This document shows positions 1 through 64,000 of a DNA stretch of 64,000 bases, in pieces; position 1 is the first letter of the stretch; each line of letters begins with the position of its first letter. The position numbers and the translations under genes are program-made. The notes under the pieces are model-generated. The model saw nothing but the letters and a program-made list of their open reading frames with translations. It ran no database searches and had not been told where the DNA came from. The stretch lies in the sequence record KU726251.1. One strand, written 5' to 3'.

Positions 1-38
1 ATCTGAAAATACCGTTTACTTTTATAAGGACTATTAAC

Positions 39-1170
39 ATGCAATTTCCAATTTCCGTAATCGAAGATATGGCTCGTGTAGTACGTAACCGTGCTATGTG
101 CTTAGCTACGAAGGTGTTCGTGCTTATTCAGAAGCTCTGATTGCACAACACGTCACTGGCACCGGTGTTATCAACCCGGATCTTTACAATGCACTGGTCG
201 ATAACAATGTGGAGGCTTATCTGCCGCTGCCGCATCTGCGTAATAAGTTGTGCCTTTCTTCTCAAACTCTTCAGTTTGATAACCTGCCGCCACTGAAATA
301 TTCGCCGGATGACCGTTGGGGAAGTATGCTTGGCGTAGCTTTCCAAAATTGCCACGCGCCTTATAACTGGTCTATTCTCGTTGAAGGTGTTGATGGTGTC
401 TGGTATGCCATTGCACATTCTGACGAATTCTTCTTCGAGCCAGGTGAACTGATTAAACCCGTAAGTGCTCCACATGGTCGTGTTAAGGTTGGGCATTGTT
501 ACATTGAATTGACTCATGTCCAGTGGACTATCGAAGACTGGCGTGCTGCCTCCGTGATCTTCGGTGACGGTAAACCACACTCAGTTACTTTCGAGCGTTG
601 CGAAGCAGAGCATGTTGAAGAGCCTGATAATGACGAAGTGGGAGATCGCTACGCGCCGCTGGAAGAGTGTCGCACCATCGCAAACATCGACTGGGTGAAA
701 GTCTTTACGGCCAACCCCGGTTTCCGTGGTCAGACTATCAACCCGGCGAAGTAACCTGGGAAGGTTTCGTACAACTCGCAGATAAACTCGGTTATGACGT
801 GTGGGATTACACCTACAAACGTCCATACCCGAATGCGTCGGAAGATGAAGGCCACGATGAAATCATTCTGGAAAACTTAGTTGATGTCGAAAATGTGTTT
901 ATTGACGACGAAATCTTTGTTACCCTCGGTATCGAACGTCCAAAATCAACAGCTTATCCGGTATCGGTTGCCAGTGTGATTCAGGAACTGGGCAAAATGC
1001 AGGAGCAGACTGTCGAAGTGAAAATCGACGAAGAGCAAATGCAGATTGTTGCGCAGGTACAGAAAACTCTGAACCTGGATAAACTGTACGCGGAAATCCG
1101 CAAGCTGCCGAAAAAGAAACGTACTGCTGCCACAATCAAAGCAATGGTCCGCGACATCATCGGCAAATAA
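39..1170 (+). CDS. Hypothetical protein, probably one gene broken by two apparent 1-nt deletions (~95 and ~745)
   Basis: RBS AAGGA then ATG at 39; ORFs 98..754 and 667..1170 join (NPGEVTW) if one G is added in CCGG near 745; followed by a terminator. Confidence 0.6.
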
Positions 1171-1189
1171 TGCGATAAAAAATAAAAGC

Positions 1190-1224
1190 CTACCTACTCC
1201 AAGGAGTAGGTAGTTCTTTTTTTC
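1190..1224. terminator. Bidirectional intrinsic terminator
   Basis: CTACCTACTCC-AA-GGAGTAGGTAG stem, A-tract upstream and T-tract downstream, between convergent genes. Confidence 0.85.
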
Positions 1225-1225
1225 T

Positions 1226-1849
1226 TTAATTTGTTAACCCGTTATCTTTCAGGATTTTCAACATCGCATCATTCAACGCCTGCAGTTCTTGATTCTGCTT
1301 AGTGAGTGTTGCAACTTGTTCTGTCAGAGGAACCTGCTCACGGATTTTGGCTTTACGCACCGCTTCCATTTGCAAGTGTTCTTCTTCCGTCACCGTCCCT
1401 TCGTAATCCATCGATGTGATGTCCACACGTGCATCGATTCCTAAACCGCGTTCTAAAATGCTTTTCAGGTCGTTCGTTAGCAGTGTGACGTCGACGTATT
1501 CGGGTATTAATGCCAGGTCAATAACCACAACATTGCGTCTATAATTTAACCCGTTCAGTCCAGGATACGTCTCAATGTACGTATCAGGCAACTCGTAGAC
1601 TTGACCGTCCCTCGACTTTAATGTTACAATCGAAGCTTCGACATTAGCGTCGCTGATATAGTCGTCACGAGTTAGGCCGACGGGTTTATAATACTTGTTA
1701 TAAACGTCAATATTATTACGTTGGAGTTTCGGAAAGTTCTGTACCGCGTCAACACGGTAAATCACTTTATCTGGCAACGTATAAGGTGCCTTAACCTTGA
1801 ACAACCCCTCAAGGTTAACCTGAGGCGTGTTAGGCAACAGTTGTGCCAT
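1226..1849 (-). CDS. Conserved jumbo-phage protein, putative virion component
   Basis: 207-aa ORF with RBS GGAGG; structural role inferred from context only. Confidence 0.6.
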   Translation of the reverse strand: MAQLLPNTPQVNLEGLFKVKAPYTLPDKVIYRVDAVQNFPKLQRNNIDVYNKYYKPVGLTRDDYISDANVEASIVTLKSRDGQVYELPDTYIETYPGLNGLNYRRNVVVIDLALIPEYVDVTLLTNDLKSILERGLGIDARVDITSMDYEGTVTEEEHLQMEAVRKAKIREQVPLTEQVATLTKQNQELQALNDAMLKILKDNGLTN

Positions 1850-1859
1850 TTAACCCTCC

Positions 1860-3238
1860 TTAGGCTTCTGGCTCTACCGCAGGGACATCCCAAACAGCTT
1901 TGCGGGCCAAGACACGATACTCCACGTTATCGAATTCGAAGACGTAGAAGTAAACGTTAGGATCAACGTCGTCTACGAGCTTCACGATATCCAGCGGGGT
2001 GGAATGTGGGTGATACTCTTCCGCTGCGATTAACGCCTGGAAGAATAAGTCCAGCCACTCGGTGGTTTTCTTCGACATTCTCGCAATATCTGCATTGTTA
2101 GTGCCGATTAATGCGTAGTCGGGAATCGTATCGTGCAGGGTCGTTTTGCGTGAATCGTTTTCAGGGCCTGCGATAACTACAGCGTTTAGTGATTTATAGA
2201 TGGACGGTAAATCCGTTACATCGGTAGTTGGAGTTGAGATTGCTCCACTATTTTTTTCCGTAATGGTTTGAACAGTCCACTCCCCAAATCGGGAGATTGC
2301 TTTGACCCAGAAATCATATGGGAGAATCGGCGAGTATAATGCCGCAACATCTTCCTCATTTGGAATCCCACGAATTGACCAACCGGGAACAATTGTGAAC
2401 TTGGTGGTCGTAAAGATTTCTGGGAACACCTTGACACCCAACGCCACAGTAAAACTGGAGTTTGCCAAAATGTAATCACGTAACGCTTGTTTAATCCTGC
2501 TCGGGTTACGACCTGCGCGGCCGTAGATGATAACCGACATCGGTATCGGTAAGGTGGAATCAAAGTCTTCCTGGTCGTGCCAAGTATAGATGTTAGTAAT
2601 CAGGCTAGTGTACGGATAACCGTCAGCTAATTCGTTAATCTTATTATGGTGATCCGGAAGGTTGAACCTTCCATTGCCTTTTCGACTACAGATTTCACAG
2701 CCAAGAAAGTATCAACCGGTAATATCGGCATTTGGACTTCAATTTCAAATCCGGTATAGTCCTGATTGAAATCTTCATCAGCAAACCAGAGAATAATCTG
2801 GTTATTCACATCAGATGGGTCTTCGACTTTATCTGCTGTGGTTTCAAGTTTCCAACTGACCCAACGTGGGAACCAGTTACTGTTAGTCTGAATCATCGCG
2901 CCAGACTGAACACCGCTGATGACACTATTAAATTGCCCCAACAGCAAACGCTGGAATTCAACTTCGTCGTTTCTTAAGTTGCCCAGGATAGACTGTTGGT
3001 AGATCCATTGGGAAACAGTAAGAACGTGGTCGCTAAAGACGGCCGGGGTCTTAATAGGCAACTCGTCACGTTTAGAAGTAAAAGCAACCAGTTCCACCTG
3101 CAGATTTTCTTTAGTAAAATACTGCTTGCTTTTAGCGAACGAATATGACAGCTCAGACAACTCACCTACCGGAGCGGTGTTGCCAGGGCCATTATCAATC
3201 AGAGCCGCTATTTGAATAAAGCCTTGTAAATCATACAT
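1860..3238 (-). CDS. Putative virion structural protein, split by apparent frameshift at ~2667
   Basis: ORFs 2627..3238 and 1860..2540 join (AMEG-FNLPDHHNKINELADGYPY) on adding one base at GAAGG/TTC. Confidence 0.65.
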
Positions 3239-3256
3239 AATTAAAAACTCTCCGAG

Positions 3257-3772
3257 GTGAGCATGATAGCATCAGTTTTCAAACTGCTTCCATTCTTACA
3301 GATGCTGTGGGAAGCATTTAAACCGGGCGAGGGGGAGAAAGTAACACGAGCCGGGAAAATAGTGACACTAGTGATAGTGGCACTGATCGCGTTCTCTGCA
3401 TTTGTCTCATATGCCTATATTGTTCAATACCACACACTGGTTAGCGTTCAATCGCGTACTCAGTATCTGGAGATATCCTATAAGGAGCTAAAAGAGAAGT
3501 CCGATCACGGCGAAGTGGAGAACAATAAGTTGTACGATCGTCTCTTCACGTGCCTGGGTTCTCGACCGCCATATGATGGTACCAAATCTCCAACAGGAAC
3601 AGGCACTGGGGCCGCAGTTCCGCCTGTAGAACCCAAGCCGGTAACTCCGCCGGCACCGTTAAATCCGTCTAGCCCACCTGCCAAGAAATACCAGGCCGCT
3701 TCTCGCCCGGTAGGGTCGCAGGAGGCAAATGATTTCCGACAGGAGATTATCAGTACGCTTAATAATCCATGA
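3257..3772 (+). CDS. Membrane protein, candidate i-spanin (Rz-like)
   Basis: Single TM helix (IVTLVIVALIAFSAFVSYAYIV), then coiled-coil-like and Pro-rich segments; directly upstream of a lipoprotein gene. Confidence 0.45.
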   Translation: MSMIASVFKLLPFLQMLWEAFKPGEGEKVTRAGKIVTLVIVALIAFSAFVSYAYIVQYHTLVSVQSRTQYLEISYKELKEKSDHGEVENNKLYDRLFTCLGSRPPYDGTKSPTGTGTGAAVPPVEPKPVTPPAPLNPSSPPAKKYQAASRPVGSQEANDFRQEIISTLNNP

Positions 3773-3781
3773 GGAGCATAC

Positions 3782-4260
3782 ATGAAGTTATTTTTGGCGG
3801 CGATATTGGTGCTATTGTTGACAGGATGCCCTGGGGTCATCCGTCACGTAGACCCAGATTACTCCTCAACCGGAGATTGGCCTTTTCGTCCTTTAGAACA
3901 CCCACCAGTTTATGTCGGTGGGAACAGTCCTGAGGCGAAAAAGCTGGCAGGGAAAATGTTTGTTGCGGATGTGAACGCTTATGCTTATTACGTTTATCTG
4001 TACGCTAAGTCGTTGAACAATTACGCAGAAGCTAAGGGGTGGCGCACCCCGATGGCCGCACCGCTTTGTGAAGAGTTTATTCGCCCCACTCTTCATGATA
4101 TACCACTGGGATATATCTCGACCCTGGTTCTCGTAGCCCTCAAGACATTAGTCGTGATTTGTCACGACAGATTAAGTCTCTCATTCGCGGCTATCGCGAA
4201 GACAGAGAGTCTTTTAATCGTGCCTACGAACGGCACAGAAGTAGTTGCCTTGTGCAATGA
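3782..4260 (+). CDS. Lipoprotein, candidate o-spanin (Rz1-like); apparent frameshift at ~4110
   Basis: Signal peptide with lipobox MKLFLAAILVLLLTG-C; alternative frame after 4110 gives IYLDPGSRSP...SSCLVQ*. Confidence 0.5.
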
Positions 4261-4347
4261 AAACTCCCTCTTACCTTCGGGTAAGAGGGATTTCCTTTTT
4301 TACGTTAGTAGTTAATAGTGTGATATATAATCTCGTGGAGAGTTGAA

Positions 4348-5066
4348 ATGACCTATCCTAAAATTCTGCCTGTTTTAACACCAACCGTGGTTGTTGGTAC
4401 AGACTTAGAGACCCTGGCTTTACGTCCAGATGCCTACATCTTAACGTTGGCAAACGTGGCATTCGATGTTCCGACAATGAAAATGATCGGTTCATGTTAC
4501 CACAAAATCGACCCCAATGATGCAAAGGCAAAAGAAATCTTCTACATCGACCCACAAACGGTCGGCTATTGGGAAGGTAAAGGCGACCCCGAATACGCAC
4601 CGAGCGAGAAAGCACGTATTGAAGCGTTTTCTGGGACCACTCCACTGCCAGAGGCACTGTGGGCGGCCAAAAAATGGTTGGATGATCTGGGCAACGTGAA
4701 AATGGTTATCACCATGCGCGGTCCCGATTTTGATGCTCCAATTCTGATGAACGCGTTCGCGCAGTGCGATATCCCGCCGGGCAAGTACCGCAAGTTTTCT
4801 ATATTGGACTCTGACCGGACCGCAGAACGTATTGCATATGCGTTTGGCCTGGAACCGAACTGGCACGCAGAAGCGCACCACTGGACCCGTGGCAAAGAAG
4901 CGTACGAGCATAACGCTAACTTTGATGCTGCGAAGGAAGCGTATTCTACGGCACGCATCTATCATTTGGCCCTGGTCGCACGTACGTACGGCTTCGAACG
5001 CATGTTAGAAGCCACCGCGAAATGTGCACAGGTGAATACATTCCACCGCAGTTGCGAGGAGAATAA
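4348..5066 (+). CDS. DEDDh 3'-5' exonuclease (Rv2179c-like exoribonuclease family); apparent frameshift at ~5012
   Basis: Motifs DLETL, RGPDFDAPIL, HNANFDA; corrected frame ends in TAA overlapping the next ATG (TAATG). Confidence 0.8.
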
Positions 5067-6580
5067 TGAAAGACGTCGACGTAGCGGTTATTTATACCGA
5101 TGGTAGTCATACTGAGTCCCCGAAAGGTTCGGGGGCTGGTATTCATGGTTATTTATTCAACAACGGAGATTTGGAAGACAGTCAGGCTTATAGCCATCCG
5201 GGTGTTTCAGAACGGATTACCACTGTTGGATACAAAAAAGTGCCGCAGGATGTGAAGTGTCCGGAGTTGCCGGACACCGTTCAATTTGTCGACGCCGTTA
5301 TTCCCGTTCCGAAAGAGTTCTACTCAGATGTGGGCGAGTTAATCGCCTTCATCACGTTGTTTGAGAACGCGCCATTCCGTGCGAAGAACTATATCATCTA
5401 CGTGGATGCCAGTTACGTTGTAAACACTTTTAACGAGTGGATAGACGGCTGGCATAAACGTGGTTGGGTTCGTGCTGACGGTACTCCGCTGGCGAACAAA
5501 GAACTTATTGTTCGTATCTGGGAAATCAAACAGCAGATGAAAAAAGAAGGGCGGGGTGTTAAGGTTATCAAAATCAAAGGACACTCCGGCCACTACGGTA
5601 ACGACCGGGCGGACGAATTGGCTAGAAAAGGTTCAGCTATCACTGCGACCAACGACGGTGTTCCATATCAGCCGTACTGGTCGAAGGATGAGTTGCCTGC
5701 ATCCGCGGAACCTGAGCCCATCGCTGCTGGAATGAACCTTGCGGCATATCCGCCGATTTGTACGGTTAAATATTGCTATCCGTTGGTGAACGAAGACCAT
5801 CCTACTGTAAAAGTGAAAGATGAAACTTTCTATTACATGTTTGGTGGCAACCATGCAAAGAACAAGGACGACTTGGTGTTTATTGGGAAAATGATTCCCG
5901 ATGCACACTTTTCCGTAATGTTCACTAAACAACCGTGGGATAACATCTACACGATTGTAAATACCCACGCCGCCCTGGCATGGAAAGATACACCGAAGAT
6001 GCGGCAGTATGATCCAATCGGTGTTGTTAACAATGAGTTCGTTAAACGTAAGAAGTTCGTTGATGTGGCAGGTGATGGATTACCGGCAGACAAGATGCAT
6101 TTCAGTGGAGAAGATTCCAATGTCTGGTTCTTTGAAGACCTGGCCATCTCCAGAATGCTTCGCCCGCCCTTATTGTCGTATCGTGCGCTGGATATTCGTG
6201 ACGAACTCGCTACAACGTTGAGAGATGTTCTGCATCAGGAAAAGGGTTATGTCTTAAACGACATTACCGACTTGCTATTCGACGACAAAGGTAAACCTGT
6301 CAAGGAATACTACCGTAGCGTCGATAAGTCAATAACGTTAAAGATTGACTTTCCGATGGGTAAACGACCTGTCTCGGTTATTTTGACTCGCGGCATCGAT
6401 ATTCCATCGCGTACGGAAATCAACCGTATTAAAGAACCGGAAGGCCGTTATTACATCGCGGTGTGTCGTCCTGAAAAATACTACATCCGTTACTTCTTAA
6501 TCTATATCGGTAAAGAGTATCATGGGTTGTGGTGTGCGTATTACGCAAACCGTCGCATACTGCGAGAAGAAGAGGTGTAA
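5066..6580 (+). CDS. rnh: Ribonuclease H (type I) with long C-terminal extension
   Basis: YTDGS, GELIA, YVDASYV, W.K.GW...G.P.AN.EL, IKGHSGHYGNDRADELA. Confidence 0.93.
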   Translation: MKDVDVAVIYTDGSHTESPKGSGAGIHGYLFNNGDLEDSQAYSHPGVSERITTVGYKKVPQDVKCPELPDTVQFVDAVIPVPKEFYSDVGELIAFITLFENAPFRAKNYIIYVDASYVVNTFNEWIDGWHKRGWVRADGTPLANKELIVRIWEIKQQMKKEGRGVKVIKIKGHSGHYGNDRADELARKGSAITATNDGVPYQPYWSKDELPASAEPEPIAAGMNLAAYPPICTVKYCYPLVNEDHPTVKVKDETFYYMFGGNHAKNKDDLVFIGKMIPDAHFSVMFTKQPWDNIYTIVNTHAALAWKDTPKMRQYDPIGVVNNEFVKRKKFVDVAGDGLPADKMHFSGEDSNVWFFEDLAISRMLRPPLLSYRALDIRDELATTLRDVLHQEKGYVLNDITDLLFDDKGKPVKEYYRSVDKSITLKIDFPMGKRPVSVILTRGIDIPSRTEINRIKEPEGRYYIAVCRPEKYYIRYFLIYIGKEYHGLWCAYYANRRILREEEV

Positions 6581-6581
6581 C

Positions 6582-7322
6582 ATGTTGCGAGTCGTGAGTG
6601 AATCGCTCACGCTCCACACACAAAGTCTGATTAACTGTGTGGAGCAATACGGATGGATGTCGTGGATGGCAACGAACCGTGAGTTCGGTGCTGCGCCCAT
6701 GGAAGATTACGACGTGTTGTACAAGTGGGGATTTGAAGCGGCTTGTGATGTTGTGGCAGAGCTGGTTACCGAAACAATTGCGCGTTACAATGCAAGATGT
6801 GATGAACCGATGCCTAAACAAGTCCCGCCGCAAATACCTCCCCTACCGACAATCGATCGTGAGCAGTGTCGAATCTGGACAATGGAAGAGTTGTACGACG
6901 AACACGTTAGAATGCTGAAACCGAACGAGCTAATAACCGGTGCGTTGAACTGGTTCTTACATCGTTTCTGGACAGAGTTGGTCGATGTGGCGGGTGACGA
7001 AGATAATTGTTCTCAGGTTATTTGGTACGATCGAGCGATGTTTCATCGCAGTCTTAAAGATCGCAGTCTCTGCAACCTGTATATTGTTGACCCGTGTGTA
7101 GACATTGTAAGGGTAGCAGAAGGTAACTCTTATTCGGACTTAGTGATGCCCGTGGTAGAAAAACCGATGGGTATTTTCCTGCAAGGGGACGCTTGGGTTT
7201 TAACGGATGATATCTCGGGCTACCTGCTGGACCCGGACGACATTCACTCGGACGAACCTGATACCATCGAGTATTTTCACTTTACAGAACAGGCAGCACG
7301 CTTCTTGCATCTCTTAAAGTAA
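6582..7322 (+). CDS. Hypothetical protein, tandem paralog family member
   Basis: RBS GAGG, ATG at 6582, N-terminus MLRVVSESL. Confidence 0.75.
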   Translation: MLRVVSESLTLHTQSLINCVEQYGWMSWMATNREFGAAPMEDYDVLYKWGFEAACDVVAELVTETIARYNARCDEPMPKQVPPQIPPLPTIDREQCRIWTMEELYDEHVRMLKPNELITGALNWFLHRFWTELVDVAGDEDNCSQVIWYDRAMFHRSLKDRSLCNLYIVDPCVDIVRVAEGNSYSDLVMPVVEKPMGIFLQGDAWVLTDDISGYLLDPDDIHSDEPDTIEYFHFTEQAARFLHLLK

Positions 7323-7342
7323 TCTGAGATAGATATTATCTA
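7315..7342 (+). promoter_or_regulatory. Candidate early (virion RNAP) promoter, copy 1
   Basis: CTGAGATAGATATTATCTA, matches copies at 14871 and 46544. Confidence 0.6.
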
Positions 7343-7375
7343 CAGGGACGTAACCTTAAGGAGAATTTATTCACG

Positions 7376-8110
7376 ATGCTTAAAGTCGAAGTGCCAGTGC
7401 TTTTAAACCTCACGCCCCAGTTCTTTGAAGCGTTGTTCGAAAAGCATTGGCCCGCGTTCGCGAAGAACGAACTAAAGGATAACCCACAGTGGTATCCTCT
7501 GCGCGATGAATTCAAGTATACAGCCATCAACGTCTGTATAGAAGTCTTCACTGCATGGTTACAAGAGATGTACGACTGCATCAACACCGAACGGTTGTTC
7601 ACGCTAGAACATGTAGAGATTAATGTTGTTGACGTCTACGAAGGTTACTCCTACGAAGAAGGCATTACTGCCACGGGGTTAAGCCAGCAAGACGTTGAAG
7701 AACAAATCTTTGCGTGGATCGAGTGGTTCACGGAAAAGTTGATGCTGGCTGATTTTGTCACGCAAGTGGAGGACGTATTCATCCCAATGTACGAGCGGTT
7801 AGCTGAGATACGTCGTAACCATCGACTGCTCGGTTACTGGTATGACACTTATACCACCTCCTCAACACTGTGGTCTTCCGCTACTGCCGCATTTGGCATA
7901 ACTGATGGCGATTACGATGTCGTTCATTCCGGCCCTTGGCAGTATGGTTTCGGCACCCTGTGGCACGAGCTGACCGATGCCATGTGTCTGGACTTTTATC
8001 TGTGTGAAGGTAAGTTTTACACGGATAACTGCGTGAGCCAAATTCCGAATGGTGCGATGGTGGTGATGTGTCGCATCCGTAAAGAAGTCTCTGAGAAACT
8101 AAACTACTGA
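7376..8110 (+). CDS. Hypothetical protein, tandem paralog family member
   Basis: 244-aa acidic/aromatic ORF with RBS AAGGAG, N-terminus MLKVEV. Confidence 0.75.
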   Translation: MLKVEVPVLLNLTPQFFEALFEKHWPAFAKNELKDNPQWYPLRDEFKYTAINVCIEVFTAWLQEMYDCINTERLFTLEHVEINVVDVYEGYSYEEGITATGLSQQDVEEQIFAWIEWFTEKLMLADFVTQVEDVFIPMYERLAEIRRNHRLLGYWYDTYTTSSTLWSSATAAFGITDGDYDVVHSGPWQYGFGTLWHELTDAMCLDFYLCEGKFYTDNCVSQIPNGAMVVMCRIRKEVSEKLNY

Positions 8111-8123
8111 AGGAGTATTTAAA

Positions 8124-8495
8124 ATGACGCAAGACGAATTTGAAACGATGGTAAAACAATACTTTAAAGAAGGGACTATTCTGTACATAGTCGCACCCGA
8201 GAGCGAAAACTGGTTGACGTTATCGTCGCGGGTAACCACCCTACGCGGCCCAGTTTCTCAAGAAATAAGACAGATGGCTCGTATAGTTCGAGATACCGCC
8301 ATCCAGGGCGGTAAAGTCGTCAGCTTCTCCCACCTCTCTCCGATCGGCCACTCTAACTTAGAAACCGAAGTTGATGTGGTTGCAACCGTCGGTTTCGATT
8401 TAGACGGCTCCCCAGGCACTAGCCTTGTTGCCATTAAGAAATGGCGTGGATACGATGCGATTCCATCGCCGGGGGTTTGGCCAGCTACCAGCTAA
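8124..8495 (+). CDS. Hypothetical protein
   Basis: 123-aa ORF with RBS AAGGAG. Confidence 0.7.
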   Translation: MTQDEFETMVKQYFKEGTILYIVAPESENWLTLSSRVTTLRGPVSQEIRQMARIVRDTAIQGGKVVSFSHLSPIGHSNLETEVDVVATVGFDLDGSPGTSLVAIKKWRGYDAIPSPGVWPATS

Positions 8496-8505
8496 TGGGG
8501 GCGGT

Positions 8506-8913
8506 ATGTTAAAGGTGTATAGCGAGTCATTGATGGACTTGCAAGAGTATCTAAAGCATGTGGAAATTAACGGCAACCGTGGAATGATATACTCCATGGT
8601 TGTCGAGATTTTAATTAAAATCGTGCTTGTTTCATTCCACGCGGCAGAAAATGGCACTGCTGTACCAGGAGATGTTTATAAAGGCGTTATTAAGCATCTT
8701 AGCGACCGCTACAGTTGTTTACGTGAACCGGATATCTTTAATGAGGTGCAGCGTGTTGTGTTGCTTATCCTCGACAACCGTGAAGATTTGGCGTACAAGC
8801 TTGCGCATGAACTGGCAGACACGTCACAGCACGGCGGACAACTGAAGTATAACGTTGTGGATCTCGTAGCGTGCAGATACTGGTATACGCAGCCCGAGGT
8901 AAGTAACTTCTAA
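8506..8913 (+). CDS. Hypothetical protein, tandem paralog family member
   Basis: ATG at 8506, N-terminus MLKVYSESL. Confidence 0.7.
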   Translation: MLKVYSESLMDLQEYLKHVEINGNRGMIYSMVVEILIKIVLVSFHAAENGTAVPGDVYKGVIKHLSDRYSCLREPDIFNEVQRVVLLILDNREDLAYKLAHELADTSQHGGQLKYNVVDLVACRYWYTQPEVSNF

Positions 8914-8923
8914 GGAGTATTAG

Positions 8924-9462
8924 ATGCAAATCGTAATAGACTTCGCTCTGTCGGAGTCGAGACGTCAGTTAGATGAAATTCTGTTAGGATTAAAACGTGA
9001 CGTGGAATTTGAACTTCACGACGCGTTGGCCGTCCACGAAAATCGTTTGTCTGACGAAATAGGTTCGGGTGTAGATGTGGCTATCTGCGACACTGGGATA
9101 TGGTAAATCAGCTTATTGAACGTATGTTCACTCGGCTGCGTAACATTCTGAACTATCCCCATCGTTTTGAACTGGTAGAAGGGACGGACCAAATTACCGA
9201 CTTATTGAGTGAAGCCTTTGATAAGGTCGGTGAGTCTCTGGCGGGGTTACATCAAGAGAACCTGGGCGAGACATACGTTGCTGTGGTCATTAACGGGCAA
9301 TCATCGAACGTTACGGACACGGTAACATGGTCTGATATCGTTGACCAGCCAATCATTGACAAAATCACCAAGCTGTATCGTGAGGCGGAAATGAAGGTGC
9401 TGGCTATCTGTCGTCGTGAACTACTGTATCTCGGCGAGAAATATGGGAAACCTGTTGAATGA
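8924..9462 (+). CDS. Hypothetical protein, possibly one gene with frameshift at ~9090
   Basis: RBS AAGGAG at 8913; ORFs 8924..9106 and 9100..9462 join with a one-base insertion. Confidence 0.55.
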
Positions 9463-10001
9463 AAATATTCATTGATTTACTCGATGACGAATTTCGCGAA
9501 ATATTTCCAGCGGCGTTGTTCGAGTTTAAGCGTAAGTGTGAAGACTATCTGATACCAAAGAATATCGATCGTCAGCACCTCGCCGGGCTTATCTCTGCGG
9601 CGTACGTCAACATCGCGGTAAATGAAGTTCATCAACTCGCGCAACGTATTGCTTGTTTTGAATACAACGATGAAGACATTGAAGACGGCTTCCTGCAGTC
9701 TAAGATGGGTCGTTTCTCGCTCGAACTTAAAACCGATGAGGTTATTGATAAAGTCGGTAAGGCGTTTGATGAGATGAAAGACATCGAAATGATGATCAAG
9801 ATGTCTGGTCCAGAAGCAGGCCCATTGAAAGAAGCGTGGGAACATCTCAACCGCGACGAGTATAAAGAGATGTACATGGGTGAGTTCACCACCATGTTAC
9901 GTCACCTTGAAGCACAGGTCTGGGAGCATATCGTTTCGCGTCTGAAAGAAATACTGATTGTGGTCGAGCCAATGCAGCCTCTTTCTATCAGTAAATTCTA
10001 A
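9459..10001 (+). CDS. Hypothetical protein
   Basis: 180-aa acidic ORF, ATG overlapping the upstream stop. Confidence 0.7.
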   Translation: MKIFIDLLDDEFREIFPAALFEFKRKCEDYLIPKNIDRQHLAGLISAAYVNIAVNEVHQLAQRIACFEYNDEDIEDGFLQSKMGRFSLELKTDEVIDKVGKAFDEMKDIEMMIKMSGPEAGPLKEAWEHLNRDEYKEMYMGEFTTMLRHLEAQVWEHIVSRLKEILIVVEPMQPLSISKF

Positions 10002-10025
10002 ATCGGTCCGAAATAAAATAAAGCC

Positions 10026-10065
10026 TACCCACTCCCGTAAGGGGAGTGGGTACTGCTTACTTTTT
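10026..10065. terminator. Bidirectional intrinsic terminator
   Basis: TACCCACTCCC-GTAAG-GGGAGTGGGTA with flanking A- and T-tracts between convergent genes. Confidence 0.85.
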
Positions 10066-10819
10066 ATTTTTTGTTTGCTTTCAGGGTCTTGAGGCGATCA
10101 CCGGTTACGTTCAGGCATTCTGTCAGTTCATTAATCTGTTTCATAAACAGTCCGAACAGCTCAACCCAGTCAGCACCCATGTCAGCCATTTTCACTAACT
10201 CTGCCGCCACATTAGGATGGACTTGTGAATTAGAGATAATGTCCACAGAGACATTGATGCTTTCAACTGTACGGTCAATACTTTTCTGAAGTTTCTTAGT
10301 CACTTCCAGGTTCAGCGCTTTGGCACGATTAAATGCAACGTCAATCTCGCCTGCGCTGTGGTAGGTCTTTTCAATCGGACGCTGGTCAATGACGTTGTTG
10401 GTATACGACTTCGCCAGTTTCTCAACCAGATCTTTTGGATTGATATTTTTCAGCGGGTAGTTCAGGTCTTTGAACTTAAACCCAATCGGCAGAGTTAACA
10501 TGCCCAGGTCATGGGTCATCGCACCGAAACGTTTATCGATGGGTGTTAAAACCCCTTCCTGAATCTTCTGGAGCACAGCCCATACAGATTCCAACCGTTC
10601 TATGTGGTCCATCACATACGTGTTGAAGCCCGGAGGTACGGGTACAAGCATTCCGGTAAAGTTTAAAAACTTCTCTTGCTGCATCCACTTGGACACATCA
10701 GACATGTCGTCATAGGTGGTCAGCGCGAGTTCCTGTTGAGAGCCGCTAAAGGCTTTAGGCAGAATCGTGGATGCTTTGGCAACAAAGCCCGACAACGCTG
10801 CAAGTGGATTAACATTCAT
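10064..10819 (-). CDS. Hypothetical helical protein, possible virion protein
   Basis: 251-aa ORF with good codon use; function not recognised. Confidence 0.65.
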   Translation of the reverse strand: MNVNPLAALSGFVAKASTILPKAFSGSQQELALTTYDDMSDVSKWMQQEKFLNFTGMLVPVPPGFNTYVMDHIERLESVWAVLQKIQEGVLTPIDKRFGAMTHDLGMLTLPIGFKFKDLNYPLKNINPKDLVEKLAKSYTNNVIDQRPIEKTYHSAGEIDVAFNRAKALNLEVTKKLQKSIDRTVESINVSVDIISNSQVHPNVAAELVKMADMGADWVELFGLFMKQINELTECLNVTGDRLKTLKANKK

Positions 10820-10917
10820 TCTATCAACCTCGAATATATAAGGGATTGGGCTACATAGTAAGTCTTTTACGTATCACCCAAACCTTATGTACGAGAACTG
10901 CATAAAGGTAACATCTG

Positions 10918-11217
10918 ATGAGAATCAAATTACTGACTCGCGCTTTAACCTCTCGTATCGAACCTGAGATTTACACCACCCCGACGAAGAAGAATACCGA
11001 TGGTAGTCCGATCGTGGTTGGTAAAATCCTGAACGTGACCACTCGTGCTGATGGTCAGCGCGTTCTGGAAATCGAAATCGACGAACGTAACCGTAACCGC
11101 TTCAAGGGCATTTCTAATATCAACCCTAAAGATGACAGTCAAGTCACCGAGTGGGCAGAAATGCATTTCGAAGTTTGGCATAAACGTCGTCTGTTACTCC
11201 CACTGAAAAAACGCTAA
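10918..11217 (+). CDS. Hypothetical protein
   Basis: 99-aa ORF with RBS AAAGG, upstream of the recA-like gene. Confidence 0.7.
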   Translation: MRIKLLTRALTSRIEPEIYTTPTKKNTDGSPIVVGKILNVTTRADGQRVLEIEIDERNRNRFKGISNINPKDDSQVTEWAEMHFEVWHKRRLLLPLKKR

Positions 11218-11232
11218 TTGACGGAGCGCTAA

Positions 11233-12726
11233 ATGGCAGGTCCAGCTAAACAAGTCATGGGTGAAGTGATTCGCCCTCGTTTTAACGTATATACCATCAT
11301 GGACCACGCTCTCGGTAACTACGAGCGCGGGGAAGATGGTTTGTACTACCTCAACGGTGGTTTTGCCCACATCATGGGCTTCGCAGGTCGTGGGAACACC
11401 TTTAAGTCTACCCTATTAGACTTCTGCATTTTCATGATTCTGCAACGTTATAATGCGGCCTGGGGATCGAAATACGATACCGAAGTTACGGCAGCATTAA
11501 GTCGTCTGGAAACAGGGTACATTTCCGCAGCGAAAGCAAACGGATTAGAAGTATCACCAACGGGCGGCGTGCTGGACCTGATCCACGAAGGTCGTTACAA
11601 CATGGTTGGCTCGGATATCATGGCGGGTGAGGAGTATTACTCTGCTTATATCCGTGACGAAGTCGAAAAACGTTTCAAAGAGTATATGGCTGGTAAGGCA
11701 CGCGAAACACCATTCCCTGACCCAATCCGTCGCTCTGCGAAAAAGATTCTCGACCCGTGGTTGTACTCGATTGACTCCCTGTCCGAATGGCACACCTCTT
11801 CTCTGGAAGAGAAACATGCCAAATCAGAAGTCGGTGATTCTGAACAGAACATCCTGAACGCCCACGATGCCCTGCAGAAATCGAATATGATGAGCCGTTG
11901 GCCGTCTGCGTTTGCGCGTGGTGGTTTCTATATGGGCTTCGTTGCTCAGTTGGCCGACGATGCGGGTAAAGCAATGGCGGCAGGTGGCCGTGGTGGACCG
12001 AAGGCGAACGGTAAACTGTTGGACGATGCAGGCGATGATCTGAAGTTTGCGGGTATCCCGCGCCGTCAGTTGTCGTTCTTAACTAACTCCCTGCTGGTTG
12101 CAACCAAGTCTGGTGAGTTGAAGCAAGATCAGACTTACAACGCGAAGACCGGTGTAAACGAAGAGAAATACCCGACTGCGCGTTCGAAGGCAATGAATGC
12201 TTCGGTGAACGACCTGAAAGAAATCGTGTTCACGCAGTACCGTGCGAAAGGTGGTCACACAGGAGTTAAGTTCAAAATGGTCTTCTCACAGGAGATGGGT
12301 CTGCTTTATCACCTCTCTCTGTGGCATTACCTGAGCGACACACTGAAAGATGAATGGGGCTACAAACGTAGTGGTGCTAATTATACCCTCGATTTGCTAC
12401 CTGGTACATCTTTCATGCGTACCACGATTCGCGACATGTGTGACAGCAACCCGCGTTTGCGCCGTGCGTTGGAAATCACCGCCGCATTAGCGTACATGCA
12501 GAATAACTACCACCGACTGGAAATGAAATACCATCTCTCACCGGCGGAGCTTTATAAAGTTATCGACGAAAAGTGGGACTGGAATGAAATTCTGGACAAT
12601 ACAGTGGAATACTGGATGTTCAAGGATCAGGAAGTCAAAGGTGGTAAGCGTTGCTTAACAGCAATGTCATTACTGGCGATGGCCGTGGATGGTCTGGAAC
12701 CTAAGTTCTTGACTAAGAAGAAATAA
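11233..12726 (+). CDS. uvsX: RecA/UvsX-like recombinase
   Basis: Walker A GRGNTFKST, Walker B YSIDSLSE, KYDTE motif; size and position as the phiKZ-family RecA-like gene. Confidence 0.8.
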   Translation: MAGPAKQVMGEVIRPRFNVYTIMDHALGNYERGEDGLYYLNGGFAHIMGFAGRGNTFKSTLLDFCIFMILQRYNAAWGSKYDTEVTAALSRLETGYISAAKANGLEVSPTGGVLDLIHEGRYNMVGSDIMAGEEYYSAYIRDEVEKRFKEYMAGKARETPFPDPIRRSAKKILDPWLYSIDSLSEWHTSSLEEKHAKSEVGDSEQNILNAHDALQKSNMMSRWPSAFARGGFYMGFVAQLADDAGKAMAAGGRGGPKANGKLLDDAGDDLKFAGIPRRQLSFLTNSLLVATKSGELKQDQTYNAKTGVNEEKYPTARSKAMNASVNDLKEIVFTQYRAKGGHTGVKFKMVFSQEMGLLYHLSLWHYLSDTLKDEWGYKRSGANYTLDLLPGTSFMRTTIRDMCDSNPRLRRALEITAALAYMQNNYHRLEMKYHLSPAELYKVIDEKWDWNEILDNTVEYWMFKDQEVKGGKRCLTAMSLLAMAVDGLEPKFLTKKK

Positions 12727-12731
12727 GCATG

Positions 12732-12756
12732 GGCGGGGCAACCCGCCTGTTTTTTC
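12732..12756 (+). terminator. Intrinsic terminator
   Basis: GGCGGG-GCAA-CCCGCC followed by a T-tract. Confidence 0.8.
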
Positions 12757-12772
12757 CCCCTGAGGATTAGCG

Positions 12773-13048
12773 ATGCGTTATCAGAAAGATATTGTAGAGC
12801 GTCTGTGTCTGGGTCTCGCTGGTATTAGCCAGGAACTTAGCACCGCGTTCCATAACGAGTTCTCAGCACCGCGACATGCACTGTCTGAATTTAGTCATCA
12901 GGTAAATGCCCATTACGGCAACCTGATTAATGATAAACCGAAGGTTGATGCGGTCGGTGTGCCTGAACACAATGAAGATATCCCGTACTGGATTGAAGAC
13001 CTGGAACGTGTGGTTCTTCCAGTGCTCCGCGAGAGGATGAAAAAATGA
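12773..13048 (+). CDS. Hypothetical protein
   Basis: 91-aa ORF with RBS GAGG, coupled (ATGA) to the next gene. Confidence 0.7.
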   Translation: MRYQKDIVERLCLGLAGISQELSTAFHNEFSAPRHALSEFSHQVNAHYGNLINDKPKVDAVGVPEHNEDIPYWIEDLERVVLPVLRERMKK

Positions 13049-13713
13049 GATTAGACCCGGCACGGCGAAAAAAAGCAGAAGCTTATGCTTTACAGTTACT
13101 GAACTTAGTTGACCCGACCGGGATTAACGCGGAAGCTGCCAAGCGCGCTTTCTCACGAATGTCTGACGAAGAGTTCAATCGTCTGCGCGAAGGGTTGCCT
13201 GTTTACAACCCAACTGGCGGCAAGGTCAAAATTGACCATATGCGCAATATTAAAATTTGCGAAGCGATGGGACTGAGCTTGTGTCAGCGCCTGTGGCTCA
13301 CGGAACCGAAAACCGGTATCCTGCAACGTACCCGTTACCCCCATTTAGTCTTCCGCCTGCCTGCACGTCGCCAGACGCAGATGCAAGAGAAGAAAATGGC
13401 GGTGGCGAAGAACGATAAAGTCCGCGATAAACTCTCAGGTCAGGTAGTAGGTCCTTCCAAAGCTTCGGGTGTTTCGTTTCCAGAAGCGTACATCATGTAC
13501 TCGGATGGACACGACTCAACGCTCCAGGAGTTCCTGTGGGCGCGTGGTGGTAACGATACGTTACAACGTGCGTTCTATCAATCGCTACGGCAAACCGGTA
13601 AAGGTCGCATCAACCTGGAAGGGGCTGAGCGGACCAGTTCAAAAGCACCGCGTACATGGTCTTCGTACTTTAAAGCAATGCACATCGGTAACAACTTAGG
13701 ACGCCCGGAATGA
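13045..13713 (+). CDS. Virion RNA polymerase beta subunit, C-terminal part (phiKZ gp149-like)
   Basis: LSGQVVGPSKASGVSFPEAYIMYSDG...TLQEFL parallels the RpoB switch region TQQP.GG.AQFGGQRFGEME.WAL..YG...LQEML. Confidence 0.75.
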   Translation: MRLDPARRKKAEAYALQLLNLVDPTGINAEAAKRAFSRMSDEEFNRLREGLPVYNPTGGKVKIDHMRNIKICEAMGLSLCQRLWLTEPKTGILQRTRYPHLVFRLPARRQTQMQEKKMAVAKNDKVRDKLSGQVVGPSKASGVSFPEAYIMYSDGHDSTLQEFLWARGGNDTLQRAFYQSLRQTGKGRINLEGAERTSSKAPRTWSSYFKAMHIGNNLGRPE

Positions 13714-14438
13714 GATTAGGACGCCGTTTCTTAGTCGATATCGACACAATCTTCGATACACGAATTGGTTGGGCGAAAGTGTTGCAGCCTGATGTATTAG
13801 AGAAGCTTGATTTAGAAGTGTATCGGATGCGGTTCACGGATGCGTGGGCCGAAGTGGTAGGAATTCAGGACTGGAATAAAAAGTTCGCGGAGCGTGATAA
13901 ACGCGCGTTGCAGAACGCGCAGCCAACAGAAATGTTGCTTACGCTAAAGAACGAAGTACAGGCAATGTTAATGACGATACAGATGCACGCTCCTATCGAG
14001 CGACCTGTCTTAACGTTTAACCTGTGGCCATACGCCGATCTCGATGATGAAGAACGTCATGCGTTTTTGGAAGAACTGCGCTACTACTACAACGAAGTGC
14101 AAGTAGACGTCGTTGTTATTCCTCACAGCGATCTTACACCAGGACGACTTGCTTCTGCATGGGATGGTTGGATAATGTACGATTGGTATCCGTGGATAGA
14201 ACAACACGCGAGCCATTTCCAGAAACCGATTCCGGATTTTACGATTACCCGACCGAGTATGCTGACCAGCGAATTAACGGAAGAAGCAATCGCGCAAATA
14301 AAAAGAGATAAGGTGAACCCCTTTAAGGAGTCCACCCGTTTTCTTGCCCAATACGTCGGTACTGACGTAAAGGACACTGCGCTGTTTAGTCTTCGTCGTC
14401 ATCAGCAGGACGACGACTCGCAAACGCAGACGCCATGA
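13710..14438 (+). CDS. Conserved hypothetical protein
   Basis: 242-aa ORF coupled to the upstream gene. Confidence 0.75.
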   Translation: MRLGRRFLVDIDTIFDTRIGWAKVLQPDVLEKLDLEVYRMRFTDAWAEVVGIQDWNKKFAERDKRALQNAQPTEMLLTLKNEVQAMLMTIQMHAPIERPVLTFNLWPYADLDDEERHAFLEELRYYYNEVQVDVVVIPHSDLTPGRLASAWDGWIMYDWYPWIEQHASHFQKPIPDFTITRPSMLTSELTEEAIAQIKRDKVNPFKESTRFLAQYVGTDVKDTALFSLRRHQQDDDSQTQTP

Positions 14439-14856
14439 TCTGGTCAACGTCAATCTTTTCGCCTACTGGTGCCAACTCACCTTCTTTCGGAGGCCGTACT
14501 GCGGCAATCTGTGGGACGGTGGGTTGGTATCCGTTATTTAAATCTTCTTCATCGTCGTGACGTTTGATACCAACGCCTGCACGGGTCATTAAGAAGCCGT
14601 TTAAACTGTTGGCCAAATCTTGAGTCGCCTCAGCGCCTTTCTCAGCAGCTTTAATTTTCCGCTTCGTCATGACCTGTTTGTCGATGCCGTTGATTAGGCG
14701 CTCGATTCGGTCGACGGCTTTTAAGTCTTTGTGTACTTCACCGTCGTTAACCATATCTGTGACGAGCTTAACGCGTAGCTGTTGTGTTTGGCGGAGAAGC
14801 GAATCTTCGTTGTCCACATCTCCGTCGAACGCTTGGTATTTCACTTCTTCGCTCAT
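14386..14856 (-). CDS. Hypothetical protein
   Basis: 156-aa ORF with RBS GAGG; 3' end overlaps the convergent gene. Confidence 0.7.
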   Translation of the reverse strand: MSEEVKYQAFDGDVDNEDSLLRQTQQLRVKLVTDMVNDGEVHKDLKAVDRIERLINGIDKQVMTKRKIKAAEKGAEATQDLANSLNGFLMTRAGVGIKRHDDEEDLNNGYQPTVPQIAAVRPPKEGELAPVGEKIDVDQIMASAFASRRPADDDED

Positions 14857-14870
14857 GGGATAACCTCATC

Positions 14871-14899
14871 TCAAAAAGAACTCAGACAGATATTATCTA
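14871..14899 (+). promoter_or_regulatory. Candidate early promoter, copy 2
   Basis: TCAAAAAGAACTCAGACAGATATTATCTA, near-identical to the copy at 46544. Confidence 0.65.
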
Positions 14900-14932
14900 T
14901 CCGAGACAACATCTCATAATAGGATAACACCT

Positions 14933-15463
14933 ATGCTTTTTAAATGGCTTTCAACACTCCTGCGTCGTAAGGCTGTAGAAGCTCGCAGACGCTCTTTGGA
15001 GGCTGAGTTTCATAAGAATACCCATAACACCCTGCACAGAGTGATGGTGGGCTTAGAACTCATTACAGAGCCTCTGGAATATAATGGGAAAGAATACCTT
15101 CCTTTTTCATTGCGTGGACAACTCGAATTACGTATTCGAGATTTTGACACGTTGGTGGAGCGATTGGAATTCTTCATTTCTGAGTATAACCGTGTATCCA
15201 GTAGCAACATTCCCAATCAACGTTGGTTAGAGTTGCCTGAGGCAATCGATAGAAAAGGAGAGAGTTCAGAACCACGATGGCTTGATCACTATTTCGGTGC
15301 ATCCGATCCTGAAGTCGCGCGCGAAAAACTGCGCACAGTCTTCGCTATGTTAGAACAGTATCAGCGTGCATTTGATAAACAAACACCCGAACAGGATACG
15401 CTGTTTAATCAAACCGCACATATCTTCCGCGAGTTAGAAGTGATAGTGGAACACTATCTCTAA
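14933..15463 (+). CDS. Hypothetical protein
   Basis: 176-aa ORF with RBS AGGA downstream of the candidate promoter. Confidence 0.7.
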   Translation: MLFKWLSTLLRRKAVEARRRSLEAEFHKNTHNTLHRVMVGLELITEPLEYNGKEYLPFSLRGQLELRIRDFDTLVERLEFFISEYNRVSSSNIPNQRWLELPEAIDRKGESSEPRWLDHYFGASDPEVAREKLRTVFAMLEQYQRAFDKQTPEQDTLFNQTAHIFRELEVIVEHYL

Positions 15464-15496
15464 CTTTTAATCTATTCCCTTGTAACAAGGTGATGT

Positions 15497-16374
15497 ATGG
15501 ATGATGAGAAAAAGCCGCCGCTGAATAGCACACGCGAGCAAATTTGGCACGGTACGCCACCGGCGTCAGATTCCAGCTACCCGTTAAGGAAAGCTTATTG
15601 GAATCTGGTTAAGTTGATGGGTATTAGCGACGGGATATGGAAAAACCTTATCCGTCAACATGTCAACGACCCGGAGTATCTGAAACAGTTTCGCGACAGC
15701 AAACTGACCACGATGACCGACCGCGTTAACCGGCTGAACACCTCACTTACGGGTGGTTCAGTACGTAACCTGACAGTCGATTTTACGTGGAAACGTTTCA
15801 TCGAGGGATTAGTTATCCTGGAGATGCAAACGCTAACAGTCACCCTGCTGACTAAGCGGGGAAGCTTTGACACGAAGTGTTTTGTATTCGACAGTACGTT
15901 TGTGCGTGAGGACTTCATTAAGAACTTACGTAATGAGAACAGGAAGAAACGTAAAGAGCGTTTCGAGCATCCTGCATCTCACGACGTTAACGAGTATGTC
16001 GCGAACATCGACCACACCATCGAACATGTGATGAAGCATATTCTCCTGCGTCTAATCTACAAAGTTATTCGTGGGTATAAAATCGATGGCGATAAACTGG
16101 AACGGTGGACGACGAACTACGTCAACAACCCTAAGTTGTGCCAGGCACATCATCCAAACGTGGGGACAGACGAAACAACATGAAACAGGCGATGCGTCAC
16201 ACCGAGGCAATCACCTGGCGTTGGTTTCTAATAATCTTACAAGCGCTGGACGTACGTGAGTTCGAAATCACTTTCAAAGTTCGCCATCGCAGTGGTAGAG
16301 AATATGAGGTCAGCGACAACGTTCCGTTAGCGACGTATAGATTCTGGAGTTCCAATGAAACTGAACAACCTTGA
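15497..16374 (+). CDS. Hypothetical protein, apparent frameshift at ~16133
   Basis: ORFs 15497..16183 and 16138..16374 join with one added A. Confidence 0.6.
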
Positions 16375-17629
16375 TGGGATTACCAACCAGATAAGCAGCA
16401 CAACGGGCGCAATAGAGAACAAAGTTAACGATGTTCAAAACCGTGTCCAGTCAACGATTGGTAATGCCGAGCGCGGTATTGAAAGTGCTCAAAATTTGTA
16501 CAATAACGCAACTGCTAAAGCCGGAGAGACGTTCGACAAGATCTCCAATATTGGCAACACGATAAGTGAGAAATTTGGTAACGTGTTCGGGGGTGGCGAC
16601 CAAGTCACGGTAGGCGGTAAAAAGGCAGCAGGTTCAGCGGCTTCCGGAGTATCGCCGCCACAACGTGTGCCTACTTTTGCTTCCAACACGAAAGAAGCGC
16701 TGCCGGTTATCGATCCGCAGAAGCGCGATGTGTCCGAACCCTTTCAGAAGGTAAACCAGGAAGGGAAAACTGCACTGAGCTATCTCTCACCGGGTGGCGC
16801 AGGTAGCCTGTTAAGTAAGGGATGGGATACGCTGACTGATCTTCGCGATAGCGCTTTAAGCGCGGTCGGGACAGATTATGCGTCGGTGAAAGCTCGCCTG
16901 GAGTCCACGATGAATATCGCGGGACAGCTTGCCAAACTGCCTGGTGAGGTACAGCGTGAAATCGGTAACTACGTCGATATGGCCAATAGCGCCAAGTGGC
17001 AAGTCACCGCACTGATTGACGATGTTACGCACACGTTTGATAGCTTTAAGGACCTGGACGACTTCTTGTCTATCGACGGGATCATTGATAGCTTTACGGG
17101 CGGGAGTGGGAATTTCTCCTCGCTGGATATCAACACCTCGTCTGCGTTGATATACGGTATGTCCACGAAGCTCAATCAATACGGTCTGCCGAATCGCATC
17201 GATCCGATGATTCAGGCTATCACCGATCCTGTTGCACAACAAGCGTTGTACGGCGAACTGATGATACAGGCTGCGGCTGCGGGTAATCTCAATTCTGTTG
17301 AGTATTACTTGCCTAAACTACAGCCAGGTCAAGGTGCTGAGATTGCAGATACTGTTATTCAGAATCTTCTGATGAACCTTAACGTTGAGCCGGGTGTGGG
17401 TTACAGCACCTACGGCCAACGACTGTTGACGTTGTTTAAAGCGCTTAATCCAAACTGGGATATCTCTAAAACGAATCCTGGAATGGTTGAGCTTAAGCTT
17501 TACACATACGCCAACAGTAATGCGATTCAAGCACTCCTGACCACCGAGAAACGTCCGTACGTTATCGCCGGTGGTAGTGTCCAATATCAGTCTGCCAGTA
17601 CGCTGGTGCAGAGCTATTTCGCCTTGTAA
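16355..17629 (+). CDS. Hypothetical protein, probable virion component
   Basis: 424-aa ORF with RBS GGAG and an N/S/Q-rich amphipathic N-terminus. Confidence 0.65.
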   Translation: MKLNNLDGITNQISSTTGAIENKVNDVQNRVQSTIGNAERGIESAQNLYNNATAKAGETFDKISNIGNTISEKFGNVFGGGDQVTVGGKKAAGSAASGVSPPQRVPTFASNTKEALPVIDPQKRDVSEPFQKVNQEGKTALSYLSPGGAGSLLSKGWDTLTDLRDSALSAVGTDYASVKARLESTMNIAGQLAKLPGEVQREIGNYVDMANSAKWQVTALIDDVTHTFDSFKDLDDFLSIDGIIDSFTGGSGNFSSLDINTSSALIYGMSTKLNQYGLPNRIDPMIQAITDPVAQQALYGELMIQAAAAGNLNSVEYYLPKLQPGQGAEIADTVIQNLLMNLNVEPGVGYSTYGQRLLTLFKALNPNWDISKTNPGMVELKLYTYANSNAIQALLTTEKRPYVIAGGSVQYQSASTLVQSYFAL

Positions 17630-17638
17630 GGTACCTCT

Positions 17639-18490
17639 ATGTCGAAAGATGAAGGTAAGTTTTTGCGTAGTGCGTTGGAACGTCTACGTGTCGATGGTGC
17701 ATCGGTGGATGCTTTGGCGGCTGCTTTTGGGTTTACGTTGCCCGCCTCGGTAGAAGCCACATATCCTGTTTTACGTCCCATCCTCCCACCAGAAGAAAAG
17801 GAAGCCTTTGTACGCTATTTACTGCGTATGGGTTACCAGAGTACCTTGGTGGATATCACGCCGTCTACAGACGGTCTGAATCACTTCAACATCTATTCGC
17901 AGGGTCGAACTGAGATAGGTCGGATGGCGAGTAACTTCTATGCTCGCCCTGGTGAGTATTTTGTTACCCCCCACGGGCCTTTCCGAACGCTCGAGGGTTA
18001 TTACCACTATCTGCGTATTCTGGATTACCTGATGCGTGAGATTGATGACCGCACTCTGGTGATGGAATTTGATATCATGCGACAGGCAGTGAACACCTGG
18101 CCTGATATTGAGAAGTTGCGTGCACTAGATGGCACCGACTGTATCCGGCTAGGTCGTAATCTGAAAGCGGAAATCTACGGAGGAACCAGTTATAAGCCCG
18201 GTTCATTTACCCCGGTTACAGAAAGCCGTTTTATCCATGCGCTGGTAAATAAACTCTTTATACTGTCGGTCGACGGGACATCGTTAGGTAATGTATTTGC
18301 AGAGATTCTGCGAGCACGTATCCCGCTTAAGCATTATTACATGATGCAAGGGCGTAAGATATTCCCAGCACACTGGGACTGGCTACCAAATCTGATTGAG
18401 ATGATAGCTGAACATATCGATCCTGAGGACAGTACGTTTGATCGAACCGAACTTTTGAAGAAACTAGGAATCGATGATGGGACTATTTGA
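17639..18490 (+). CDS. NADAR-like (T4 gp30.3-like) ADP-ribosyl hydrolase domain protein
   Basis: FNIYS...MASNFY...F.T..G.FRTLEGYY, LRALDG..CIRLGR, LKHYY parallel T4 gp30.3 LEIRS...ALSNFA...F..LEGF, IFGLSG..AQQAGR, LKHS as recalled. Confidence 0.6.
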   Translation: MSKDEGKFLRSALERLRVDGASVDALAAAFGFTLPASVEATYPVLRPILPPEEKEAFVRYLLRMGYQSTLVDITPSTDGLNHFNIYSQGRTEIGRMASNFYARPGEYFVTPHGPFRTLEGYYHYLRILDYLMREIDDRTLVMEFDIMRQAVNTWPDIEKLRALDGTDCIRLGRNLKAEIYGGTSYKPGSFTPVTESRFIHALVNKLFILSVDGTSLGNVFAEILRARIPLKHYYMMQGRKIFPAHWDWLPNLIEMIAEHIDPEDSTFDRTELLKKLGIDDGTI

Positions 18491-19136
18491 TATTCTCAAA
18501 AACTTAGACGAGCAGCAGGAAAAAGAAGTCATTACTGTTGCGCGTGAGTCTATCTCTACGGAGAAGGAACGTGAGTATTGCATGTGGGTTAAGCCCACTG
18601 AAGAAGGTTGGCAATGGCTGTTTGGTCAGACAGGCGAAACCTTCCTGGATGTGATTATGCCGGTCGTTAACGGCAAACGTCGTGTGCGGTTGTCCACCGA
18701 TAAAACTGCGGTCTTAACGTTAAAACGACAAGCATCTGATGGTCGTATCGAAGAGAACTCGGATATCGGGTTTGCTTCCGGTCTGACCTTCTACGAAGAT
18801 GGCAATCTTGCGCATCTCGTGCGTCGTATCAAACTAGAACCAGGCGAACTGGCAGAGCAAGGTGCGAAACATTGGGATATTGATCTGTTCTTTAAACTGG
18901 CTGGTCATCCGGTTATCGAATCGCAAGCAGGGTTTGAAGACCTTGTCAACGAACTGCGCGACTCCACGACATTTGGCGAGTGGGTAAAAGTCGAACTGGA
19001 AGTTGAGCGATTTGAGCTGACGTCTATCAAGGACGTATTGCCGTTTGCAGTAGAAGACGCTATTCCAGGCAACCCGTCTGATGTGGAGTCCCAGTTAGTT
19101 ATTTCGAACTACTGGGATAATGAAACCCGCATCTAA
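18474..19136 (+). CDS. CYTH-domain (triphosphate tunnel metalloenzyme) protein
   Basis: EKEREY (ExExK-like), RRVRL, LTLK, RIEE, WDIDLF, VELEV motifs in canonical CYTH order. Confidence 0.75.
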   Translation: MMGLFDILKNLDEQQEKEVITVARESISTEKEREYCMWVKPTEEGWQWLFGQTGETFLDVIMPVVNGKRRVRLSTDKTAVLTLKRQASDGRIEENSDIGFASGLTFYEDGNLAHLVRRIKLEPGELAEQGAKHWDIDLFFKLAGHPVIESQAGFEDLVNELRDSTTFGEWVKVELEVERFELTSIKDVLPFAVEDAIPGNPSDVESQLVISNYWDNETRI

Positions 19137-19140
19137 GTCG

Positions 19141-19177
19141 TACCCTCTCCTTCGGGAGAGGGTATCTTCATTTTTTA
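19141..19177 (+). terminator. Intrinsic terminator
   Basis: TACCCTCTCC-TTCG-GGAGAGGGTA followed by a T-rich tract. Confidence 0.85.
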
Positions 19178-19194
19178 TCTTAAGGAGTATGTAA

Positions 19195-19557
19195 ATGCAA
19201 ATCGGTTTCTTCTTTAATCGTCACGGAATCGTGTTTGTTTGTGGAGTTGCGGATAGCGCCGGGAGACGTGTACGCACGTTAGAACTCGACGAATCATCTA
19301 TGGTCGAGTGGAAAGAGAAACTTGCTCCCTTCGCAGAAGGTAAGTTTCAACTGCTGCAGCTCTACACGCAAGCTGCATCACCACGCGTTGCTTTCTCCCG
19401 ACTTGGAGACGGCGAAGACACCACACACCTGGTTATCTTCAGTGGGCAGCCTGGTCGTGTATTGAGCGAATTATTGATGGGATTCAATCCGCCTAGCAAG
19501 CCCAGGATGAATACGTACAATGTGCACGACAGTAGCCAAATTCTTATTCTTCGATAA
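19195..19557 (+). CDS. Hypothetical protein
   Basis: 120-aa ORF with RBS AAGGAG. Confidence 0.7.
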   Translation: MQIGFFFNRHGIVFVCGVADSAGRRVRTLELDESSMVEWKEKLAPFAEGKFQLLQLYTQAASPRVAFSRLGDGEDTTHLVIFSGQPGRVLSELLMGFNPPSKPRMNTYNVHDSSQILILR

Positions 19558-19605
19558 TTTACGGCCACGGCTGTACGTATGTAAAAGACCTCAAGGAGAA
19601 CTATA

Positions 19606-20028
19606 ATGAACAATATCGCGTTTGAAAAAGGCGTTGGGTTACTTCTGAACAACACCATCGTCGCTGGCACTAATAACGCTAACTGGGAAGCGTTAGCGCA
19701 ACGTCTCAAAGACAAGCCTGTGAAGATTGTGGTAACGAGCGAGCTGCCGTTAAACGGCACGATGGCGGACTGTGGTCCAATGTTTGCAGCGTTTAACGTC
19801 GACTATGATTGCGGTTCCGCTTTCTTACAAAACGCGGCGTTACGTAGTCGTCTGTACAGCTGGCGTTTGTTGGGTCCGGTAAGTAAAGCCGCTGGCCAGA
19901 TGGTTAACCAGGGCACACCGATGTCGGGTGTAGAAGACCAGACTATCGCCGTTGTGGTTTCTCGCGCAACCGGCCAGCTTAACTTTGCAATCTGCTACGC
20001 GTATCAGGAGGAAGAAGTCTGTGCCTAG
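19606..20028 (+). CDS. Hypothetical protein
   Basis: 140-aa ORF with RBS AAGGAG. Confidence 0.7.
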   Translation: MNNIAFEKGVGLLLNNTIVAGTNNANWEALAQRLKDKPVKIVVTSELPLNGTMADCGPMFAAFNVDYDCGSAFLQNAALRSRLYSWRLLGPVSKAAGQMVNQGTPMSGVEDQTIAVVVSRATGQLNFAICYAYQEEEVCA

Positions 20029-20719
20029 CATCATTCAGCAAGTTCAGGCAGTCGAAGAATGGTTTCGCAAGACAGACATTTACCAACAGAAAGCGACTGA
20101 GCGTCAGTTGGTAAAGTATTACGTCACACTCGGCAGGATCTCAGCAGGTGTCGATGAACTGGATAACCTAAAGGTGGCTGCCGGTATCGGCGAATCGATT
20201 TGGACATTTGCCGCGCTGCTACACCTCGGTCCACATTCTAACTTCGGCGATATTATCGTTCCGCTGAGTGACGCGCTATCCGTTCGTACTACAACTGGAA
20301 CGAAAGAAGGGCAGCTGCAGCAACTCATGTTAATTGCGGTCGAGGCCGTTAGTGTTGTTTTGCGAGAACCAGAACACGACCCTAAGAGTTACAGCGCGCT
20401 GCTTCGTAAGTTGATGAGGCAGTATCAATTGTTAGCGTGTCGCTGCGGGCTGGAGTTTGACCGCGTTGTTTTTAACGGTCATCGTAAGCTCGTTAAGACT
20501 CCCGAAACATTAAGCACGCTCGGCGAACTGCTTAAAGCAACGTTGCCGTTACCCGACAACGATTTGGCGAAACAAACCTATCAGGCGGTGTACAAAACCA
20601 ACGAGTCAGTTCACGACATTATTGTAAATTGCCTTTTGGCACATCGAATGATTTACAAACCAAACATAACGGTGAAGTCGCCATGCCGCAGCTATTGCTG
20701 CGGATGGAGGACATTATGA
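20021..20719 (+). CDS. Degenerate MazG-like protein (catalytic acids lost); possible frameshift at ~20641
   Basis: RBS AGGAGG and GTG at 20021; VEEWFRK...QLVKYYVTLGRIS...AAGIGES aligns by eye with 24250 VMGWSKA...QATKLYEEDGEAA...MDGIGDA. Confidence 0.5.
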   Translation: MPSIIQQVQAVEEWFRKTDIYQQKATERQLVKYYVTLGRISAGVDELDNLKVAAGIGESIWTFAALLHLGPHSNFGDIIVPLSDALSVRTTTGTKEGQLQQLMLIAVEAVSVVLREPEHDPKSYSALLRKLMRQYQLLACRCGLEFDRVVFNGHRKLVKTPETLSTLGELLKATLPLPDNDLAKQTYQAVYKTNESVHDIIVNCLLAHRMIYKPNITVKSPCRSYCCGWRTL

Positions 20720-20889
20720 ACGAAAAGCTGCAAGAGCTTCTCAAGGCGCACTTTGAACCGTGGATAGTAAGAAAACAAATGTTGTTCAATCGTAACCCTC
20801 GCGTTGATGTTAAGTTCGATGGTAACGCTGTAAACATTTGTGCGAACGACGATTTAAGAGACATTTTGAATTTATTGAAAGGAAAATAA
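20716..20889 (+). CDS. Small hypothetical protein
   Basis: RBS GGAGG, ATG at 20716, 57 aa. Confidence 0.55.
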
Positions 20890-20891
20890 TT

Positions 20892-21929
20892 GTGAAACAA
20901 TATCTTGAGATGATGCAGAACATTCTGGACGAGGGTCATGTTAAAGGCGATCGTACTGGAACAGGGACGCTTTCTGTCTTTGGACGCCAGATGCGTTTTG
21001 ATTTGCGTAAAGGTTTCCCGTTAGTCACGACTAAGAAACTCCACCTGCGTTCTATTATCCACGAACTGTTGTGGTTCCTTAGTGGTGACACCAATATCAA
21101 ATATTTAAATGATAACGGGGTAACGATCTGGGATGAATGGGCTGACGAAAATGGTGCGGTTGGTGAACTCTATGGTGCACAATGGAGACGTTGGAAAGAT
21201 GTGAAACTGGTGCCTAAGAAAAATGCAGCTTTACTCGAGAAACTGCAAGCTGCTGGATACGCGGATTATGGCGACGCGGACGACGGTTCACAAATGTTCG
21301 ATGCGCGTGTACTTCTGAAAGAGCACGACCAGATCTCTAAGGTGATTGACCAGCTGCGTAACGATCCTGACAGTCGCCGTATTATTGTCAGCGCATGGAA
21401 CGTGGGTGAGTTGGATCAAATGGCGTTAGCTCCGTGTCATGCGTTCTTTCAGTTCTACACTCGTGAGCTGTCTATCGACGAGCGTCTTGATTGGTTTGAA
21501 AAGAACCTTCCAGATCAATTTAACGATTCCCGCTTTAGTAATGAAGCTGTAGCAGATGACGCAGTGTTCCACGTTGAGATGGACGCACTTGAAATACCTC
21601 GCCGCATTCTTTCATGTCAGCTCTATCAACGCAGTGCGGATTTTTTCCTCGGCGTGCCGTTCAACATCGCGTCTTACGCATTACTCGTGCACATGGTTGC
21701 CCAGCAGGTTAACATGGTGCCGGGCGATTTCATTTGGACGGGCGGTGACACACATCTCTACTCTAATCATCTGGAGCAGGCCAAGCTGCAGCTGACGCGT
21801 GAGCCGTTACCTTTACCGAAACTGATCATCAAGCGTAAACCGGAATCTATCTTCGATTATAAATTCGAAGATTTTGAGATCGTTGGGTATCAGTCTCATG
21901 AAAAAATATCTGCACCAGTGGCTATCTAA
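20892..21929 (+). CDS. thyA: Thymidylate synthase (ThyA) with two insertions
   Basis: [69 protein letters not shown]. Confidence 0.98.
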
Positions 21930-21941
21930 TTAGGAGCGTTT

Positions 21942-22478
21942 ATGGCTGACAACGTCGTTCCCTTCAAGCCTAAAGCGGTGGTTACCACGGACGAACCACC
22001 GTTCATTCCTATCAATGGACAGAAAATCGTGGAGTTTCCGGATGAGCACCGTGGACAACTTCACGTGCCGCAGCCGGACGGTACGATGAAAGCTATCGGC
22101 TTCCCGATAGCTGAGCAGGAATGGTGGACGCTACTGGCTATTCAGATGATGACTCGTGGTCTGGGTGAATCTATGGAACCAGTCGTCCGTATTAACACCG
22201 ATCCGTATATCCACGAACAAGGTAGCTGGATGGAACGGCGTCGGACAATGGAGATACAGATTAGCAAAGAAACGCTTTTGCAAATCGCCGAGTCCACACC
22301 CTTTATCCTGACCTCGTCTTTTAACGGAGATATGGATGAAGACATCTACATGCATCTTTCAGGCTTAGCAGCCGAGCACCGTATTGCAGAGGAAGAACCT
22401 ATCTATACCGAAGCGATGATTATCCATCCGACTGGCTTAGAAGGTAATACCTTTAAACTGATTTGGGTGGAGCTATGA
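21942..22478 (+). CDS. Hypothetical protein
   Basis: 178-aa ORF with RBS AGGAG. Confidence 0.7.
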   Translation: MADNVVPFKPKAVVTTDEPPFIPINGQKIVEFPDEHRGQLHVPQPDGTMKAIGFPIAEQEWWTLLAIQMMTRGLGESMEPVVRINTDPYIHEQGSWMERRRTMEIQISKETLLQIAESTPFILTSSFNGDMDEDIYMHLSGLAAEHRIAEEEPIYTEAMIIHPTGLEGNTFKLIWVEL

Positions 22479-22726
22479 CAGACCGTCTCAGTAAAACAAT
22501 TCGACTACCACAACAGCGTAATGTCCGCAAGGGCGACGTATTCACCGCGGAAGAATGGGTCGCATTAAAAGCTCTGTTCCCGGACGAAACCGATTCGCAT
22601 GTCGTCCAAATGGCACTGAAAGAGTTTGCAAAGAACGCTCCTGAAATGCTGCTGCGTAAGAAAGAAGAAGAACTGAATATGCTCCGTAATAGCGTAGATG
22701 TTCTCTTTAAAACAATGGAGAAATAA
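22475..22726 (+). CDS. Hypothetical protein
   Basis: ATG at 22475 with RBS GGAG. Confidence 0.65.
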   Translation: MTDRLSKTIRLPQQRNVRKGDVFTAEEWVALKALFPDETDSHVVQMALKEFAKNAPEMLLRKKEEELNMLRNSVDVLFKTMEK

Positions 22727-22727
22727 G

Positions 22728-23495
22728 ATGATGAAACTCTTTGCGTTCTCCGATGAATTCTACACGGTGGAATTCGACGACTACGAATACGGGTTATTAG
22801 GGGCCGTCGACATGGAGGACGCTAAACGGCAGCTTCCTACTAGCGAAATAGAAATCATTGAGATTGGGGAAACTAATCTTAGTGGGATTTTGATGCTGGG
22901 GCGGCGACCACGACCTGCGGAACCTGAGCAGGAAAGAGAGCAAGCGCAAGCGATTTGTCTGGTCTATGAGCCGATAGACCCTGCAGCGATAGCGAAGGTG
23001 GTCGATACACTACGGCCACAGATTGGCGTCGCGATTGAAAATTATCGCTGGGCTCGTTTCTCAGGCGACACGCCGATATTTTCGAATAAGCACTGGTTGC
23101 TGTGTATCAACAACGACACGATAATGGTACCTTTAACAGGGGAGAAGAATTTTGAAGATAACTTCGTCCCTGGCGAAGAGTCTGTTATCTTCGAGTATAC
23201 CCATGTCATCGGAAAGCCGAGCTTCTACCAAGTTCTGATTGATGTCTTGACTCACGTCGGTCGAACCATCGAATACCACTACTGGGCACGCCATGCGCGT
23301 TTTAAATGGTTCTCGTTGACGTACGTCGAAGGTTGGGAACGTGTTGTTGAAAAGATTGACGGGCGCTATGAGCAGATTTGGTTCCTGAACCCGGCATTCC
23401 GTGAAGAATTACCCGCATGGGTAAAAGAAGAGGCGAGCAAGCTGACGGTTGGCTTTACTAAGCAGGGCGCGCCGTATATGGTTAACTACAAATAA
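22728..23495 (+). CDS. Hypothetical protein
   Basis: ATG at 22728 with RBS GGAG. Confidence 0.7.
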   Translation: MMKLFAFSDEFYTVEFDDYEYGLLGAVDMEDAKRQLPTSEIEIIEIGETNLSGILMLGRRPRPAEPEQEREQAQAICLVYEPIDPAAIAKVVDTLRPQIGVAIENYRWARFSGDTPIFSNKHWLLCINNDTIMVPLTGEKNFEDNFVPGEESVIFEYTHVIGKPSFYQVLIDVLTHVGRTIEYHYWARHARFKWFSLTYVEGWERVVEKIDGRYEQIWFLNPAFREELPAWVKEEASKLTVGFTKQGAPYMVNYK

Positions 23496-23506
23496 GGTGA
23501 AAACAG

Positions 23507-23986
23507 ATGTCTATAACTCGGATCGATTATCGCGCCGTAGTAAAAGAACTGTCCAAAGGTCTTATCGAACTGGACTCCGATGAAGCCCGTAGCTGTGGCT
23601 TTTTACCGCATATTGCACTAAGCGAGTTCCGCACTATCCGCTATGGCGCTGGTCGTCAGAAAGGCGTTACAACACACGCTGTTGATATGTCAGCAAAGTT
23701 CCACGGCAGCGTTCTGTATCTGGTTCACAACGAAGCGTTACGGAGCGAAGTGGTGGAGAAATTCCATGAAAAAGCCGCTGGGAACGGTTGGCTGACCGTG
23801 CACTGTAACTACTTGCCTGAGGGTTGGAAACGCGCGACGGGTGCTGGTATATCCGGCTACGAGAAATTCGGCTTGGTTATTGTCGATGAAGCGGGTTTCT
23901 TCTTCAACAAGTTCAGTTACGATAAAATCTATCGCAGTCTGGTCGACGTAGTAACGCCAGACGTTGTGATACACCTGATTAATTAA
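23507..23986 (+). CDS. Small single-domain P-loop NTPase-like protein
   Basis: Walker A-like GAGRQKGVTT, Walker B LVIVDEA, 159 aa. Confidence 0.55.
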   Translation: MSITRIDYRAVVKELSKGLIELDSDEARSCGFLPHIALSEFRTIRYGAGRQKGVTTHAVDMSAKFHGSVLYLVHNEALRSEVVEKFHEKAAGNGWLTVHCNYLPEGWKRATGAGISGYEKFGLVIVDEAGFFFNKFSYDKIYRSLVDVVTPDVVIHLIN

Positions 23987-23998
23987 GTAGAGGAAAAT

Positions 23999-24187
23999 AT
24001 GGCTGGAGAACTCGGTCGTGGGCAAGCCACAACGTTCATGTATCGTGATGGGTTAGGTGCGGATGTAAACATGTCTCCGGATGACGAGATGGTTATCCCT
24101 GGACTTGACCCTGACGCAGGTGTGGAAGGTGGCGTTGACCCGTCGAAAGACGACGACAACTGCACTGGTGGTGCGTGCAAGATTTAA
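23999..24187 (+). CDS. 62-aa protein resembling the C-terminal redox tail of class Ia ribonucleotide reductase alpha (NrdA)
   Basis: RBS AGGA, ends DDDNCTGGACKI* (E. coli NrdA ends QDDGCESGACKI*), followed by a terminator. Confidence 0.7.
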   Translation: MAGELGRGQATTFMYRDGLGADVNMSPDDEMVIPGLDPDAGVEGGVDPSKDDDNCTGGACKI

Positions 24188-24196
24188 AATACGTAT

Positions 24197-24232
24197 TAGG
24201 GTGTCCATATGGACACCCTACTTATTTTTTTG
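24197..24232 (+). terminator. Intrinsic terminator
   Basis: TAGGGTGTCC-ATAT-GGACACCCTA followed by a T-tract. Confidence 0.85.
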
Positions 24233-24249
24233 TTTAAGGAGCTATCAAA

Positions 24250-25191
24250 ATGGGCGACCGTTTCATTATCCAGATTCCGTATAACGTTATTGTTGAACCT
24301 AACCAGTACCTGGCACAGATTAATGAGCTTCTGGCTGGATTCTGCCAACGTCAGTTTGTTGAACCGTGGTCCTTTGAGAAACTGTACACCCTGTGCGTGA
24401 ACAGTGAAACCGGTCACACTTACGTCGAAGGTAAAGTATTCACAGGCGACCAGAGTTTGGAAATAAATGATTTCGAAATGCCGTGGACGTTGGAAGGTGT
24501 CGAGTATCGTGGTACGGTTGATCGTCCGCGTTACGTACCTTTGTACACCATCCCACAATGTATTACTAACGTTATGGGTTGGTCTAAAGCGCGTGGTATT
24601 CTGGATAACGGCGTCTGGTATAGCCAAGCCACCAAACTCTACGAAGAAGACGGTGAAGCGGCAACCGGTATCAGTAAAAACAAACGTCGTTACATCATGG
24701 ACGGTATCGGTGATGCTCTGGTCGTGTTGGTTAACTTGATGGAACTCATTAAGTTTGACTCAACCGATATCAGCACATACGTCAACGACGCACGTTCAAA
24801 GAAACCACACGCCGGGAACAGTCATTACCTGTTCCACAAAATGCGTTTCCATCTTACTTGTGCAGTTGATTATATCTGGGATCAGGCAGGCATCGACTCA
24901 GCTAAGCAACTCGAATATAAACACTTCGAGAACAGCGACGCGGTAATGATCGAATGTCACTTCGCTCAGATGGTCGAATACGCCAATGCGCTGGCTATTG
25001 CGTACGATATGACTCTGGAACAGTGCTTCTCCTTGGCGTGGGATGAAATCAAAGACCGTAAGGGTTTCCTGAATGCGGACGGTATCTTCGTTAAAGAAGC
25101 AGACATGACTGCTGCTGAAATCGAAGTAAACGGTTCCCTTACTGTAAAAGATGAGGCGTTTACCGATGGCGAAGAAACTGTTCACGGTTGA
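24250..25191 (+). CDS. MazG-like nucleotide pyrophosphohydrolase with N-terminal extra domain
   Basis: WSKARGI...QATKLYEEDGE...DGIGDALVVLVNL...LEQCFSLAWDEIKDRKG...GIFVKEAD, typical of phage MazG-like proteins. Confidence 0.85.
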   Translation: MGDRFIIQIPYNVIVEPNQYLAQINELLAGFCQRQFVEPWSFEKLYTLCVNSETGHTYVEGKVFTGDQSLEINDFEMPWTLEGVEYRGTVDRPRYVPLYTIPQCITNVMGWSKARGILDNGVWYSQATKLYEEDGEAATGISKNKRRYIMDGIGDALVVLVNLMELIKFDSTDISTYVNDARSKKPHAGNSHYLFHKMRFHLTCAVDYIWDQAGIDSAKQLEYKHFENSDAVMIECHFAQMVEYANALAIAYDMTLEQCFSLAWDEIKDRKGFLNADGIFVKEADMTAAEIEVNGSLTVKDEAFTDGEETVHG

Positions 25192-25588
25192 TTACGACGA
25201 ATACGTTGATCGTTTACTGGTCAACAATATCGTCTGGGAAGACCACGGTCTAATGCCATGGCATCTGAAATTCCTAGCGGAGCGTTCAGAACAATGCGGT
25301 GGTTTGGAGTTCGTACTCACCGACACACCAATTCCGGTACCACACATTGCGCCGGTAGAAAATCTGTACTTCTTCGATGCTAATGTGAAGTTATTACAGC
25401 AGGTACTCTATACACACGACTGGCGTGGTGGTTGTCAGTTCCCAGAGAACGTTTTAAAGCTCTCTGAGCGCTTCGGCACCGACATTGCATATTGCCAAAC
25501 GTTTCCAAAAGACTTGGGACGAAACAGTGTGGTGTTGTGGTATTACCCTCCGGTAGAAGATATCGTAAAAGTGATTATCGAACGCTAA
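25166..25588 (+). CDS. Hypothetical protein
   Basis: ATG at 25166 with RBS GAGG. Confidence 0.65.
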   Translation: MAKKLFTVDYDEYVDRLLVNNIVWEDHGLMPWHLKFLAERSEQCGGLEFVLTDTPIPVPHIAPVENLYFFDANVKLLQQVLYTHDWRGGCQFPENVLKLSERFGTDIAYCQTFPKDLGRNSVVLWYYPPVEDIVKVIIER

Positions 25589-25601
25589 AAATAAAAGCAA
25601 A

Positions 25602-25642
25602 CGAGTACCCCGTTAGGGGTACTCGCATTACTTATTTTTTTG
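25602..25642. terminator. Bidirectional intrinsic terminator
   Basis: CGAGTACCCC-GTTA-GGGGTACTCG with flanking A- and T-tracts. Confidence 0.85.
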
Positions 25643-26194
25643 TTACGCTTGAGCCATGTCGGAAACGTCATAAACCAAACCGTTCAACTCAGTAACGGTA
25701 ATCAGTTTACTGATATCGACACCATCGCTCGGAACTTCGGTCAAATAAACCTCAACCGTACCTGTCCACGCCAGCGACTTTCCATTGAAACGCAGATTGT
25801 GTTTCGTGGGGGAAGTCATTGATTCTGTCGCGTAAATCTCGGTTGCGTCGATTAACCAATTGTATTTGGTTCGCAGCAAGGGAACAAGATCGGCAGCAGT
25901 CGACACGCCGGTGCCATCGACAGACAACACGACGTTCTCAAACAAATGTGCTACGTCCAATCGTCGATAAGTAAGACCCATCTTACCGAACGTACCCTTC
26001 TCAATGATACCAGAAACATCAAGGTTGGTGTTCAGTCTGGTGTATTGCTCTGGGTCAGGATCGGCTGCGGTGATGTGTGCCGGGTTACCGAACGACAATT
26101 TATCGATGGTCACGCCCTTACCAGTCAGTCCAGGATTCTGAGACACGATGAGATCGTAAACCAGCTCTTTTGCGGTCTTTCCAAATAAACTCAT
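25643..26194 (-). CDS. Putative tail/baseplate structural protein
   Basis: 183 aa; KELVYDLI...N, YRRLDV and SLAWTG pattern seen in jumbo-phage tail proteins; last gene of the tape measure operon. Confidence 0.55.
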   Translation of the reverse strand: MSLFGKTAKELVYDLIVSQNPGLTGKGVTIDKLSFGNPAHITAADPDPEQYTRLNTNLDVSGIIEKGTFGKMGLTYRRLDVAHLFENVVLSVDGTGVSTAADLVPLLRTKYNWLIDATEIYATESMTSPTKHNLRFNGKSLAWTGTVEVYLTEVPSDGVDISKLITVTELNGLVYDVSDMAQA

Positions 26195-26216
26195 AACGCA
26201 CTACCTCTATGGTATA

Positions 26217-28478
26217 TTAACGCGCTTGTGGTAGGAAAATGTTCGCGATTTGTCGGGCTGGTATGATATCTAAGGCGGCGTTGACGATGCTACCCTGCGA
26301 CCAAGCACTTGCCCAGTTCTGCGCCCAGATAGACGCATTGATTTTAGCCTGCGCGATGCCGTTGGTACGCTCGTAAAGTGTGGCAGCGCCCAACACAGAC
26401 ATAAATTCACTGAACTTGTTATCATCATCAAACACACCAATATCAGTTACAATCGGCATGTACATAACACGCGACAGGTCACGAATAGTTACCTGTATAT
26501 CACACGACAACGGCAGACCGTCAGCACGCCAACCTAAACCACCTGTACCGAACTGGAGACTCAGGTTAGTTACCATGGCATTACGCATGGAATAACGACC
26601 GCGAGAATAGCACTCCAGATAGAACGGGTGTGTAAACGATTGTTTACCGGTTGCTAACGGACAAACTGCCGCTAACCAGAACGACAACGGGACAATCAGA
26701 TCCTGAAACACATCTAAGTCATTACCCGACCAACAGCGAAGGGGAATACTTAGCGAGATATCGTCACCTGAGGTGTCTGAGGAGTCCCACACTTCCGGGA
26801 AGTCAATCACCGACGAGTTGTACAGTGACATAATCCCTGATAAATGTAAGAAATCGAGTGCGCCTGTAAAGGCGGACTTCAGCCCAGTAATGAGACCATC
26901 GACTGCGTCGAAACCAGTCTTACCACCGGAGAGGTTTACTTCCAAAGAACGTGCTTTCTGCGTGGCGGAGTTAACCGTGCCAGAGATTTCAGGTTCTTTG
27001 GTGGTGTTGGAGAACGAACGCCCTACGGTATCGCGCCCATCAACACGCCAAGTAATCCATTGCGAACCGTTACGTATCTCCGAAGCGATGTTCGAAGTTA
27101 GCCCATCCATAGCGCCATCTAAAATATCGATATAGTCTTTAAAGACGCTACCGACAGATTCTTTCTGACCTTGGTCCATCCAGTTTTCAATTTTCCCAAT
27201 GTCGAGATTGTTCTCATCCATCGAGTTTGCTTCAGTCTGACTTTTAGCAACCTGAGCCTGGTTCTTTTCAACCTGCGCCATGCGATCGGCAAGCTCTTTA
27301 CGTTGCACGTCACCTTCGTTTTCGAAGTTTTCAGCTTTACCTCCTTGTGACTGAGCATCCTGAATGCTTCCATTCATCCCTGCTACCAGTTCGTCTTCTT
27401 TGTTGTCGACGTTTTCAAAACCAGCATCGTACCCTTTACCAGCTTTGGCTACGTATTCAAGGTTACGTAAAGAAACCTCGTACTGCGCAGCTTTTTCCAA
27501 ATGGGTTGTTGAGTACGTCGCTTCCAGATAGAAGTTTCGCAAACGGCGAGCCATGTCCTCTTCGTTACTCGACTCTTTACGAATCTTATCGATGGTTTTC
27601 GCCTGGTAGTTGGCCAAAGTTTGGTAGCGGTTAATCATTCGATAGATATCGAACTCACCATCAGCTGTCCAGATTTCTGGCAGCATGGAGTACCACTCTT
27701 TACGGTCGCCGTTGTACTTATTAGCAGTACCGCCTTTCTCAGACCCATCTACAGCATTAGCAAGCTGGAAAGTCCCTAACACACCCGTTGGTACTAATCG
27801 ACGATAAACTAACTGGGTGTTGACCATATTCTGCACAGCGCGCAGATACAAGTGCATTGTCGGTTTCACGTAGTAGTAGCGAGAAGTCTGCTTGTTCAGC
27901 ACCATCTTCAACATACGTGGCGTAATCAGAATAACCGCAAAGGCAACCGTACCTACTGCGGCCCATATTGCTGCGGCGGCAACATACGTCCCCATCGCAC
28001 GTAACATACCTGGGTAATCACCTGTGCGTGCCAGATACGCTAGGTTGGAATCGTACATATTCGCGAAGAATGCAGCGACCCCGATATATCGAGGTTTACC
28101 GAAACGACAATGAAGATAAAAACTGTTTTGGTTAATAGCTTCGTAATAGAAAGTCCCTAGACGATAGGAACCACGTTGGTCTTGACCTTTAACGTACTTT
28201 GAGTACGAACCACGACCTGCATCAGGTTGTGCAAAGGCACCTGTTGAACTCGGATCAGCAAACATCGTAAACTGCGGCGGCGCATTTAACGCTTGCGAAC
28301 CACCCATCGTGGTATCTTCAAACGAGAGCATCGCGTTAGAGTAACGACGCAAACCCAGGAAACGCTCATCGCGTTGTGCGGTTGTACCGCCAAACAGGCC
28401 GGTTACCCATCCTGAATCTTTTAGTTGTCTTGCTTCCACGTAAAACCTCTCTGTAAGATGATTAGGGGGTGTTGCCAC
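26217..28478 (-). CDS. Putative baseplate/tail structural protein (phiKZ gp182-like position)
   Basis: 753-aa ORF directly downstream of the tape measure gene. Confidence 0.6.
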   Translation of the reverse strand: MATPPNHLTERFYVEARQLKDSGWVTGLFGGTTAQRDERFLGLRRYSNAMLSFEDTTMGGSQALNAPPQFTMFADPSSTGAFAQPDAGRGSYSKYVKGQDQRGSYRLGTFYYEAINQNSFYLHCRFGKPRYIGVAAFFANMYDSNLAYLARTGDYPGMLRAMGTYVAAAAIWAAVGTVAFAVILITPRMLKMVLNKQTSRYYYVKPTMHLYLRAVQNMVNTQLVYRRLVPTGVLGTFQLANAVDGSEKGGTANKYNGDRKEWYSMLPEIWTADGEFDIYRMINRYQTLANYQAKTIDKIRKESSNEEDMARRLRNFYLEATYSTTHLEKAAQYEVSLRNLEYVAKAGKGYDAGFENVDNKEDELVAGMNGSIQDAQSQGGKAENFENEGDVQRKELADRMAQVEKNQAQVAKSQTEANSMDENNLDIGKIENWMDQGQKESVGSVFKDYIDILDGAMDGLTSNIASEIRNGSQWITWRVDGRDTVGRSFSNTTKEPEISGTVNSATQKARSLEVNLSGGKTGFDAVDGLITGLKSAFTGALDFLHLSGIMSLYNSSVIDFPEVWDSSDTSGDDISLSIPLRCWSGNDLDVFQDLIVPLSFWLAAVCPLATGKQSFTHPFYLECYSRGRYSMRNAMVTNLSLQFGTGGLGWRADGLPLSCDIQVTIRDLSRVMYMPIVTDIGVFDDDNKFSEFMSVLGAATLYERTNGIAQAKINASIWAQNWASAWSQGSIVNAALDIIPARQIANIFLPQAR

Positions 28479-28487
28479 CCCCTACGA

Positions 28488-31400
28488 TTAGCTTGCTTTC
28501 CGACTTACGTTTAACGACGGTGTCGGTTGGGTTATTTCCTGCCTGCGTGCAGCTGAGCCCGGAGGAGGCACATTTGCCGCTTGCTGGATACTACCACCAC
28601 GCGTGTCGTTTGCTGCTCTCGGATTTGATTTCAAAATATCACGAATCTCTTTCAAGTAATCGCGAGACTGAATCAGTACCTTGAGCTGCTGAACATCTAT
28701 CGGGTCACCATTCAGCGTTGGCGTCGATGCTGTAGCATCAGAAGTTGGAGCGGCAACTGGACGAGCTGCTGCGTTAACCTGCGCTTCCGCGCCTGCTTTC
28801 ACTTTAGCAACATCCGTTGCAGACAATCCTTCTGCTGCAGCTTGCGACGCTACGGTTTCGGCTGTTGTTGAGGCATCGGATGTTCCGGAACCACCTGTAG
28901 TTGGTGTAGGTGCTGCTGGTCCTACATTACCTGCGGCGGTAGCATTGCATCTTGTGCCGCCATGGCCCCTTTCTGCGTCAATGCGTCATCACGACGATTA
29001 GCATTATCTGCCGGCAGGTTATCTGCTGGCGACAGACTCGGATCATTAGCGGCCGGTGCACCCATTGCTGCTGCCGGGTTGGTTGGTGAATTAGGCGACA
29101 AGCCTGCAACCATATCCTTCGTCTTACTCGGATCGGCAGCGACTTCGTTGGCGGAAATTGCGCCCATGCGGCGGTTCAGTTCCTGAATAACCCCGTCTAC
29201 GCTACGTATACGACCGTTGCTGTAGAAGACGTTGGCATTCCCTCTCAGTATTGCAGATGTAATCCCAGGAGCACTTGATGCCGCCATATTCGGATTACGC
29301 TTCCATGCTTCCAAGAACTTCTTACCGCCGCCTGCACCCAAGAAGTGGTACAGATAAGCCACGGCTGGAGGTGGTGCTTTACCACCCAGGTCACGCTGTG
29401 CTTGTTGGATGTTGTCACGAATGAACTGTACACCCAATATAGCATTCGCCCACGGGTCCATTTGGTTAACACGCGGAATACCAAACTTCCGCGAATACCC
29501 CTTCATCATCCCGTTCCACGTGCCGTCAACAAACTGGAACAACCCAGACGCCGAAGCATACGGGTTTTTAGCGGTGTAGTTAAATCCGGACTCCGCTTTA
29601 GCCATTGCTAACGCCACTGCAGGTGGCACGCCCATCATGTTCGCCGCATCGGTAATCAATGCTTTGATATTCGGAACGTTCAACGCACCCTTTCTACCCA
29701 ACATTTCTATCGGGTATTTTTCAGCCAGTGACTTATAATCACCGTCTTTCACATCACTCAGGTTAATCGAAGACGAACCAGTGGTCATTGCGGCGTAGTT
29801 CCGCACACCGCCAACCGCATCGACGACTTGACCCAAGTTACCCGGCACACCACCACTCGTACCCGACGGGATGTAGCCTGAGGCGCGAGCACCGTCAGAT
29901 GACAAAGAATCTCCCGAGCTGATGTTCGAGTCTTCTTCATCTTCGCCGGTAACTTCCAGAGAACTGCGGTTCTTGTTACGATCCTTCCAGCGTGCACGCT
30001 TGCCATTATTTTTAATGGCTTTAATCATGTTACGCACGGCAAGGTCAGCTTCTTTTGACAACAGCTTCAGCGTTTCCAGCTCGGCTTTGATAGACGACGG
30101 ATTAGTGTTAGCATCGCCCCCTAATGGGTTGATATTCACTTCCCACACCGACTGTCTTATACCGCCTTTCAAACTGTAGGCAGTTGACATCATCAGACTG
30201 ATTTCGTACAGGTAGCCGCCGGTCAGTTTCAAGTTCAGCGGATCGGCTGTTGGCAGGTAACGCTTCACCCCAACCAAATACGTCATGAATACCGGTAAGA
30301 AACGGTCAAAGAACCACCGTTTCAAACGATCTTCTTTCGGTGTACCGATAGCGTCTGGAACCATCGAGGCGATTGCTTTCTTCCAATCTCCTTTGTAGCT
30401 TGCGGTTTTCACGTCAATGTCTTTGATGACGTTCTTCTCGAATACCGTAATCAACGTGCGTGTGGCGTTGTCGATGGTGGTAAAACCATAAGTCTTCCAA
30501 CGTACCGACTCCATCGCATTCATGTCTTTCTGGTCGAGCACCGCATTCCAGTCTACCTGAATCTGAACCTGCTCTGTTCCGTCTTCCCAACCCTCCACCT
30601 TCGCCAGATTTTTATTACGTTCGTTATCCAACTGTCCAAGTTTGTTGATAGCTTCATCAACGCCCGCGGACTTAATCCCCTCCACGGCCGGTGCCATTCC
30701 GTACTTACGTGCTTTCTTATCGTCCATTCTGAACTTGATTGCACGTTCGACTTCATTCTGCACTTCCATAACCTCTTCACCGCTCAAAAACTCCTTCGGT
30801 GTAAAGGTTACGACGTCCCAGGCCTTCGAGAAGAAACCTTGGTTGACTTTGCGTGGGTCAGTTAACGAAGAGAACGCTTTTGCATCCTTAGTCATCTTCA
30901 TTTTGTTGAAGAGTGTCTGCATGTCCTCTTTCGATACTTTCTTCGCATCGCCGACGTCAGCCAACTGGATACTATTCGGCATTGATTTCAGTGCCGTAAT
31001 CCAACGGAGATAAATCGGAATGAAGCGCTGAAGCATAAACGCTTGGAAGGCCAACATTTCGCCTTTTTCCTCAACGTTGATACCGAACCCTTCAGCTAAC
31101 TTCTGAACGTCTTTTCCACTTAGCCCACGGAGACTGGCTTGGCCATCTTCCGCGTAAGACACATACTCACGCAATGCGTCTTCTAAGTAACGCGCTTTCG
31201 CCCCGTCGTCCGACGACCACTTATCGTAATCACGGAAACCGTACTGAGCTAAACGCATCTTATCCAGGTACTGGGTATAGGTAGTCGTTGCAATCTTGTA
31301 CGCGGCGTAACCAGCCGCAGCGATCGCACCACCGATGAGTATTGCCGGCCAACCCACTGCGGTCACGACGGCAGATGCCGCAGTTGCCACAGCGGACACT

Positions 31401-34400
31401 GCGGGTGCCGCCAAACGGGTTACTGCGAACTTACCGACATTCCACGCAGCCTTACCTAAAAGACCTACTGGTTTTAACACGCCCCATTTCGTGATAGAAC
31501 CGAGTATATTACCCACAGTTCCCAAGATACTGACGATGGGACCGATGATAGGTAAGCTTTTCACCATATCCCACAGACCGCCAGATTTCCCTTTGGAGCC
31601 CTGCGCTTTCTCTTTCTTCTCCTTACGTTTCTCACGCCAACGTTTGAAGAAGTTAAAGTAATCGCGTTTTTCATCACCTTCAGGCGGCTTGTTACGTTTA
31701 CCGAACTTCGCAAACATGGTGCGAATAATGCCATCGTCACCACCTGCACGGGATACTGATTCGCGCATGGTGTTAAACCACGACATCTCTTGCAAGCCAA
31801 TCATTCGGTCCAAGCGTTCGAATAACCTTGCACTTGCAGACTTGGCAGCATTTTTCCCTTTGTTAATAACCCTCCCTGCTGCATCACGGGCGGTCTCAAG
31901 GTCTTCCTTCGCATCGCCGTAGACTTTACGGCCAGAAAGGCCACCTTTCGCGTTCAAATGGCTGCGATAAAACTCAGCAACGTCGTCATCACGTCCAGCC
32001 AACCGACGTTCAACTTCGTAACGTGTAGCAATGTCGTGTCGTGCTCCACGATATCCATCGAGCATATCCCCAGCCCGGCCTCGGAAACCACTGAACCAAC
32101 CACGCAGGCGGTCACGTCCACGACCAAAGAACGCTTTTGTTCTTGACCAACGTCCACCAAAACGTTCAGACAACGACGATTTCGCACGATTATACGCCCC
32201 GCGAACTGCACGGCCGATCGTACTACCACCGCCACCGACACCCTTCTCCATTTCTTCTGTCCAACTTTCGTCTTCCGGTTCGCCCGGTAAACGTTGGTTC
32301 AACAGTTTATAGATACGGATAAGGATGTGGTTGGTTTTCTTGCCGGTTGATGAGAAGAGACTGAAACCACCACCCCCACCATCTTTACGGCCTTTCCACC
32401 AACGCGTCAGTGGGTTGTCGGTAATCATGTCTTTCAGACGGTCGACACCACGTTTCGCAAAACCGAGCACTTTACCCGGTAAGCTCGTTACGCGGTTGAA
32501 CGCTTTCTGGAGACGTGTCTTTTCTTCGCCTTCCGGAATCTCGTTCAGCCAGTCCTTAATCTTACCAACGATGCTGCCTGCTTTCGGTGACAGGAAATCC
32601 AGGAACCGCTTCGGTAGCTTAGCCACCTTATTAAAGCCTAAGCCAATCTTACTGGCCAGACCTTGGGTCAGTGCTTGGATTTTCCCGCCTTTATAGTAGC
32701 GGAGTTTACCCGCAGCGGCTAAGTCAGCGGCTGCTAATACCAGATTACCTGCGGAGTCAACAATATCACTCCCCAGTTTGATGTCGTCCAGCGTTTTCAG
32801 CTGAACCATTTTACCATCAATGACCTGATAGTATTCTCCAGCTTCCAGACGTGCACCTTGCAGAACAACATTACCGTGGTCATCGTAAACGTCGCGGATA
32901 CCCAGCAATCCTTTACCGAAAGAGCTTACCGCTTCAAAGCCCCCACGGACACTACCGCTGATAAGGCCACGCATCCGGGTTAAGAAACCAGGACCTTCTC
33001 CGCCGCCCATCCCCGCGATTTTACCGCGCGCCCAGCCACCGAACTGATTCAGTTTATTCCAGGCACCTTTAACACCACGTTTTGCAAAGCCACCGATTCC
33101 TGCTGCAGTGTCGAACAACACACCGCCCCAACGACGAATAAGCCCATCCTCACCGATGATAATACGGCGGCGTTTACCGCCACCGCTACCACCACCAGGA
33201 CGAGGTGGTCCCATCTCTTCGTCACCAGAACCAGCACCCCCTGCTAACGAAGCCAGGAGAACCCCTTCTTCGTCCATACTTCTGACGTGTTCCAGAATTT
33301 TCTGGAGGGTGTCACTGTTGTTATTACCCCGAATCGCTTCGATGATGCCGTCAAAGTTATTCCGTGGTGCTTCTTCGCCGCGGTTACGTTGACTCAACAA
33401 TTCAACAAAGTTAGTCGAGGTTTCACCGTAGAGAACTGCGGCTAACTGCCGAGGCGACATTCCGCGGCCTTTACCACCGCCACGTAAAGCCGGCGGCAAC
33501 GACGTGTCATCGACACCACCATTTGCCCCTTGGTTCATCCGGCGCAAGTAGTCGCCTAACGCTGAACCGTTTTGCAGTTTACGTTGAATCTCCTGGTCAC
33601 GAGTCAGTGCACGACCACTGCGTGTCTTACCCATCGCCAAGTCATTAAACAAGGTGTAGGGATCGGAGAGGTCTTTATCTACGCCGAAGGTGTCACTCTT
33701 TGCGTCGTAGTTGAATATACCTGCATCACGCAGCGCACGTTCGCCGTAAATGTTCACCGCTTCGTCAATAACTGCCTGACGCTGGGTGATAGACGATTGT
33801 ACTGTGGAGATTTTACGAGCCAGTTCGTTACTTAATTCGTTACTACCACCGGTTAGGCTATCAGAATGCCCCTGTAACGCTTCCTTAATGCGTTCTGCGG
33901 AGTTTCCTGGCATATACCGATGAAGATGCATCGGGTCTTTCAGAATCGCTTCTACGTCGAATGCGCGGCCCTGCGAGGCTCGCGACTCGATATAGTCGGC
34001 GAGATGCTGTCGATCCTTCTGCGAGAGCGTTTTGCCGCGGTCAACAAAATCCACAGTGCTGTTAATGGAATTTTGGAGACGCAGGCGTTGTTCATCGTTT
34101 GCAACCGCCTTGCGTACGCGGTTACCGACCACTTTACGGTCTACGAACCCACGACTAGTGATGTCGTATTCCAGGTCGGCATGTTCGCCATAACCCCGAC
34201 GAACAGATTTGTTAATCTCTGCCAGCCAGGCAGGAATAACTTCAACCAGGCTAAGATATGCTTTACGGTCAAATTTCGCCGAACGGCTTAACGTTTCGCC
34301 ATTACGTTCGTCAAGGAAGGCTTTCTCACGGTTTAACGGTTGGACAATACCGAGTTCATTCAGCACCCGGAACAAATCCGCCAACGGTCCTTGCGTTTCG

Positions 34401-35607
34401 CCTGCGATGGCTGAGTTCGAGATGGAGGAAAGATTACCAAAGGTGAACGCGCCCTTCTGCAGGCGTTTCATGACCTCTGGATTTTTCTCCATCTCCTCGC
34501 GAGTCCATTTCTGGAGTTTCTCGATTTGTGGACCGAGTAGTTTCTTCGCAAGGAATCCGCTACCCCATGCAGTTGCTTTATCGCGAGCATTTGTTTTGCG
34601 ACGTTCAGCAGTCAACGAAGAGCTATCGCTCATGCCGAAATCATCTTCAACGCCCATGCCGAGAACAGATTCTAACAAACCGCGACCTTCGCCAAATATA
34701 CCAGAAATTTTCTTCTTGGTATTTTCGCGAATCATGTCCATAAACCCGTCAGCATACCGCAACGGGTTCATCCATTCCGCAGCCTGGCGTTTAACGTTCG
34801 CCCAACGGACTTCTGAGAAATCTTCCTTCGCGTAATCCGGCAATGCCGTGTTCTTCACGATGGCTTCTAAAGCAGGCGTATTACGATCGAACTCCGACTG
34901 CTTCATCTTCACGATGTCTTGGATGGCAAACAGGGTACGGTATTGCAGTTCGAGTTTCTTACGCTCGATGTTTAAGAATACCCCGCGGCTTAACCCGGTT
35001 AGCAGGTTAATGTCTTTCGCCATCCCAATCATGGTTTGGTGCATTGCATCCGCACGCATCTCTTTGATGCTGTCGCGGAGCTTATCCTCTACCATGCTGT
35101 CCTGCAGCTGACGTTGTTCTTCGGCGTCCTTTGGCACACCTGAGAAAACGTCGCCCAGTTCACGATCCATCAACGCCTGATTAGGATCGTAATTTTGGTA
35201 ATCCAACTGGTCAGATTTTGACCACTTGTCGAAGCGCTTAGTAACTGCATCCGGCAAGTATTTCTTCATCGTCGGACCGAGTTGGCGTGCTTGCATCTTC
35301 AGCGTGCGCTCGGTCTTCTCAAGCTCCCCTTTCGTATGGGCGTAAATGTCCTTTGCTGCAGCTGCCGCTGACTGATAGCCTCGTATGCATCAGCTGCCGG
35401 CTTAGGCATCCCCTTGAGGATAACTTGGTCACGTTTCCCTTCTGGCCAGATAGTTGACAACGCCGACTTCCTGGCAACATTCAGGGTACTGAGTATCGGG
35501 CTTCGTTTTTTCTCGTCTTTGGGACGGGGTGGTTCACCGAAATCATCCCAGTCGTCGAGTCTATCTAAATCGATATCATCGAAACCGTCTTTGCCTCTTT
35601 TTGCCAT
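28488..35607 (-). CDS. Tail tape measure protein with C-terminal lytic transglycosylase domain; apparent frameshifts at ~35380 and ~28946
   Basis: About 2,370 codons once ORFs 35299..35607, 28922..35296 and 28488..28826 are joined; SLT motif MAKAESGFN...ASGLFQFVDGTW; Gly/Lys/Arg-rich helical body. Confidence 0.88.
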
Positions 35608-35636
35608 AATGTTTCTTCCAATTCAGGAGCTTAAAA

Positions 35637-37250
35637 GTGAGAAAGCTAAACTGGGTTGACTTTTACTTGTTAAACGTCAACAAGTCCCTGGTGTCGCATT
35701 TAAAACCAGTTACAACAACAGACACCTTTCAGGGACTGACGAAAAACTTTCACCCTGAAGGACTGTATTCAACTGAAATATTTGGCCTCACAGGGAGCGA
35801 GGCACGAGACTCAACGTTCTCGTACATTGATATCAAACTGGATATCATTTCGCCGACCGTTTGTTTGGCGTTGTTCCAGCTGAAACAGCTGTACGAAGAA
35901 ATCTGTTCCGGGAAGCGATTCGCTATCTGGAATGAGAAAGAAAAAGATTTCGAGCCGGCTCTGCCCAGTGATAAAGGTGCAGACACCGGCTTCAACTTCT
36001 TCCTACGCTACTACGAACAACTGACGCCAGGACGCAACGAATCAATGCGTCGCGACGAGACAGTCGATTTCTTCAATAAGTTCCGTCCGGTCAGTCTCAG
36101 CCGCTATGTGCTGGTTCTGCCTGCGGGATTACGTGATTTGGTCATTCGTCAGGATGGCCGCGACCAAGAAGAAGAGATTGGCGGACTCTACCGCCGTCTG
36201 ATTTCTCTGGCACGTGCAATCCCCGACCGCAGTACGCGAACGGAACTGACTGACCCGGTTCGCTGGAAGCTCCAACAAACCTTTAATGACATCTGGATGT
36301 ACTTTTTCAACATCCAAGACGGTAAAGGTGGTTTTGCACGTCGTAAAGTGACGTCACGTAAGTTAATGAACGGTACGCGTAACGTACTGTCTTCATTCTC
36401 AACCGGTTCCAAGGTCATGGGTCGCGAAGATGCGATTCGTCCAACGGATACCCGTATCGGTTTGTACCAAACCCTGAAGGCATTACTGCCTGTGGCTCAA
36501 TACCACATCCGTGAACGTTACCTCAGTAACATCCGGGCAGGGGACGGCAACTTATACGGCGTTAACACCAAAACACTCAAGCGTGAGTTCCTGGAAGTCT
36601 CCGGGCGGGTGTATGACCTTTTCACTACCGACGATGGCATCGAAACACTCATCAACAGAATGGAAGCGCGCGAGCTTCGACATAAACCGCTGATGATTGA
36701 TCCGGACCATTACGTGGCATTAATCTACCAAGACAAACGCAGCTTCAAAATCTTTTACGATATTGAAGACCTGCCGGAAGGACGTGACCGTAAGCTTGTC
36801 CGCGGACTGAGCTTAGCAGAACTCCTCTATTTGTCAGGTTACGATATTTGGAATGACTACTTCTCGTTCATCACGCGTTATCCGGTTACGGGACGCGGTT
36901 CGACTTACTCCTCGACCATAAGATTGGAGACCACCACCTCTTCCCTCTATTTGCATGAACTGGAAGACGATTGGGTCACGTTAAAAGAGAAGGGTGCAAT
37001 TAGCTTCCCTGACCGTACCGTGAAAACCTTTGTGGAATCCATGGCACCACATCCATCCCGATTAGGTGGATTGGGTGGTGACTACGATGGTGACACCGGC
37101 TCAGCAAACTGCCCGATGTCAACCGAAGCGCTCGAGGAAAATCGGAAGTGGGTCAGTTCGAAAAACTACTGGTTTGCAACAGACGGCAGTTTCAAAATCA
37201 ATCCGGTTAACAACGTGATTAAAAGAACGACTGCTGCGCTGTTGAAATGA
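35637..37250 (+). CDS. Virion RNA polymerase beta' subunit, N-terminal/catalytic part
   Basis: GLYSTEIFG, LPAGLRD, catalytic GGDYDGD. Confidence 0.92.
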   Translation: MRKLNWVDFYLLNVNKSLVSHLKPVTTTDTFQGLTKNFHPEGLYSTEIFGLTGSEARDSTFSYIDIKLDIISPTVCLALFQLKQLYEEICSGKRFAIWNEKEKDFEPALPSDKGADTGFNFFLRYYEQLTPGRNESMRRDETVDFFNKFRPVSLSRYVLVLPAGLRDLVIRQDGRDQEEEIGGLYRRLISLARAIPDRSTRTELTDPVRWKLQQTFNDIWMYFFNIQDGKGGFARRKVTSRKLMNGTRNVLSSFSTGSKVMGREDAIRPTDTRIGLYQTLKALLPVAQYHIRERYLSNIRAGDGNLYGVNTKTLKREFLEVSGRVYDLFTTDDGIETLINRMEARELRHKPLMIDPDHYVALIYQDKRSFKIFYDIEDLPEGRDRKLVRGLSLAELLYLSGYDIWNDYFSFITRYPVTGRGSTYSSTIRLETTTSSLYLHELEDDWVTLKEKGAISFPDRTVKTFVESMAPHPSRLGGLGGDYDGDTGSANCPMSTEALEENRKWVSSKNYWFATDGSFKINPVNNVIKRTTAALLK

Positions 37251-37268
37251 TACCCATAAGGCACATGT

Positions 37269-40200
37269 ATGATTTTTCTGAAACAGTTTAACCAGCGCTT
37301 TACCGTGCGCAAGACCGATGAGTTCGGTCGCCCGCGTATTATCCCGCTGGAGAAGCTCCAGCTCCCACGTGGTTCTATCTACCACACCATCGATTTAGAC
37401 CAGGTGGTTTTAGCGCCACCGTTAACTACACCGTGTTTTGGCCAGCTGGAAAAACCGGCGATGATTCGCCATCACTTCCAGCTACCTGAAGACGGCATTA
37501 TTGGCCATCCGCGTAAGAAACCTGTTGTTGGCCAAGAACGTCAAATCTTCCAGTACCATCGTAACAACCGTCGTATTCGTCGCATGATTGAAGACGGCGT
37601 GGTACGTTCCGATCCAAAAGTGCTGCTCATCGAAAACTACACCCCGATGCTGCCGCATTATTTCTACCCTGATACTCTGATGTCCTGGTACGAACGTCTG
37701 CACAACATTCAGCTGCTGATAACTAACCAGATGAAAACTGACTCACGTGAGTACATGCGTCAGAACTACTACATCATCGAACTGGGTAACGTACTGCCTT
37801 CTTTCGATCGTTTTAAAATGACGTATAACGATCGTGTTAAAACCAAACTGGAGCGCTTTAAGGACTTTAATCTCCTGTGGTTACTGGAACTGTTCGGTTG
37901 GGCTTACGGCGATCAGCAAGCAACCCTGTTTGACGGTATGGACATGAACCAGCTGTCACGTGTGAACTTTATCTTCACGCACAACGGTGGTTTTACATCC
38001 ATGAACATGGGTGTAATTGAAAGAATGCGTAAGTCTGCCGGTGGTCGTTTGACTGACGTACAAATGGGTAGAATGTTCTACCGTACGTTGACTACCGTGA
38101 TGACCGTACCGCCGTCTACTGACTACGAAGATGATAAGTTCGTTACACCGGAAGGTGACGAGCGTGTCCATCTGGGTGAGGACGACGATGCTGTTGATAC
38201 CGTTGCCAATAAGCCGGAAGAAACCCTCGATATCGTCGATGACGAAGCAACACAAGGCGACAACGTTGACGATACATTGAACGATCATGAGTTCGATGAG
38301 AAAGAAGATCTGGTCATCGAAGCACCGAAAGAAGATGTCAAACCAACCACCATCGTCGTAGAACGCACCATCCCACACGATGCTGTGATTAAACAGGAAG
38401 TTGAGCGCCTGGCAGAAGCGGGCCGCGTCACCGCCAAAGCGTATCAGTTCCTGAACGAATCTTCTAAACGTTTCGTAAACTTACCCAACCCGTACAATCC
38501 TAAAGAGACGTACGGCGAAGGTCTGACCATCGATCCGAAGAAACTCGAAGTTAAAGCCGAGCCTAAGAAGATTGAACGCTTAGTTACGGATGAAGCCTGG
38601 GCGGAAAATACCACCGACCAAATCATTCGTCAGTACAACCAGGAAATCTTCCCGAAAGATGTTCTGGGTGCAGTGGCGTCATCTCAGCGTCTCGGTTTGG
38701 CGATTCACAATCACACTGTTGAGAAAGAGATTTCCGTTACCGGGAATATCGAACACCACACGTTGCGTATTCAGCCGATTGGCGGAGAACCAACCACGGT
38801 ACGTTTCTCAATTCCTGCATTAACCGAAGACGGTACTTGGGTTGCAAATGGTGTGGAATATACAATGCGTCGTCAGCGCGTCGATGTTCCTATCCGTAAA
38901 GTGTCCCACGATACTGTAGCGTTAACCACTGCCTACGGGAAGAACTTTGTCCGTCGCAGCGATAAAGTCGTCAATGATTACGGACGTTGGCTCACTAACG
39001 CGATTATTACTCGTGCAGTCGATCCAAAGAACACCGAAATCACTGATGCAAAACTGGCGAATGTGTTCGATCCGCTGTCTAAACTGCCGCGTCAATATAC
39101 CGAAGTAGCGCGTCGTGTAGCAACGTTCAACGCAATTGGGTACCAATGGAACTTTGACATTAAACAGAAAGCGGTATTCTTTAACGAAGGGCAACTGGCA
39201 GATGCGGACCGTGTCGAGCTGGTACCTGTGGCGAAGAAACCGCGGAGTCATGTCATCGTCGGTATGGATAAAAACTCCCAGCTCTATCGAGTGGATAAGG
39301 ATAAGACCGAACCACTGGGTACACTCGCCGAAGTCTTTGGCGTGGACACCGCTAAGGCTCCACGTGAAATGACTGAATTGTCACTGATGGGTAAATCAAT
39401 CTCGCTGGGCTTTGTGTTTGCGTACTATCTCGGATTAACCGGGATGTTGAAACACTTCGGTATCAGTTACGAGGTTCTCTCTGTCGGACAACGTATCGAT
39501 AAAGGTCAGTTCGACTCCATTATTCGTCTCCAGGATGCGAAAATTGCAATTGTCTGCGAGAACGATCAACAGAGGATGATTGTCAACGGCTTAGACCGTT
39601 ACATTAAACACTTTACCACGTATACCGAGTCGGAAGTTGACCGGGAAGACATTTACCTGAACCTGTTACGCGATGCAGATGGGCTAACACCACGCTACAT
39701 CAAAGAGCTGAAGCTGATGCGGACCGCATTTGTTGACGACATGCACGCGCGTATCCTCAGGAAAATGGGCGAGCCGGAAACCTTTATCGGCTTACTGGAG
39801 CGTTCTAACGAACTGCTGCAGACGGACCACACGTTACCGGAAATTAACGGTGACGAAATGATGTTCATCGGGAACCAACGTATTTCGTATCACATCTACA
39901 CCGCGATGGTGCGGGCGATGCGTAACTACAACAACGCGCCTAACTCGAATCGTAAGTTTGAGTTGACGCAGGACATGGTGTGGGGTGCAATTAACTCCGA
40001 CCCGTCTGTTTTGCTGGCACCTGGCGCAAACCCGGTACAGAACATCAAAGAAAAGGATGTCGTTACCATGGGCGGTACAGGCGGTCGTAACCGCAAAACC
40101 ATGGTCTACAGTACCCGTGAATTCCAACCGAGCGACCTGGGGATTGTCTCCGGTAACACGGTCGATAACGGCGACGTAGGTATCACCGCCTTTGCAACAA

Positions 40201-41474
40201 ACAACCCGCGTTACGATACCGTGGACGGCACGACCTTTAAAAAGGACCTCGATAAACTGAAGCCGGGTGAGGCGCTGTCGTTTATTGATGGCTTGGTGCC
40301 GGATACCCTGATGGACGATGCTAAGCGTCAGAACTTCGTTGGGATTCAATTCGGTTCTGCGACCAGTTGTGTTGGCGCAACCACCACACCGTATCGTACC
40401 GAGCAAGAAAAGTTCGTGGCACACCGTACTTCTGTGAAGCACGCACGCGTAATCGATAAACCTGGCAAGATTGTGGAGGTTCTTAACGACCACGTTAAAA
40501 TCAAATACGACGACGGGGAGGAAGAAGCTTTCCCACTGGGCCGTTGGTTCGGTCCGCACGAAGGGACTTACTACCCACACACCCTGGTAACGAAATGGAA
40601 GCGAGGAGATAAACTCCCTGCCGGTGCCGTTATCACGTACAACGAACAACACTTTGAACCAGACATCTATGATCCAACGCAGGTCAGTTTTAAAAACGGG
40701 ATACTGGCAACTGTCGCTTTGATTGAAGGGGAAGAAGTAATTGAGGACTCCAACGCCATTAGTGAGCGGTTCGCTGCTAAGGCCGAAGCCGATGTTACCA
40801 AACTCAAAGAAGTCACAATGACATTCACTCAGAACCTGTTGGAGATGGTAAAAGAAGGGGACCACGTAGACGTGGATTCAATTCTATGCACCTTCACCGA
40901 CAACCTGACTGGCGATATGAGCGGGTTCAGTAAAGAAGCAGCGGAGACGCTGCGTGAGTTAAGCTCCTTTGCACCACGCTCTGGTGTTCGTGGGTTTATC
41001 GACAAAATCGAAGTGGTTTACCACGGCGAGTTGGAAGATATGACCCCGTCTTTGGCGGAGATGGTTCGTAAATACGACCGTATACGTCGGAAGACTGCGC
41101 TGGCTCTTAAACGTGACGAGCCGAAGGACGGTCGAGTCAACGGTGATTTTCGTGTTGAGGGGGTGCCGTTAGCGTACAATAGCCTGTGTGTCCGATTCTA
41201 CATCACACACCGGGTAGAGATGGCAGCAGCGGATAAGATGGTTATTGCTAACCAGCTGAAAACGACGGTTCAGGAAGTGATGTATGGAACCAACAAAACG
41301 GAAGACGGGCAGGAACTCGACATTATCTTTGGTCGTGATTCCGTCGACGCACGTATCGTAGGTTCTATCATGCGCATCGGAACCACCAACGCTGTCGGGT
41401 ATCGTGGTGGGGAGAACATCGGACGCATCTTAGATGGTGAAGACGTCCCAGCCTTGCCGGCTAAAATCAACTAA
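37269..41474 (+). CDS. Virion RNA polymerase beta subunit, large N-terminal part
   Basis: MGGTGGR, GLVPDTLMDDAKRQNF, EDSNAIS, DKMVIANQLKTTV, DIIFG...ARIVG, all RpoB-like. Confidence 0.92.
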   Translation: MIFLKQFNQRFTVRKTDEFGRPRIIPLEKLQLPRGSIYHTIDLDQVVLAPPLTTPCFGQLEKPAMIRHHFQLPEDGIIGHPRKKPVVGQERQIFQYHRNNRRIRRMIEDGVVRSDPKVLLIENYTPMLPHYFYPDTLMSWYERLHNIQLLITNQMKTDSREYMRQNYYIIELGNVLPSFDRFKMTYNDRVKTKLERFKDFNLLWLLELFGWAYGDQQATLFDGMDMNQLSRVNFIFTHNGGFTSMNMGVIERMRKSAGGRLTDVQMGRMFYRTLTTVMTVPPSTDYEDDKFVTPEGDERVHLGEDDDAVDTVANKPEETLDIVDDEATQGDNVDDTLNDHEFDEKEDLVIEAPKEDVKPTTIVVERTIPHDAVIKQEVERLAEAGRVTAKAYQFLNESSKRFVNLPNPYNPKETYGEGLTIDPKKLEVKAEPKKIERLVTDEAWAENTTDQIIRQYNQEIFPKDVLGAVASSQRLGLAIHNHTVEKEISVTGNIEHHTLRIQPIGGEPTTVRFSIPALTEDGTWVANGVEYTMRRQRVDVPIRKVSHDTVALTTAYGKNFVRRSDKVVNDYGRWLTNAIITRAVDPKNTEITDAKLANVFDPLSKLPRQYTEVARRVATFNAIGYQWNFDIKQKAVFFNEGQLADADRVELVPVAKKPRSHVIVGMDKNSQLYRVDKDKTEPLGTLAEVFGVDTAKAPREMTELSLMGKSISLGFVFAYYLGLTGMLKHFGISYEVLSVGQRIDKGQFDSIIRLQDAKIAIVCENDQQRMIVNGLDRYIKHFTTYTESEVDREDIYLNLLRDADGLTPRYIKELKLMRTAFVDDMHARILRKMGEPETFIGLLERSNELLQTDHTLPEINGDEMMFIGNQRISYHIYTAMVRAMRNYNNAPNSNRKFELTQDMVWGAINSDPSVLLAPGANPVQNIKEKDVVTMGGTGGRNRKTMVYSTREFQPSDLGIVSGNTVDNGDVGITAFATNNPRYDTVDGTTFKKDLDKLKPGEALSFIDGLVPDTLMDDAKRQNFVGIQFGSATSCVGATTTPYRTEQEKFVAHRTSVKHARVIDKPGKIVEVLNDHVKIKYDDGEEEAFPLGRWFGPHEGTYYPHTLVTKWKRGDKLPAGAVITYNEQHFEPDIYDPTQVSFKNGILATVALIEGEEVIEDSNAISERFAAKAEADVTKLKEVTMTFTQNLLEMVKEGDHVDVDSILCTFTDNLTGDMSGFSKEAAETLRELSSFAPRSGVRGFIDKIEVVYHGELEDMTPSLAEMVRKYDRIRRKTALALKRDEPKDGRVNGDFRVEGVPLAYNSLCVRFYITHRVEMAAADKMVIANQLKTTVQEVMYGTNKTEDGQELDIIFGRDSVDARIVGSIMRIGTTNAVGYRGGENIGRILDGEDVPALPAKIN

Positions 41475-41478
41475 TGTA

Positions 41479-41497
41479 GGGCGGGTCGCTCCCGCCC
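41479..41497 (+). other. GC-rich hairpin without U-tract
   Basis: GGGCGGG-TCGCT-CCCGCCC just after the RNAP beta stop codon. Confidence 0.6.
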
Positions 41498-41521
41498 GGT
41501 AAATAAACTCCGGAGTTAATA

Positions 41522-41815
41522 ATGGGAATTTTAGATACGCTCAAGCAGCAGCATGGGATTCCGGTGGGTCGTAATAGCACGAATCCGGAAACGGAAGGTT
41601 ATTCCCCACAGCAACGCATGAACTTTGTTGTTCTGGGCAATGCGGTTGAATTGGCCACCGAAATTATTCACGGACTGCTGAAGGGCAGCAATGGCCTGTC
41701 TGACCGCATGGGCGATCAGCGTTTGCTGAAACGAGACATCGCTGATATGGTGGGTGCGCGCATTACTGGTCGCATCCAGGATTCCATCAGCACCAAAAAC
41801 GGGGGTCAGGCATGA
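41522..41815 (+). CDS. Hypothetical protein
   Basis: 97-aa ORF with RBS GGAG. Confidence 0.7.
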   Translation: MGILDTLKQQHGIPVGRNSTNPETEGYSPQQRMNFVVLGNAVELATEIIHGLLKGSNGLSDRMGDQRLLKRDIADMVGARITGRIQDSISTKNGGQA

Positions 41816-43287
41816 TCAACTTATATTCACTTAATGCTGTCACCAACGCAATGAAACTGGCGAAACAACACCAGATTCGTTTGGAAGCTGACGTTGACAG
41901 TCCTGTTGGTCTACTGACAAAAGCGACTACGCAGCAGAGCGTTTTCGATACGCAGATAACTGACGAAGAGTTCTTCCAGTCTCTGCCGGATATTACTGCA
42001 CTGAAAACGCCGCAAGCTGGCACGGGCGAAGCGTCTGTAATCGCGGATACGGCAGCGGGTCCAGAAACGCTGAACGTCGAAGACCACGAACCAACGCTGT
42101 TTGAACTGAAGCGCATGGCCATCCAGCGTTGTCAGGGTATGCTTGACTTTGCCCGTAACGTTATTCAGCCGTTTGTTCAGCTGGTCATCCAAAACAACCA
42201 GGGTATTGAAAACCAGGCAGTTAGCGAAGAGTGGGCACTCGTACCTGCAGGTATGGACCCGGCGTTGAACTCCCCGGTGGTACAGGCATTAATTGATTCG
42301 GTAGAGAACCCGCTGGGTAACGGTACCACACATCCCGCAGTTAAAGCTAACGTCCCTGCTGATATCGAACTGCCAGAAACCGGCAGCAAAGCTTACGACG
42401 ATCTGGTTAAAGAACTGCTGAATGCTCTGGGTTGGAGTATCAACGAAGCCGTTCGCACCATGCTCGAAGGGAACATGCTCTCTCCGGTAAGCGATCAGGC
42501 ACCACACAACCTGAAACGCAACATTCTGTTTATGTTGCTTTCTGGCTACTACCTGGAAATGCCGTGGAAAGACTCTGGTCTGAATAGCGGGCAGTGGAAA
42601 GCACAGATGCTGCCATTGCATTACAGCTATATCGGCTGGGTTTACGCCTACACCCAGAACATCGTTACACGCATCAAGACCGGTAACATTGTCTTCGGAT
42701 ACGACAACGTTGAGAAGAAAGTGTATATCTGTCAGGAAGTGATGGACGACTATCTGGAAAAAGGCGGTAGCGTTGAAGCGTTACTGGGCGCTATTTACCA
42801 ACTGGACGAAGGTGACACCAATGTCTCCACGCGTGTAGCTTCACTGTTGGAAAAACAGAAAGACTACATCGCTGCCTGGAGCCACCGTTCCGCGATTCAG
42901 CGTGCTAAGCTCGATAGCAATTGGGTAACACGCAATCGCCAGTCACTGAAACAAGCGTTTAACGTGGCCATCGATGCAACCGATCCTGAACTGTTCTGGC
43001 GTGGAGAAGACGGTCAGGTAGCAACGCCAGAACTCATTAAGCGTTCGACGGCGAGCTTCATCGACGCGTTCTTCACCACCGACACCACCGACATCACAGA
43101 GTTCGTTATCAAAGTCTCAGCAACCGAAGTCTTTGGTGAGTACGAGCTGTCCAAGCTGATGCTGGATATTCATCGTGGTATGATTGCTAACCGTCAACCT
43201 GACGAGGTAGCGACCGACTGGATGATTAACTACGTTCTGGATTGGATTTGTGGCGGTGTGGTTATTTCTGTACCGAGCAAAGTTTAA
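41812..43287 (+). CDS. Putative head/virion protein
   Basis: 491 aa, in the RNAP-protease operon; role from synteny. Confidence 0.55.
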   Translation: MINLYSLNAVTNAMKLAKQHQIRLEADVDSPVGLLTKATTQQSVFDTQITDEEFFQSLPDITALKTPQAGTGEASVIADTAAGPETLNVEDHEPTLFELKRMAIQRCQGMLDFARNVIQPFVQLVIQNNQGIENQAVSEEWALVPAGMDPALNSPVVQALIDSVENPLGNGTTHPAVKANVPADIELPETGSKAYDDLVKELLNALGWSINEAVRTMLEGNMLSPVSDQAPHNLKRNILFMLLSGYYLEMPWKDSGLNSGQWKAQMLPLHYSYIGWVYAYTQNIVTRIKTGNIVFGYDNVEKKVYICQEVMDDYLEKGGSVEALLGAIYQLDEGDTNVSTRVASLLEKQKDYIAAWSHRSAIQRAKLDSNWVTRNRQSLKQAFNVAIDATDPELFWRGEDGQVATPELIKRSTASFIDAFFTTDTTDITEFVIKVSATEVFGEYELSKLMLDIHRGMIANRQPDEVATDWMINYVLDWICGGVVISVPSKV

Positions 43288-43296
43288 TAAAGAGAG

Positions 43297-44025
43297 GTGG
43301 TCGTGAGCGCCATTGAAACAGCACGTCGTGACGCGACGAAAATTCATGCAGATTTAGTGGACCAAGGCACGGCCACCATCACCAAAGGGGGATGTTACAT
43401 TTACATCCCTGTTGGCTTCGTGGCTAAAGAGCTGGCGGTAATTTCTTCGCAAGTAGAAATCGTCGGTATTTTCGCTATCTCCACTGACCGCAAAACCTAC
43501 GGGGTATCGAACGTCACGACGTTCATTGAAATTACCCCGTCGGCGTTTGAGGAAATTGATGTTCAGGGTGTGCCGTATTACGAGTTCCGTTTTGACCCCG
43601 GCACGGTGGTGTTCCCCAACCGAATGCTGCAGGTGCTATCCTCGCCAGTCTACAACATCGCTTCGTACATCTACGACTTCGGCAACCGGCCTTTCTGGTA
43701 TACCGCAGTAGATGACGCTGAGCTATTGTCTGACACTAAGACGTGGAACGGCTTTACGGTCTTTAACGACCAGATCACCGCTGACTGTTATGCTGCCCAC
43801 ACACAGCGTAAGGTTGGCGACCCGCGGACGTATTTCCGCTACACCCTGAAAAAAGACAGCGATTTGATGAATCGGGTGCAGTTTATTCCGCTGCGTTCAG
43901 GTTCATTGAACAAAACTTCCAGGTTGGCCAAGATTGCAGATGTGGAGCTGAAACAGGGTATCCGTTCTGCACTCCAGGTCGATCCGGTACGTGCAGAGCC
44001 ACTCGAGGATTTGTATATGAGGTAA
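43297..44025 (+). CDS. Virion RNA polymerase beta' C-terminal subunit (phiKZ gp176-like)
   Basis: Immediately upstream of the protease gene; C-terminal IPLRSGSLNKTSRLAKIA..ELKQGI..AL...EPLEDL parallels RpoC region H. Confidence 0.65.
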   Translation: MVVSAIETARRDATKIHADLVDQGTATITKGGCYIYIPVGFVAKELAVISSQVEIVGIFAISTDRKTYGVSNVTTFIEITPSAFEEIDVQGVPYYEFRFDPGTVVFPNRMLQVLSSPVYNIASYIYDFGNRPFWYTAVDDAELLSDTKTWNGFTVFNDQITADCYAAHTQRKVGDPRTYFRYTLKKDSDLMNRVQFIPLRSGSLNKTSRLAKIADVELKQGIRSALQVDPVRAEPLEDLYMR

Positions 44026-44087
44026 CTGAGGTAGGGTTATTGTACGTCCCCAATAACCCGCCTCGGTAATAACAACTGGGGAAACCA

Positions 44088-44891
44088 ATGGAAAACTTGT
44101 CACTACGTTATAACTGCGTGGCACTCGCTGGGGTCAATAAAGGGGCAACGCTAAAGAAAGATGCGGACGGGTATTACTACGTCCTGTTAGGTGCACTGAA
44201 TATTTTCAACTCTGAGAATATTTACTACGCCTATAACGAGTCAAAACATGTCTTCGAGCGCTCTAACGTTTTCATGCGTAAAGTTTTGGCGGGGAATCTC
44301 TTCGGTGAAGAAGACCATCCGCAATACGAACAAGGCATGAGCGAAGCCCAGTGGATCGAACGTAACGAATGGATCGAAACGCGTAACGTGTGTATGCACA
44401 TTCGCGAAGTAGAAGTGAAACCGACCGACCAGATGTGTAACGGTCTGCCGGTGATGGAAATCTGGGGTTGGATTAAACCTAACCGTGAACGTGGTCCGCT
44501 TCTGGCGGAAGCACTAGAGAACCCACATCAGAACGTGTGTTTCTCACTGCGTGCTATCGTTCGTGAAGGTCGTCTGGGTACGACTATCGTACGCCGTATC
44601 GATAAACTGGTCACCTTTGACTGGGTTATTGAAGATGGCCTGCAAATCTGTAACAAATACTCTGCGATTCAACGCGGTAGTAAAGTGGCACAGGAATCTA
44701 CTCGCACTTACGTCGACCGCCCTATCAGTCGTCAAGTGTTGGAAGACATTCTGTACAATCCGACAACGACCAGCGCTGTTGCCACTGAGTCCCGTCGTGG
44801 TGCTCTCCAGCAACTCGCGCAGGAATACCTGCAGCTGGCTCCGAAAGTGTCCAATCTGCGGGTAATGGGCATGGGTGTAAGGAGCTGGTAA
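44088..44891 (+). CDS. Prohead protease (phiKZ gp175-like)
   Basis: GEEDHP (His), FSLR (Ser), TFDWV; C-terminal A-x-E sites (AQE, ATE) consistent with auto-cleavage. Confidence 0.85.
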   Translation: MENLSLRYNCVALAGVNKGATLKKDADGYYYVLLGALNIFNSENIYYAYNESKHVFERSNVFMRKVLAGNLFGEEDHPQYEQGMSEAQWIERNEWIETRNVCMHIREVEVKPTDQMCNGLPVMEIWGWIKPNRERGPLLAEALENPHQNVCFSLRAIVREGRLGTTIVRRIDKLVTFDWVIEDGLQICNKYSAIQRGSKVAQESTRTYVDRPISRQVLEDILYNPTTTSAVATESRRGALQQLAQEYLQLAPKVSNLRVMGMGVRSW

Positions 44892-44895
44892 AAAA

Positions 44896-45525
44896 ATGGC
44901 AGAACATATCGACCCGTCATTAGAGCGGTGGTGTGAACGCCAGATGCCGCACGTCGCCAAAAAGTTGACGTTGCGTAAACTGACTGAACAGCCGCTGCAT
45001 TTAAGCAAGTGTAAGATACCGACGTTTTCGCCGCGTATCCCACTTTCGTGCGCGCCAGATGAAGACAAGACCGTGCCCAGGATTTGCTGCTCGGTAGATT
45101 TAGAGCGAGCGATTAAGGGTGCACGTCACAACTTCTCTGCAATCGAAATACCCACACGATTGTATCTTTACGGTTTTGATGAACGTGATGTAGCGCAGCC
45201 TTCGGTCAACCTGACGCAGGAACCGAATCGGGCGGGTGAAGTATGGATTGTACCGCACCGCATGTCGAACTGGGATATCAAACCGATTTACCTGGGCGAG
45301 ATGCGGTTGTCAGAACTTCGCAACGGCGGCCACGTTTTTGTCTATCACTTAAGTTTCGGACAAGATGTGCGCCTGTCTACCAGTCAACTGCTGAAAGCCG
45401 GCGAATTTTATCGACTGATTATCAGCGTCAACTGGGAGCGCGGTGAAGTTAAGGTCTCGGAGGCGGTCGCCACTGCGCGTACTGCTTTTGATAACGCACT
45501 GAACGAATACGTCGTTACACCGTAG
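44896..45525 (+). CDS. Hypothetical protein, possible ADP-ribosyltransferase-like fold
   Basis: LHLS...FSPRIP...PRICCS...LYLY...GEVWI motif order; fold call is inference. Confidence 0.5.
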   Translation: MAEHIDPSLERWCERQMPHVAKKLTLRKLTEQPLHLSKCKIPTFSPRIPLSCAPDEDKTVPRICCSVDLERAIKGARHNFSAIEIPTRLYLYGFDERDVAQPSVNLTQEPNRAGEVWIVPHRMSNWDIKPIYLGEMRLSELRNGGHVFVYHLSFGQDVRLSTSQLLKAGEFYRLIISVNWERGEVKVSEAVATARTAFDNALNEYVVTP

Positions 45526-45580
45526 TGCCTAGTTCGTGGTCTGCAAATCACAACTAAAAACCACTACAGTAGGGGGACGC

Positions 45581-45880
45581 ATGAAGGTCGTTAACATCGC
45601 AATACCTCCGACCCTTCGTTGTTTGACGCCGGAAGAACTGAAAGCGTTAGCGATCTACGCCATCCAAGGAAAGGCTGGTAAGGAAGTGCTTGCCGAAATC
45701 TTATCGGAACGTTTTGATACAAAACGCAAGGTTAATAACATTATCTCCGGAATCGCGTCGCTAGATATCATGGCACTCTATTGCGACATTAAAGAGGCTG
45801 GAGTGACAATCGACTATCGCCGTACTTACTTTCTACTCACTGAGCCGTATCGTTCGAATATGGCAATAAAGCAAATGTAG
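45581..45880 (+). CDS. Hypothetical protein
   Basis: ATG at 45581 with RBS AGGGGG. Confidence 0.6.
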   Translation: MKVVNIAIPPTLRCLTPEELKALAIYAIQGKAGKEVLAEILSERFDTKRKVNNIISGIASLDIMALYCDIKEAGVTIDYRRTYFLLTEPYRSNMAIKQM

Positions 45881-45933
45881 TTTTTTACATGACGTTGGTT
45901 TCATGTGTTGGGGAACAAAATAAGGACAAGAAA

Positions 45934-46482
45934 ATGTTTTATCTGGATAGCGATGGCGTTTTTGCACGCTGGCGTAAATACGTTTTATCCACACATTTTC
46001 CCGGAATGACGATTAAAGAGTTTAACGCATTACCTGAACTCCGCCGTCGTAGTTTGGTTCGTTCGATGTATCAGAACGATCCTGACCTGTTTTACAAACT
46101 CGAACCAATTGAGGGTGTAGAGCGAATCCTGGAAACGGTAGATAGACTTTGCGACAGTTGGGCAATACTCACCTCTGGGTCAGAAGATCACTACGACCAC
46201 CAATTGGTTGTGGATTCAAAACAACGGTGGTTCATGAAGCACTTTGGGGTACCAGCTGACAAAGTCATCGTCACCGAAAGTTCAGGGCAGAAGAAAGCTT
46301 ACGCCTCGCGAGGTAATTTGCTTGTCGACGATTATGGTCGTAACTGTCGAGAATGGATTTTGCAAGGTGGCGCGGCAATATGGTCGCGAACTGAAGAACC
46401 GAACATTGATGGCATTTGCCTCCAGTGTGAAGCGTTCTACAATGACCCGATTACTCACTCGGGGACACTACTGCAAGTCTAA
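45934..46482 (+). CDS. HAD-family 5'(3')-deoxyribonucleotidase-like phosphatase
   Basis: YLDSDGVFA (DxD), ILTS, QKK, LLVDD. Confidence 0.85.
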   Translation: MFYLDSDGVFARWRKYVLSTHFPGMTIKEFNALPELRRRSLVRSMYQNDPDLFYKLEPIEGVERILETVDRLCDSWAILTSGSEDHYDHQLVVDSKQRWFMKHFGVPADKVIVTESSGQKKAYASRGNLLVDDYGRNCREWILQGGAAIWSRTEEPNIDGICLQCEAFYNDPITHSGTLLQV

Positions 46483-46490
46483 GCTCCACT

Positions 46491-46535
46491 AGGCTCATCC
46501 TATCTTCGGATACGGGTGAGCCTTTTTATTTTATT
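46491..46535 (+). terminator. Intrinsic terminator
   Basis: AGGCTCATCC-TATC-TTCG-GATA-C-GGGTGAGCCT followed by a T-tract. Confidence 0.8.
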
Positions 46536-46543
46536 AATTGCAT

Positions 46544-46572
46544 TCAAAAAGAACTGAGATATATATTACTTA
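46544..46572 (+). promoter_or_regulatory. Candidate early promoter, copy 3
   Basis: TCAAAAAGAACTGAGATATATATTACTTA, contains TATTAC (described phiKZ early promoter core), directly after a terminator. Confidence 0.7.
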
Positions 46573-46628
46573 GGTGAGCGTTACACGTTAACGCTTTAAT
46601 CGACTATTACCCAGAAGGAGTATTTACA

Positions 46629-47027
46629 ATGACTAACCAACTACGCCAAGACCCCTTTGTTGCCATGATGCTTTGTGCTAAAGCCGAGAGCAACGAAGCC
46701 GATTTAATTCGTCTGTTGACTGATGACGAATACCTTATCGCTGAGCGCGATAAACGTTTAAAAGAACTCTACAAGCCAGAAACCGGTGAATCGCTCGACA
46801 ATCAAAACGCCTGGAAGTTTCTTATTCTCATTGCTGATGAAAAGTGGCGAGCAGAAAATCCCATCGTCTGTGATATTACAGACCTGCCTTACAAATACGG
46901 CGGACTCATCACCAGCGACCTGCATCTTAAAGCGTACTTTGATGGCGAAGCAATACAAGAGCTGCAAGATGTTCTTATTACAGCAACGAACACTTTGAGA
47001 CGTTTGCGCGCCGAGCAGCTGATCTGA
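46629..47027 (+). CDS. Hypothetical protein (candidate early gene)
   Basis: 132 aa with RBS AAGGAG, first gene after the candidate promoter. Confidence 0.7.
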   Translation: MTNQLRQDPFVAMMLCAKAESNEADLIRLLTDDEYLIAERDKRLKELYKPETGESLDNQNAWKFLILIADEKWRAENPIVCDITDLPYKYGGLITSDLHLKAYFDGEAIQELQDVLITATNTLRRLRAEQLI

Positions 47028-47081
47028 TCTCTCAAAAATAACGAATCGTACAAATCCTTTGACTGTGTAGGAAGGAATAAA

Positions 47082-47471
47082 ATGAAAATCGCAGAGGGGT
47101 TGGTAGATGCGTGCAGAGATCCATTTACGCTATGGGTTCTTTGTGGCTTGCGCCGAGACGATCGTTTCGGTGAGTTTGTTCGAAATCCAGATGCTTTACT
47201 AAGCTTCGTAGAAAGCGAGGAGAAGCGTTTAGAGGAGATTAAGGAGGAAAGTAGTACCCTTACACCAGATATGGTGGTTTATAGCCGTATGACGTCACAC
47301 AGGTGGCGTACGACCCATCGGCTGAAGGGAACCTCAATGAAGGAATTGATTGAAGGGTTATCAAAGGCGCTTTCGTCTGATAACATTATCTGGCCGGTGA
47401 TGTATACCAACGAAGACCATTCTGATAACGCGAAGGTTACACTGACACGTTGTTATCACACATTCTCGTAG
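47082..47471 (+). CDS. Hypothetical protein
   Basis: 129 aa with RBS AAGGA. Confidence 0.65.
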   Translation: MKIAEGLVDACRDPFTLWVLCGLRRDDRFGEFVRNPDALLSFVESEEKRLEEIKEESSTLTPDMVVYSRMTSHRWRTTHRLKGTSMKELIEGLSKALSSDNIIWPVMYTNEDHSDNAKVTLTRCYHTFS

Positions 47472-47505
47472 TAGTTAATCGACCATTATCGTAAGGAATA
47501 TTTAC

Positions 47506-48177
47506 ATGCAGGGCACTGAACTCAACAAACTTTGGGAAAAACTGGTTCGTCAATTCCGCGACTTCTATCGTTATACCGATAGTGCGCATCGCATGGATCA
47601 CATCAACTCAGTTAAATCAAATGCGATTCGTATCGCGTATATGCTTGGGCAAACCGAACACCTGAAGCTGATACTGATTGCGGTGGCAGCTCACGATATC
47701 TTCTCTACCAAAGAAGACCGTGCGTCACACCACATCAAAGGATACAGCTGGATACTGGATAACAAACCAGTGCTCAAACGTAAGTATAAACTTACCGATG
47801 ATGAATGTTTGACGATCGCCCATGCGGTCTTAGAACACCGCAGTTCTCACAAAGGGAACTACAACGGGATTGTCTCTGAGATAGTTGCCGCAGCTGACCG
47901 TGGTATACCGTCTGTAGATGACGTGAGCAATTACATGCACCGTTCTTATCTGTTTGCCCGTGAGCAGGGTAAAAGTAAAGGTGATGCAAAATTCCATGCC
48001 GTTAGTCATGTCCAACAGAAGTTCGGACGCAACGGCGTTAGTAATGTCCCTAGTTGGTACGGTACGCTCTTCGCAGAGCGCATTCTGGAACGCAGGGATT
48101 TCGTGGAGCAGCTAGATATTAGCTATTTCACAGATACCATTATCGACGACCTCGAAGCTCGTCTTTCACACGATTAA
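47506..48177 (+). CDS. HD-domain phosphohydrolase
   Basis: AHRMDH, AAHDI, HHIKG, LEHRS, AADR. Confidence 0.85.
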   Translation: MQGTELNKLWEKLVRQFRDFYRYTDSAHRMDHINSVKSNAIRIAYMLGQTEHLKLILIAVAAHDIFSTKEDRASHHIKGYSWILDNKPVLKRKYKLTDDECLTIAHAVLEHRSSHKGNYNGIVSEIVAAADRGIPSVDDVSNYMHRSYLFAREQGKSKGDAKFHAVSHVQQKFGRNGVSNVPSWYGTLFAERILERRDFVEQLDISYFTDTIIDDLEARLSHD

Positions 48178-48203
48178 TCACACTGACCTTAAGGAATATT
48201 AAG

Positions 48204-48692
48204 ATGGCTGAAGTAACTTCAATGAAAGCACTGCACAAACTGATCGCTGAACTGGACACGCCGGCAGCAACCCTGTCCGAAGACCTGGCGCTGAACGCTG
48301 ACCCGCTGGTTAAGATTTACGAAGAAACACTCCCCGTAACGAAAGTTGGGGATGTGGACTATCGCTTCACACTGGAAGACGCTGACGCTCTGCGACAGCA
48401 CGACGCAAACTTCACTGAACTGTTCGGTGGCGTTGCCGGTGGTCTGATTGCTGACCGTGCAAAAGCGGATAGCGAAATCGGTGCACTGGACTTAACGCTC
48501 GATATCGGTAACGCAGCATTCTCTACCGTGTTCTCTCGCCCGGTTACTGAAAACCCAACTCAGAAAGAATGGGCAGCGTCCATCTCTTACGGTTTCGGTT
48601 CTCCGAAGTCTAAAGCGTTGGAAGGCAAGCTGCGTAAAGAGTTTGCCAAGTCCATGATGGCAACCGATGAAGAAGACGAAGACGACGAATAA
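48204..48692 (+). CDS. Hypothetical acidic protein
   Basis: 162 aa with RBS AAGGA and C-terminal DEEDEDDE. Confidence 0.75.
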   Translation: MAEVTSMKALHKLIAELDTPAATLSEDLALNADPLVKIYEETLPVTKVGDVDYRFTLEDADALRQHDANFTELFGGVAGGLIADRAKADSEIGALDLTLDIGNAAFSTVFSRPVTENPTQKEWAASISYGFGSPKSKALEGKLRKEFAKSMMATDEEDEDDE

Positions 48693-48895
48693 TGATTCCG
48701 TCCAGCCCAAAGGAACTCGCTGAGCTACTCGGGGCTAAAGTGGAATGTCATCCTAATGTGAATCCTGCTACTGGGTTACGTTGGGATGGCACCATTGCGT
48801 CACACGAGGAAATCGGTCTCACCGTCACCTTCCCTAAACCTATGCCGAAGCCGCTGCAGTTAGAAGGGCTTGCTTCGCTATACGGTCGGAAGTAG
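48692..48895 (+). CDS. Small hypothetical protein
   Basis: TAATG coupling to the upstream gene. Confidence 0.6.
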   Translation: MIPSSPKELAELLGAKVECHPNVNPATGLRWDGTIASHEEIGLTVTFPKPMPKPLQLEGLASLYGRK

Positions 48896-48904
48896 TAAAC
48901 AATG

Positions 48905-48934
48905 GGGTGGTCTTATGACTGCCCTATTTTTTTT
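48905..48934 (+). terminator. Intrinsic terminator
   Basis: GGGTGGTC-TTAT-GACTGCCC followed by a T-tract. Confidence 0.7.
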
Positions 48935-48949
48935 GATTTTGGAGCTACA

Positions 48950-49492
48950 ATGAAGCAACTTAATACTCTCGGTCAGGACGATATCAAACCGATTCCATCT
49001 GATATGAAACGTGAAGACATTATCCGCCACATCAATCAGATCGGTGACGTGTTTACATTGTCCATGAAAGCTATACTGGAAGATGCTTTCGAAACCATTG
49101 CCGAATATCCGGTTGAGATTATTCCGCACACCATCAACGGCTACCAACGTTTTCTCGACACGATCACCAAAGGTAGTAGCGGTCGTATTATCGCGGGCTT
49201 TATCATCCGCTTTAAGTGCCTGTTGCAAGTAGAGCTGGGTGACGATGTACTCCGTCGGCTGGAACACGAACTCATTAGCATGTCCGCCAACGACATTCTC
49301 GCGGCAGAATCAGGACAAGGTTATAAAGACGGGATGTCTCTCTGGAAGATTGCCCACCCCGACTTGGGCGATGTTCAACCGCCGTCTGAATTCGATGTGC
49401 TCGTAACCTATCTATTATTGCTGCAAATCAAGAACTTGCTGATTCGTGCCAATGCGCAGCGTGAGATCGATGCTGGCCAACCGAAAAAATAA
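48950..49492 (+). CDS. Hypothetical protein
   Basis: ATG at 48950 with RBS GGAG. Confidence 0.7.
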   Translation: MKQLNTLGQDDIKPIPSDMKREDIIRHINQIGDVFTLSMKAILEDAFETIAEYPVEIIPHTINGYQRFLDTITKGSSGRIIAGFIIRFKCLLQVELGDDVLRRLEHELISMSANDILAAESGQGYKDGMSLWKIAHPDLGDVQPPSEFDVLVTYLLLLQIKNLLIRANAQREIDAGQPKK

Positions 49493-49496
49493 AACG

Positions 49497-49541
49497 TACC
49501 TCTCTCCAAATGGAGAGAGGTAACGCTTGTTTTTTTTTGTC
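49497..49541. terminator. Bidirectional intrinsic terminator
   Basis: TACCTCTCTCC-AAAT-GGAGAGAGGTA with flanking A- and T-tracts. Confidence 0.85.
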
Positions 49542-50417
49542 TTAGCGCATCTGGTTGGCCATCTGCTCGTCGGAGACAGAGTTGTAACCACCTGGGGTTG
49601 CGTTGACGTCCGGGTTGATACCGTCGGTCTGCTGAGACGGAGTAAGCCACAGTTTGCGTTCGTAAGGACGCAGACCGTACAGCTTCATACGATCCAGCTC
49701 TTTCGCAGCGGCCTGCATCGGACCCCAACCTGTCCATTGCTGGGAGGTAAAGGCGATTGACAGTTCGTTAATCTGCGGACCGGTGTTGGTTTCACGCTCA
49801 CCGATATCCTGGCCAGCGGTTTCCGGAATCATGTTCGTTAACCACCACGCATTCTGCGGTTTACGCTGATATGCATCCGGTTCGATGAACAGCACGGTCA
49901 TGCTGTACATATCCGGCAGGTGGTCAGGAACGTTCGGGTTGATTGCGGCCAGACCTGGGTGACCAGTCTGGGGATCGCAAACACCGTAAACCAGCCACGC
50001 CCACAGCATGTTCTGGTACACCTTCCCGAGTTTATCCGGGGTGGTGAAGGTAACAGAGGACAGTGCTTCCGTTACCAGACCAGCTTCATACTGGGTACGG
50101 TTGTTACGACCCTGCTGAGTTTCAACAGCCGCATGGCTCAGGGTTTTATCCAGGCCAGTAATCTCGGAGTGAACCTCGATAAAGGACTTGATAGCCTGAC
50201 GCCACATCTGCGGGTTCGGCATGTAATCCACCCAACGAGGGAATTCCATGACGCGCGCAATGACGTTACGACGCAGACGAGAGGCGTTAGTAACGAACTT
50301 GCCAACCTGTCCAACCGGGCCGTTTTGGCCCGAGGAGAACGCGTTGACCATATCGTACTGGCCGCCGTCGACGTGCAGACCCTGATCAGGCAAAATGAGA
50401 CGATCTTTGATTGCCAT
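49542..50417 (-). CDS. Tail tube protein (phiKZ-family)
   Basis: 291 aa, directly downstream of the sheath gene, highly biased codons; synteny. Confidence 0.75.
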   Translation of the reverse strand: MAIKDRLILPDQGLHVDGGQYDMVNAFSSGQNGPVGQVGKFVTNASRLRRNVIARVMEFPRWVDYMPNPQMWRQAIKSFIEVHSEITGLDKTLSHAAVETQQGRNNRTQYEAGLVTEALSSVTFTTPDKLGKVYQNMLWAWLVYGVCDPQTGHPGLAAINPNVPDHLPDMYSMTVLFIEPDAYQRKPQNAWWLTNMIPETAGQDIGERETNTGPQINELSIAFTSQQWTGWGPMQAAAKELDRMKLYGLRPYERKLWLTPSQQTDGINPDVNATPGGYNSVSDEQMANQMR

Positions 50418-50420
50418 CTA

Positions 50421-52466
50421 TTAGCTCTCCCGACGGTAAACTTTGATAGTGGTGTTGAACTGGGTGAGCAGCACACCGCCTTCAGCGATCAGGTCCAGCG
50501 TCACAGAGTAACCATTGGATTTATCGTCTGCAGTGAAGTACGCCTTCGGAGTGACGACAGCAACGTTATCGAGACGGCCTTCCAGACGTTCGATAATTTT
50601 GTTCTCAATCATCTTCGCACGTTCATCATCTGTCATGGCCGCTTCGCCAGACATGTCCGCCCATACACGGTCGGAAACACGATAGACGTAGGTCATCATG
50701 AAGTTGAACAGGGCGTTGTTCAGTACAGAACGATCTTCGCTGTAGATTGACTGAATCGCCGGAATGAACAAGCGATAGTAGTCGTAGGAACGGGCAGTGA
50801 TCAGCGACACATCCCAGTCAGATGCATACACTTCGTTGCCTTTCCACGGCATACTCAGGTCAGTCAGATCTTCGATAATCGTCAGTTCGCCACGGCTGAA
50901 ACGATAAGCCGGTTTTGCACGACCTTCAGCAGCACCCAGGTACTTCGAGAAGAAGTTCGCCAGGGAATAGTTCATCGGAACAGGCTTCTTGTAGGAAGAG
51001 TTCTTGATGAACGCCGATTGGCCAGTGACCATACCACGTGCAGCCGGAGTGCCGTAATAGGCAGATTCCGGTACCGCTGTGATCAATTCGATCAGGGCGA
51101 TTTTTGCACTTTCTTCTGCCTGCTCATCGTTACGGCCTTGGCTGTAAACGTGAGTCGCCAGCGTCAAGAAGGTGTTACGTGAACGACCGATGAAGTTCAC
51201 GAGCGCAGCTTTAGTATCGAAGCTAAAGCCGGAGTCCCAGAAACAACCCAGCGAGTATTTCAGCTCGTTGTCGTAACGGACTTTACCGCCATCCGGGAAC
51301 AGCAACATTTCACGGCGAACGAGTTCGTCGTAAACATCGTTGTTCATGGTACCATCGCTACCACCTTGCAGGTAGTGGATGTTGGATGAGGAGAACACAA
51401 CTTTACCGGTTTCAGTAGCCGGGTTTACCTGAAGACCATCGTAAGGCTGGCCCAGTAAATCATAGCCGCCAAAGATGTCAACCATATACGGGTCAGTAGG
51501 CGCTTCAGTCGTGATAGCGGCCTGAGCCAATCCCAGTACAGTTTCCAGGTTCTCGCGATACAGATAGAACTGCTCGAAAGGACCATAATCTGGCAGCTCG
51601 CCAATGTCAGGCATCGTCTGACGATATGCATCTGCAACAACAACTTCGAAGTCGAGTTGCGTTCTCATCGGCTGATAGTATGCATCGGGCTTAAAGCTAA
51701 AATTGATGCTACTCATGCCAGTGAGAGTTTTCCACACTACCGGAGAAGTCACACCTGCCAGGGTTTCGAACCATTGCAGGGTGTAAACACGACCACCGAC
51801 TTCATTTTGATAGGAGGAGGTCAGAGCCGGGCTGGATTTCTCGCTGAGTGGGATCAGTTTGAAACCGAAACCGTTGACGTCAGCACCCGCATACGGGCCT
51901 GCGATATCGAACAACGGATACAGCTTCGATTTCGTGCCGCCTTCGCCAGTCATCGTCCCCTCGATAACCACACCTGCGCCGATGGCCGGGGTAGTTTCGT
52001 CGATTACGACAGAACGGAAGACGATTACCAAACCGTCAACTTGTTCTTTGATCTTGGGCTTGCCCGAGTTGTCGTACTGAACGATCCCGTTGCTGTCGCG
52101 TTCGTAGGACGGAACTTTCGTTTCGAGTACGTCGGCGAATACGCGAACACTTGCGGTTTTCGCATCTTCAGGGATCAAGCGCTGATACATACACTCGTTT
52201 GCGTTAGCGTTGAACATCGCCTGATAGGGCGTGTTGAACGTCGCGTAGGGGCCTCGCAAGTCAAAGACATTGCGACCAAGCAGAGACAGTGCATTATCCC
52301 CGGTTAACGGGAACGCCTCGTTGTCTACCCCGCGCGCGGCAAAGGTGAAGATCAGCGGCTTATGAATTGCGTCACCCGTAGGGGTACGCACAAGCTCGGG
52401 GACAGAGTTATCCTGCCAACCTTGCTTGTTATTCAACGGCGCGCCGTTTCGTGGAATAAAAGTCAT
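50421..52466 (-). CDS. Tail sheath protein (phiKZ-family)
   Basis: 681 aa; FWDSGF...K..L, YGTPAARG and C-terminal sheath-like region; synteny. Confidence 0.8.
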   Translation of the reverse strand: MTFIPRNGAPLNNKQGWQDNSVPELVRTPTGDAIHKPLIFTFAARGVDNEAFPLTGDNALSLLGRNVFDLRGPYATFNTPYQAMFNANANECMYQRLIPEDAKTASVRVFADVLETKVPSYERDSNGIVQYDNSGKPKIKEQVDGLVIVFRSVVIDETTPAIGAGVVIEGTMTGEGGTKSKLYPLFDIAGPYAGADVNGFGFKLIPLSEKSSPALTSSYQNEVGGRVYTLQWFETLAGVTSPVVWKTLTGMSSINFSFKPDAYYQPMRTQLDFEVVVADAYRQTMPDIGELPDYGPFEQFYLYRENLETVLGLAQAAITTEAPTDPYMVDIFGGYDLLGQPYDGLQVNPATETGKVVFSSSNIHYLQGGSDGTMNNDVYDELVRREMLLFPDGGKVRYDNELKYSLGCFWDSGFSFDTKAALVNFIGRSRNTFLTLATHVYSQGRNDEQAEESAKIALIELITAVPESAYYGTPAARGMVTGQSAFIKNSSYKKPVPMNYSLANFFSKYLGAAEGRAKPAYRFSRGELTIIEDLTDLSMPWKGNEVYASDWDVSLITARSYDYYRLFIPAIQSIYSEDRSVLNNALFNFMMTYVYRVSDRVWADMSGEAAMTDDERAKMIENKIIERLEGRLDNVAVVTPKAYFTADDKSNGYSVTLDLIAEGGVLLTQFNTTIKVYRRES

Positions 52467-52523
52467 GGAACGTCTCCATATATTCGTCTTAAAGACCTGA
52501 TGGTCATACTAAGGATCATACTC

Positions 52524-53429
52524 ATGGCACTCGAAAACGCTTACAGCGGTAATCCCTTTAATGCACTTGACCTTACTCGCACCAAGGCAGACCTGGAATT
52601 AGCCCGTAAACTTAACCAAACTGTCTCGCAGTCCGATGAAGTTCATTACGTTGTTGAGACCGCTGATGTAAAACCGTTTCCTTTGCCGATTGTTATCGGC
52701 GACGACGTTTATGTATACGCAGCCACGTTTACCACGCTGGATAAGACCAACGAGCTAAAAATACGAAACCCAGTCGAACACGCATTGCGTCTCGACCAGG
52801 CTCGCTGGGAATTGGTGTGGAAACGGAGTAATGGTAAGCTTGCTGCACTGATGGCACAGATGCCCTACCACCATGAGATTTTCAGCAAATGGGTGTCGGA
52901 TGCGATTACCCACACGTTTGCACTTGCTCCATATCAAAGTGGGCAAATCAAAGCGTTGGCTGCATTATTCTCAGTGGGGCAGTTCTATAACCACGTCGAA
53001 GATGACGTGAAAGCGTTACGTTTGCAGCAGATGCTGGAGCAGCAATTAGGCTTACCTGCAGAACTGTTTGAATCAGTGACAGGCCACACAGAATATCTTT
53101 TCCCGCGCAATATCGCAGAATTCGTCGAAATGGTGCAGGCTGCAGATATCACTCCGCGGGTGCGTGACCTGAGCATTCTGTCTCTGCAGCAGATGCTGAA
53201 TACCAGCTTCTTCGGGGTGAGTTATGAAAAACAACTCGCTACCAGCGCCATCGAATATCCGCCTAGTCTCTTCGTTATGATTAAGGCTTGTCTGGATAAT
53301 AACATGTTTAACCGCAGTCGGTTAGGTGGGATTGTGAAGAAGTCAGACACCGCTAAGAAACGCGATAAGTTTGAATTCACTTACAACCTTCTGTTGAATC
53401 AAAACACCAAACCACTGAACATCAAGTAA
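52524..53429 (+). CDS. Putative virion structural protein
   Basis: ATG at 52524; first gene of the operon ending in terminase. Confidence 0.6.
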   Translation: MALENAYSGNPFNALDLTRTKADLELARKLNQTVSQSDEVHYVVETADVKPFPLPIVIGDDVYVYAATFTTLDKTNELKIRNPVEHALRLDQARWELVWKRSNGKLAALMAQMPYHHEIFSKWVSDAITHTFALAPYQSGQIKALAALFSVGQFYNHVEDDVKALRLQQMLEQQLGLPAELFESVTGHTEYLFPRNIAEFVEMVQAADITPRVRDLSILSLQQMLNTSFFGVSYEKQLATSAIEYPPSLFVMIKACLDNNMFNRSRLGGIVKKSDTAKKRDKFEFTYNLLLNQNTKPLNIK

Positions 53430-53439
53430 GAGGCCCACT

Positions 53440-55952
53440 ATGGAGAACTGGCTGGTCGCTCACGCCGTTAAAAATGCGTGGCAGCGTCCGTACCTCGATG
53501 GGGTGTTGAACATTGCGCCTTTTCGATTAACTGAAAAGACCGGAGCGATCGGGTTTTTCAAGCACGGGCGTAATCCGATTCCTTTACCGGGCGAGGGGTG
53601 GTGGCACGCGTTTGTAATTGACAAGCTCCACCTCAACTACGGCAACTTGAGCATCCCTCTTGAGCGCTGGAAGAAACTTACTACGTGTGTAAATAACTTC
53701 CATGCGTGGATGCAGGTGTACAACGAAGATGGGACAATTATCCCGTCGAACTCTGTGTATTTCTGGCGGACACTCTCTGGTCAGATTTACATGGCGATTC
53801 CGCAAACGGAACGCTACAAGTGGTTAGACGACACGCCATGTTATCTACGCATTTATGCCGGTAATGATGGCGGCGAAAACGCTCCTGTTGTTAAACCGAC
53901 GTTCATCGAACCGTATAATCCGCCGAACCCACAACAGATCCAGATCGTCTTAGACCGTTATAATCTATTGAAGAGCCAGAAAATCGGCTATGTCGATTTC
54001 TGGGTAAACGGAAAGATGATTGTCGATCCTAAACCTGGGGATATCAAAGCATGGGATGATGTTGAAATCCGTGTCGATGGACGTATTCGTCGTGTGGTTG
54101 AATACCGTTGTGGGGATTTGCAAACGTTCTACTCAACGCTTGACCAAACACGAAAATACTTGCTGCACATTCCAAAAGGGGACGGCGTTTGGATTTTCAA
54201 CAACGACTGTGAAATTCAGTTGTTGTGGAAAGGTGAGGGGCGTTACTACCATCGTCACCGCCATCTGGCCGTACGACAATTGACGTGGAACGATCTATCG
54301 ATTCCTTCGATGCGGATTTCGAAGTACCGCACCGCGTTCAATACCCCGATGAATGATATCGACGAACTAACGATTCGTTTATTGATACGTGACGATTTCC
54401 TTGACCTGAAGCCGCTGTATAATTCCACCCACACGCACGATCTCTATCGTCTTAACGACGAGCAAATCGTCGGTGCGATGGTGGGGGCAAACTCCAACGT
54501 ACCGGAGTGGACCGCAGCAGCGCTCGAAGAATCGGCAGCGAATCGGTTAGCGGCAGCCAAACTCCGGAACATCACACGCGATCTCTGCACTGACGCGTAC
54601 GGCTACAATGCCGCCGCACGTTACAGTGCCGACACTCCACAGCGTCTGGAACTTACATCCGGTGGTTATCGTGGTACTCTGCCCGACTTACTGGCAACGC
54701 TGTCAACTGTATACGAGTACGATGCCGATGGGTTGCTGTTAGAACATCACCGTAATGCAGGCTACGATGTTTACATCCCTCGCAATCCAGAAGCACGAAT
54801 CATCGAGGCTATTGCAGGCGAAGTCTCGGATGCGGTGAAGGTTGTTGACAACGCACCTGACTTTGAAATTGAGCCAGGTTCAAACGTTGGGCTCTGGATT
54901 CGAATGGTCGTCGGGGAAGTTCCAACTAACGACTACTACAAAGCCGAGGAAGGAACGGATTATACCCGCGACGGAAATAAAATCACCTGGACCGTAGATC
55001 GGACACGACGTCACCCGACAGTGATTTACGACGACTTCCATCTGTCTTCGAAGTAGATGTTAAGGTGTCGGAAGGTCAGATACGTATTCCGATTGTAGCA
55101 CGTAACCAAGACGGGCAGCAGCGCACGCTGTGGCTACCGATGGAAACGGTTGAAGTGTGGTTGAACAACCACCCACTGGTGCACGGTATCGATTACCACA
55201 CCCGCTGGCCGGAAATTGTGGTGGTTTGTAAAGCATGGATGGCGGACGGGGATACAAATAAAATCTCAGTGCGTTGTCGTGGCGTGACCGGTGAACTCCG
55301 TATTCCTAAACACGGTTTCGTGTCAAGCGGACTGCTATCTAATAACAGCCAGTTTGATTGCCGTGACGACAAAGTGATTCGTGTCGTGGGTGGTGGTTCA
55401 CTGCTATTGCGTGACGAAGTCGTGTTCCGTGAAGACAACACTGTAGGTGTCGACATCGTACAAGACGGGTTCCCATACTCGGTCGACGATCCGACTATTC
55501 CGTTGCGGACGCTGGTAAGCGGCGATACGTACGACTTGCGCGACACTGCCCGTGATTTGGATACACGCGTCGAGGCTTATCTGTCTAACTGGTTCCCGAC
55601 ACCCCCACCGGTTAACCCGGTACCGTTGCCGTATCTGTATCACCTCTATTCGCCAACCCTGAACAAGATCTTGTGGGACTACTTGCAAGGTATTCTGATT
55701 CTGCGGGAAGACGATCCGGAGTATCGTATCTCGACGTCACAGCTGGATAACATCATGGAGCGTTATAAAGACCTCCTGCCGTTTGACCCGGCCTATATCG
55801 GTTACGATAAAGCGTTTGTGAAACTGCATCCGCATGTGAAGTACGAAACGGTAGAAATCAACGAACTTGGCTTTGCTTTCTTAGACCGCGTCAATGAACG
55901 TTATCTGAATGGCGAAGTGCAGCTTAATCAGTATCTGATAATCAAGGGTTAA
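53440..55952 (+). CDS. Putative virion structural protein, apparent frameshift at ~55045
   Basis: ORFs 53440..55056 and 55065..55952 join (HL-FFEVDVKVSEGQ) with one added T. Confidence 0.65.
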
Positions 55953-55954
55953 TC

Positions 55955-57598
55955 ATGGCGAAGATTGCGTCCAAATTAATCGACAAGGATCGCGGGTTCG
56001 AAGTCTGGGACCCGAGTGAATTGTACGAACCAAACAAACCAACAGGTTACGTACCTAACCCACGTGACCTTATCGTGAACGACATGACCTCCGGTTTTGA
56101 CCGTGTGGTTAGCGTAAACTATTCGGTACCGTCGTGGGAAACAGAACCGTTCGGTGGCGTTGGTGTGGCAAACCAAGACGGGCGTCTTAATGGTCACTAC
56201 CCACTACGCTCTGACAGATATCGCGTCTACGTGGACAGCACCAAACTTCCACCGACGATGGTTATCGATGATGCCGTCACTTTCAACGGTCCCGATATCG
56301 ACGGTGTGCGTATCTTGCGTGGCTCATCTGTAAACGATGATGCGGAAATCCTGTCTGGTTATTACAAAGACGGGGTTCTGAAAAAGAACTATCTGCCGGT
56401 GCAGACTATCAGTGCGGCTGACGCAGAAACCGTGGTGAAGCAAGCGATTCCTGGGAGCTGCCTGGCCGAAGTCAGTAACGGCGAAGAGTGTACCTTCCTG
56501 GTCTACTCCGACGTCGGTAACGTTGTTCAGATCGCTCACGGTCACATCATCAAGACCAATCTGGTGATGGCGCAAGAGACTCCGTCTCGCACTGTGCTAG
56601 GTATTAAACTGGTTTCTCCGTTCCTGGTAGACGACAACGGTACTACGCTGACGCTGCCGATTAACATCCCGCTGGAATCTATTCCGCTGTGGTGTGACAT
56701 CCAGTACAGCGACGGAACCAAACGCCTACCTATTGATGGCTCGCGTGTGAAGTTTAACGGTCTGCGCAACTCTGGTGCTCACGACACATTCTACATTGCG
56801 TCAAACGCCGGTAATGAGTTACCTTGCCAGTTAAGCTATCAGCTGGCCCGTGGTGAAACCTACGGTGGCACCGATATCGTTAAAGATACGATTGTCAAAG
56901 ACTATACCGCTGTGACCGAAACTGTTGATGGGGCGTACTCCATGAAGCTGTTTGTGGTTCCGCGTTGGTTGGATGCGAACCGTGGCTATCGTCTGTCGTT
57001 CCTATTGTACAACCTGACTCGCGGCCAAGTCTACGACGCGACCGCAAACATCCAGTACACCACAGGGACTACTTTCGACCCACTATTGATGGGTGTGAAA
57101 CAGCGTCTGAACGTGCAGGTGGATATCAGCAAAGTGAATCCACAGTTCCGTGCATTCATCCAGGCGCAGTCTTTCGCTATCACACTGGTTAACCCAGGTA
57201 ACGAGTTGAACACCAACTTCCTTATCGAGTACCTGCCTGATGGGCTGGTCTATGGTAATGAAATTTGGGCAGAGTTCAAATACTCTAACGTCAACTACTC
57301 CACGCTGAACCTTCGTTGTGGTTGTGCCTCTAAAGCCGAGTGGCTTAAAGCGTTGTACGAGCCGGTTTATCCACTCTACGATCGTCGTAATGAATCTGAG
57401 GCTCCCGAGCCTACACACTTTGAGGTGCATGTCGGTGGTAAGGTTTACACCCACAGCATCGATGAGTGGTTAAATGAGCAAACGGTAGATTATCGTATCG
57501 CTCTGGACGATTCGTTAGTTATTCGCTGGATTCGTCGCACTCCTACGGATACGCTTAACCTCGCGGCTACGCCAATGCTGGCGCACCACATCGAGTAA
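55955..57598 (+). CDS. Putative virion structural protein
   Basis: 547-aa beta-rich ORF upstream of terminase. Confidence 0.6.
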   Translation: MAKIASKLIDKDRGFEVWDPSELYEPNKPTGYVPNPRDLIVNDMTSGFDRVVSVNYSVPSWETEPFGGVGVANQDGRLNGHYPLRSDRYRVYVDSTKLPPTMVIDDAVTFNGPDIDGVRILRGSSVNDDAEILSGYYKDGVLKKNYLPVQTISAADAETVVKQAIPGSCLAEVSNGEECTFLVYSDVGNVVQIAHGHIIKTNLVMAQETPSRTVLGIKLVSPFLVDDNGTTLTLPINIPLESIPLWCDIQYSDGTKRLPIDGSRVKFNGLRNSGAHDTFYIASNAGNELPCQLSYQLARGETYGGTDIVKDTIVKDYTAVTETVDGAYSMKLFVVPRWLDANRGYRLSFLLYNLTRGQVYDATANIQYTTGTTFDPLLMGVKQRLNVQVDISKVNPQFRAFIQAQSFAITLVNPGNELNTNFLIEYLPDGLVYGNEIWAEFKYSNVNYSTLNLRCGCASKAEWLKALYEPVYPLYDRRNESEAPEPTHFEVHVGGKVYTHSIDEWLNEQTVDYRIALDDSLVIRWIRRTPTDTLNLAATPMLAHHIE

Positions 57599-57606
57599 CA
57601 AACCTT

Positions 57607-57630
57607 CCTCCACCCCTTCGGGGGTGGAGG
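57607..57630 (+). other. UUCG hairpin without U-tract upstream of terminase
   Basis: CCTCCACCCC-TTCG-GGGGTGGAGG. Confidence 0.65.
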
Positions 57631-57642
57631 TATGGAGATTGT

Positions 57643-59754
57643 ATGATACTGCGAAAAAACGATTGGCGACACTATCCGGGCGCGATTGTTGACGATGTCA
57701 CACCAAATGTGCACTTCCTTCAGTTCGCCACAACACTACAAGGATTAGGTGTCCAGCATTGGTACGTCCACCTGGCATTACACAATCCCGAACTCCGTGG
57801 TGTTGATCCATTTAGCCCGGATTTAACACTCGAACAAAAAGCGATGATTGTTACGGAGTGTGCGGAAAACCCATGGTACTTCTTCCGTGAGTGTGTCCGG
57901 GTCCCTGCGGATGGTGTAAAGAACGGGATGCCGTTTCGTCTAGACCGCGGTAACTTTTCGATGTATTGGATTTTCTTCAACAACATCGACGCCGCTATCG
58001 AGTTTCTCCGTCAGCATGGTAAAACTGTCGGGATGTCCGCATTGCTATTGTGGCTGATGCGCTTCCTGGAGAACTCACGTACGATTCTTATCACGAAGGG
58101 TCCTGCCCTGCGTGAAGAAACTATCAACAAAATGAAACAACTGCGTAACGCGTTACCGGATTACCTCTGGCCTCATCATCCGGACGATCCTGATAACCGT
58201 GAGACGTTTGCATGTCTAGCGCAGGGTAACAAACTTATCACCGGCATCGGGCAAAACGATAAGGAAGCTGCGAACGGGGTAGGCCGTGGACTCACAGCCG
58301 GACGCCTGTTCTCGGATGAAGGACCGTTTACCAACAACATCCACCATATCCTCCCCGCTGCACTAGCATCGGGTACCGCGGCGCGTCGTATTAACGAAGC
58401 CGAAGGTGTTCCATACGGCAACGTCTTCGCAACAACACCTGGGGATTTGGCGACAGAAGAAGGCGAGTACATGTACAGCCTGATGACGTCGGGGATTTCG
58501 TGGGATGAACGGTATATCGACATTCCGACTCGTGCACAACTGATTGACATGATTCGCAAAGGCTCTACTGCGAAGATTCCACGTATCATGTTCTACGTGA
58601 AATACAACCACCGCCAACTCGGTACCACGGACGAAGAACTCGCAGATATGATTGCGAACGCCCCAGGTACACCAGACCAAATCCGCCGTGACTTCGGTGG
58701 TGAATGGACAACCGGTGGTTACAACAAACCGTTCTCAGGCGATGATGCAAGACGTATGAACGCCTCGCGTATTCGGGCAGCACAGAAAATTATCTCTGCT
58801 TCCAACTACGTAACGGATTGGTATTACACTGAAGAACAGATGCTGGTTAAAATGCAAGACCGCCACATCATCGGTTTGGATACCTCCGAAGCCGTTGGAC
58901 GTGACGCCATTGCCATGTCAATCGTCAACTCTGTCACTGCCGAATATGCCGGCAAGCTCACCGTGAACGAAACAAACGTCATCGGGTTTGCGATTCACTT
59001 AGCAGACTTCATGATCGAATATCCGAACACGGTACTCATTCTGGAACGACGGTCTACCGGCTCCTCGGTAGCAGATGCCATCATACTGCAGCTGCAATCT
59101 AAGGTTCGCGATTTGCATCGTCGTTTGTACGTGAAAGTGACCCAGGATTACTCAAGGAACGATGAACTTTACAAAGAGTTCCATCGTGGCCCTGTGGGCA
59201 GTCCAGAGCGCTTCTGGGACAAATTCCGTAAATACATCGGTTTCTCAACCGACCAGGATAAACGCCGTAAGTTGTATGGTGAAGTATTTACCACGGCGTT
59301 GCGTCTTTCTGCGGACTTACTGCGGTCAGGCGAATTGATCGACCAAATCCTCGGTCTCGTCGAACGAAACGGGCGCATAGACCACCGTGCGTCCGGTCAC
59401 GATGACCTGGTAATATCCTGGCTTCTGGCAATGTGGTTACTTCTGTTCGGCAACAACTTAGGCCACTACGGTATAAGTAACAGCCGACTGATGATGCGCA
59501 ACCGCAATATGCTCGGGGGCATGGCAGGTGAATTCGATGAAGAGGCTGCAGTCGAGGAAGAAGAAAAGCAACAACAACTGATGGGGCAAATTGAAACGAT
59601 GATTAGACAGAGTCAAGTTGTAGCCGACCCGGTACAACAGCTCATGTACAAGAATCGTATTCAAGCGCTCGTCTCTCAACTCAACACTGACGTTCGTAAC
59701 GTCGCATCGATGGAAAGCTTGAAAGAGCTAATCCAACGACAGAGGATGAAGTGA
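57643..59754 (+). CDS. terL: Terminase large subunit
   Basis: ENPWYFFRE, LRQHGKT (Walker A), LFSDEG (Walker B), IIGLDTS and HDDLVIS nuclease motifs. Confidence 0.95.
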   Translation: MILRKNDWRHYPGAIVDDVTPNVHFLQFATTLQGLGVQHWYVHLALHNPELRGVDPFSPDLTLEQKAMIVTECAENPWYFFRECVRVPADGVKNGMPFRLDRGNFSMYWIFFNNIDAAIEFLRQHGKTVGMSALLLWLMRFLENSRTILITKGPALREETINKMKQLRNALPDYLWPHHPDDPDNRETFACLAQGNKLITGIGQNDKEAANGVGRGLTAGRLFSDEGPFTNNIHHILPAALASGTAARRINEAEGVPYGNVFATTPGDLATEEGEYMYSLMTSGISWDERYIDIPTRAQLIDMIRKGSTAKIPRIMFYVKYNHRQLGTTDEELADMIANAPGTPDQIRRDFGGEWTTGGYNKPFSGDDARRMNASRIRAAQKIISASNYVTDWYYTEEQMLVKMQDRHIIGLDTSEAVGRDAIAMSIVNSVTAEYAGKLTVNETNVIGFAIHLADFMIEYPNTVLILERRSTGSSVADAIILQLQSKVRDLHRRLYVKVTQDYSRNDELYKEFHRGPVGSPERFWDKFRKYIGFSTDQDKRRKLYGEVFTTALRLSADLLRSGELIDQILGLVERNGRIDHRASGHDDLVISWLLAMWLLLFGNNLGHYGISNSRLMMRNRNMLGGMAGEFDEEAAVEEEEKQQQLMGQIETMIRQSQVVADPVQQLMYKNRIQALVSQLNTDVRNVASMESLKELIQRQRMK

Positions 59755-59993
59755 TGACTCAACTCTACTATGCAATCGTGATGGTAATGTGGATTTGTCT
59801 GTACTTTGGCTTACGCCACACCATCGAAGTAATACGCATCCACGCACAAAGCCACGATGTCTGCACACGCACAATGCGGCTCGGGCAGATCACCTGTAGC
59901 TTTGGCGTATTGCTTATCGGTGGACTATCGACCGCGGGGCTACACGTTGTGTATACCCTACATCAAGTTGCCGTATCGGGAGCACTCGCCTGA
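59751..59993 (+). CDS. Small two-TM membrane protein
   Basis: 80 aa, two hydrophobic segments, GTGA overlap with terminase. Confidence 0.55.
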   Translation: MMTQLYYAIVMVMWICLYFGLRHTIEVIRIHAQSHDVCTRTMRLGQITCSFGVLLIGGLSTAGLHVVYTLHQVAVSGALA

Positions 59994-60023
59994 ATCAACT
60001 TTAACTCGAAAAAATACGACGTA

Positions 60024-60064
60024 GCCACCTCTCCGAAACTGGAGAGGTGGCATTTTATTTTATT
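60024..60064. terminator. Bidirectional intrinsic terminator
   Basis: GCCACCTCTCC-GAAACT-GGAGAGGTGGC with a T-tract. Confidence 0.85.
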
Positions 60065-61436
60065 TCTGCAAAGAGCGGATCAAGAAGTACAACAACAACG
60101 CATTACGCAAAGCGGCCAATGCGGCTTCATGGCGGATATGTGTTTCTCGTGCAGCCAGTTTCTCAATACGTTCACGTAACGATAACACGTACGGGTTGGG
60201 GGACTTCGAAGCCTGGTACAACGAACGCATACGCAGTAGAACCGTACTCGCATCGTTAAAGTTCAGACGAGAAGTAACAATTTCGTCGAACGCGTGCGAT
60301 AGCGTGTCCTCCATGATAGCGTTAATCTCATCGCGCTTTTTGCCAAGCGGTAGACTTGCAATATACGCCAGCAAAGTTTTCAGTGCCGCGGGAGATGCTT
60401 TGGGTACTAGCTCCAACACCACTTTTGCTAATTGCTCTTTGTAAAGATTGTTGATATCGTAAGACGCATCGAACAGATTCTGCTTAGCGATATCCAGTGC
60501 ACCCACTTTGTCACGGATAATTGATTCGCCGTCTAACTCAATTCGGGTTGACTGCGTAATCACACGACTGTTATCACGACGCACTTTGTCCAGCACCGCG
60601 TAATAGTCCTTCACGGTTTGTTTGGTACGGGTGTTCAGGTCGGTGATAAAACGCAATACCAGGTCTGGCGTATCAAAACGTTTAACCGCGTCGTAGTTTG
60701 GGTACTCCGGAGAACAGAAGTATTCTGAACGCTCCTGCATGTGCAGACCCCAGTTGCCTAAACGACGGATATCGAACTTTAACGACAACATCGAGTATGC
60801 GGCGTCGGCAGCGGCCATGTCGACCGGCTTGGGGAAGAAGTGATAATATATACTGGAGTAGAATTTGAATTGCAGAAGCGTTACTAACGATACCGCCGCG
60901 GCGTGGATTTCACGATCGGCGAATTTCGACATCATTCGATGTAGAGTATACACCGTAGAGAGGTTATACGGATCACCCGCCACTGCCCAGTCGGTGTTAA
61001 TCGTACCTGATTCTTTAATCATCTCGAACAGATAATCTTCATCCACTTTCAAGACATCTTCAAAAAAGCGGTTACGGTCAGAATCGTAGAAACGAATGGT
61101 GTGGACGCCTAATAGATTAGACCCTAGCCACTCCACATTGCCTTCACGTTTAAGAATGTTATCCACGTGAAGTTGAATTTGCTTTGCAAAACGACGATCG
61201 ATAACGACATGTTTAAAACATTCGTCAAACACTTTACGTAATCGGTCATTCTTCATGGCTTCTGCAGCAACCACCAGTCCCATCGGAACGTAGCCACCAA
61301 AACCATAGTCGTAATACAAGCCCGTAGAATACGTGTCATCGTCGAAGAATGGGTCACGTCCGAATGATTCGACGGCAACCTTCACTCCGGTATCACGATA
61401 ACAACCGGCACTGAAATCATAAACCAATTCAGACAT
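60060..61436 (-). CDS. Putative head protein with N-terminal propeptide
   Basis: 458 aa with RBS GAGG; N-terminal A-x-E sites (AVE, AAE) matching the family prohead-protease motif. Confidence 0.6.
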   Translation of the reverse strand: MSELVYDFSAGCYRDTGVKVAVESFGRDPFFDDDTYSTGLYYDYGFGGYVPMGLVVAAEAMKNDRLRKVFDECFKHVVIDRRFAKQIQLHVDNILKREGNVEWLGSNLLGVHTIRFYDSDRNRFFEDVLKVDEDYLFEMIKESGTINTDWAVAGDPYNLSTVYTLHRMMSKFADREIHAAAVSLVTLLQFKFYSSIYYHFFPKPVDMAAADAAYSMLSLKFDIRRLGNWGLHMQERSEYFCSPEYPNYDAVKRFDTPDLVLRFITDLNTRTKQTVKDYYAVLDKVRRDNSRVITQSTRIELDGESIIRDKVGALDIAKQNLFDASYDINNLYKEQLAKVVLELVPKASPAALKTLLAYIASLPLGKKRDEINAIMEDTLSHAFDEIVTSRLNFNDASTVLLRMRSLYQASKSPNPYVLSLRERIEKLAARETHIRHEAALAALRNALLLYFLIRSLQK

Positions 61437-61508
61437 GGCGCTAAACCTCTAAAAATTTACGGATATATGTTATCATACTGAGAGTATACCTGAAGGAGAT
61501 TTTACCCA

Positions 61509-62641
61509 ATGATGAACTATGAACGTAAGCACGCGTGGCAAGAAAAGCTACGCACGGGACAGATACATTCTGCCCAACAAGTGAAGATGTGGGTGCTGCC
61601 ACACGGCGTCATCTGCGAAATGGTCCAGGTCGGAGGATTACCTATTCTTCGAAATGGTAAATACGATTCGATGAACACGGTACTCGCACGCTTGCTGGCC
61701 GATGCAGGCATAATGGGTACCGTGATTTTATATTCAACCGCAACGATTCCTCAGAACCTTTCTCGCTGGTTAACACATTGGCTTTCCAATGACCCTAGCG
61801 AGGACGATCCGTGGCTACGTTCGATGACAGTGACAACAATGGGTCAACGGCCGACGAAACCCCTCCCATTCCAGGTCAATGTAATTGAACCAGCTATTCT
61901 GGAAGCGGGTGAAGTGTTTGAAGCAATCAAACATCGATCTCGCGATGTTAGCATCAGTCAGTTTCTTATCGAAGCGAATGATGTGACTTACCGGCTGGAG
62001 CCTGTACGACGTATGGACGCTCGTATCGTCGACTGCACAGAGTTTGGGTATGTCTTGCGCACACAGGGCAACCACACGTTCCTGCATCGATGCTTTCTCG
62101 CCGCGTGCAGGGACAATTAGCACACTACAAAGTGTCCCCTGCTGACCTCGTCGGTACCGACGTTAAGGTCGAATACACAATGTTTACCGAAGGGAATCGA
62201 CTGTGTAATTTTAAGTCTCCGGTAGTCTATCGGAGTAAGGCACTTGATGCCTTAGGCGACCAGAATGTCCCGACATACGATGGCCCCTATCCGTTTAAAT
62301 CGCAAGCATCTGCAAACCGTGCGCTCCTTACGGTAACTCGGTGTAAACGTGCAGCGATCACACGGACTGATGGGGAAATCTATGGTAAGGACACTGAGTC
62401 TGACGCAAAACTCTTTTCGTTCCGGCGTGGTGTAAAACCTGGACTATATGCCGCAACGTTTGAAAAGGGGGATGACGTCGAGTTCTGGCAGTTCGACAGT
62501 GATTTTGCGGTAGATGCAATAGACCCGGAAGCGTTAGTGAGTGTCATCACAGACCAAATCTTTTACGCGACGGGTATGAGCCTGCTGGAAATCTTTTTAA
62601 TGTACGATGCCAGATTACCTTCACAGTCAGTCAAAACGTAA
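61509..62641 (+). CDS. ATP-dependent DNA ligase-like protein lacking the catalytic Lys; apparent frameshift at ~62083
   Basis: WVLPHGVIC in place of KxDGxR, LRNGK (SRNGK-like), and OB-fold-like MDARIV...LVGTDVKVEY...GNRL after joining the two ORFs. Confidence 0.5.
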
Positions 62642-62651
62642 GGAGCATCCT

Positions 62652-63161
62652 ATGTTTACTGCGCCAACCATGCGGGTGGGGCAAGGTCTTAACCTGGTGG
62701 TACACGACCAGCGGTTAATCGACCTCTGTGACACAAGCATAATTACTGCGATGATGGACCATAACCCTTTAGGTGACTACGGAAATACCAGCGAGATTTT
62801 GGCTGTTGCTGCCGTCCTCCGTCGTATTTACGGTCAAATAACCATCGTAGATCTCTGTAACTTCATTGACAACCACAGAGATTTAACTAAAGGGTTGGTC
62901 GCACTTACTCAAGATGGTGTGTCAAGTTTTGACAGTTCTCTTGGTAATTTCTTAGACATCGGTTCCGGGTTCGACTCCGGGTTAATGTTCATCACACGTG
63001 AACGCTACGTCGCCGTCTGGGAATTTCTGCAGCGCATGGGTGTGCATGTTCCTGCAAAGATCATGCATTACCAAACTTACGACCTGAATATTTTCGGGGA
63101 GCCAGGGTTATGGATAAAACCAGTACACCTTGGCCTTGATGGCTATACCATCAAGTGTTAA
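62652..63161 (+). CDS. Hypothetical protein
   Basis: ATG at 62652 with RBS AAGGAG. Confidence 0.7.
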   Translation: MFTAPTMRVGQGLNLVVHDQRLIDLCDTSIITAMMDHNPLGDYGNTSEILAVAAVLRRIYGQITIVDLCNFIDNHRDLTKGLVALTQDGVSSFDSSLGNFLDIGSGFDSGLMFITRERYVAVWEFLQRMGVHVPAKIMHYQTYDLNIFGEPGLWIKPVHLGLDGYTIKC

Positions 63162-63168
63162 GTCACTA

Positions 63169-63222
63169 GGCGTACTCTCTTCGGGGAGTACGCCAATCTT
63201 ATTTTTTTTTTATTTTTTTTTG
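63169..63222 (+). terminator. Intrinsic terminator
   Basis: GGCGTACTCTC-TTCG-GGGAGTACGCC followed by a long T-tract. Confidence 0.9.
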
Positions 63223-63644
63223 ATTATTTTTTAACCGGCTGGTTAAAGGGGGTCTAGGAGACGTCAGAAAACGATTAAGTGGTCTGGATGTAGGGTAGCT
63301 CGTTTTTGGCAGTTTATCGTTTTCTAGGGTCGGTTACGTGCGTTTTAGAGGGGGTTATGTATCGAGACAGAGAATTTATTTTTGTCGGGGCGAGGAAATT
63401 CAGGGAATGGGGATTCAGGATTGTATGTTTTTTAACCAGTTATTAAAAACGCTCTAGAAAGCGCTAGAACGAGATTTATACCTGACCCGGTACACTTGGG
63501 TTCCCCCTACCGAAAAATCGCGCCAGCGGGCCGTTGAGAGCGCGAGAGTGCCATCCCCGTTTCGGTTCCGAGGTGAGGGTCGCGGCCGGCGACGACGATC
63601 ACACGTTGGGTAGCACTTCGTGCCATGTCTGGGTGAAAACTGGA

Positions 63645-64000
63645 TCGTTCTGTAACCGACACACACTGTCGGTTACTTACGAGTTCTTTGGGTTGTTTAA
63701 CTCGCTCTAAAATCCCCCTTAGGGGATAATTTAATCTAATTCTCAAAATTTCTTTTTAAAACAATCACTTAGATTGTTTTTTAGATCGATCCTGTGGATC
63801 GGGTCGAAGACCCTTTCCTTATACGCGTGCGCGTGCGCACACCCGTATCCTCCAGGATCTTTTAAAATCAATCTAAGTGATTGTTTTAAAAAGAAATTTT
63901 GAGAATTAGATTAAATTATCCCCTAAGGGGGATTTTAGAGCGAGTTAAACAACCCAAAGAACTCGTAAGTAACCGACAGTGTGTGTCGGTTACAGAACGA
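63645..64000. repeat. Perfect inverted repeat, arms 63645-63776 and 63869-64000 (132 bp each, may extend past the window), 92-bp spacer
   Basis: The reverse complement of 63869-64000 matched 63645-63776 base for base when read by hand. Confidence 0.95.

Follow-up and report, generated by a model that had tools for sequence, protein, structure and literature searches.

The jumbo phage SEGD1 (KU726251.1; genus Seoulvirus) carries a free-standing gene of 62 codons whose product ends in about 15 residues that, judged from their sequence, are homologous to, or mimic, the redox tail of host NrdA, the alpha subunit of class Ia ribonucleotide reductase (RNR). The pattern of substitution in related phages shows that this frame is translated and that strong purifying selection acts on the gene. 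Because the gene is so strongly conserved in these phages, we conclude that the phage probably uses its copy of the tail on the host supply of DNA precursors, and that the mini-protein probably lets the phage tap or tune the production of DNA building blocks by the host.

The mini-protein gene and its neighborhood

The DNA that we analyzed (the window) covers the final 64 kb of the SEGD1 genome, and its positions 23000–25500 match SEGD1 positions 198461–200961 of 239461 at 100% identity. Over the 2.5 kb that we compared, the window is 99.8% identical to SPN3US, a Salmonella jumbo phage that also belongs to Seoulvirus. The homologous gene in SPN3US is annotated "hypothetical protein" (SPN3US_0234 in JN641803; ACQ60_gp032 in NC_027402). 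The features of the locus are collected in Table 1.

Table 1. Features of the mini-protein locus (window coordinates)
Feature	Position	Strand	Basis or remark
Thymidylate synthase gene thyA	20892..21929	+	PF00303, E=1.7e-115; RefSeq start is 20913, Pfam match runs from GTG at 20892
gp232-family gene	22728..23495	+	phrog_10453, no assigned function
gp233-family gene	23507..23986	+	phrog_2586, no assigned function; adjoins the mini-protein gene upstream in three genera only
Shine-Dalgarno-like GAGGA	23990..23994	+	4 nt before ATG; direct reading of the sequence
Mini-protein gene, 62 codons	23999..24187 (stop included)	+	Homologue of SPN3US_0234 / ACQ60_gp032; PHROG 38753
Variable N-terminal half, codons 1–32	23999..24094	+	Length and sequence differ among relatives
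Conserved C-terminal module, codons 33–62	24095..24184	+	Acidic-hydrophobic segment, Gly-rich acidic linker, Cys-pair tail
Last 15 codons	24140..24184	+	Align end-to-end with E. coli NrdA residues 747–761
Cys55...Cys60 (C-x4-C)	24161..24178	+	Counterpart of NrdA C754/C759
Intrinsic-terminator-like hairpin and T-run	24197..24230	+	Starts 9 nt past the stop codon
MazG-like nucleotide pyrophosphohydrolase gene	24250..25191	+	phrog_7855, E=3.8e-145; adjoins the mini-protein gene downstream

A first-pass annotation, made from the letters of the sequence, had described a 62-codon ORF with its own ribosome-binding site and terminator. Both signals are present: the GAGGA motif precedes the ATG, and the stop codon is followed by a hairpin (24197–24220) that has a 10-bp stem with six G-C pairs and a 4-nt loop and that runs directly into a stretch of T residues. 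The order of elements given in that annotation is also what we read in the frame. The box "RDG" forms residues 16–18, an acidic stretch follows it, and the protein ends in the Cys pair, with the terminal sequence ...DDDNCTGGACKI and a TAA stop codon at 24185–24187. The protein has a pI of 4.05, with 13 D+E in 62 residues, and an AF2 model of it showed no secondary structure at a mean pLDDT of 55; it is thus predicted to be intrinsically disordered as well as acidic.

Relatives of the mini-protein are encoded in 71 GenBank phage records, all of them jumbo phages (220–267 kb) that infect Salmonella, Escherichia, Proteus, Cronobacter, or Erwinia, and five or more phage genera have conserved the gene. 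When 1.84 billion representative proteins were searched with HMMER, 26 clusters (50% identity) were found at E≤0.001. All are 39–157 aa in length, no RNR body is present in any of them, and the match is C-terminal save in three members that are frame-shifted or read through. Nearly all members of the family are small free-standing proteins encoded by Enterobacterales jumbo phages and their metagenomic relatives. Among the PHROG families, 38753 matches over the full length (E=3.8e-46), and 14561 (E=6.2e-16) and 24014 (E=6.6e-14) match the C-terminal part. We did not find gp234 in the supplements of PMC7411985.

The first-pass annotation had proposed that relatives be inspected for conservation of the ORF and of its Cys pair, and both proved to be conserved. 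Apart from the initiator Met, five residues (G45, C55, G58, C60, and K61) are shared by 33 of 33 family members, and at least 90% of the members have D47 and A59. The Cys pair and its spacing are likewise conserved in the approximately 46 ORFs listed from IMG/VR. The N-terminal part of the family varies in both length and sequence. The same division is seen between close relatives: SEGD1 and MET_P1 differ by six nonsynonymous and one synonymous codon changes in codons 1–32, and by no nonsynonymous and one synonymous change in codons 33–62, a segment in which no nonsynonymous change was found among the Seoulvirus relatives. The functional unit of the mini-protein is probably its C-terminal ~30 residues. 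Between SEGD1 and CR5, 13 of 14 synonymous sites but only 1 of 49 nonsynonymous sites have changed in the last 21 codons. In comparisons with SPAsTU and Caitlin omega is ~0.03, far from the value for the decaying remnant that the first-pass annotation had considered, and over the last 21 codons in four diverged phages the numbers of variable columns at the three codon positions are 0, 0, and 16.

The placement of the gene among thyA and MazG-like genes had also been remarked upon, and it is borne out by the PF00303 and phrog_7855 matches. The thyA gene lies ~2 kb upstream, and the order thyA ... mini-protein gene–MazG is common to Seoulvirus, Machinavirus, and Erskinevirus. A context of this kind recurs in distant relatives: in phB78, the neighbors include genes for dCMP deaminase and ThyA; in a metagenomic contig of 154 kb, the gene directly upstream encodes a dUTPase; and in a 60-kb contig, the mini-protein gene is flanked by genes for a dCMP-deaminase-like protein, a dNMP kinase, and ThyX. 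In all lineages examined, distant relatives included, the gene always lies within genes of dNTP metabolism. Elsewhere in its genome, SPN3US has genes for dihydrofolate reductase (DHFR), thymidylate kinase, and an HD protein in addition to thyA and MazG. PADLOC models for defense and counter-defense matched no family in the ORF and its six neighbors.

The window contains no nrdA or nrdB body, as had been noted at the outset, and none is present in the whole 240-kb SPN3US genome. We checked two complete genomes for RNR, those of CR5 and of SPN3US, the latter standing for the first 175 kb of SEGD1. Neither has an annotated RNR, and tblastn with the class I and III proteins NrdA, NrdB, NrdE, NrdD, NrdG, NrdH, and NrdI of E. 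coli as queries detected no homologue at E<0.01. NrdA and NrdB are likewise absent within 10 kb of the mini-protein gene in 34 loci, and none of the IMG/VR matches listed comes from a contig that carries both an NrdA end and a mini-ORF.

Likeness to the C-terminal tail of class Ia NrdA

The product of E. coli K-12 nrdA (NC_000913) ends ...TRDGAEDAQDDLVPSIQDDGCESGACKI before its stop codon; the C-x4-C tail that the first-pass annotation had cited is thus confirmed. The phage product ends ...VEGGVDPSKDDDNCTGGACKI. In an ungapped alignment anchored at the stop codon, the two share 10 of their last 16 residues, including both Cys residues with their 4-residue spacing and the final five residues, G-A-C-K-I, and C55 and C60 of the mini-protein align with C754 and C759 of NrdA. 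When all 761 residues of NrdA were used as a tblastn query against the SPN3US genome and the window (309 kb), the best match was that of NrdA 747–761 to the last 15 codons of the mini-protein gene. In the CR5 genome, the best match was again that of the tail to the end of the mini-protein.

We also compared a profile of 33 family members with 177,635 distinct PDB sequences. The top 14 matches were all class Ia RNR alpha proteins, and all 14 alignments finished at the last residue of the RNR protein. One of the matches was 1qfn_B, a 25-residue NrdA tail peptide in a mixed disulfide with glutaredoxin-1. A match of only 15 residues accounts for the modest E value of E. coli NrdA in this search (0.012). 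Single-sequence searches (PDB by phmmer, Pfam, and NCBIfam) in which the query was the ORF or its last 30 residues returned nothing, because such searches are too weak for a match of 15 residues; NrdA was reached by the family profile alone.

The likeness is specific to the class Ia C-x4-C tail. The class Ib protein NrdE has a different end, with a C-x2-C motif. In a scan of 2.9 million viral contigs in IMG/VR, reading frames that end in C-x-x-G-A-C-K-I-TAA occurred in 104 stretches, 80 of which were listed. Approximately 32 of the 80 are the ends of an NrdA body, approximately 40 are small free-standing ORFs, six are longer non-RNR ORFs, and two are spurious. Among the IMG/VR matches listed, the terminal motif is all but confined to NrdA and the mini-protein family. 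The NrdA of one contig (L137) and the mini-protein of phiEaH2 have identical 11-residue ends, and the range of residues found inside the Cys pair of the mini-proteins overlaps that of real NrdA ends. In SEGD1 these residues are T-G-G-A. In the hosts they are E-S-G-A, which is invariant in 80 of 80 Enterobacteriaceae species and is found also in Erwinia, Pantoea, and Salmonella.

In one subfamily of mini-proteins, encoded by contigs of ~265 kb, an "RDG" box aligns with NrdA residues 735–737. The retention of this box favors descent from the 3' end of nrdA over pure convergence. At the DNA level, the 3' half of the gene had no match in 5,426 E. coli genomes, indicating that the gene is not a recent capture of host DNA.

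The mini-protein itself is not an NrdA, because the domains that define one are absent: all of the real NrdAs that we examined have PF03477, PF00317, and PF02867 (ATP cone, all-alpha N-domain, and ten-stranded barrel), and none of these had a Pfam or NCBIfam match in the 62-aa protein. What it shares with class Ia RNR alpha, according to the alignment and the predicted disorder, is a C-x4-C motif that ends a flexible acidic tail. Like the E. coli tail (residues ~738–761), it has the motif two residues from the C terminus with acidic residues before it. In contrast to the NrdA tail, it has a gene of its own, lacks the ATP cone, the barrel, and the catalytic cysteines, and belongs to a genome with no detected RNR. 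It also differs in the residues inside the Cys pair and in an extra conserved segment upstream.

This extra segment is acidic-hydrophobic and sits ~20 residues before the Cys pair. In the window protein, residues ~28–47 comprise an acidic-hydrophobic stretch with a Pro, followed by the Gly-rich acidic linker, and the stretch has no proven counterpart in NrdA. Distant IMG/VR subfamilies also have an acidic-hydrophobic stretch, a linker, and the tail, although the letters differ. We considered and rejected the idea that the segment mimics the tip of SSB or the tail of NrdB; the family profile scores −0.7 bits for SSB and −0.3 bits for NrdB, as against 19.6 bits for NrdA. The presence of a second conserved segment complicates the simple picture, drawn in the first-pass annotation, of a tail supplied in trans as a booster or a decoy, and a model of a supportive shuttle leaves it unexplained.

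Candidate roles in the re-reduction of host RNR

After each turnover, the active-site pair C225/C462 of NrdA is left as a disulfide, which is reduced by C754/C759 of the tail, and thioredoxin or glutaredoxin then re-reduces the tail (bioRxiv 10.1101/2021.07.31.454598; PMC5704485). The 24-residue tail is disordered in crystals (bioRxiv 10.1101/2021.07.31.454598). On the basis of likeness, context, and distribution, we consider it likely that the mini-protein targets this host relay in some way. In the mechanism that we propose, the peptide would enter the relay that leads from thioredoxin or glutaredoxin through the NrdA tail to the active-site disulfide. Host thioredoxin and glutaredoxin-1 would reduce the peptide as they do the natural tail, and thiol-disulfide exchange would take place in trans between the peptide and NrdA. 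The net effect would most likely be that host RNR turnover is sustained or raised, so as to feed deoxyribonucleotides into the phage module of thymidylate synthase, DHFR, and thymidylate kinase.

We tentatively favor an effect on host RNR that is supportive rather than inhibitory, with the mini-protein acting as an extra shuttle or adaptor, because a phage without RNR amplifies the dTTP branch and because the gene is embedded in biosynthetic modules. Several considerations count against a supportive role. Host NrdA has its own tethered tail, and it is not obvious what would be gained from a free copy at a lower effective concentration. The residues inside the Cys pair are unlike those of the invariant host tail. 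In addition, an attempt to reconstitute a class II shuttle domain in trans yielded no activity (PMC5704485). It is also conceivable, with somewhat less confidence, that the mini-protein is a two-part mimic, in which the acidic-hydrophobic segment would dock on NrdA or on thioredoxin/glutaredoxin and the Cys-pair tail would replace or out-compete the enzyme's own, changing both the route and the rate of its re-reduction and giving a virus that lacks RNR control over the class Ia reductase of its host.

The same evidence of likeness, selection, and distribution is compatible with a competitive decoy or inhibitor, in which the free tail would soak up reduced thioredoxin or glutaredoxin, or block the NrdA site, and so throttle host RNR. 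Such an inhibitor might serve to halt replication of the host, or to starve rival phages, with the phage itself subsisting on nucleotides recycled from the host. Competition of a free peptide with a tethered one would be the simpler biophysics, the non-host residues inside the Cys pair could tune its redox properties away from a productive shuttle, and there is a precedent in Sml1, a small disordered protein that inhibits regeneration of R1 (Zhang et al. 2007, as summarized in PMC6382339). We nevertheless regard a decoy as rather unlikely. These RNR-less phages invest in thymidylate synthase, DHFR, and thymidylate kinase, all of which need the products of RNR, and an inhibitor of the sole source of dNDPs fits poorly with a gene that lies in biosynthetic dNTP modules in all lineages examined.

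The supply of a tail in trans is complicated also by the finding that four different longer non-RNR proteins of metagenomic phages have the conserved module at their C terminus. An IMG/VR phage of 237 kb has a gp232-family (phrog_10453) domain fused to the mini-protein in one open frame, and three other, unrelated long ORFs (263, 296, and 360 aa; one or two contigs each) end in the acidic segment and tail. The mini-protein could accordingly be a C-terminal arm that is detachable from a phage partner, for instance a protein of the gp232 family, and that is joined in cis in some phages and provided in trans in SEGD1; it could serve as a tether that brings the partner to thioredoxin/glutaredoxin or RNR, or it could be the redox arm of the partner itself. 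The presence of gp232 homologues two genes upstream of the mini-protein gene in three genera is consistent with such an arrangement, which is nonetheless improbable on the evidence as a whole. The gp232 family is not next to the mini-protein gene in CR5, Phobos, or phB78. It has no invariant Cys and is therefore not an obvious thiol-redox enzyme, and we detected no homology between gp232 and the other long tail-bearing proteins. The fusions are rare (6 of the 80 listed loci) and are explained equally well if the N-terminal part is irrelevant. A gp232 profile had no match in the PDB, and an AF2 model of gp232, built on a shallow alignment, was unusable (pLDDT 44). As for gp233, its matches in the PDB were at chance level only (E about 0.4), and a role as obligatory partner is ruled out, as it is not a constant neighbor.

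Still less probable is that the NrdA likeness is convergent and that the function is unrelated to RNR, the protein being, for example, a metal- or thiol-binding acidic peptide or a mimic aimed at another host protein. The shortness of the match and its E value against the PDB leave some room for this explanation, as do the strong acidity, which is shared with many phage anti-host peptides, and the upstream segment with no counterpart in NrdA, NrdB, or SSB. It is opposed by the near-confinement of the terminal motif to NrdA and this family among the IMG/VR matches listed, by the overlap of Cys-pair variants and the identical L137 and phiEaH2 ends, and by the "RDG" box that one subfamily has kept. 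The recurrence of the dNTP-gene context in unrelated genome backgrounds and the lack of a PADLOC match also oppose it.

The protein is small, its conserved part contains a Gly-Gly, and two Cys residues lie near its end, features that might instead suggest the precursor of a ribosomally made modified peptide (RiPP or bacteriocin-like), cleaved at Gly-Gly before a Cys core. This is very improbable: the pattern of conservation is the reverse of that in a leader/core precursor, with a variable N terminus and a near-invariant C terminus, and the neighbors are genes such as those for thymidylate synthase, MazG, dUTPase, and dNMP kinase, with no modifying enzyme or exporter nearby. Finally, the reading of this small gene, annotated only as "hypothetical" and lacking an nrdA body, as a decaying 3' remnant of nrdA or an untranslated chance ORF is refuted by the substitution pattern described above, and the spread of the gene over genera, records, and clusters and its own ribosome-binding site and terminator are further evidence against it.

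Known systems and significance

The first-pass annotation had remarked that such a mini-protein is not known to have been described, and our literature search for a tail-only protein or an NrdA-tail mimic in phages likewise found no description. There are parallels elsewhere. One is GrcA (YfiD), a stand-alone "spare part" that reproduces the glycyl-radical C-terminal domain of pyruvate formate-lyase. Like the phage gene, grcA is small, separate, and a copy of the C-terminal functional module of a large radical enzyme, and its product acts on that enzyme in trans, as the phage peptide would. Unlike the phage peptide, GrcA is folded and takes the place of a piece that has been cleaved off, and it belongs to another enzyme family and is encoded in the same cell as its target.

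Among RNR shuttle modules with a gene of their own, the closest precedent is NrdJb of the class II NrdJa+b RNRs, in which the electron-shuttling C-terminal module of RNR is likewise a separate gene (PMC5704485). NrdJb is a folded, Cys-rich, zinc-binding domain of 150–220 aa that is encoded beside its own catalytic subunit (PMC5704485), and its sequence is not similar to those of class I tails. The phage peptide, in contrast, has ~20–30 functional residues, is predicted to be disordered, and has its presumed catalytic partner in the host genome; the whole mini-protein is 62 aa long with two Cys residues, and no RNR gene was detected in SPN3US or CR5.

Two further cases touch on the reductant relay of RNR. 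Sml1 of budding yeast is small and largely unstructured and disturbs the regeneration of R1 by its C-terminal Cys pair (as summarized in PMC6382339); it is the model for the mini-protein as a decoy. Sml1 differs in that it is eukaryotic, has no sequence relation to the phage peptide, is not a copy of the tail, and has an established inhibitory role. It competes with the C-terminal region of R1. A glutaredoxin-NrdB fusion in Facklamia ignava is similar in that parts of the RNR reductant relay have been shuffled between genes (PMC6187632). There the parts have been fused instead of split, and the part concerned is the reductant, not the tail.

RNR is the sole de novo source of DNA precursors, and re-reduction by its tail is a defined step that is hard to study. 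A free-standing copy of the tail that is maintained by selection would offer RNR biochemists a natural in-trans probe of how the tail is recognized by the active site and by thioredoxin and glutaredoxin. If the mini-protein is indeed a two-part mimic, it would be the first viral auxiliary gene for only the mobile arm of a host enzyme, and the first natural case in bacteria of a class I RNR tail that works, or is blocked, in trans. It would add to the auxiliary metabolic genes a category in which a peptide-sized piece of a host enzyme is encoded, and it provides a function-level hypothesis for three PHROG families and ~26 protein clusters that are labeled "unknown." For the phages themselves, it would explain how some jumbo phages of ~240 kb manage without an RNR of their own.

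Association of the mini-protein with longer proteins

In a metagenomic jumbo phage (IMGVR_UViG_3300011862_000001, 236,909 bp), a single open frame (L198/L105) carries both a gp232-family domain, matched by phrog_10453 with E=3.2e-79, and the mini-protein, and no gp233 gene lies between the two. The gp232-family gene and the mini-gene, which stand apart in the window, are thus naturally fused in this phage.

An acidic-hydrophobic stretch and the Cys-pair tail of the mini-protein were also observed at the ends of three further ORFs (L157/L175, L178, and L166/L193; 263, 296, and 360 aa), which come from IMG/VR contigs of 68-320 kb and are mutually unrelated. Their N-terminal domains had no match in Pfam or PHROG. 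Four short ORFs, three of 464 aa (L165, L168, and L176) and one of 167 aa (L142), carry the C-terminal region and tail of a true NrdA and resemble parts of nrdA genes that have been split in viral contigs.

The stretch ...DPMDFGDIPG... at residues ~15-25 of the phiEaH2 and Asesino mini-proteins (L010 and L011) is similar to the end of E. coli SSB (...PPMDFDDDIPF). The motif is internal in the mini-proteins, and the profile of the family (33 sequences) scores SSB below 0; the resemblance is probably due to chance.

Neighboring genes in the window

The gp233-family gene (phrog_2586) had no match in Pfam or PADLOC and no meaningful match in the PDB; Seoulvirus, Machinavirus, and Erskinevirus are the only genera in which it lies directly upstream of the mini-gene. 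For thyA, the match to Pfam starts 7 codons 5' of the RefSeq start, the protein has ~90 residues more than the Pfam model (266 positions), and the blastn alignment with E. coli thyA is split into three pieces. A two-way terminator-like hairpin with a stem of 10-11 bp separates the ends of two convergent genes.

Coordinates of the features (window positions unless a genome is named)
Feature	Position	Strand
thyA region	20838-21929	
Start of thyA Pfam match (GTG)	20892	
RefSeq thyA start	20913	
gp232-family gene	22728-23495	+
gp233-family gene	23507-23986	+
Mini-gene	23999-24187	+
Convergent gene end	25588	+
Hairpin	25600-25626	both
Convergent gene end	25643	-
Radical-SAM pair, NC_027402 (outside the window)	140024-142139	
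Radical-SAM pair, CR5	132830-134978	

Records of related phages

GenBank LR535904-LR535913 (Salmonella phages SPFM6-SPFM15) match window 23000-25500 in 32-33 shuffled pieces, which looks like an assembly artefact of those records; the scrambled "proteins" P0002, P0005, P0007, and P0008 derive from them. A conserved radical-SAM gene pair, which carries no functional annotation, is common to both jumbo phages in which no RNR was detected, SPN3US (NC_027402) and CR5.
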